A stretch of 32,000 bases of DNA from Candidatus Saccharimonadota bacterium. Its GTDB lineage: Bacteria; Pseudomonadota; Gammaproteobacteria; Burkholderiales; Burkholderiaceae. The stretch covers positions 1 through 32,000 of the forward strand of contig CP002161.1 of assembly GCA_000147015.1 (NCBI GenBank), written 5' to 3'. This document shows positions 1 through 32,000 of the stretch, piece after piece. The notes below the pieces were generated by a model that made no database searches, was not told the DNA's origin, and saw only the letters and a program-made list of their open reading frames with translations. A program made the position numbers and the translations under genes. Within the stretch, counting starts at the first letter, position 1. Every line of letters begins with the position of its first letter.

Positions 1-135
1 ATGAAAAGAACATATCAACCTTCTAAAATAAAATATATTAGAAAAAATGGTTTTAGAAGAAGAATTTTAAGTAAATCAGGAAAAATTATAATAAAAAATA
101 AAATTAGAAAAAAATTAAATAAAAAAATAAAATAA
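1..135 (+). CDS. rpmH: 50S ribosomal protein L34
   Basis: Hand translation, below the ORF-track size cutoff. ATG at 1, TAA at 133-135. The 44 aa MKRTYQPSKIKYIRKNGFRRRILSKSGKIIIKNKIRKKLNKKIK match the L34 consensus MKRTFQPS..R.R.HGFR.R. Confidence 0.9.
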   Translation: MKRTYQPSKIKYIRKNGFRRRILSKSGKIIIKNKIRKKLNKKIK

Positions 136-418
136 ATTTTAAAAAAAATAATTTTAAAAAAAAATATAAAAAAATATTATCAAATTATTTTGAAATTAAT
201 ATATTTATTTTTAAAAATATTAAAAAATATTTATTTAATATTATAATATATAATAATAATTTTATAAAAAAAAAATTTAAAATAATATTTAAATATTATA
301 TTAAAAATTTTATAAATAAAAAAAAAATAAAAAAAATAAATTTTATTTGCAAAATTAAAAATAAAAATATTTTAATTATTAAAAATAAAATTTTAAATAT
401 TTTTTTTTATTTTAAAAT

Positions 419-1786
419 ATGAAATATTTTAAAAATTCAATAATAGCACTTTCTACTCCAAATGGTATAGGAGGCATTGGAATAATTAGAATTTCAGGAA
501 ATAAAATTTTTAATATTTTAGAAAAACTTTGTAATAAAAAAGTAAAAAATTTAAAACCAAGACATAGTTATTATACTTATTTTAAAAATAAAGAAGAAAT
601 TTTAGATTATGGTATACTTATATATTATAATTCACCATTTTCTTATACTGGAGAAAATATAATAGAAATTCAATGTCATTCAAATCCTATTATTATAAAT
701 AAAATAATAAATACATGTTTATTTTTAGGTAGTAATAGTAAACTTAAAATTGCAAAAAGAGGAGAATTTACTAAAAGAGCATTTTTAAATAAAAAAATTA
801 ATTTAATTCAAGTTAAATCAATAATAGATTTAATCAATTCTTCAAATTATTTATCAAATAAAATATTTTTAAATTTTTATTGTAATAATTTTAAAAAAAA
901 AATAAAATATATATTGAATAAAATAATAAAATTAAGAATTATAATAGAATCAAATATTATTTTTCTAAATAATAAATTAAATATAAATATAAAAAAAATA
1001 TATAATTATTTATATATTATAAAAAAAAGTATAAAAAAATTGCTATTTAAAATAAATAATAATAATAATAATAATAACTTAAATATAATTATTATAGGTA
1101 GAACAAATATGGGTAAATCATCATTAATGAACATTTTAAGTAAATCAAAAGTTTCTATAGTAACTTCTATTTCAGGAACAACAATAGATAAAATAAAAAA
1201 TTCTATATTTTTTAAAAATAATTTAATAAATTTAATAGATACTGCAGGAATAAAAAAAAAAATTTATAATAAAATAGAAAGAATATCAATAAAAAAATCT
1301 TGAAAAGAAATAAAAAAATCTAATATAATATTATATTTATTTGAATCTTATAAAGGATTATTGAAAAAAGATTATTATATAATAAATAAATTACCTAAAA
1401 AAAAAATTATTTTTATTGGTAATAAAATTGATTTAATAAAATATAAGCCTTTTATAAAAAAATTTAATAATAATAAAATAATATATATTTCTGTAAAAAA
1501 TAAAAAGGGAATTAATTTAATTAAAAATGAAATAAATAATATAATAAATAATAATAATATTAATAATAATATTATAAATAAAAATTATTTTTATAATATT
1601 AAAAATTCTTATAAAATAATAAAAAAAATAATTTTATTTATTATAAATAAAAAATATAATATTAGAAATGATTTAATAATACAAAAAATATATATATTAC
1701 AAAATAATTTTAATAAAATATTTGGTAAGTTTACAAATGAAAAATTATTGAATAAAATTTTTTCTAAATTTTGTATAGGAAAATAA
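419..1786 (+). CDS. mnmE: tRNA modification GTPase MnmE
   Basis: Track ORFs 419..1303 and 1361..1786 share a frame and join through TGA 1301-1303, at the conserved Trp of the ERAW.EI motif. N-terminus STPNGIGGIGIIRISG, G-domain GRTNMGKSSLMN and DTAG, C-terminal FCIGK signature. Confidence 0.9.
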
Positions 1787-3660
1787 TGAAATTTATAAAA
1801 AAATTTGATGTAATAATTATAGGTGGTGGTCATGCTGGTATTGAAGCAGCAAATATATGTTCAAATATGAATTCTATTACTTTATTAATATCTAATAATA
1901 TAGAATTAATAGGTGAATTATCATGTAATCCATCTATAGGTGGTATTGGAAAAAGTCATTTAGTTAAAGAAATAGATTCTTTAGGTGGTATAATGGGTAT
2001 ATGTTCTGATGAATCAAGTATTAATTTTCAAATTTTAAATTATTCTAAGGGTAATGCTGTTAAATCTACTAGAGTACAATTAGATAGAAAAATTTATAAA
2101 GATTCTATAATTAATAAGTTAAAAAATAAAAAAAATTTATTTTTATTTCAAGGTATTATTGATGATATAATAATAGAAAAAAATATAGTTTTAGGAATTA
2201 AAACAAAAAATAATTTTATATTTTTATCTAAATGTTTAATAATAACTACAGGAACATTTTTTAATCCATTAATACATATAGGTAATTATAGTTATATTTC
2301 TGGTAGATTAGGAGAAAATTTAAATTCAAAATTATTTGAAAAATTAAAAAAATTTGGTTTTCAATATAGTACTTTAAAAACTGGAACACCACCTAGATTA
2401 GATGGAAAAAGTATAAATTTTTTAAAATTAAAAAAACAGTTTTTAAATTCAAATATTCAATATTTTTCTATTTTATCAGATAATAAAATAAAAAAAAAAC
2501 AAATTAATTGCTGAATAACTAATACTAATTTTTATACTTATTATATAATAAAAAAAAATATTTATCAAAGTTCTTTATTTAATGGTAATATTAATAGTAT
2601 AGGTCCTAGATATTGTCCTTCTATTGAAGATAAAATTAATAAATTTGGAAAAAAAAAACACAAAATATTTTTGGAACCAGAAGGTTTAAATAGTAATGAA
2701 TTTTATCCAAATGGAATATCTAATAGTTTACCTATAGAAATTCAAATTAAAATTTTAAGAACTTTAAATGGTTTAGAAAATGTAAATATTACTAGACCAG
2801 GTTATTCTATAGAATATAATTATTTTATTGGTAATCATTTAAAACATTCATTAGAAAGTAAAATTATTTCTAATTTATTTTTTGCAGGTCAAATAAACGG
2901 AACTACTGGTTATGAAGAAGCAGCATCTCAAGGAATAATAGCTGGTATTAATGCTTCTTTAAAATCAAATAATAAAAAAAAATGATATCCTAAACGATAT
3001 CAAGCATATATTGGTGTTTTAATAGATGATTTAATAAAAAAAAAAATAAATGAACCTTATAGAATTTTTACTACTAGTTCAGAATATAAATTAAATTTAA
3101 GAGAAGATAATGTTTATCTGCGTTTAACAGAAATAGGACGTAAATTAAAATGTGTAAAAAATAAACAATGATTTTTATTTAAAAAAAAAAAAAAAATATT
3201 TAAAAAAAAAATAAGATTATTAAAAACAAATTTATTAACATTTAATAATATAAAAAATTCAAAAATAAATTTTTTATTTAATAATATAAAAAAAAAAAAT
3301 ATTTACAGTTTTTTTGAAATAATAAATAAATTTAAATTAAATTATGATAATTTTTTTAATATTTTTACTAATAATAATTTTAAATATAAAATATTTGAAA
3401 ATGATATTAAAGAACAAATAGAAAATTTTTGTAAATATTATGGATATTACAATAAACAATTAAAAAATATATTAAAAATCAATAAAAATAAAAATTATAA
3501 AATAAATAAAAATTTAAATTATAATTTTATAAAATCTTTATCAAAAGAAGCAAAAATTAAATTTAATATTTTAAAACCTAATAATTTAAAAGAAGCATTA
3601 TCTATTTCAGGTATTGATTTTAATGATATTTTAAATTTATTTTTTTATATAAAAAAATAA
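1786..3660 (+). CDS. mnmG: tRNA uridine 5-carboxymethylaminomethyl modification enzyme MnmG (GidA)
   Basis: ATG 1786 overlaps the mnmE stop (TAATG). FAD motif [15 protein letters not shown], plus [11 protein letters not shown] and [20 protein letters not shown]. Same-frame pieces are joined by TGA at 2512 (conserved CWIT), 2983 and 3169. TAA at 3658-3660. Confidence 0.9.
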
Positions 3661-3666
3661 ATTTAA

Positions 3667-4281
3667 ATGATATTATTACCTAAAATTATAATTTTAAATA
3701 ATATTATTTATTTTTTTAAAATATATAATAAAATATTATTTTTTTTAAAAAATAATATTTTATTATTAAAAAATAAAATATTAATACTAGAATATTTTCC
3801 TATTTTTACTAATAATTTAATTTATAAAAATAATAAAAAAACAAATATTTATGATTTAATATTAATATATATAAATAGAGGTGGTAATATAACTTATCAT
3901 GCACCAGGACAATTAATAATATATTTTTTTTTAAATTTATTTTATTTTAATAATAAAATAAAAAAAATTAAAAACTTTATAAAATTAATTTTTTATAATA
4001 TTATAAAATATTATAATATAAAAGAAAAAATTATTATAAAAAATAATGAATTATATATTAAAAAAAATAAAAATTTTTTATATTATAAATTTTCTTTTTT
4101 TAGTATTAAAATATTTAATAATATTATATTTCATGGTATTTCCTTAAATATTTCTATATATTTAAAACCTTTTAAATGAATAAATCCTTGTGGTGTGAAA
4201 AATTTATTAATTAATAATTTAAATATTTATAATAATAAAATTTTTATAGATAAAATAAAAATTTTATTATTTCAAAATTAA
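3667..4281 (+). CDS. lipB: octanoyltransferase LipB
   Basis: Track ORF 3667..4179 extended through TGA 4177-4179 to TAA 4279-4281. Motifs LEYFPIFT, RGGNITYHAPGQL, FHGISLN and W-INPCG match LipB. Confidence 0.85.
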
Positions 4282-4298
4282 AATATAATATATAAAAA

Positions 4299-5141
4299 AT
4301 GAAAATATTAAAAAAACCTAAATGAATATATATAAAATTTTATTTATATAATAATAAATTTAATATTATAAATAAAATTTTAAATAAAAATTCTATAAAT
4401 ACAATATGTAAAGAATCTCTTTGTCCAAATATATTTAAATGTTTTCAAAAAAAAAATATTACATTTTTATTATTAGGAAATAAATGTACTAGAAAATGTT
4501 TATTTTGTAATATTTCTAAAGGTAAATTAGAAAAAAATAATTTAAAAAAAGAAGTAATAAATATTTCAAAAATTATTTTTATTTTAAATTTAAATAGAAT
4601 AATATTAACAAGTGTAAATAGAGATGATTTACCAGATAAAGGTATAATGAATTTTATAAAAATTATAAAATTTATAAAAATTATAAATTTTAATATTAAA
4701 ATAGAAATTTTAATTCCTAATTTTAATGAATTAAATAATTTTTTTATTAAAAAAATTAAAATAAATAAACCTTATATTATTTCACATAATATTGAAACAA
4801 TTTATAGACTATATAATAAAATTTGTAAAAATTCTAATTATTTCAATTCAATAAATTTTTTAAAAAAAATAAAATTAACTAATAAAAATATTTTATTAAA
4901 AACTGGTATAATAATTGGTTTAGGTGAAACTTTTATAGAAATTTTTAACTTAATAAGGAAATTAAAAAAAATAAATATAAATATTATAAATATTGGACAA
5001 TATTTATCTCCTAATATTAATAATAATTATTTAGTTTATGAATATTTAAAACTATATATATATTATATATATAAAAAATTTTCTAAAAAATTAAATTTTA
5101 AGAAATACTATATATTCCCAATGTCAAGAACTTCTTTATAA
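4299..5141 (+). CDS. lipA: lipoyl synthase LipA
   Basis: ATG 4299, in-frame TGA 4323 (conserved P.W motif), same frame as track ORF 4647..5141. Contains CKESLCPNIFKCF and the radical-SAM cluster motif CTRKCLFC, plus LTSVNRDDLPD. Confidence 0.85.
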
Positions 5142-5273
5142 TATTAAAATAAAATTTTACATATTTTAGAGTACTACCAGGGTATTGTTAAGTTTACTTT
5201 TTAACAAAAAAATGGATTTATAAAATTGAAGATTTTAAAAATATAAATATAGTAAAAAATAATTTTAATTAGC

Positions 5274-5291
5274 GTGGGCACTTAATTTATG
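5274..5291 (+). promoter_or_regulatory. 5' arm of the 16S rRNA processing stem (RNase III-type helix)
   Basis: gtgggcacttaatt(t)atg at 5274-5291 is the reverse complement of cataattaagtgcccac at 6856-6872. That gives 14 perfect bp plus 3 more after a 1-nt bulge, bracketing the 16S gene. Confidence 0.6.
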
Positions 5292-5311
5292 TTAATATAA
5301 GATACTTAAAT

Positions 5312-6842
<1,531 letters not shown>

Positions 6843-6855
6843 AATTAAATAAAAA

Positions 6856-6872
6856 CATAATTAAGTGCCCAC
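6856..6872 (+). promoter_or_regulatory. 3' arm of the 16S rRNA processing stem
   Basis: Reverse complement of 5274-5291 (see the 5' arm). Confidence 0.6.
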
Positions 6873-6930
6873 ACTTATTAGAAATTATAATTTTTAATTT
6901 TTATTTTTATAATAATATTTAATATTATAA

Positions 6931-9818
<2,888 letters not shown>

Positions 9819-9851
9819 ATACTATTAAATAATAAAATGTTTATTAATATA

Positions 9852-9962
9852 TTCTGATAAATATAGCTAATTGGAACCACTCTTAACCATTCCGAACAAG
9901 ATAGTGAAACGATTATACGCCGATGATAGTATTTAAAATGCGAAAGTAGGTAATTATCAGAA
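9852..9962 (+). rRNA. rrf: 5S ribosomal RNA
   Basis: Terminal helix ttctgataa / ttatcagaa. Internal CCATTCCGAAC...AGTGAAAC...GCCGATGATAGT...GCGAAAGTAGG matches the 5S consensus. About 111 nt. Confidence 0.9.
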
Positions 9963-9967
9963 ATTTA

Positions 9968-10189
9968 TTAAATATATCTATATATAATTCTTCCATTTTT
10001 TTTATCATGTATTGATATTTCAACTATTACTGTATCACCATTTAATATTCTAATATGATTTTTTTTTATTTTACCTGAGGCATAAGCTGTTATTATTTTA
10101 TTTTCAAATGTTTTAATTCTAAATTTATAATTAGGTAAAACTTCTAAAACTTTACCTTTAATTTTTAATATTCCTTCTTTTTTTTTCAT
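9968..10189 (-). CDS. infA: translation initiation factor IF-1
   Basis: Track ORF of 73 aa. GKVLEVLPNYKFRIKTFENKIITAYASGKIKKNHIRILNGDTVIVEIS aligns along its full length with IF-1. Confidence 0.95.
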   Translation of the reverse strand: MKKKEGILKIKGKVLEVLPNYKFRIKTFENKIITAYASGKIKKNHIRILNGDTVIVEISIHDKKNGRIIYRYI

Positions 10190-10784
10190 TAATAATAATA
10201 TTATTTAAATTATTTATTAAAATATCAAATTCAATATTAACTTTATCCAATAATTTTAAGAATTTTAAATTTGTATTTTTAAAAGTAAAATTTATTATAT
10301 TTATTGTAAAAAAAATATATTTATTAGAAAATTCTATATTATTAATAGTTAAAGATATGCCATTTATTGATATTGAATTTTTTTTTTTTATTTTATTAAA
10401 ATATTTAGATATTTTAAATATAATAATATGTGATTTTTTATTTTTTTTTATATTTATTATTTTACCTATAGTATTTATATGACCATATATAATATGACCA
10501 TTTATATAATTTTTAATTTTTAATGAATTTTCAAAATTAATATAATTATTAATTTTAAAATTTACTACATATTTTAATGTTTCTTTAGAAATATTTATAA
10601 ATAAATTATTTTTTTTAATACTTAATATTGTGGTACAAATACCATTTAAACAAATAGAATCTCCTCTTTTACATTTTTTTTTTATTTTTTTGTTTATTTT
10701 TAATTTTATTCTATATTCTTTTTTGTTTTTATATTTTTTTATTTTTCTAATTTTAAATATATAATTTATAATACCACTAAACAT
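10158..10784 (-). CDS. ribE: riboflavin synthase (alpha subunit)
   Basis: Track ORF of 208 aa. MFSGII start, GDSICLNGICTT and a second ISINGISLT repeat are typical of the two-barrel riboflavin synthase. Its 3' end overlaps the infA start by 32 nt. Confidence 0.85.
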   Translation of the reverse strand: MFSGIINYIFKIRKIKKYKNKKEYRIKLKINKKIKKKCKRGDSICLNGICTTILSIKKNNLFINISKETLKYVVNFKINNYINFENSLKIKNYINGHIIYGHINTIGKIINIKKNKKSHIIIFKISKYFNKIKKKNSISINGISLTINNIEFSNKYIFFTINIINFTFKNTNLKFLKLLDKVNIEFDILINNLNNIIINEKKRRNIKN

Positions 10785-11854
10785 TAAATTTTTTTTAATA
10801 ATATTCTTAAATCTTTATTAAAATATTTTATACTTTCAAAATTATATTTTATAGAATAAATTATTTTTTTTATTATTTTAAAATTAAAAATATTATTAGA
10901 TTTTCCTAATATTATTGGAGATAAATATATTAAAATTTCATTTATTTTATTTAAAGATATTAAAGTATTATTTATAGAAAAACCAGATTCAAATTGTATT
11001 TCATTAATTTTTAAAAATGAAATTTTTTCTATTATTCTTTTAAAATTTAATTTTTTATTATTTAATTTTATTTTAAATATTTTAATTCCTAATTTTTTTA
11101 ATTTTCTTATTTTTTTTTTATTTTTTGAATTTGTAAAAATAATTATATAGTTATTTTTTAAATAATTAGAATTTAATGATATTTTTAATTTAGTATCAAT
11201 TAGTATATTTTTTATGTCTTTTATTTTTTTAAAATTTCTTATGTTAATAAAACTATTATCTTTTAATATTGTTCCAATTCCTGTAATTATAGCACATGAT
11301 TTAATTCTTCATAATTGATTATTAATTCTTGAAATTTTATTTGTAATTCATTTACTTTTTTTATTTTTTAAGCAAATTTTATTATCTATACTAGATGCAA
11401 TTTTTAACCTTATTAAAGGTTTTTTATTTTTCACTTTATAGAAATAACCTTTATTTATTTTTTTATATATTTTATTAAGTAAACCTAAATTTATTTTTAT
11501 ATTTTTTAATTTTAAAATTTTTATACTATTATTATATATATTTTTATTATTATCTAATTTACAAATAAATATTTTATAAATATTTATATTTATTAAATAT
11601 TCTAAACAAGAATTTGTTAATCCTAAATAATTACATGGTTCTAATGTTAAATATATATTTATTTTTTTATTATTTTTTATATTTTTTAATGCATTTATTT
11701 CTGCATGGTTATAACCTTTAAATTTTGTGTAACCCAAAATATTTTTTTTAATATAACATCCTACACTTGGATTTGGTGAAGAAAAAAAAACTGCTTTTTT
11801 AGACAAATAAATTGCTTTAAGCATATTTTTTATATTTTCTTCCTTATTCTTCAT
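10784..11854 (-). CDS. ribD: bifunctional riboflavin biosynthesis protein RibD (deaminase/reductase)
   Basis: Track ORF 11348..11854 carries the deaminase motifs HAEINAL and LEPCNYLGLTNSC. Codon-by-codon hand translation shows the frame stays open through TGA at 11348 and 11309. It continues into the reductase domain (SRINNQLW..SCAIITGIGTILKDN) to TAA at 10784-10786, which overlaps the ribE ATG (TAATG). Confidence 0.85.
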
Positions 11855-11860
11855 TTTTTT

Positions 11861-11933
11861 TGGGTTGTACAGGATTCGGACCTGCGACCAACGGATTAAA
11901 AGTCCGCTGCTCTACCAACTGAGCTAACAACCC
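11861..11933 (-). tRNA. tRNA-Lys (anticodon UUU)
   Basis: The reverse complement GGGTTGTTAGCTCAGTTGGTAGAGCAGCGGACTTTTAATCCGTTGGTCGCAGGTCCGAATCCTGTACAACCCA folds as a cloverleaf with anticodon loop CTTTTAA. No CCA is encoded. The 3' end lies 6 nt from the ribD ATG. Confidence 0.9.
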
Positions 11934-11944
11934 TTTTAATATTT

Positions 11945-12905
11945 TAAAATTTATTTAAAATATTAATAATAATTTATATTTATAATAAAAAATAATTTTT
12001 ATTAAAAATAATTAATGGAAAATAATAAATTATTTTGAAATTAGTTTAATAATAATTTAATAATATTAAAAATAATTATTTTAAAATTTATTTATTAATA
12101 ATTTATATAATTTATTTCAAATTATAAAAATACTATTTGAATTATATTATTTTTTTTTTATTAAAAATAATTTTAATTTAATTAATAAATTTTTAATAAT
12201 AGTTAAAAATTGGTTTAGTAATAATTTATTTATTTAATTTAGATAATAAATAATTTTTATTATATATTAAAATAAAAATTAGTTTAAAATTTATTAATAT
12301 ATAATTATTAATAAAAAATAATTTTTTTAAAATAATTAATGGAAAATAATAATTAATTTTAAATTGGTTTAGTAATAATTTATTTATTTAATTTAAATAA
12401 TAATAATAATTTTTATTATAATATTAAAAAATAATTATTTTAAAATTTATTTATTAATAATTTATATAATTTATTTAAAATTATAAAATATATTAATTTT
12501 TTTTTATTAAAAATAATTTTAATTTAATTAATAAATTTTTAATAATGTTAAAAATTGGTTTAGTAATAATTTATTTAATTTAGATAATAAATAATTTTAT
12601 TATATATTAAATAAATAATTAGTTAAAATTTATTCATATATAATTTTTAATTAATAAAAAATAATTTTTATTAAAATAATTAATGGAAAATAATAATTAA
12701 TTTTAAATTGGTTTAGTAATAATTTATTTATTTAATTTAAAATAATAAATAATTTTTATTATAATATTAAAAAATAATTATTTTAAAATTTATTTATTAA
12801 TAATTTATATAATTTATTTAAAATTATAAAAATACTATTTGAATTATATTATATATTAATTTTTTTTTATTAAAAATAATTTTAATTTAATTAATAAATT
12901 TTTAA
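11945..12905. repeat. tandem array, about 2.7 copies of a 325-345-bp A/T-only unit with a nested half-unit repeat
   Basis: The anchor taattaatGGaaaataataa has its GG at 12017, 12341 and 12685. The anchor attggtttagtaataattta starts at 12209, 12363, 12554 and 12707. Copies 2 and 3 are identical for 55 nt from 12341/12685. Copies differ mainly by short indels. Boundaries are approximate. Confidence 0.85.
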
Positions 12906-12942
12906 ATATATATATTACTTTTATATATATATTATTTTAATT

Positions 12943-12980
12943 ATATAAATTATATACATATTAAAGTATATAATTTATAT
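12943..12980. repeat. 15-bp perfect inverted repeat at the distal end of the repeat array
   Basis: atataaattatatac (12943-12957) and gtatataatttatat (12966-12980) are reverse complements separated by an 8-nt loop. The TA-rich context makes chance palindromes likely. Confidence 0.35.
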
Positions 12981-13156
12981 TAATTATTTTATTTTTTTAA
13001 AAATAAAAAATGAAAAAATTTTTTAAAAAAAGTTTAATTGAAATAAGTAAATTAAACTATAATATTATTATATTTTTTAATAATATTAAAAAAAATATAT
13101 TTAGTAAAATACTAAATATTAATAATATTTTAAATTTTTTTTATTAAAATAATAAT

Positions 13157-13693
13157 ATGAAAAAATTATATGCTACTACAATATTATCTGTTAGAATAGG
13201 AAAAAAAGTTGCTTTAGGAGGTGATGGTCAAGTAACTTTAGGTAATACTATTATAAAAGATAGAGCAAAAAAAATAAGAAAAATATATAATAATAAAATA
13301 TTAATAGGTATAGCTGGAGCTACTTCTGATGCATTTTCTTTATTAGATATGTTTGAAACAAAAGTAAAAATATTTAATGGTAATATTATAAAAGCAGCTG
13401 ATTGTTTATCTAAAGAATGAAGAGATAATAAAATATTTAGAAATTTAGAAGCTATGATATTAGTAGCAAATAAAAAAATAACTTTAATAATAACAGGTTT
13501 AGGTGATGTATTAGAACCTATAAATGGTATAGGAGCTATAGGTTCAGGAGGTATTTATGCACAATCTTCAGCTATGGCTTTAAAAGAAAATACTAATTTA
13601 AGTGCCTTTGAAATTGTTAAAAAATCTTTAAATATTGCAGGAAAATTATGTATTTATACAAATTTATTACATACTATAGAAACACTAGAATAG
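13157..13693 (+). CDS. hslV: ATP-dependent protease subunit HslV
   Basis: Track ORFs 13157..13420 and 13454..13693 share a frame, joined through TGA 13418-13420 at the conserved KDW-R Trp. [31 protein letters not shown] and CIYTN motifs are present. Confidence 0.93.
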
Positions 13694-13694
13694 A

Positions 13695-15045
13695 ATGTTA
13701 ACACCAATAGAAATATTAAATAAATTAAATAAAAAAGTTATAGGACAGGATTCAATTAAAAAAGCTATATCTATAGCACTTAGAAATCGTTGAACAAGAA
13801 TGAAATTACCTTATTATTTTAAAAAAAAAATATCTCCTAAAAATATTTTAATGATAGGTTCTACTGGAGTAGGAAAAACTGAAATTGCTAGAAGTTTAGC
13901 AAATATAATTAATGCTCCTTTTTTAAAAATAGAAGCTACAAAATTTACAGAAGTTGGTTATGTGGGTAGAGACGTTGAATCAATTATTAAAGAATTATTA
14001 GATATTTCTTTTAAAAAAACATTTTCTTTAGAATTAAAAAGATCTTTAAAAGAATCTTATAGAATTATTATAAATAGATTATTAAATATTATATTATTTG
14101 AAAATAAAATTTATGATTCTAAAATATATAATAAATTTGAATTATATTTAAAATCAAAAAAAATAAATGATTTAGAAGTTGAATTATTTTTTAATAAAAA
14201 AGGTAAATATTTTTTTAATACAAATAAATATTATGATAGATATTATTATATTAGAAATATATATGATACGCAAAAATAATTATTATAATAGATATTATTA
14301 TATTAGAAATATATATGATACGTATAATTATTTTAAAAAAAATAAAATTTTAATTAAATTCAAAAAAATATTTGATTTTTTTATTAAAAAAAAAATTGTT
14401 AAAATAATAAATTTAGATAATTTAAAGTATAATGCAATAAAAAATGTTGAAAATAATGGTATTGTTTTTATAGATGAAATTGATAAAATAGCAAATAAAA
14501 ATACTTATAATAATGATGTATCTAGAACTGGTGTTCAAAGAGATTTATTATGTTTAGTAGAAGGTACTAATGTTAATACAAAATATGGTATTATTAATAC
14601 TAATCATATTTTATTTATTGCTGCTGGAGCATTTCATCTTTCTGATCCTTCTGATTTATTACCAGAGTTACAAGGAAGATTTCCAATTAGAGTTGAATTA
14701 AATAATTTAACTATTGAAGATTTTAAAAATATTTTAAAAAAAACTAAGTTTAATTTAATAAAACAATATAGATATTTATTAAAATGTGAAGGTGTTAAAT
14801 TAAATTTTACAAATGAAGCTATAAATAAAGTTTCTGAAATTTCTTATAATTTAAATAAAAAAGTTCAAAATTTAGGTGCTCGTAGATTATTTGAAATTTT
14901 AGAAAGAATTTTAGAAAGTATTTATTTTAATAATTTTGAATTAAAAAATTTAAATATAACTATAGATGAAAAATATATAATTGATTTTTTTAATAATAAT
15001 ATTAAAAAAAAAGATAAAAAAGATTATTATAAATATATTTTATAA
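13695..15045 (+). pseudogene. hslU: ATP-dependent protease ATPase subunit HslU, interrupted by a +1 frameshift
   Basis: The N-terminal part (ATG 13695, TGA-Trp 13791 in LRNRW, Walker [13 protein letters not shown]) ends at TAA 14277-14279. The C-terminal part (Walker B IVFIDEIDKI, VQRDLL, ELQGRFPIRVEL, GARRL) is the +1 frame of track ORF 14179..15045. The peptide YY(D/N)[11 protein letters not shown] is encoded in both frames by a 52-nt tandem duplication. Deleting 14271-14322 gives one 432-aa ORF. Confidence 0.85.
14221..14322 (+). repeat. tandem duplication (50 + 52 nt) inside hslU
   Basis: Copy 1 is 14221-14270 and copy 2 is 14271-14322. The cores 14229-14270 and 14281-14322 are 41/42 identical at a 52-nt offset. 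Confidence 0.9.
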
Positions 15046-16079
15046 TGTTATTCAAAGATAAATATAATTTAAAATTTAAATATTCTAAATTATTAAAATA
15101 TATTTTAATACAAAAAATAAAAAAAAAAAAATATTTAAAATTTTCTGAATTTATAAATATAATTTTATATAAAAAAAAAATAGGTTATTATAATAATTTT
15201 TTATTTTATAATAAAAAAGATTATTTAACAAGTTCTCAAATTTCTAATATTTTTACAATTTCTTTAGCTAATTTTTTTTTTTTTTTTTTAAAAAAAGAGT
15301 TTTGTAAAATATTAGAATTTGGAGGAGGTAATGGAAAATTTGCTTTTAATATTTTAAAAGAATTAAAAAAATTTAATTTATTTCCTAAATATTATATTAT
15401 AGAAAAATCTAGATATTTAAAAAATATTAAAAAAAAAAAATATAAAAATATAAAATGAATAAAAAAAATACCTAAAAATTTTTCTGGAATAATTTTTTTA
15501 AATGAAGTTTTAGATTCTATACCTTTTGATTTAATTATAAAAAATAATAATAATTACTATAATAGTAATATAATTATTAATAATGAATTAAATTTTGTTT
15601 TTAAAAATAAAAAAATAAATAAAAAATATTTAAGTTTTTTTATTAAAAATAGATATTATAATTTATATAAATTTATTAATAATATTTTTTTAAATATTAA
15701 AAATAATAAAAATATTATTATTATTATAGATTATGGTAATTTAAATAATTTTTATATAAAAAATAACTTTATGTGTTTTTATAAACATTTTTCTCATGGT
15801 AATCCATTTTCTTTCCCTGGTTTACAAGATATTACTAATTTTGTAAATTTTAAATTTATATTAAAATTAATAGTTAAATATAAATTTAAAATTTTAAATT
15901 TTTCTAATCAAGAAAATTTTATTTTAAATATTGGAATATTAGATTTTTTAAAAAAAAAAAAATATAATAAAATTAAATATTTTAATAAAATTAATTTTTT
16001 AAAAAAAATTATTTTACCTTATGAAATGGGTGAAATTTTTAAAGTTCTAATTTTAGGAAATAAAATTAATATTTATTAA
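15045..16079 (+). CDS. class I SAM-dependent methyltransferase, MidA/NDUFAF7 (DUF185, COG1565) family
   Basis: Track ORFs 15045..15458 and 15771..16079 share a frame, joined through TGA 15456. Family-like motifs: IGYYNN, LEFGGGNGKFA, IIEKS, W..IP, FLNEVLDSIP, IIDYG, GLQDITNFVNF, GEIFKVL. The ATG overlaps the hslU stop (TAATG). Confidence 0.6.
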
Positions 16080-16094
16080 TAATTTTATAATATA

Positions 16095-16541
16095 ATGAAT
16101 AAAGTAAAGGGTTTATTAATTATTTCTTGTTATAATAATAAATTATGTAGTTTATTATTAGAAAGTATATTTAAACATATGATTATTTATAAAATAAATG
16201 AAAAAAATTTAATATATTTAAAAATTCCAGGATCTTTAGAATTTTCATGAATTATTAAAAAATTATTAAATTTTAATTTTATAAATTTTATATTTGTATT
16301 AGGTATAATAATAAAAGGTAAAACAATTCATTATAAATTAGTATCTAATATTTCTTATTATTATATTAATAAATTATCTTATAATATTAATATTCCTTTA
16401 ATAAATTTGTTAATTACTATAAATAATGTAAATCAATTTTTAAATCGTATTAAATATAATATTTTAAATTCTATATATAATATTTTAAAGATTTCAAATT
16501 TAAATAAAATATTATTATGAGAATTACAACAAATAAACTAA
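16095..16541 (+). CDS. ribH: 6,7-dimethyl-8-ribityllumazine synthase
   Basis: Hand translation from ATG 16095 with TGA read as Trp. IPGSLEFS, VLGIIIKGKTIHYKLV and IPLINLLIT parallel VPGA.ELP, ALG.VIRG.T.H..YV and IPV..GVLT of RibH. TAA at 16539-16541. Overlaps the next gene by 25 nt. Confidence 0.75.
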
Positions 16542-17017
16542 TAAAAAATATATTTGATTTTATAAATATATTATTATTAAAAAAAAATTGAAATTGTTTA
16601 TTTTTTTTAGATTTATTTTTTGGATATGGTAATTTTATTAAAAAAATTTATAAAAAAAAATTATCATATATTTTAATAATAGAAAAAAGTAATTTTAAAA
16701 TAAATATATTTAAAAATAAGAAATATGATATTAAAATTATTAAAAATAATAGTTTTTTTTTTTTAAAAAAAAAAATAAAAAAAAATTATTTTAAAAAATT
16801 TAATATTATTTTTATTGATCCACCTTTTTACAATAAATTTATATTTAAATTAATTTATTATTTAAATATTATTTGTTTTAAAAATACTATAATAATTTTA
16901 GAAATTGAAAAAAAAATATTTTATAATAATATTTATATTTTTTTTAGAAATTGAAAAATAATTAAAATAAATAAAATAGGTATTGTTTATTTATTTTTAT
17001 TATTTAAATTTAATTAA
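16517..17017 (+). CDS. rsmD: RsmD-like 16S rRNA (guanine966-N2)-methyltransferase
   Basis: Hand translation from ATG 16517 with two TGA-Trp. FLDLFFGYGNF (SAM-binding LD.F.G.G) and IIFIDPPF (DPPF/Y catalytic motif). TAA at 17015-17017. Confidence 0.55.
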
Positions 17018-17318
17018 AAATTTATAATATAAATTTTATTTTATTTTTAAAATTAAATAATAATTTTTATTATTTAAATTATTAATTTGTAATATATTTT
17101 ATAATTCAATTGTTAAATTAATAAACTTTTAATATATTTATTTTTGATTTAAATCTAAGTCAATGAGTTTTAATATTTAAATTTAAAAAAAAATTATTAA
17201 AATATAAAAATAAATAATTAATATATTAAATTTTTTTAAATTAATAATTTATATTGATTTATTAAATATAAATAATTTTAATTATTTATATCTTATTATT
17301 AAATAAATATATAAAAAT

Positions 17319-17391
17319 TCCTTGATAACTCAGTTGGTAGAGTGATGGACTGTTAATCCATTTGTCCCTGGTTCAAATACAGGTCAAGGAG
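17319..17391 (+). tRNA. tRNA-Asn (anticodon GUU)
   Basis: TCCTTGATAACTCAGTTGGTAGAGTGATGGACTGTTAATCCATTTGTCCCTGGTTCAAATACAGGTCAAGGAG. The acceptor stem TCCTTGA/TCAAGGA is perfect and the anticodon loop is CTGTTAA. No CCA is encoded. Confidence 0.9.
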
Positions 17392-17536
17392 TTTTAAATT
17401 TAATATAGGATAAATTATTAAAATAAATAATAAAATAATTATTAAAAATAAATAATTATTTTTATTATTAAAAATTTATAGATATATTAATTATAATATT
17501 TTATTATTTAATTTTTATTATAAAATTATTTTTAAA

Positions 17537-18265
17537 ATGAAAAAAATATATAAATTACATTTAAAATCTAAATATAAATGAAATAAAAAATTAATTACTA
17601 TAAAATTATTTAAACCTATAAATTTTTTATTTAAACCAGGTAATTTTACTCAATTAGGAGTTTTAAAAAATAAAAAAATAATTTGAAAATCATATTCTAT
17701 TTCTTCTAATTTAAATAATAAAAATTTAGAATTTTGTATTTATATAGTTGGTAAATTTACTAATATTTTAAATATTTTAAAAATAGGAAATATAATATAT
17801 ATGAAAAAAAAAACATATGGTTTTGTTTCATTAGATAATTTAAAAAAATTTGGTAATTTATGAATGATATGTACTGGTTCAGCTTTAGGAATTTTTATTT
17901 CTATTATTAATCAAAATAATGTTTGAAAATATTTTATTAATATTATAATTTTACATTTTGTTAAATATAAAAAAGAATTTTCTTATTTTAAAATAATATT
18001 TAATTTATATAAAAAAAATAGTTTTTTATTAAAAAAAAATTTTTATTTTTTTCAAAATATTATAAGAAAAAAAAAAATAAATAATTTAAAAAATAATTAT
18101 TTTAAAAAAAAATTTGATTTAAAAATAAAAAAAAATATATCTAAATTTATAATTTGTGGTAAACCTAATATATTAAAAAAAATAAAAAATATTTTAATAA
18201 ATAAAAACTTAAAATTATGTAAATTTAATTATAAAGGTGATATAATTATTGAAAATTTTTGGTAA
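17537..18265 (+). CDS. fpr: ferredoxin--NADP(+) reductase
   Basis: Hand translation from ATG 17537 with about 5 in-frame TGA-Trp. FKPGNFTQLG, W-KSYSISS (R.YS motif position), LWMICTGSALG, ICGKPNIL and the C-terminal ENFW parallel E. coli Fpr (ends EHYW). The last Trp uses TGG (18260-18262). TAA at 18263-18265. Confidence 0.7.
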
Positions 18266-18266
18266 T

Positions 18267-19682
18267 ATGTCTAAATATAATTTTTTATGATATGATTATG
18301 AAACATTTAATTTAAATAAAAATTTTACTTTTCCTTCTCAATTTGCATCTATTAGAACAAATTTAAATTTAAAAATTATTAAAAAATATAAAATTATTTA
18401 TTGTAAACCAGATGGTAGTTTTATGCCATGTCCTAAATCTATATTATTAAATAAAATTTTACCACAATATTGTGAAAAATATGGTATTAAAGAATATAAA
18501 TTTGCAAATAAAATAAATAAAATTATGTTAAAACCTTATACAATTAATATAGGATATAATAATATTAATTTTGATGATATAATAACTAGATTTTTATTTT
18601 GAAGAAATTTATTAAACCCTTATGAAAGAGAATGAAAAAATAAATGTAGTACTTATGATTTTTTTAATATTATTAAAATAATATATTTTATAAATTATAA
18701 TTCATTAAAATGATTTAAAAAAAAAAATAAAAAAATCAGTTTTAAATTAAGTGATATAAGTAAAATAAATGGATATTTAAATAAATTTTTTCATAATGCA
18801 TTATTTGATGTTAATGCCACTTTATTTTGTGCTAAAATAATAAAAAAGAAAAATTTTAAATTATTTTATAAATTTATTAAATTAAGAAATAAGAAAAATA
18901 TTATTAAAAATATTTTATTTAAAAAAAAAGTATTTTTATATTTATCTAATAAATATCCTTTTTTTGAAAAAGAAATTTTTATACTTTTACCTTTATTTAT
19001 TGATAATAAAAATAAAAATAAATTAATATGTTTAAATATAAATTCGAATTTTAATAATTTTTTTGATTTTAAAAAAAAATATAATTTTAAAAAAATAAAT
19101 AATTATATTAAAATAATAAATATTAATAAATATCCTATAATATTTTTTAATATTAAGAAGATATTAAAAAAAATTAATTTTAAAATTAATTTTAATTTAA
19201 TAAAAAAAAATATAACAAAAATAAATAATAATATAAAATTAATATTAAATATTTATAAAAAATTTAATTATAATTATAAATATAAAAAAATATTAAATAT
19301 AAATTTTGATTTATATAATAATTTTTTTATTAGTTTAAATGATAAATATAATATTAAAATTATAAAAAAATTAAATATAAATAAAATTCATAATAAAAAA
19401 TTTTATTTTTATAATAATAATATTAAAATATTATGTTTTTTTTATAAATTAAAAAAATATAAAAAATATATTTCTAATTTTGAAAAAAAAATTTGAATAA
19501 AATATTGTAAAATTAATTTATTAAAAAATTATAATAATGAATTAAATTTTTTTGAAAAATTATTTTATATTAAAAAAAAATATTTAAAATGTTCTAATAA
19601 ATATAAAAAAAAAATATTATATTTTTTAATAAATTATGCAAGAAAAATAAATCCTTTTAATAATGATATTAATGATTGATAA
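18267..19682 (+). CDS. sbcB: exodeoxyribonuclease I
   Basis: Hand translation from ATG 18267 with about 7 in-frame TGA-Trp; absent from the ORF track because of those TGAs. FLWYDYETFN, PSQFASIRT, GYNNINFDDIITRFLFWRN..NPYEREW and HNALFDVNAT match the ExoI exonuclease motifs (HDYETFG, P.QFA.IRT, YNN..FDDE.TR..FYRN..DPY, H.A..DV.AT). Ends ..NDINDW, TAA 19680-19682. Confidence 0.75.
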
Positions 19683-20223
19683 TTATGATTCTTTTACTTA
19701 TAATATAGTTTATTACTTTAATGAATTAAATCATAAAGTTTTAGTTTATAGAAATGATGAAATATCTATAAATGAAATAAAAAAAATAAATCCAAATTAT
19801 ATTTGTTTATCTCCAGGACCCGGGGGACCTAAAAATTCTGGTATATGTATAAATATTGTTAAATATTTTTATAAAAAAATTCCTATTTTAGGAGTTTGTT
19901 TAGGTCATCAAGTTATAAATGAAGCATTTAATGGTAAAACTATAAAATCTAAAATTATAATGCATGGTAAAATTTCTAAAATATTTCATAAAAAAGAATA
20001 TATTTTTAAAAATATTAAAAATCCTTTTAATGCAATAAGATATAATTCTTTATCAATTGATAAAAATAAATTATCTAAATCTTTTAAAATTACTGCTTGA
20101 AGTAATAATAAAGAAATAATGGCCATAAGTCATAAAAAATATAATGTTCATGGTGTTCAATTTCATCCTGAATCTATATTATCTGAATATGGTCATAATA
20201 TATTAAAAAATTTTTTATATTAG
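19663..20223 (+). CDS. trpG: anthranilate synthase component II (glutamine amidotransferase TrpG)
   Basis: Track ORF 19663..20100 extended through TGA 20098 to TAG 20221-20223. [27 protein letters not shown] and HGVQFHPES (catalytic Cys/His/Glu) are present. Overlaps the sbcB 3' end by 20 nt. Confidence 0.9.
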
Positions 20224-20232
20224 AAAAATTTA

Positions 20233-21243
20233 ATGTATTATAATATAATTTTAAAATATTTAAATTTAAAAAAATTTTCTTATAAAAATTTTTTATTTTT
20301 TATTAAAAATATATATAAAAAAAAAGTTTCTATTATATATATAATATGTTTTATTATTTCTTTAAAAATAAAAAAAGAAAATATATATGATATTTATTAT
20401 ATTATAAAAATATTAAAAAAATATTCTTTAAAATTTAAATTAAATAAAAAATTTAATTTAACAGATATTGTAGGTACAGGAGGAAATAATTCTAATATTA
20501 TAAATGTTTCTACTGCTTCTATGTTTATAATTTCTTCTATAAATGTAAATATATTAAAACACGGTTCTAGTTTTTTTAGTTCTATATCTGGTAGTTCTGA
20601 TGTTTTAAAAAAATTAAATATAAATATTAATTTAAATAAAAATAAAATTATTTATTTATTAAATAAAATAGGAATTTGTTTTATATATTCTAAAAAGTAT
20701 AATATATTAATGAATATTTTAAGTTATATAAGAAAAAAAATTAAAATAAGAACTATTTTTAATATTATAGGTCCGTTAATTAATCCAATATATACAAAAA
20801 ATATATATTTAGGAGTTTATAATAAAAATATATTAAAAATAAAAATTAAAATATTAAAAAAAAATAATTTTTATCATGCAATATGTGTTTCTGGCAATAA
20901 TATAGATGAAGCTACTATAAATGATTATAGTTATTTATATGAATTAAAAAAAAATAAAATATTAAATTTTAAAATACATCCTAATGATTTTAAAATAAAA
21001 AAATATGAGTTAGAAAGTATTAAAATAAAAAATTCTTTTGATTCAAAAAATAAAATATTAAAAGTATTTAATGGATATATAAGTCCTTATTATTATATAA
21101 TATTATATAATTCAAGTATATTATTATATGTATCAAATAAAGTAAATTTTATAAATAAATCTATAAAAATTACAAAAAATATTATAAATTCATATAATAT
21201 AAATAATAAAATTAATAAATTTATTAAAATAAGTAATTTATAA
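20233..21243 (+). CDS. trpD: anthranilate phosphoribosyltransferase
   Basis: Track ORF of 336 aa. DIVGTGGNNSNIINVSTASMFI..KHGS parallels D.VGTGGDG..T.N.ST..A.V....G..V.KHGN. Confidence 0.85.
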   Translation: MYYNIILKYLNLKKFSYKNFLFFIKNIYKKKVSIIYIICFIISLKIKKENIYDIYYIIKILKKYSLKFKLNKKFNLTDIVGTGGNNSNIINVSTASMFIISSINVNILKHGSSFFSSISGSSDVLKKLNININLNKNKIIYLLNKIGICFIYSKKYNILMNILSYIRKKIKIRTIFNIIGPLINPIYTKNIYLGVYNKNILKIKIKILKKNNFYHAICVSGNNIDEATINDYSYLYELKKNKILNFKIHPNDFKIKKYELESIKIKNSFDSKNKILKVFNGYISPYYYIILYNSSILLYVSNKVNFINKSIKITKNIINSYNINNKINKFIKISNL

Positions 21244-21245
21244 AT

Positions 21246-22028
21246 ATGAATATTTTTTTAAATAAAATAATAAAATTAAAATATAAAAATAAATATTATT
21301 ATAAATATAATATAAAATTATTTAAATTTTTAAATATTAAAGAAAATAAAAAAAAAAATATTTTTTTAAATTTATTATTAAAAAAATATTATGAAGAAAA
21401 TACAATTTTAATATCAGAAATTAAAAGATCTTCTCCTCTAAAAGGTATATTTAATTATAATTTTAATCCAATAAAAATTTTTATAAATTATAAAAAAAAT
21501 AATATAATTTTTTTTTCTATTTTAAGTGAAAAAAATTTTTTTTTAGGTTCTTATATTTATTTATTTAAATTAAATAGAATATTTAATACATTTATTTTAT
21601 GTAAAGATTTTATAGTTGATTTTATACAAATATATAAAATAAATTTATTAAAATCTAATTGTATATTATTTATAATATCTATAATAAATAAAAATTTATT
21701 ATTAGAATTAGAATATTATGCAAACATTTTAGGTTTAAGTATAATTTTAGAAGTTAATAATTTTGAAGAAATAAAAAAAATAAAGTATTTAAAAACATCA
21801 TTATTAGGTATAAATAATCGTAATTTAAAAAATTTTAAAATTGATTTTAATAATTTAAATATTATTAATAATATTTCAGATTTTAAATTAATAATTTCAG
21901 AATCTGGTATTAAAAATAAAATAGATTTAAATTATATTAAAAAAAAAAATATTAAGATATTTTTAATTGGAGAAACTTTAATGAAAACAAAAGAATTAGA
22001 TAATAAAATAAATAATTTTTTAAATTAG
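21246..22028 (+). CDS. trpC: indole-3-glycerol phosphate synthase
   Basis: Track ORF of 260 aa. ISEIKRSSPLKGI, CKDFIVD..QIY, LLGINNRNLKNF and SESGI match the TrpC consensus. Confidence 0.85.
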   Translation: MNIFLNKIIKLKYKNKYYYKYNIKLFKFLNIKENKKKNIFLNLLLKKYYEENTILISEIKRSSPLKGIFNYNFNPIKIFINYKKNNIIFFSILSEKNFFLGSYIYLFKLNRIFNTFILCKDFIVDFIQIYKINLLKSNCILFIISIINKNLLLELEYYANILGLSIILEVNNFEEIKKIKYLKTSLLGINNRNLKNFKIDFNNLNIINNISDFKLIISESGIKNKIDLNYIKKKNIKIFLIGETLMKTKELDNKINNFLN

Positions 22029-22036
22029 TAATTATT

Positions 22037-22336
22037 ATGAAAAATTTTGAAAATATTATACCTATTAATGATAAAATAATTATTGAATGTATAAATAAAA
22101 ATAAAAAAACTTCTTCTGGAATAGTATTACCTGAAAATTCTAGTAATAAAACAAATAAAGGTAAAGTTATAGCTGTTGGTAATGGTATTTTAAATAAATC
22201 TGGAAAATTAATTCCTTTAACTGTAAAAAAGAATGATTTTGTATTATTTGGTAAATATTCTGGACAAAAAATAAAATTAAATAAAAAGAAATATTTAGTT
22301 ATGAGAGAAGAAGATATTTATGCAATTATAAAATAA
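22037..22336 (+). CDS. groES: co-chaperonin GroES
   Basis: Track ORF of 99 aa. Shows the mobile-loop-like TSSGIVLPE, G.VIAVG and REEDIYAII. Confidence 0.95.
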   Translation: MKNFENIIPINDKIIIECINKNKKTSSGIVLPENSSNKTNKGKVIAVGNGILNKSGKLIPLTVKKNDFVLFGKYSGQKIKLNKKKYLVMREEDIYAIIK

Positions 22337-22345
22337 TTAAAATAA

Positions 22346-23984
<1,639 letters not shown>

Positions 23985-23986
<2 letters not shown>

Positions 23987-24051
23987 TATTTTATATTATC
24001 AAATACAACAAGTAAATATTATATTTTATATTGTTGATAATATAAAATATT
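23985..24051 (+). terminator. 18-bp perfect inverted repeat immediately after the groEL stop (possible hairpin or terminator)
   Basis: aatattttatattatcaa (23985-24002) and ttgataatataaaatatt (24034-24051) are exact reverse complements with a 31-nt loop. The stem is all A/T and has no classic T-tail. The right arm abuts the holB ATG at 24052. Confidence 0.3.
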
Positions 24052-24909
24052 ATGATAAATAAAAAAATATTTAAATTAATAAAAAAAAATAAAATAAATA
24101 ATATATTATTTTATAATAATAAATATTTAATTAATATAAATTCTATTAAAAAAATTATAAAGTATATTTTATGTACTAAAAAAAAAAAAATATGTAATAA
24201 ATGCTTATCATGTAATTTATATAATAATAATAATCATCCTGATTTTTTAATTATTAATTCTTTATATTATAAAAATAATATCGAATTTAATAAAAATATT
24301 AAAATAAAAAAATTAAAATTATTAAATAAATTTTTAAATTTTAGTAATATTTGTTCTAAAAAGAAGATAATTTTAATATATTATGCTGAATATTTAAACA
24401 AAAATTCTTTTAATTATTTAATAAATTTTTTAGAAAATAAAAAAAGGAACTTATTAATTATATTAGTAACAAATAATATACAAAATGTTAATTTTTCAAT
24501 TTTATTTAAATTTTTTAAGATTTTATATAAAAAGAATAATTTTAAAAAAAAAATATTAAAAAATAATTATATAAATAAAATTATTTTACAATTAATAAAA
24601 ATTAAAATAAATAGTTCTTTTAAAAAATTTTTAAATATTATTAAAAATATACCTTTAAATATTATTATAAATGTTATTTTAAAATTTTTAGAAGATATTA
24701 TTTTTTTTAAATTTACAAAAAATGTAAAAAATTTTTTATATTATAAAATTCATATTTCTTTTTTATCTAAAAAAATAAAAAATATATATATTATTTATAA
24801 TATAATAAATATTATTAACAATAAATTAGATTTAATAAATAAAAAAAAAAAATTTAATATTTTATATTTTAAAGAAATTTTATTAAATTATTTATATATA
24901 TATAAATAA
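24052..24909 (+). CDS. holB: DNA polymerase III subunit delta'
   Basis: Track ORF of 285 aa. Zinc-module-like CNKCLSCNLYNNNNHPDF (C..C..C......HPD), a clamp-loader box KKIILIYYAEYLNKNSFNYLINFLE, and a degenerate Walker A as in delta' rather than tau. Confidence 0.65.
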   Translation: MINKKIFKLIKKNKINNILFYNNKYLININSIKKIIKYILCTKKKKICNKCLSCNLYNNNNHPDFLIINSLYYKNNIEFNKNIKIKKLKLLNKFLNFSNICSKKKIILIYYAEYLNKNSFNYLINFLENKKRNLLIILVTNNIQNVNFSILFKFFKILYKKNNFKKKILKNNYINKIILQLIKIKINSSFKKFLNIIKNIPLNIIINVILKFLEDIIFFKFTKNVKNFLYYKIHISFLSKKIKNIYIIYNIINIINNKLDLINKKKKFNILYFKEILLNYLYIYK

Positions 24910-24973
24910 TTTAATATTTTTAATTATAATTGATAATAAATTTTTTATTAATATTTTTATTAAAATAATTTTA

Positions 24974-27154
24974 TTATTTTTTTATTTTTCCTAAATATTT
25001 TTTTTTAAATATTTTTATTATTTTTTTTATAATTATATTTATATTTTTTTTATTTGTTTTATTTTTTATTAATATTCTAAAAGTTATACTAAATTTATTT
25101 ATTTTTTTTAAATTTAAATTTTCAAATTTATCATAAATTATTATTTTTTTTATATTATTAAATAAATAGTTTTTTTTAATTTTATTATTTAAAAATAATA
25201 ATATTTTTTTGATATTTAAATTATTTTTTAATATAATTGATATATCTCTTTTAAAATATTTTTTTCTAATATTTAATATTTTTTTTTTTAAATATTTTAA
25301 ATTTATTTCAAAAATATTAATATTATTTTTAAAATTATAATTTTTAAATAAATTTTTATTTACTTCTCCTAAAAATCCTATTTTTTTATTTTTATAAAAA
25401 ATTTTATAAGAATTATTATTTAAAAATTTTATTTTTAAATTTATAAAATTTATTTTTTTTGGTCAAAATAATATTTCTAAATCTTTTTTTAAATTTAAAA
25501 TATTTAATTTTTTATTTATATTTTTTTGTTTATAATAAAAATCACCATAAGTTAAACATGAAATTTTTTTTAATTCACAAATATTTTTAGTAGTTTTATA
25601 TCCATCAATTATCTTTTTATTTTTATAAAAAATATTTCCTATTTCAAAAATTTTTATTCTTTTACAATTATTATTTATATTATATATTGCATTATTAATT
25701 AATCCAGGTAATAAAGATGTCCTCATAATATTTATATTTTTTGATATAGGATTAATAATTTTTATACTTTTATTTTTTAAAATATTAAATTTTTTTTCTA
25801 TATTTTTATTTATAAAACTATAATTTATAACTTCTTGGTAATCTAAATTACATAAAATATTTCTTATATAATCAGTAGAAAAATATTTTTCTTTTTTACA
25901 TTTAATATTATTATAATTAAATAAAGGATACTTTTTTTTTATATTTTTAATATTATATATTTTAAGTATTTCTTCAATTAATTCTTCTTTTTTTTTTATT
26001 TTATACTTATATTTATTAGGAATAATTTTAAAATATTTTTTTTTAATATATCAAAATTCAAAGTTTAATATTATTAATATTTTTATTAATTTTTTATTAT
26101 TTATTTTTATACCTAAAATTTTATTTACCATTTTTATTTTTATTTTTATTCTTTTTTTTTTTTTTATATTTATTATATCTTTTATATTACTTATATTAGT
26201 ATTAATTTTACCACATATATTTTTTATTAAATAAATTATTTCTTTTATAGAATCAATAAAAATATTATAATTTATTAAATTATTATTTTTAAAATTTATT
26301 TTTTTTTTATATTTTTTTTTTATACAAAATATTTTTAAATATAAATTTTTAGTTTTTTTACTTATTTTTAAAAATTTTTTTTTTTTGAATATTAAAAAAA
26401 AATTATTAAAAATTTTAAATTTATCATAATCTATAATATTAAAATAAATTCCATATTTTATTTTTATATAATTAATAATATTTTTTATTGTATTTTTAGA
26501 ATATATATTATTTAATTTTAAAATTTTTTTTATTTTATTAGGTATTTTTGAAAAAATATTTATGTTTTTTATAATTACATAAGTATATCTTTTAAATAAA
26601 ATGTTATTTTTTATTTTAAATTTTATTTTATTTATATTTTTAATTTTATAATTGTATTTTATTTTAAATATTAAAGAAATTTCATTTATTAAACCTAATA
26701 TATTATTTAAATAAATTTTATTTCCTATATTAATTATTTTTATTTTATTTTTATTTTTGAAATTATATTTATTATTTATAATATTATAATTTTTATATTT
26801 TAATAAAATATTTTTATTTAAATATAATATACCTTTAATTTTTATTTTTTTATTTTTATATAATAAATTTATTTTATTTATATAAAAAATATTAAAATTA
26901 TTATTTTTTATTTTTTTTTTTGATATAAAAAAATATTTTTTTTTTTTTATTTTTAATTCATATATATATAATTTTAAATTTATATTAAATTTTATTTTTT
27001 TTATTATTTTTCCTAAAAAAAAAATATTTTTTTTATTTTTTTTTTTTATTTTATTTATTTTATTTTCTATACCAAAATTTATTAATAAATTTGAAATTTT
27101 TTTAATATTAAAAATTGGATTTATAATATTTCTAATATTTTTTTCAAATATCAT
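24974..27154 (-). CDS. pheT: phenylalanine--tRNA ligase beta subunit
   Basis: Track ORFs 26051..27154 and 25463..25726 share a frame. Codon-by-codon checking shows the frame stays open through TGA at 26051 and 25463 down to TAA 24974-24976. Lies immediately downstream of pheS in the conserved thrS-infC-rpmI-rplT-pheS-pheT cluster. The sequence is extremely K/N/I-rich, so the call rests on synteny, length and weak N-terminal similarity. Confidence 0.7.
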
Positions 27155-27158
27155 TAAA

Positions 27159-28139
27159 TTAGTAATAATTTTTTAAAAATTTTAAATTATTTTTATAAAA
27201 TAAATTTATATTATTAATATTATATTTAAACATTGTAATTCTTTCTATTCCTACTCCAAAAGCAAAACCACTTATATTTTTAAATTTTAATTTTTTCAAA
27301 ATTTTTGGATGAACTAAACCACCTCCTGATATTTCTATTCATTTTTTTTTAAAAATACCTTTTTTAAAATAAATATCTGTTTCTAAAGAAGGTATAGTAA
27401 ATGGAAAATATGAAATTCTAAATTTTATATTAAATTTTTTTTTGTTAAAAAATAATTTTAAAAATTTTAAATATATTGCTTTAAAATTTGAAATATTTAT
27501 ATTTTTATCTAAATATAAAACTTCAACTTGATGAAACATTGGAGAATGAGTTAAATCATTATCTCTTCTATATACTTTTCCTATAGAAAAAATTTTAATT
27601 GGAATTTTATTAAATTTCATATATCTTATTTGCATAGAACTCATATGAGTTCTTAATAATAAATTTTTTTTATATTTATCAAATATATTTATATAAAAAG
27701 TATCATTTAAAGATCTAGATGGATGATTTTTTGGACTATTTAATAATGTAAAATTTATATATTCATTTTCTATTTCTGGACTATTAAATTCTTTAAAACC
27801 TAATAAATTAAATATTTCTTTTATTTTATTACAACTGATTGTAATAGGATGTATATTTCCTTTTTTATTTTTATATTTTTTATTTATAGTATTTATTTTT
27901 TTATTTTTATGAATATTAATTATATATTTTTTATTTAAAAAATTAAATATAAAAAATATTTTTTTTTTTATATTATTTATAGTTTTTAAATTATTAATAT
28001 TCTTATTTTTATATATATAATTTATTTTTTTATTTATATATCCTTTCTTTGATAAAAAATATTTTTTATTATTTTTTATATCTTTTATATTATTATAATT
28101 TAAAATTTTTAATAATATTAATTTATATATATTTTTCAT
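27159..28139 (-). CDS. pheS: phenylalanine--tRNA ligase alpha subunit
   Basis: Track ORF 27339..28139 extended through TGA 27339 to TAA 27159-27161. HPITISCNKIKEIF..GF, PEIENEYINFTLLNSPKNHPSRSLNDTFY, FSIGKVYRRD and W-IEISGGGLVHPKIL..SGFAFGVGIERITM are present. Confidence 0.92.
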
Positions 28140-28150
28140 TTTTTAAATAA

Positions 28151-28492
28151 TTATATTTTTTTTATTAACTTTTTAAAATCATGAGTATTTTTTATAGCTA
28201 AATCTGATAAAATTTTACGATTTAAAATAATATTTTTTTTTTTCATTTTATTTATAAAAATATTATATTTAATATTAAATTTATTTAAAATTATATTAAT
28301 TCTTTTGATTCATATATTTCTAAATAATCTTTTTTTATTTTTTCTATCTCTATAAGAATATTGTCATGATTTAAATAACGCTTGCTTTGCAATTCTAAAA
28401 ACATTTTTTCTTCTTCCTCTAAAACCTTTTGTAAATTTTAATATTTTTTTATGTTTATATTTACTTATAATACCTCTTTTAACTCTAGTCAT
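28151..28492 (-). CDS. rplT: 50S ribosomal protein L20
   Basis: Hand translation gives [66 protein letters not shown]..., with two TGA-Trp. This matches L20 (MARVKRGV..R.RHKK.L..AKG..G). Confidence 0.9.
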
Positions 28493-28493
28493 T

Positions 28494-28679
28494 TTATATC
28501 ATTAATTTAATAGATTTAATATCATTTTTATTTACATAATTCATTTTTTTCATTTTTCTTTTTATTTTTTTTTTTTTTTTTGTTAATATATGTTTTTTAA
28601 ATGATTTGCCTTTTTTTATTAAACCACTTTTTAATAAAAAAAATCTTTTTTTTACACTACTTTTTGTTTTTTTTTTCAT
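28494..28679 (-). CDS. rpmI: 50S ribosomal protein L35
   Basis: Track ORF of 61 aa. [34 protein letters not shown] resembles L35 (K.K....AKRF..T..G..K......HIL.KK). Synteny between infC and rplT supports the call. Confidence 0.88.
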
Positions 28680-29196
28680 TACTTATTTTTTTATTAAGAG
28701 AACAAAAAATTTCAAAATTATTTTTTTTATTTTTAATAAATATTTTAGTATTAGGAAATATTTTTTTTATATCTTTTTTTAATTTATTAATAAAAATTAA
28801 ATTTTCATTAATATATTTTTTTTCTCTTCCTTTAAAATTTAAAATTATTTTTACTTTATGACCTTTTTTTAAAAAAATAAATATATTATTAATTTTAAAT
28901 TTGTAATCATGAATTGCAATATTTAATTTTAAACTTATTTTTTTTAAACTTAAATTTTTTTTTTTATTTTTTTCATATTTCTTTTTTTTTTTATAAATAA
29001 ATTTTTTATAATTTATCATTTTAACAATTATACTTCCTTTTAAATTATTAGAAATTTCAATTAAATCCAAATTTTTTTTTTTTGCTATATATAATGCTTT
29101 TTTAAAATTTAATAAACCAATTGGTTTATTAAATTCATCTATTAAATATATTTTTTTAGCTTTTATTTCATTATTTATTTTATATTTTTTTTTCAT
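28657..29196 (-). CDS. infC: translation initiation factor IF-3
   Basis: Track ORF of 179 aa. INNEIKAKKIYLIDEFNKPIGLL...A...A....LDLIEIS is followed by the C-domain KKISLKLNIAIHDYKFKINNI..FLKKGHKVKIILNFKGRE. Starts with ATG rather than the AUU used in E. coli. Overlaps rpmI by 23 nt. Confidence 0.9.
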   Translation of the reverse strand: MKKKYKINNEIKAKKIYLIDEFNKPIGLLNFKKALYIAKKKNLDLIEISNNLKGSIIVKMINYKKFIYKKKKKYEKNKKKNLSLKKISLKLNIAIHDYKFKINNIFIFLKKGHKVKIILNFKGREKKYINENLIFINKLKKDIKKIFPNTKIFIKNKKNNFEIFCSLNKKISNEKKNKK

Positions 29197-29223
29197 ATTA
29201 TATATTATTTTTTTTTATAATAT

Positions 29224-30601
29224 TTAAAAAAAAAATAAATTTTTTAATTTTTATAAAACCTAAATTAATATTATTTTTAATTTTTAAAAATATACTTTTT
29301 TTTTTATTTTCTTTATTTCCTATTAATATACAAAAATAACTTTTATATGAAAAATATTTTTTTAATTTTAAAGACAAATTATTATTATTTATTATTTTTT
29401 TTATTCTAAATTTATTTTTTTTTAATATTTTTATTATATTGTTTGTATATTTTAAAATTTTGTTATTTATATTTATAATAACTATTTGTATAGGTATTAA
29501 ATAAAATGGTATATATCCTTTATTATTTTCTATTAATATTCCTATAAAACGTTCAATTGAACCTAAAATAGCTCTATGTAATATTATAATGTTTTTTTTA
29601 ATATTATATTTATTATTATAATTTAAATTTAATATTTTAGAAATTATAAAATCAATTTGAATTGTACCACATTGTCAAATTTTTTTATTTAAGTCTTTTA
29701 GGTAATATTCTATTTTAGGTCCATAAAATGCTCCATTTTTTTCTATATTCTTAATTTTAATATTAAAAAACAAAATTATTTTTAATAAAATTTTTTCTGA
29801 TAAATTTCATAAATAATTATTTCCTATTTTTTTTTTAGGTCTTAAAGATAATTTAATTTTTATATTTTTAAAATTAAAATTTTTATAAACTTTTTTACAT
29901 ATATTATTAAATTTTATTAATTCTAGTAAAATTTGATTTTTTTTACAAAAAATATGACCATCGTCTTGATTAAAATTTTTTAATCTTAAAATTCCATGTA
30001 ATGAACCAGTATATTCATTTCTAAAACATTCACCTATTTCTCCATATTTTAAGGGTAATTTTTTATAACTTATTTTTTTATAATTATATATTTGAATATG
30101 TCCTGGACAATTCATTGGTTTTAAAGCGTATTTTTTATTTTTTGTTTTTAATAAAAACATATTTTTTTTATAATAATTTCAATGTTTTGTTTTTTTTCAA
30201 AAATAATCTCTTAAAATAATTGGAGTTTTTATTTCTTTATAATTATATTTTATATATATATTATTTCTTATATATTTATTTATATTTTTTCATATTATGT
30301 AACCATTTTTATTTCAAAATATTAAACCTGGCATTTTTTTTTTAAAAAAAAATAAATTATTTTTTTTATATAATATTCTATGATCAAATTCTTTTCTTAT
30401 TTTTTTATATTTTTTTTTTTTAAAAAAATTTTTTTTAATTTTATTATTTAAATATATATACTTTTTTTTATTTAAAATATTTAATTTTTTTAATATATAT
30501 ATTTTATTTTTTTTTTTATTTATTATATTAAAAATATAATATAAATAAATATAATTATATTTATAAAAAATTAATTTATAAAATTTAAAATATTTTTTCA
30601 T
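29224..30601 (-). CDS. thrS: threonine--tRNA ligase (catalytic plus anticodon-binding domains only)
   Basis: Track ORFs 30314..30601 and 29807..30160, plus hand translation through multiple TGA-Trp. DHRILYKK..LFFF, MPGLIFW, KPMNCPGHIQIY, ECFRNEYTGSLHGILRLKNFNQDDGHIFC, GAFYGPKIEY, W-QCGTIQIDF and LHRAILGSIERFIGILIE are present. The stop is near 29224-29227. The 3' coordinate is uncertain by 1 nt (see rejected note on the T-run at 30058). Confidence 0.88.
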
Positions 30602-30608
30602 TTTTGTA

Positions 30609-30681
30609 CGAAGTGAACGGGATTTGAACCCGCGACTCCTGGCTTGACAAGCCAGTGTTCTAACCTCTGAACTACCACTTC
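30609..30681 (-). tRNA. tRNA-Asp (anticodon GUC)
   Basis: The reverse complement GAAGTGGTAGTTCAGAGGTTAGAACACTGGCTTGTCAAGCCAGGAGTCGCGGGTTCAAATCCCGTTCACTTCG folds as a cloverleaf with anticodon loop TTGTCAA and discriminator G. No CCA is encoded. The 3' end is 7 nt from the thrS ATG. Confidence 0.9.
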
Positions 30682-30700
30682 TAATTTATAATTTTTAAAA

Positions 30701-30774
30701 AGGGGAATAGCCAAGTTGGTTTAAGGCACCGGATTTTGATTCCGGCATCCAGGGTTCAAATCCTTGTTCCCCTG
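30701..30774 (+). tRNA. tRNA-Gln (anticodon UUG)
   Basis: AGGGGAATAGCCAAGTTGGTTTAAGGCACCGGATTTTGATTCCGGCATCCAGGGTTCAAATCCTTGTTCCCCTG. The acceptor AGGGGAA/TTCCCCT is perfect. It closely resembles E. coli tRNA-Gln (GCCAAG.GGTAAGGCACCGG.TTTTGAT.CCGGCAT). The 5' part of track ORF 30736.. overlaps it and is spurious. Confidence 0.9.
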
Positions 30775-30783
30775 TTTTATTTT

Positions 30784-31701
30784 ATGAATTTTAAAAAAAA
30801 TATATTATTTTCTGGAAATTCGAATATTAAATTAGTTAATAAAATAATAAAAAAATTAAAAATAAAATTGGGTAAAATAAATGTATCAAAATTTTTAGAT
30901 GGTGAAATTATGATTAAAATAAAAGAAAGTGTTAGAAATAAAAATGTATTTATTATACAATCAATATGTAATCCAATTAATGATAATTTAATAGAAATGA
31001 TAATAATGGTAGATGCTATAAAAAGAGCATATTCAAAAAATATAATAGGTATTATACCATATTATGGTTATTCAAGACAAGATAGAAAAATAGGTTATTC
31101 AAGAATACCTATTTCTGCTAAATTAATAGCTAGCATTTTAGAAATCTCAGGTTTAAATCATGTAGTTATACTAGATTTACATTCTGAACAAATACAAGGT
31201 TTTTTTAATATTCCTATAGAAAATATATATACTTATAATATATTTTATAAAAATATAAAAAAAAAAAAACTTTATAATCCTATTATTGTATCACCAGATG
31301 TAGGTAGTATTAAAAGATCTAGAAAATTATCAAAAAAAATAAATTGTGATTTAGCTATTATAGATAAATATAGAATAAAAAATAATTTATCAAATGCATT
31401 AAATTTAATAGGAAATGTAATTAATAGAGATTGTATAATTACTGATGATATAATAGATACAGGAGGAACTATTATTAATACTGTAAATATGTTAAAAAAA
31501 AATGGAGCTTTAAGAATTATATGTTATTGTACACATGGTGTTTTATCAAATAATGCTATAGAAAAAATAAATAATTCAAAATTAGATGAATTAATAATAA
31601 CAGATACTATACCTTTTAAAAATAATTTTAAAAATAAAAAAATAAAACAATTAAGTTGTTATAATTTAATTATTAATTTTATTAAAAAATATAATAAATA
31701 A
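30784..31701 (+). CDS. prs: ribose-phosphate pyrophosphokinase
   Basis: Track ORF 30736..31701 trimmed to the internal ATG 30784 (MNFKKNILFSGNSN), downstream of tRNA-Gln. PYYGYSRQDRK, DLHSEQIQGFF, VSPDVGS and DDIIDTGGT (PRPP loop) are present. Confidence 0.93.
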   Translation: MNFKKNILFSGNSNIKLVNKIIKKLKIKLGKINVSKFLDGEIMIKIKESVRNKNVFIIQSICNPINDNLIEMIIMVDAIKRAYSKNIIGIIPYYGYSRQDRKIGYSRIPISAKLIASILEISGLNHVVILDLHSEQIQGFFNIPIENIYTYNIFYKNIKKKKLYNPIIVSPDVGSIKRSRKLSKKINCDLAIIDKYRIKNNLSNALNLIGNVINRDCIITDDIIDTGGTIINTVNMLKKNGALRIICYCTHGVLSNNAIEKINNSKLDELIITDTIPFKNNFKNKKIKQLSCYNLIINFIKKYNK

Positions 31702-31702
31702 A

Positions 31703-32000
31703 ATGAAAATTCATTCATTTATTAGAAATAAATTAGGTACTTATTATAATAATAAAAATAGATATAAAAATAGAATTCCTGGTGTAATTTATGGTAATAA
31801 TAAAAAAAATATAAATTTAATATTTAAAAAATCAGAATTATTTAAAATATTTAAAAAAAAAAATATCAATATATTAAAAATTATTTTTAAAAAAAAAATT
31901 AAAAAATTTTTAATTAAAAATATTCAATTTCATGCATATAAAAAAGAAATATTACATATTGATTTATTAAGAATTAGTAATAAAAAAAAAGTAAATATTT
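31703..32000 (+). CDS. rplY: 50S ribosomal protein L25 (partial, runs off the window)
   Basis: Hand translation from ATG 31703 gives MKIHSFIRNKLGTYYNNKNRYKNRIPGVIYGNNKK...IKNIQFHAYKKEILHIDLLRI. The R..G.IPGVIYG and Q.H.....I.H.D motifs and the prs-rplY synteny support the call. No stop occurs before 32000. Confidence 0.7.
   Translation, partial: MKIHSFIRNKLGTYYNNKNRYKNRIPGVIYGNNKKNINLIFKKSELFKIFKKKNINILKIIFKKKIKKFLIKNIQFHAYKKEILHIDLLRISNKKKVNI

Follow-up and report, generated by a model that had tools for sequence, protein, structure and literature searches.

Repeat tracts in reduced genomes

Insect mitochondrial DNA has a single large non-coding tract, the A+T-rich region, whose tandem repeats are a few hundred base pairs long, in a tiny, A+T-rich, maternally inherited genome; it serves as a replication origin and promoter hub and is conserved in position. 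The oriC and plasmid iteron origins are also A+T-rich, repeat-bearing and intergenic, with 9- to 22-bp sites in helical phase. Gene-loss scars, such as the 'junk DNA' of Rickettsia and the eroded loci of late-stage symbionts, are non-coding where a relative retains a gene and show extreme A+T erosion. Among the tiny, code-4 betaproteobacterial symbionts, Nasuia (sister lineage to Zinderia) carries a repeat region between hisG and gltX that is built of 72/79-bp units in 7 to 53 copies per molecule and that is described as having no known function (PMC5533117, PMC7952229, PMC3787670).

The tract described here lies in the genome of Zinderia and shares with the Nasuia region the character of one conspicuous non-coding tract of ~1 to 1.5 kb and ~98% A+T, with tandem repeats, that breaks short-read assemblies. 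If the Nasuia type is defined as about 1 kb or more of gene-free DNA with >95% A+T and mostly head-to-tail repeats, then the Zinderia tract falls within it. Kilobase-scale, ultra-A+T tandem-repeat tracts are thereby documented in two lineages of tiny betaproteobacterial symbionts of leafhoppers and spittlebugs. The two differ in that the Zinderia unit is a higher-order unit of 324 to 344 bp in ~2.7 copies, whereas Nasuia has tens of 72- to 79-bp units, and in that the Zinderia slot is tRNA-Lys|hslV and not hisG-gltX, Nasuia being compared here by its description in the literature (PMC5533117). In Nasuia, moreover, the region is found at one position even in distant hosts, whereas glyA occupies the Zinderia slot in a relative. 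A literature search, including the 2010 genome paper (PMC2953269), found no description of the Zinderia repeat. We propose below that the tract is, on balance, probably a gene-loss scar that was regrown by tandem duplication and is now non-coding filler without a function of its own.

As a separate observation, the persistence of the Nasuia region at its hisG-gltX position across long-diverged hosts could hint at a function for regions of this kind and would speak against neutral filler (PMC5533117).

Architecture of the tract

The window (the whole stretch of 32,000 nucleotides that was analysed) belongs to a tiny insect-symbiont genome, the 208-kb genome of Candidatus Zinderia insecticola CARI, to whose GroEL the GroEL encoded in the window is 100% identical; genetic code 4 applies (TGA = Trp). 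The closest sequenced relative is the Zinderia of Aphrophora alni (OZ026462.1). Contig L049, which encodes a GroEL relative (P0126), was tried as a comparator and rejected; it carries TCA-cycle genes and lacks the Zinderia gene order. The features of the window that are considered here are as follows.

5312-9962, plus strand: rRNA operon, left of the tract
11861..11933, minus strand: tRNA-Lys (UUU), left boundary (ARAGORN; Rfam tRNA, 73.5 bits)
11934..11974, no strand: left flank, degenerate, like the 3' end of a repeat unit (sequence; low-stringency self-alignment)
11975-12298, no strand: repeat copy 1, 324 nt, missing ~35 nt of copies 2 and 3 (alignment)
12299-12642, no strand: repeat copy 2, 344 nt, missing the ~20-nt AATACTATTTGAATTATATT (alignment)
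12643-12905, no strand: repeat copy 3, truncated, 263 nt (alignment; TRF end at 12905)
12026-12110, no strand: module a1 (module alignment)
12196-12300, no strand: module b1 (module alignment)
12350-12450, no strand: module a2 (module alignment)
12541-12645, no strand: module b2 (module alignment)
12694-12795, no strand: module a3 (module alignment)
12906..13156, plus strand: unique TA-rich segment, 250 bp between the array and hslV
13157..13693, plus strand: hslV, right boundary (code-4 ORF; Pfam Proteasome)
14236..14339, plus strand: 52-bp tandem duplication inside hslU (13695-15045), with an exact 35-mer at 14236 and 14288

The tract (11934-13156) comprises 1223 nt (582 A, 599 T, 34 G and 8 C), that is, 3.4% G+C or 96.6% A+T. 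It is gene-free, with no stop-free run of more than 53 codons under code 4, and its small ORFs of 45 to 53 codons are about what chance would yield in A/T-only sequence in which the main stop is TAA. The initial annotation had called it the only large gene-free tract, filled by tandem copies; the tandem filling was borne out, and the tract is the only one lying wholly inside the window, the first 418 nt of which are also gene-free. Tandem Repeats Finder (TRF) reported an array at 12060-12905 with a period of 343, 2.4 copies, 89% matches and a score of 1314, compared to a best score of 359 among 100 shuffled tracts. Copy boundaries were taken from MAFFT and TRF; self-blastn with permissive scoring was dropped, as it does not discriminate at such a composition, any stretch aligning with any other. 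The array so defined (~11975-12905) holds about 2.7 tandem copies of a 324- to 344-bp unit, with its end near 12905 as first described, and under low-stringency self-alignment the periodicity stretches to ~11945.

The anchors on which the repeat had originally been recognized were recovered, the GG at 12017, 12341 and 12685 and TTGGTTTAG at 12212, 12366, 12557 and 12710; a further, degenerate copy lies at ~12040. Outside gaps the copies are 94 to 97% identical: copy 1 is 95.3 to 95.7% identical to copy 2 and 94.1% identical to copy 3, and copies 2 and 3 are 96.7% identical across shared columns. That the copies differ by indels was also confirmed (the ~20-nt segment missing in copy 2 and the stretch of about 35 nt missing in copy 1). 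Each unit contains two older ~100-bp modules, as the suggested internal duplication requires; the five modules share a core, AAATTGGTTTAGTAATAATTTATTTATTTAATTTA..., and carry a-type and b-type diagnostic sites, and no homogenisation between the two types has taken place. Because copy identity is 94 to 97% and the a-type and b-type modules are still distinct, a relatively recent expansion, one of the readings offered initially, is supported.

To the right of the array, the unique segment contains the perfect 15-bp inverted repeat that had been pointed out (12943-12957 / 12966-12980), which is nevertheless at chance level, since 28 of 200 shuffles gave one at least as long. A 45-codon ORF at 13010-13147 is likewise at chance level. 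The hslV promoter is presumably inside this segment, a candidate being TTGAAA at 13038, and the few tens of bases at the left end of the tract must include the tRNA-Lys promoter, so that the left flank (11934..11974) is presumed to be the tRNA-Lys promoter region. HslV itself is 63% identical to HslV of the A. alni Zinderia and 100% identical to Logan protein P0001.

The array in independent reads

Mis-assembly of low-complexity reads, derived from amplified DNA, is an extremely unlikely source of the array or of its number of copies. The 2010 genome was indeed obtained from whole-genome-amplified DNA, and the Zinderia assembly initially comprised >50 contigs (PMC2953269). Against this, the array copies carry private indels and 3 to 6% substitutions, and in an independent run (SRR29904085) a unitig spanning 12876-14265 was identical to that predicted from the k=31 graph of the window. 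The first base of this 1390-bp Logan unitig (L001) is 12876, which coincides with a branch point of that graph and with the last junction of the array, and its end is at 14265, the position predicted if the hslU duplication is present in those reads. The boundaries of this unitig match the prediction from the window, so the reads of that independent run contain the terminal repeat junction. The array is therefore real and not an artefact, with about 2.7 copies in the assembly.

The 52-bp duplication frameshifts hslU, and removal of one duplicate in silico restored an ORF of 432 aa, with an alignment to A. alni HslU at E = 4e-111. Tandem duplication has thus also been active 1.1 kb away from the array, and DNA gain by duplication continues even in a genome of ~208 kb. 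The array and the hslU duplication both break short-read assemblies and are therefore natural markers for strain typing and studies of heteroplasmy.

The homologous slot in the Zinderia of A. alni

The two Zinderia genomes share the backbone infA-ribE-[X1]-tRNA-Lys-[X2]-hslV-hslU-[X3]-ribH-[X4]-rsmD-tRNA-Asn-[X5]-sbcB-trpGDC-groESL. The X2 slot holds the 1223-bp array in CARI, and in A. alni it holds (TTATATATA)x19, a 9-bp microsatellite, followed by glyA (1236 bp), with spacers of 206 bp (the microsatellite) and 52 bp beside the gene. Non-coding DNA is thus not a conserved feature of this slot in the one relative compared. The A. alni features are as follows.

Contig L048, 7887-7959, minus strand: tRNA-Lys, border of the homologous slot
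Contig L048, 8166-9401: glyA, between tRNA-Lys (minus) and hslV (plus), in the collinear backbone

The reciprocal case is found at X3, which in CARI holds an intact Methyltransf_28 gene (Pfam E = 4e-28) and in A. alni a 1.55-kb tract of 1 to 6% G+C with 60- to 63-bp tandem repeats. This A. alni tract matched the CARI Methyltransf_28 protein at 28.5 bits (37% over 78 aa) on the correct strand and with in-frame stops, a score reached by none of 500 dinucleotide shuffles (maximum, 21.9). Since the X3 tract retains this trace, gene decay does give rise to ultra-AT repeat tracts of such a length in the genus. The comparison of the two genomes gives such tracts a concrete origin, namely, sites where one lineage lost a gene that the other kept; at one of these the decaying gene is still detectable, and tandem duplication then regrows the scar.

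Residual similarity of this kind was absent from the CARI tract: GlyA gave 13.5 bits over both strands, and 439 of 500 shuffles were as good. The genes left of tRNA-Lys differ between the genomes (ribD in one, ruvX-DUF179-LOG in the other), and no LOG remnant was found in the CARI tract. The similarity between the CARI unit and A. alni non-coding DNA was within the shuffle range. In the free-living outgroup Massilia the hslV neighbourhood is different and gives no ancestral state for the glyA slot.

Probable origin of the tract by gene loss and tandem duplication

The relative's collinear slot contains an intact gene, as is typical of gene-loss scars, and the reciprocal A. alni tract adds the Methyltransf_28 trace; the CARI tract differs from such scars in having no residual homology and in owing most of its length to secondary tandem duplication. 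We infer that glyA occupied this slot ancestrally in the CARI lineage, and, judging from the one relative, the tRNA-Lys(-)|hslV(+) slot most likely held it in the common ancestor of Zinderia. Because GlyA similarity is absent from the CARI tract, the argument for this step is one of position in a single relative. After the loss of glyA, the remnant would have eroded to about 97% A+T; a module of ~100 bp would have been duplicated first, giving a and b, and the whole a+b unit of ~340 bp would then have been tandemly duplicated to about 2.7 copies. The mechanism would have been slippage during replication or unequal exchange between A+T stretches of low complexity, and the duplication would have roughly tripled a spacer of ~400 to 550 bp. 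The sole functional content would probably be outward promoters, that of tRNA-Lys at the left and that of hslVU in the unique 250 bp at the right. Since deletion bias should remove junk DNA, a tract of 1.2 kb can be expected to persist only through recent regrowth, as is argued here, or through some benefit.

The absence of a GlyA remnant would also be expected if there had been no glyA scar, the ancestral spacer having been short, glyA having entered the slot on the A. alni branch and the tract of CARI being purely duplicated spacer. Only ~400 to 550 bp are left once the duplications are collapsed, and the differing gene neighbourhood left of tRNA-Lys points the same way. We nonetheless consider this history unlikely, as gene order is otherwise strictly conserved across the block, with every difference explicable by loss alone, and the X3 case shows the route through gene loss directly. 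Moreover, genes are seldom translocated into spacers in static symbiont genomes such as these.

Replication

The divergent orientation of the flanking genes had been taken as the geometry expected at a replication origin. The divergence of tRNA-Lys(-) and hslV(+) stands, but it is not unique, a second divergent pair, tRNA-Asp(-)/tRNA-Gln(+), being present at 30681/30701. Tiny symbionts of this group are said to lack dnaA; we found no origin prediction for Zinderia in the literature. A DnaA-independent origin or control region, with replication starting at the ultra-AT repeat tract as in the insect mitochondrial A+T-rich region, would agree with such a lack of dnaA and with the features of the only large gene-free tract lying wholly in the window, which is ultra A+T-rich and flanked by divergent genes. 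The Nasuia repeat region, of fixed position and unknown function, is a comparable case (PMC5533117, PMC7952229).

The remaining evidence makes such an origin very unlikely. At third codon positions within the 32 kb, where G/C sites are few and only the A/T component is statistically firm, the replication-associated A/T skew had the same sign on both sides, -0.054 to the left of the tract (95% interval, -0.101 to -0.006) and -0.072 to the right (-0.100 to -0.044). The equalities required by an origin model were rejected (L- minus R+ = 0.144, 0.058 to 0.228; L+ minus R- = -0.108, -0.176 to -0.039), and those for a fork running straight through the tract held. The suggested switch in strand asymmetry at the tract was thus not seen in the 32-kb window; strand polarity there points left of position 1, where an origin would be predicted, perhaps in the gene-free stretch upstream of mnmE, and in the spacers on both sides of the tract the plus strand has G > C. 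In addition, the rRNA operon, which points toward the proposed origin, would meet a leftward fork from the tract head-on. The initial statement that no DnaA-box-like sequence is present was upheld: boxes like TTATCCACA, with up to 1 mismatch, were absent from 11934-13156, and the whole window had 5 such matches compared to 7.3 expected. The inverted repeat is, as above, at chance level, and neither the slot nor the unit is conserved in A. alni. An origin or terminus of replication at the tract was therefore not supported.

In these respects the tract differs from the insect mitochondrial region, having neither a polarity switch nor positional conservation, and from oriC, having neither DnaA boxes nor a skew switch; its 100- to 340-bp repeats at a spacing of 154/191 nt are also unlike the short phased sites of oriC and iteron origins. 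A further proposal, that the array and the Nasuia region are both part of a DnaA-independent, mitochondrial-like control of replication and segregation in which the units recruit host-supplied or minimal replication proteins, we regard as highly doubtful; if it were true, the local skew would be misleading, through unidirectional replication or transcription-driven asymmetry. These results caution that the "only non-coding region" of a minimal genome need not be its origin.

Regulation and constraint

The tract had also been suggested to be a shared divergent control region. This holds in the trivial sense that the tRNA-Lys and hslV promoters must sit at its ends; a length of 1.2 kb is not needed for them, since the relative manages with a 206-bp spacer. 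No structured RNA was indicated, folding z-scores being -0.52 (plus strand) and +0.36 (minus strand), and an Rfam search of the tract gave no match. A promoter and terminator scan was uninformative at this base composition.

In a stronger form, the units could carry promoter, UP-element or protein-binding sites, their copy number tuning hslVU and/or tRNA-Lys-ribD-ribE-infA in the manner of a contingency locus. Geometry places both divergent promoters in the tract, the left end of the array adjoins the 5' end of tRNA-Lys, and promoter-like hexamer pairs numbered 37 compared to 27.7 +/- 4.5 in shuffles. This enrichment is only ~2 sd, however, and is inflated by counting the same sites in each copy. 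The unique 250 bp between the array and hslV can hold a promoter, A. alni expresses the same divergent pair from 206 bp, and with hslU frameshifted, fine-tuning of the operon seems unlikely. A regulatory array is accordingly improbable. Constraint, which had been raised as another reason for the similarity of the copies, was not borne out by the G residues of the unit, which are not conserved. A neutral array, as we infer this one to be, agrees with the state of copy 1, the edge copy, in which 2 of the 11 unit G's have decayed to A, as under neutral GC-to-AT decay.

Gene map and source genome

The window has a G+C content of 15.8%, with the rRNA operon counted in, and genetic code 4 (TGA = Trp) is needed for full-length ORFs. 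Its GroEL (22349-23983) is 100% identical to that of Candidatus Zinderia insecticola CARI (208,564 bp in the NCBI genome sequence), and the next best named match is GroEL of the Zinderia endosymbiont of Aphrophora alni, at 82%.

Features of the window, in order
1-418: second gene-free stretch, cut by the window edge, upstream of mnmE-mnmG; 5.3% G+C, + strand A-rich (244 A, 152 T), several short-period tandem repeats
mnmE, mnmG, lipB, lipA: first genes of the window
5312-9962, +: 16S-23S-5S rRNA operon
infA, ribE, ribD, all -: between the rRNA operon and tRNA-Lys
11861-11933, -: tRNA-Lys, left border of the tract
11934-13156: gene-free tract
13010-13147, +: 45-codon ORF with an ATG start in the unique segment that directly precedes hslV; length about that expected by chance for the base composition
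13157-13693, +: hslV, first gene right of the tract
13695-15045: hslU
15045-16079: intact Methyltransf_28 gene
ribH, rsmD, tRNA-Asn, fpr, sbcB, trpGDC, groES/EL, holB
pheT, pheS, rplT, rpmI, infC, thrS, all -
tRNA-Asp (-)/tRNA-Gln (+), then prsA: last features of the window

The tract is a genuine higher-order repeat

The initial annotation had described a large gene-free tract filled by tandem repeats, and this description held. The tract comprises 1223 nt (G=34, C=8), and Tandem Repeats Finder returned a period of 343 over 12060-12905 (2.4 copies, 89% matches) with a score of 1314, compared to a maximum of 359 for the shuffled tract (n=100). The remaining long-period matches in the window scored ≤291 or were sub-periods of the same array. 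In a MAFFT alignment, the copies were 94-97% identical, gaps excluded.

Repeat copies
11975-12298: copy 1, lacking about 35 nt
12299-12642: copy 2, lacking about 20 nt
12643-12905: copy 3, truncated

Each unit contains two modules of about 100 nt with the common core AAATTGGTTTAGTAATAATTTATTTATTTAATTTA. Consistent diagnostic sites separate a-type (a1, a2, and a3) from b-type (b1 and b2) modules, and the two types have not been homogenized with each other. These differences indicated that the module was duplicated first and the a+b unit afterwards; the array is a small higher-order repeat, and the older internal duplication proposed for each unit was confirmed. The 15-bp perfect inverted repeat reported earlier is present but does not exceed chance expectation, since 28 of 200 shuffles had one of equal or greater length.

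That the array might be an assembly artefact, as the initial annotation had considered, is contradicted both by substitutions and indels private to individual copies and by a Logan unitig from the independent run SRR29904085 (L001), which is 100% identical to 12876-14265. A k=31 de Bruijn graph made from the window sequence alone predicted unitig ends that were exactly those of L001, one being the array's last repeat junction and the other a 52-bp duplication in hslU. Therefore, both features exist in the SRR29904085 reads, and the array is genuine, with read support that concerns the repeat junction and not the copy number. Unitigs L001 and L052 (9654-11909), both from SRR29904085, together match the 2010 CARI reference at 100% identity over 3,646 bp, noncoding DNA included; either the same population was resequenced or within-species diversity is very low.

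The hslU duplication (14236-14287/14288-14339) appears as an exact 35-mer at 14236 and 14288, with a period of 52 nt, and it shifts the frame and introduces a stop. In silico removal of one duplicate yielded a 432-aa ORF that gave a full-length alignment with A. alni HslU (E = 4e-111). The CARI gene is a recent pseudogene or else one of the alleles of a mixed (heteroplasmic) population, and tandem duplication is an ongoing process in this region.

Strand skew and the replication origin

The divergent orientation of the flanking genes had been read as a possible sign of a replication origin. Skew at third codon positions was calculated separately for + and - genes on each side of the tract.

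Coding-strand A/T skew at third codon positions
Left of tract, + genes: -0.006
Left of tract, - genes: +0.102
Right of tract, + genes: -0.042
Right of tract, - genes: +0.102

With an origin in the tract, - genes on the left should be like + genes on the right, and + genes on the left should be like - genes on the right. The respective contrasts were 0.144 (0.058 to 0.228) and -0.108 (-0.176 to -0.039), both excluding zero, whereas zero lay within both contrasts of the opposite pairing, which is predicted by a fork passing straight through. The replication-associated A/T component of the + strand was -0.054 on the left (95% interval, -0.101 to -0.006) and -0.072 on the right (-0.100 to -0.044), and the G/C component, although noisy, also had the same direction on both sides; the suggested skew switch was thus not seen at the tract. 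On the + strand, G outnumbers C in the spacers to either side. The skew and the spacer G excess indicated that the + strand resembles a leading strand (G- and T-enriched) throughout the window, which the + orientation of the rRNA operon fits; a fork leaving the tract would meet this operon head-on. As had been remarked initially, the tract contains no DnaA boxes, and the divergent geometry, while present, is not unique within the window. Together, these results do not support the tract as a replication origin. Since the strand polarity of the window puts the origin somewhere to the left, 1-418 is, speculatively, a better candidate than the array.

Other functional readings fared no better. The tract had no Rfam matches, neither strand of the unit folded better than shuffled sequence, and the longest stop-free runs (45-53 codons) were about those given by A/T-only sequence. 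Promoter-like hexamer pairs numbered 37, versus 27.7 +/- 4.5 in shuffles, a count that is uninformative because each copy counts the same sites again. The G's of the unit are unprotected, with 2 of 11 changed to A in the edge copy 1, as expected from GC-to-AT pressure.

Comparison with the Zinderia endosymbiont of A. alni

The corresponding A. alni Zinderia region (L048, from OZ026462.1) was retrieved via its GroEL and HslU. The two backbones are collinear, and all differences are of presence or absence.

Gene slots in the two Zinderia genomes
ribE / tRNA-Lys: CARI, ribD; A. alni, ruvX, DUF179, and LOG-like gene
tRNA-Lys (-) / hslV (+): CARI, 1223-bp array; A. alni, (TTATATATA)x19 in a 206-bp spacer, glyA (1236 bp), then 52 bp
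hslU / ribH: CARI, intact Methyltransf_28 gene (Pfam E = 4e-28); A. alni, 1.55-kb gene-free tract, then ribB

Differential loss within this block (10784-17536 in CARI, L048 5200-16130 in A. alni Zinderia) is seen in the local absence of ruvX, DUF179, the LOG-like gene, glyA, ribB, and ftsY from CARI and of ribD, Methyltransf_28, and fpr from A. alni Zinderia. Therefore, the riboflavin genes are split differently between the two, at least locally. The (TTATATATA)x19 microsatellite (L048 7963-8131) fills the divergent tRNA-Lys (-)/glyA (+) spacer and corresponds in position to the left edge of the CARI tract.

Comparison of the tRNA-Lys/hslV slot with a relative, as the initial annotation had proposed, revealed that the slot is not noncoding there; the CARI tract occupies the place of a gene, glyA, that the relative has kept. 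The best explanation, which we hold to be somewhat favored, is that the tract is a gene-loss scar. The glyA slot would have lost its gene in the CARI lineage, and the scar would then have eroded to A+T and been enlarged by tandem duplication, of the ~100-nt module first and of the a+b unit later, with function probably limited to the flanking promoters. No GlyA remnant was detectable in the tract, and its DNA similarity to A. alni noncoding DNA did not go beyond that of shuffles; neither would be expected, because HslV identity between the two is 63% and the tract is mostly secondary duplication. The main uncertainty of the scar reading is the ancestral presence of glyA in the slot, which we infer from one relative and with no surviving remnant.

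A comparable tract lies between hslU and ribB of A. alni Zinderia (L048 11363-12914; OZ026462.1 ~154.6-156.1 kb). It is 1.55 kb long, has 1-6% G+C, and contains 60-63-bp tandem repeats. Residues 95-170 of the CARI Methyltransf_28 protein can still be aligned to it (28.5 bits, 37% identity) in the expected orientation and with in-frame stops. None of 500 dinucleotide shuffles reached this score (best, 21.9 bits). This tract is a decaying pseudogene, and its Methyltransf_28 trace demonstrates that kilobase-scale, ultra-A+T repeat tracts form at decaying genes in Zinderia.

Related repeat regions

No mention of the array was found in the Zinderia genome paper (PMC2953269) or in the other literature searched. 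Its kind is already known from Nasuia and this example is apparently undescribed. In Nasuia, the sister lineage, several genomes have a large noncoding hisG/gltX region that includes tandem repeats as well as a segment of 98.3% A+T and was described as of unknown significance (PMC5533117). Long reads from one Nasuia strain carry between 7 and 53 copies of its 72/79-bp units (PMC7952229), and a tandem repeat of 1.1 kb was reported for an earlier genome (PMC3787670). The Zinderia array belongs with these regions in kind. It differs from them in unit size, copy number, and slot and, unlike the Nasuia region, its slot is not noncoding in the congener.

Follow-up and report, generated by a model that had tools for sequence, protein, structure and literature searches.

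The hslU locus of Candidatus Zinderia insecticola CARI (positions 13695-15045) raises the question of whether a gene whose reading frame is shifted by +1 at an internal repeat can still be in use. This bacterium is a spittlebug symbiont with a published genome of 208,564 nucleotides and 202 protein genes, in which UGA is read as tryptophan (PMC2953269). The genome forms one contig of 208,564 bp, of which the window (the whole 32-kb stretch of DNA analysed here) represents bases 1-32000, and its G+C content is approximately 10-14% outside the rRNA operon. TGA codons are found at tryptophan positions, as in ...LRNRW (13791-13793), and reading the DNA with translation table 4 makes both hslV and the start of hslU continuous. 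RF1 is present and intact in the genome, and trmD was not found in it.

A 52-nt tandem duplication splits hslU between Walker A and Walker B

The 5' piece of hslU is read in frame 0 of the forward strand (13695..14279; 194 codons plus TAA) and encodes the Walker A motif GSTGVGKT, the pore loop GYVG, the first half of the I-domain and the first copy of the repeat. The initial annotation had placed the start of the gene at 13800; the true start is at 13695, because the TGA at 13791-13793 is a tryptophan codon under code 4. This piece matched positions 1-133 of the TIGR00390 hslU profile (167.7 bits) and aligned to residues 4-136 of E. coli HslU (E = 1e-39). The stop codon that closes it (TAA, 14277..14279, forward strand) was made by the frame shift, follows the residues ...NIYDTQK and stands in the context CAA AAA TAA T. 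The 3' piece is read in the +1 frame of the same strand, which is open from 14179 to 15045, and counts 260 codons from the ATG at 14263 (14263..15045). It carries Walker B (IVFIDEIDKI), sensor 1, PELQGRFPIRVEL, GARRL and the C-terminal YIL tail, encodes the peptides IFDFFIK and NVENNGIVFIDEIDK, and matched positions 207-439 of the same profile (296.8 bits) and residues 203-439 of Haemophilus influenzae HslU (E = 6e-64). An in-frame ATG at 14233 had been noted before and is confirmed, whereas the second one, at 14263, had been missed; it sits 14 nt upstream of the frame-0 stop, the overlap between the two pieces being 17 nt. Each piece scores below the cut-off of 362.45 bits that TIGR00390, an equivalog model, sets for a single polypeptide, and their summed score of 464 bits would pass it. 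Alignment to the invariant columns of 27 HslU homologues showed that Walker A, the GYVG pore loop, Walker B, sensor 1, the arginine finger, sensor 2 and the C-terminal tail ...KYIL are all present.

Tandem Repeats Finder described the repeat as having a period of 52 and 1.9 copies between 14222 and 14322 (95% matches, 0 indels, score 188), so that a recount of the offset again gives a number that is not a multiple of 3. When copy 1 (14222..14273, forward strand, 17 residues read in frame 0) is compared without gaps to copy 2 (14274..14325, forward strand, 17 residues read in the +1 frame), which follows it head to tail, 48 of the 52 positions are identical, the differences being at 14228, 14235, 14271 and 14273. 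The core of the repeat (14222-14270 versus 14274-14322) is identical at 47 of 49 positions and includes an exact run of 35 nt (14236-14270 = 14288-14322), and the junction between the two copies reads ...GATACGCAAAAATAATTATTATAATAG... The identity of 41/42 between 14229-14270 and 14281-14322 given in the initial annotation is correct; its 50-nt and 52-nt units, which differ by a 2-nt indel and 2 substitutions, come from aligning the 5' edge in another way. The indel is not required, and the net insertion is 52 nt in both alignments. The best self-match score of the region was 41, compared to 12.7 +/- 1.7 (maximum 18) in 200 dinucleotide shuffles, and the repeat is therefore not an effect of composition. 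A dispersed element was discarded, as the 35-nt core has two occurrences only and is not found elsewhere in the genome even when up to 5 mismatches are allowed.

Excision of any one 52-nt register leaves one open frame of 432 codons, in agreement with the earlier proposal that removal of one copy restores a protein of normal length. Deletion of one A at the junction gives instead ...DTQNNYYNR... and one open frame of 449 codons. The repeat, profile and alignment data together uphold the view that a 52-nt tandem duplication in the I-domain breaks hslU in two, with Walker A on one side of the break and Walker B on the other.

The hslU repeat ranks fourth in strength among the tandem repeats of the genome and is the only one within a gene, the three stronger ones (a 343-nt unit, a 131-nt unit and a duplicated tRNA-Phe) being all intergenic. 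The repeat with the 343-nt unit extends over 12060-12905 and that with the 131-nt unit over genome positions 35062-35504 (3.4 copies, 93% alike), and tRNA-Phe(GAA) occurs twice in tandem at genome positions 148231-148400 within a 96-nt repeat (97% alike). The 131-nt and 343-nt repeats show that the Zinderia genome actively mutates by tandem duplication.

The duplication is present in the symbiont population

The 2010 genome was built from 59-nt Illumina reads (velvet, k = 41) and 454 Titanium reads of approximately 378 nt, with Sanger closure (PMC2953269). Independent evidence comes from two contigs of the Logan assembly (k = 31) of run SRR29904085, namely L102, which corresponds to 12876-14265 and is on record in a second sample too, and L103, which corresponds to 14293-19691; both are 100% identical to the reference stretch. 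The last 31-mer containing the copy-1-specific G at 14235 ends at 14265 and the first containing the copy-2-specific T at 14323 starts at 14293, and both contig ends hence coincide to the base with the predictions of a two-copy 31-mer graph. From this match it follows that reads about 14 years younger than the reference contain the two paths that lead into the core as well as the two that lead out of it. A SNP bubble was rejected as the cause of the contig breaks, since L102 is unbranched through 14216-14235. The lesion shows what is expected of a slipped-strand duplication, that is, a period that is not a multiple of 3, absence from homologues and contig breaks that fit two copies. The duplication is truly present in the symbiont population, and we regard this as close to certain.

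The sequencing or assembly error that the initial annotation had listed among its explanations is accordingly very unlikely: an artefact of 2010, such as the head-to-tail joining of two contig ends that share an overlap of about 50 nt, could have entered when velvet and Newbler contigs obtained from amplified DNA were merged with phrap (PMC2953269), but it is largely refuted and deserves hardly any credence, because the 2024 contigs break at both predicted positions exactly as a two-copy structure requires, the copies differ at 2-4 sites and the 35-nt exact core is shorter than the velvet k of 41, which makes that assembly unambiguous at the repeat.

The duplicated segment falls in a predicted flexible loop of the I-domain

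In the alignment with the 27 homologues, the two-copy HslU presents approximately 14-17 extra residues exactly at the segment ...PPGMEEMTxQIxxMF... of other HslU proteins, and a matching insertion was found in none of them. Residues 177-212 of E. coli HslU constitute a segment of the I-domain that is disordered in crystals and able to plug the axial channel (PMC7849044). The 17 duplicated codons of Zinderia align to this dynamic, autoinhibitory region and are likewise predicted to be disordered; unlike the E. coli protein, Zinderia has a sequence rich in Tyr, Asn and Ile in place of PPGMEEMTxQIxxMF, and has it twice, in two frames. An AlphaFold model of the 449-aa product of a +1 read-through (mean pLDDT 71.8) has an AAA+ core that folds and a stretch of low confidence (pLDDT < 50) at residues 166-216, within which the two copies occupy 177-192 and 194-209. 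Judging from this model and from the disorder of the E. coli segment, a split or an insertion at the disordered loop of the I-domain would be structurally plausible.

The only close relative of this HslU that we found is UPI000857CF75 of UniParc, a 263-aa fragment that is 76% identical to it, and the 17-aa repeat was not seen at its homologous site. The insertion being absent from this fragment and from the homologues, we infer that the duplication arose in the CARI lineage. UPI000857CF75 has no start methionine and begins (NYYYDENG...) exactly at the site homologous to the repeat, and its contig may be broken there for a similar reason. No DNA record was found for this fragment. None of 30 relatives proved to have a genome from the same genus; a scan of genome contigs yielded HslU from distant Bacteroidota and other distant HslU only, a scan of metagenome contigs no match to UPI000857CF75, searches with HslV and with the N-terminal piece no close relative, and the plasmid collection only distant hslVU. 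In the literature we found no paper that names hslU together with Zinderia and none on the hslU lesion, and the genome paper contains no discussion of pseudogenes (PMC2953269).

HslUV and the protease inventory of Zinderia

The gene for the peptidase partner, hslV (13157..13693, forward strand), encodes 178 amino acids with one TGA read as tryptophan and is intact, as had been proposed: it scores well above the model cut-off (235.8 bits against NF003964, whose cut-off is 137, and 223 bits against TIGR03692). It lies immediately upstream of hslU in an hslVU operon arrangement, ending 1 nt before the hslU start, and its product is 62-65% identical to HslV of free-living Burkholderiales. Models of clpX, clpP, lon and ftsH run against the whole genome matched the hslU pieces only, and HslUV is thus the sole ATP-dependent protease of the genome. 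The absence of ftsH is notable even among tiny genomes. Two reduced relatives retain an intact hslVU, and a third relative, with a genome of about 200 kb (G005), has clpX and no hslVU, from which it follows that this protease can be lost.

Among NCBI-sourced proteins we found the product of the neighbouring gene and none of the possible hslU products of 194, 288, 270, 260 or 432 amino acids, so that hslU is probably not annotated as coding in the public record. The exact 178-aa HslV is on record from one Logan contig only and is missing from NCBI, UniRef and nr; the neighbouring 344-aa MidA-like protein is present in all three. It may be that hslV is also missing from the public annotation, or that it is annotated with other limits.

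Age of the lesion and decay of the two halves

With 2-4 positions at which the copies differ, the lesion must be of some age, provided that the copies started out identical. Counting either 2 sites in the 49-nt core or 4 in the 52 nt, the neutral divergence since the duplication would be approximately 1-2% per site, an estimate that is based on these 2-4 differences only and on the premises of initially identical copies and of mutation at the genomic rate. At such divergence, the 1,347 coding bases would have taken up about 30-54 substitutions, and 9.4% of random substitutions in the hslU sequence create TAA or TAG. The probability that both halves stayed free of stops under neutral drift is then 0.12 (2 differences in 49 nt) or 0.03 (4 in 52 nt), counting substitutions only and leaving aside both indels in the 11 homopolymers of at least 7 nt and the intact state of hslV. 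Examination of the two halves revealed no further stops or indels in either. In a relative-rate count against UPI000857CF75, the changes specific to each lineage at conserved columns were 7 in CARI versus 7, and 2 versus 1 at columns conserved at 95% or more. These comparisons lend modest support to the idea that selection may have remained at work on both halves since the frame broke.

Taking these results with the gene context, the reading that we favour is that the lesion is real and hslU would still be used in some form, to which we give a probability of about 0.48; once the lesion is accepted as real, continued use of the gene appears slightly better than an even bet against its being dead.

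The most serious competitor, to which we concede a substantial though smaller share of belief, is that hslU is plainly a young pseudogene, inactivated by the duplication, in which the intact halves and the intact hslV reflect the short time elapsed since the event and the differences between the copies arose in the duplication event itself or through a locally raised mutation rate. Inactivation is the default outcome for frameshifted genes in shrinking symbiont genomes, and it would agree with the loss of hslVU in G005, with the absence of hslU products from NCBI-sourced proteins and with the failure to find a recoding signal at the locus (an RNA fold with z = -0.74, no Rfam match, no long homopolymer in the overlap). 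It has to contend, however, with the low probability of finding both halves open if the 2-4 differences measure neutral time (0.03-0.12, and lower when indels and hslV are considered), with the membership of hslU in the sole AAA+ protease of the genome, with a partner gene that is fully intact and conserved, and with conserved sites that show no excess of change.

A mixed population is improbable. In such a population, polyploid cells would harbour two-copy genomes together with intact single-copy genomes, the latter supplying the 432-aa HslU. Tandem repeats with an exact core of 35 nt are prone to slippage, by which one copy could be lost, and a single-copy allele would be invisible in the contigs because it adds no new 31-mers (with one core only, the path between 14235 and 14323 measures 37 nt). 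Yet the 2010 consensus carries two copies (PMC2953269), no intact hslU product of CARI is present in the protein collection, and the interval from about 2010 to 2024 should have let intact genomes, if favoured, replace the others.

Less credible still is an older in-frame duplication of 51 nt (17 amino acids) followed by a recent insertion of one base in the A run of the junction (AAAA to AAAAA, 14272-14276): it would account for diverged copies next to intact halves by making the frame error much younger than the repeat, and one deleted A does open the 449-codon frame, but the extra base must fall within 14271-14274, a target of 4 nt in a 1.35-kb gene that contains 11 much longer homopolymers.

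Routes by which hslU might still be used

A duplication of about 52 nt, of the slipped-strand type, took place within hslU of Zinderia insecticola CARI. Standard decoding ends at the TAA at 14277-14279 and gives the 194-aa N-terminal piece with Walker A and the pore loop, and Walker B, the sensors, the arginine finger and the tail that activates HslV are all in the other frame. Under continued use of hslU, which is the reading we favour, the likeliest route to the latter would be termination at 14277 and restart at the ATG at 14263, giving a 260-aa C-terminal piece that would assemble with the N-terminal piece around the split flexible loop. The AAA+ fold could form even so from two chains, since the loop in which they are cut is a disordered one in E. 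coli HslU. The 3' end of the 16S rRNA (6820-6842) reads GGATTACATTT / ...GCGGCTGGATTACATTTTAA and misses the CCUCC core of the anti-Shine-Dalgarno, and hence no Shine-Dalgarno pairing is available to the ribosomes; gene calls near hslU overlap by 1 to 25 nt. A restart at 14263, close to the stop, in a genome without Shine-Dalgarno pairing and with overlapping genes nearby, is plausible as far as these sequence features can indicate.

We came across no HslU, nor any other AAA+ unfoldase, that works in nature with Walker A on one chain and Walker B on another. Two GC-rich metagenome contigs considered as precedents for a split hslU were rejected, for they present one-base frame errors in different places that are likely assembly errors, and so were three other large metagenome or genome contigs in which hslU is distributed over 2-3 gene calls, these being likely assembly errors or ordinary pseudogenes, as judged from gene calls. 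The hslU pieces of all five contigs are broken in the I-domain region. Nanoarchaeum equitans offers natural split genes in a reduced genome, and the Zinderia gene resembles them in that a single protein would come in two parts, divided at a flexible linker; the pieces in N. equitans are, however, separate genes with their own starts and a conserved split, whereas the split in Zinderia is specific to its lineage, overlaps in the repeat and has a putative function.

An alternative in which ribosomes hop over 52 nt between matched codons would remake exactly the single-copy protein of 432 amino acids. For each codon of the core, the +1 frame has an identical one 52 nt further downstream, ACG 14268 and ACG 14320 being one such pair. 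The bypass of a 50-nt gap in translation of gene 60 of phage T4 (PMC5009743) is comparable in that the insert is of about 50 nt, identical codons flank it and a stop follows soon after the take-off region. Unlike gene 60, the stop in Zinderia lies two codons past the last matched codon instead of adjacent to it, no take-off stem-loop is predicted and no nascent-peptide signal is known for hslU. Either a naturally split AAA+ unfoldase produced by restart at 14263 or a 52-nt hop that remakes the 432-aa protein would, in our opinion, be a somewhat unlikely outcome. Such a hop would be the cellular equivalent of the gene 60 bypass.

Less likely than the restart would be a +1 shift at AAA-TAA, or slippage of the RNA polymerase, for instance through loss of one U from the T7 run during transcription, either of which would give a 449-aa protein with the 17-aa repeat in the loop. 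The sequence AAA TAA T at the frame-0 stop invites comparison with shifty stops of the prfB type and of the AAA-UAA type of Euplotes; RF1 is intact and trmD absent in the genome, and an anti-Shine-Dalgarno that could serve as stimulator is lacking. In E. coli, a TAA with T as the next base terminates strongly, and this speaks against +1 shifting at high efficiency. The RNA fold of 14200-14345 was no better than that of shuffled sequences (z = -0.74) and no Rfam family matched, which gives no support for a programmed event. With regard to slippage, runs of 9-10 or more are those that slip efficiently, and no A/T run of about 9 nt or more is found at the frame error: the longest run within 14179-14276 is T7 at 14210-14216, and the run at the junction is A5 (14272-14276). 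In frameshifted endosymbiont genes, slippage of the RNA polymerase at long poly(A) runs, which corrects the frame, reaches 12-50% (PMC5009743). The hslU gene is like those of Buchnera and Blochmannia (PMC5009743) in belonging to an AT-rich, vertically inherited symbiont and in having a broken frame with intact halves for which leaky correction is possible, and is unlike them in that its lesion is a 52-nt duplication rather than a homopolymer indel, T7 being its longest useful run.

Implications for the biology of Zinderia

That a tandem duplication disrupts a gene while a symbiont genome erodes is a type of event already known; the interest of this case resides in which gene was struck and in the hint that it continues to be used. 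Were hslU a young pseudogene, the locus would be an ordinary snapshot of gene loss, and a marker for dating and for population studies of the symbionts of Clastoptera. If the frame is corrected, the gene would be a case of tolerance to frame errors in tiny symbiont genomes that does not involve a homopolymer, and if the two halves work together, it would constitute a natural experiment in which an AAA+ ring assembles from chains that are interrupted after Walker A and before Walker B. Whether hslU is dead, split or recoded decides if the symbiont retains any control over its own protein turnover or depends wholly on its host.
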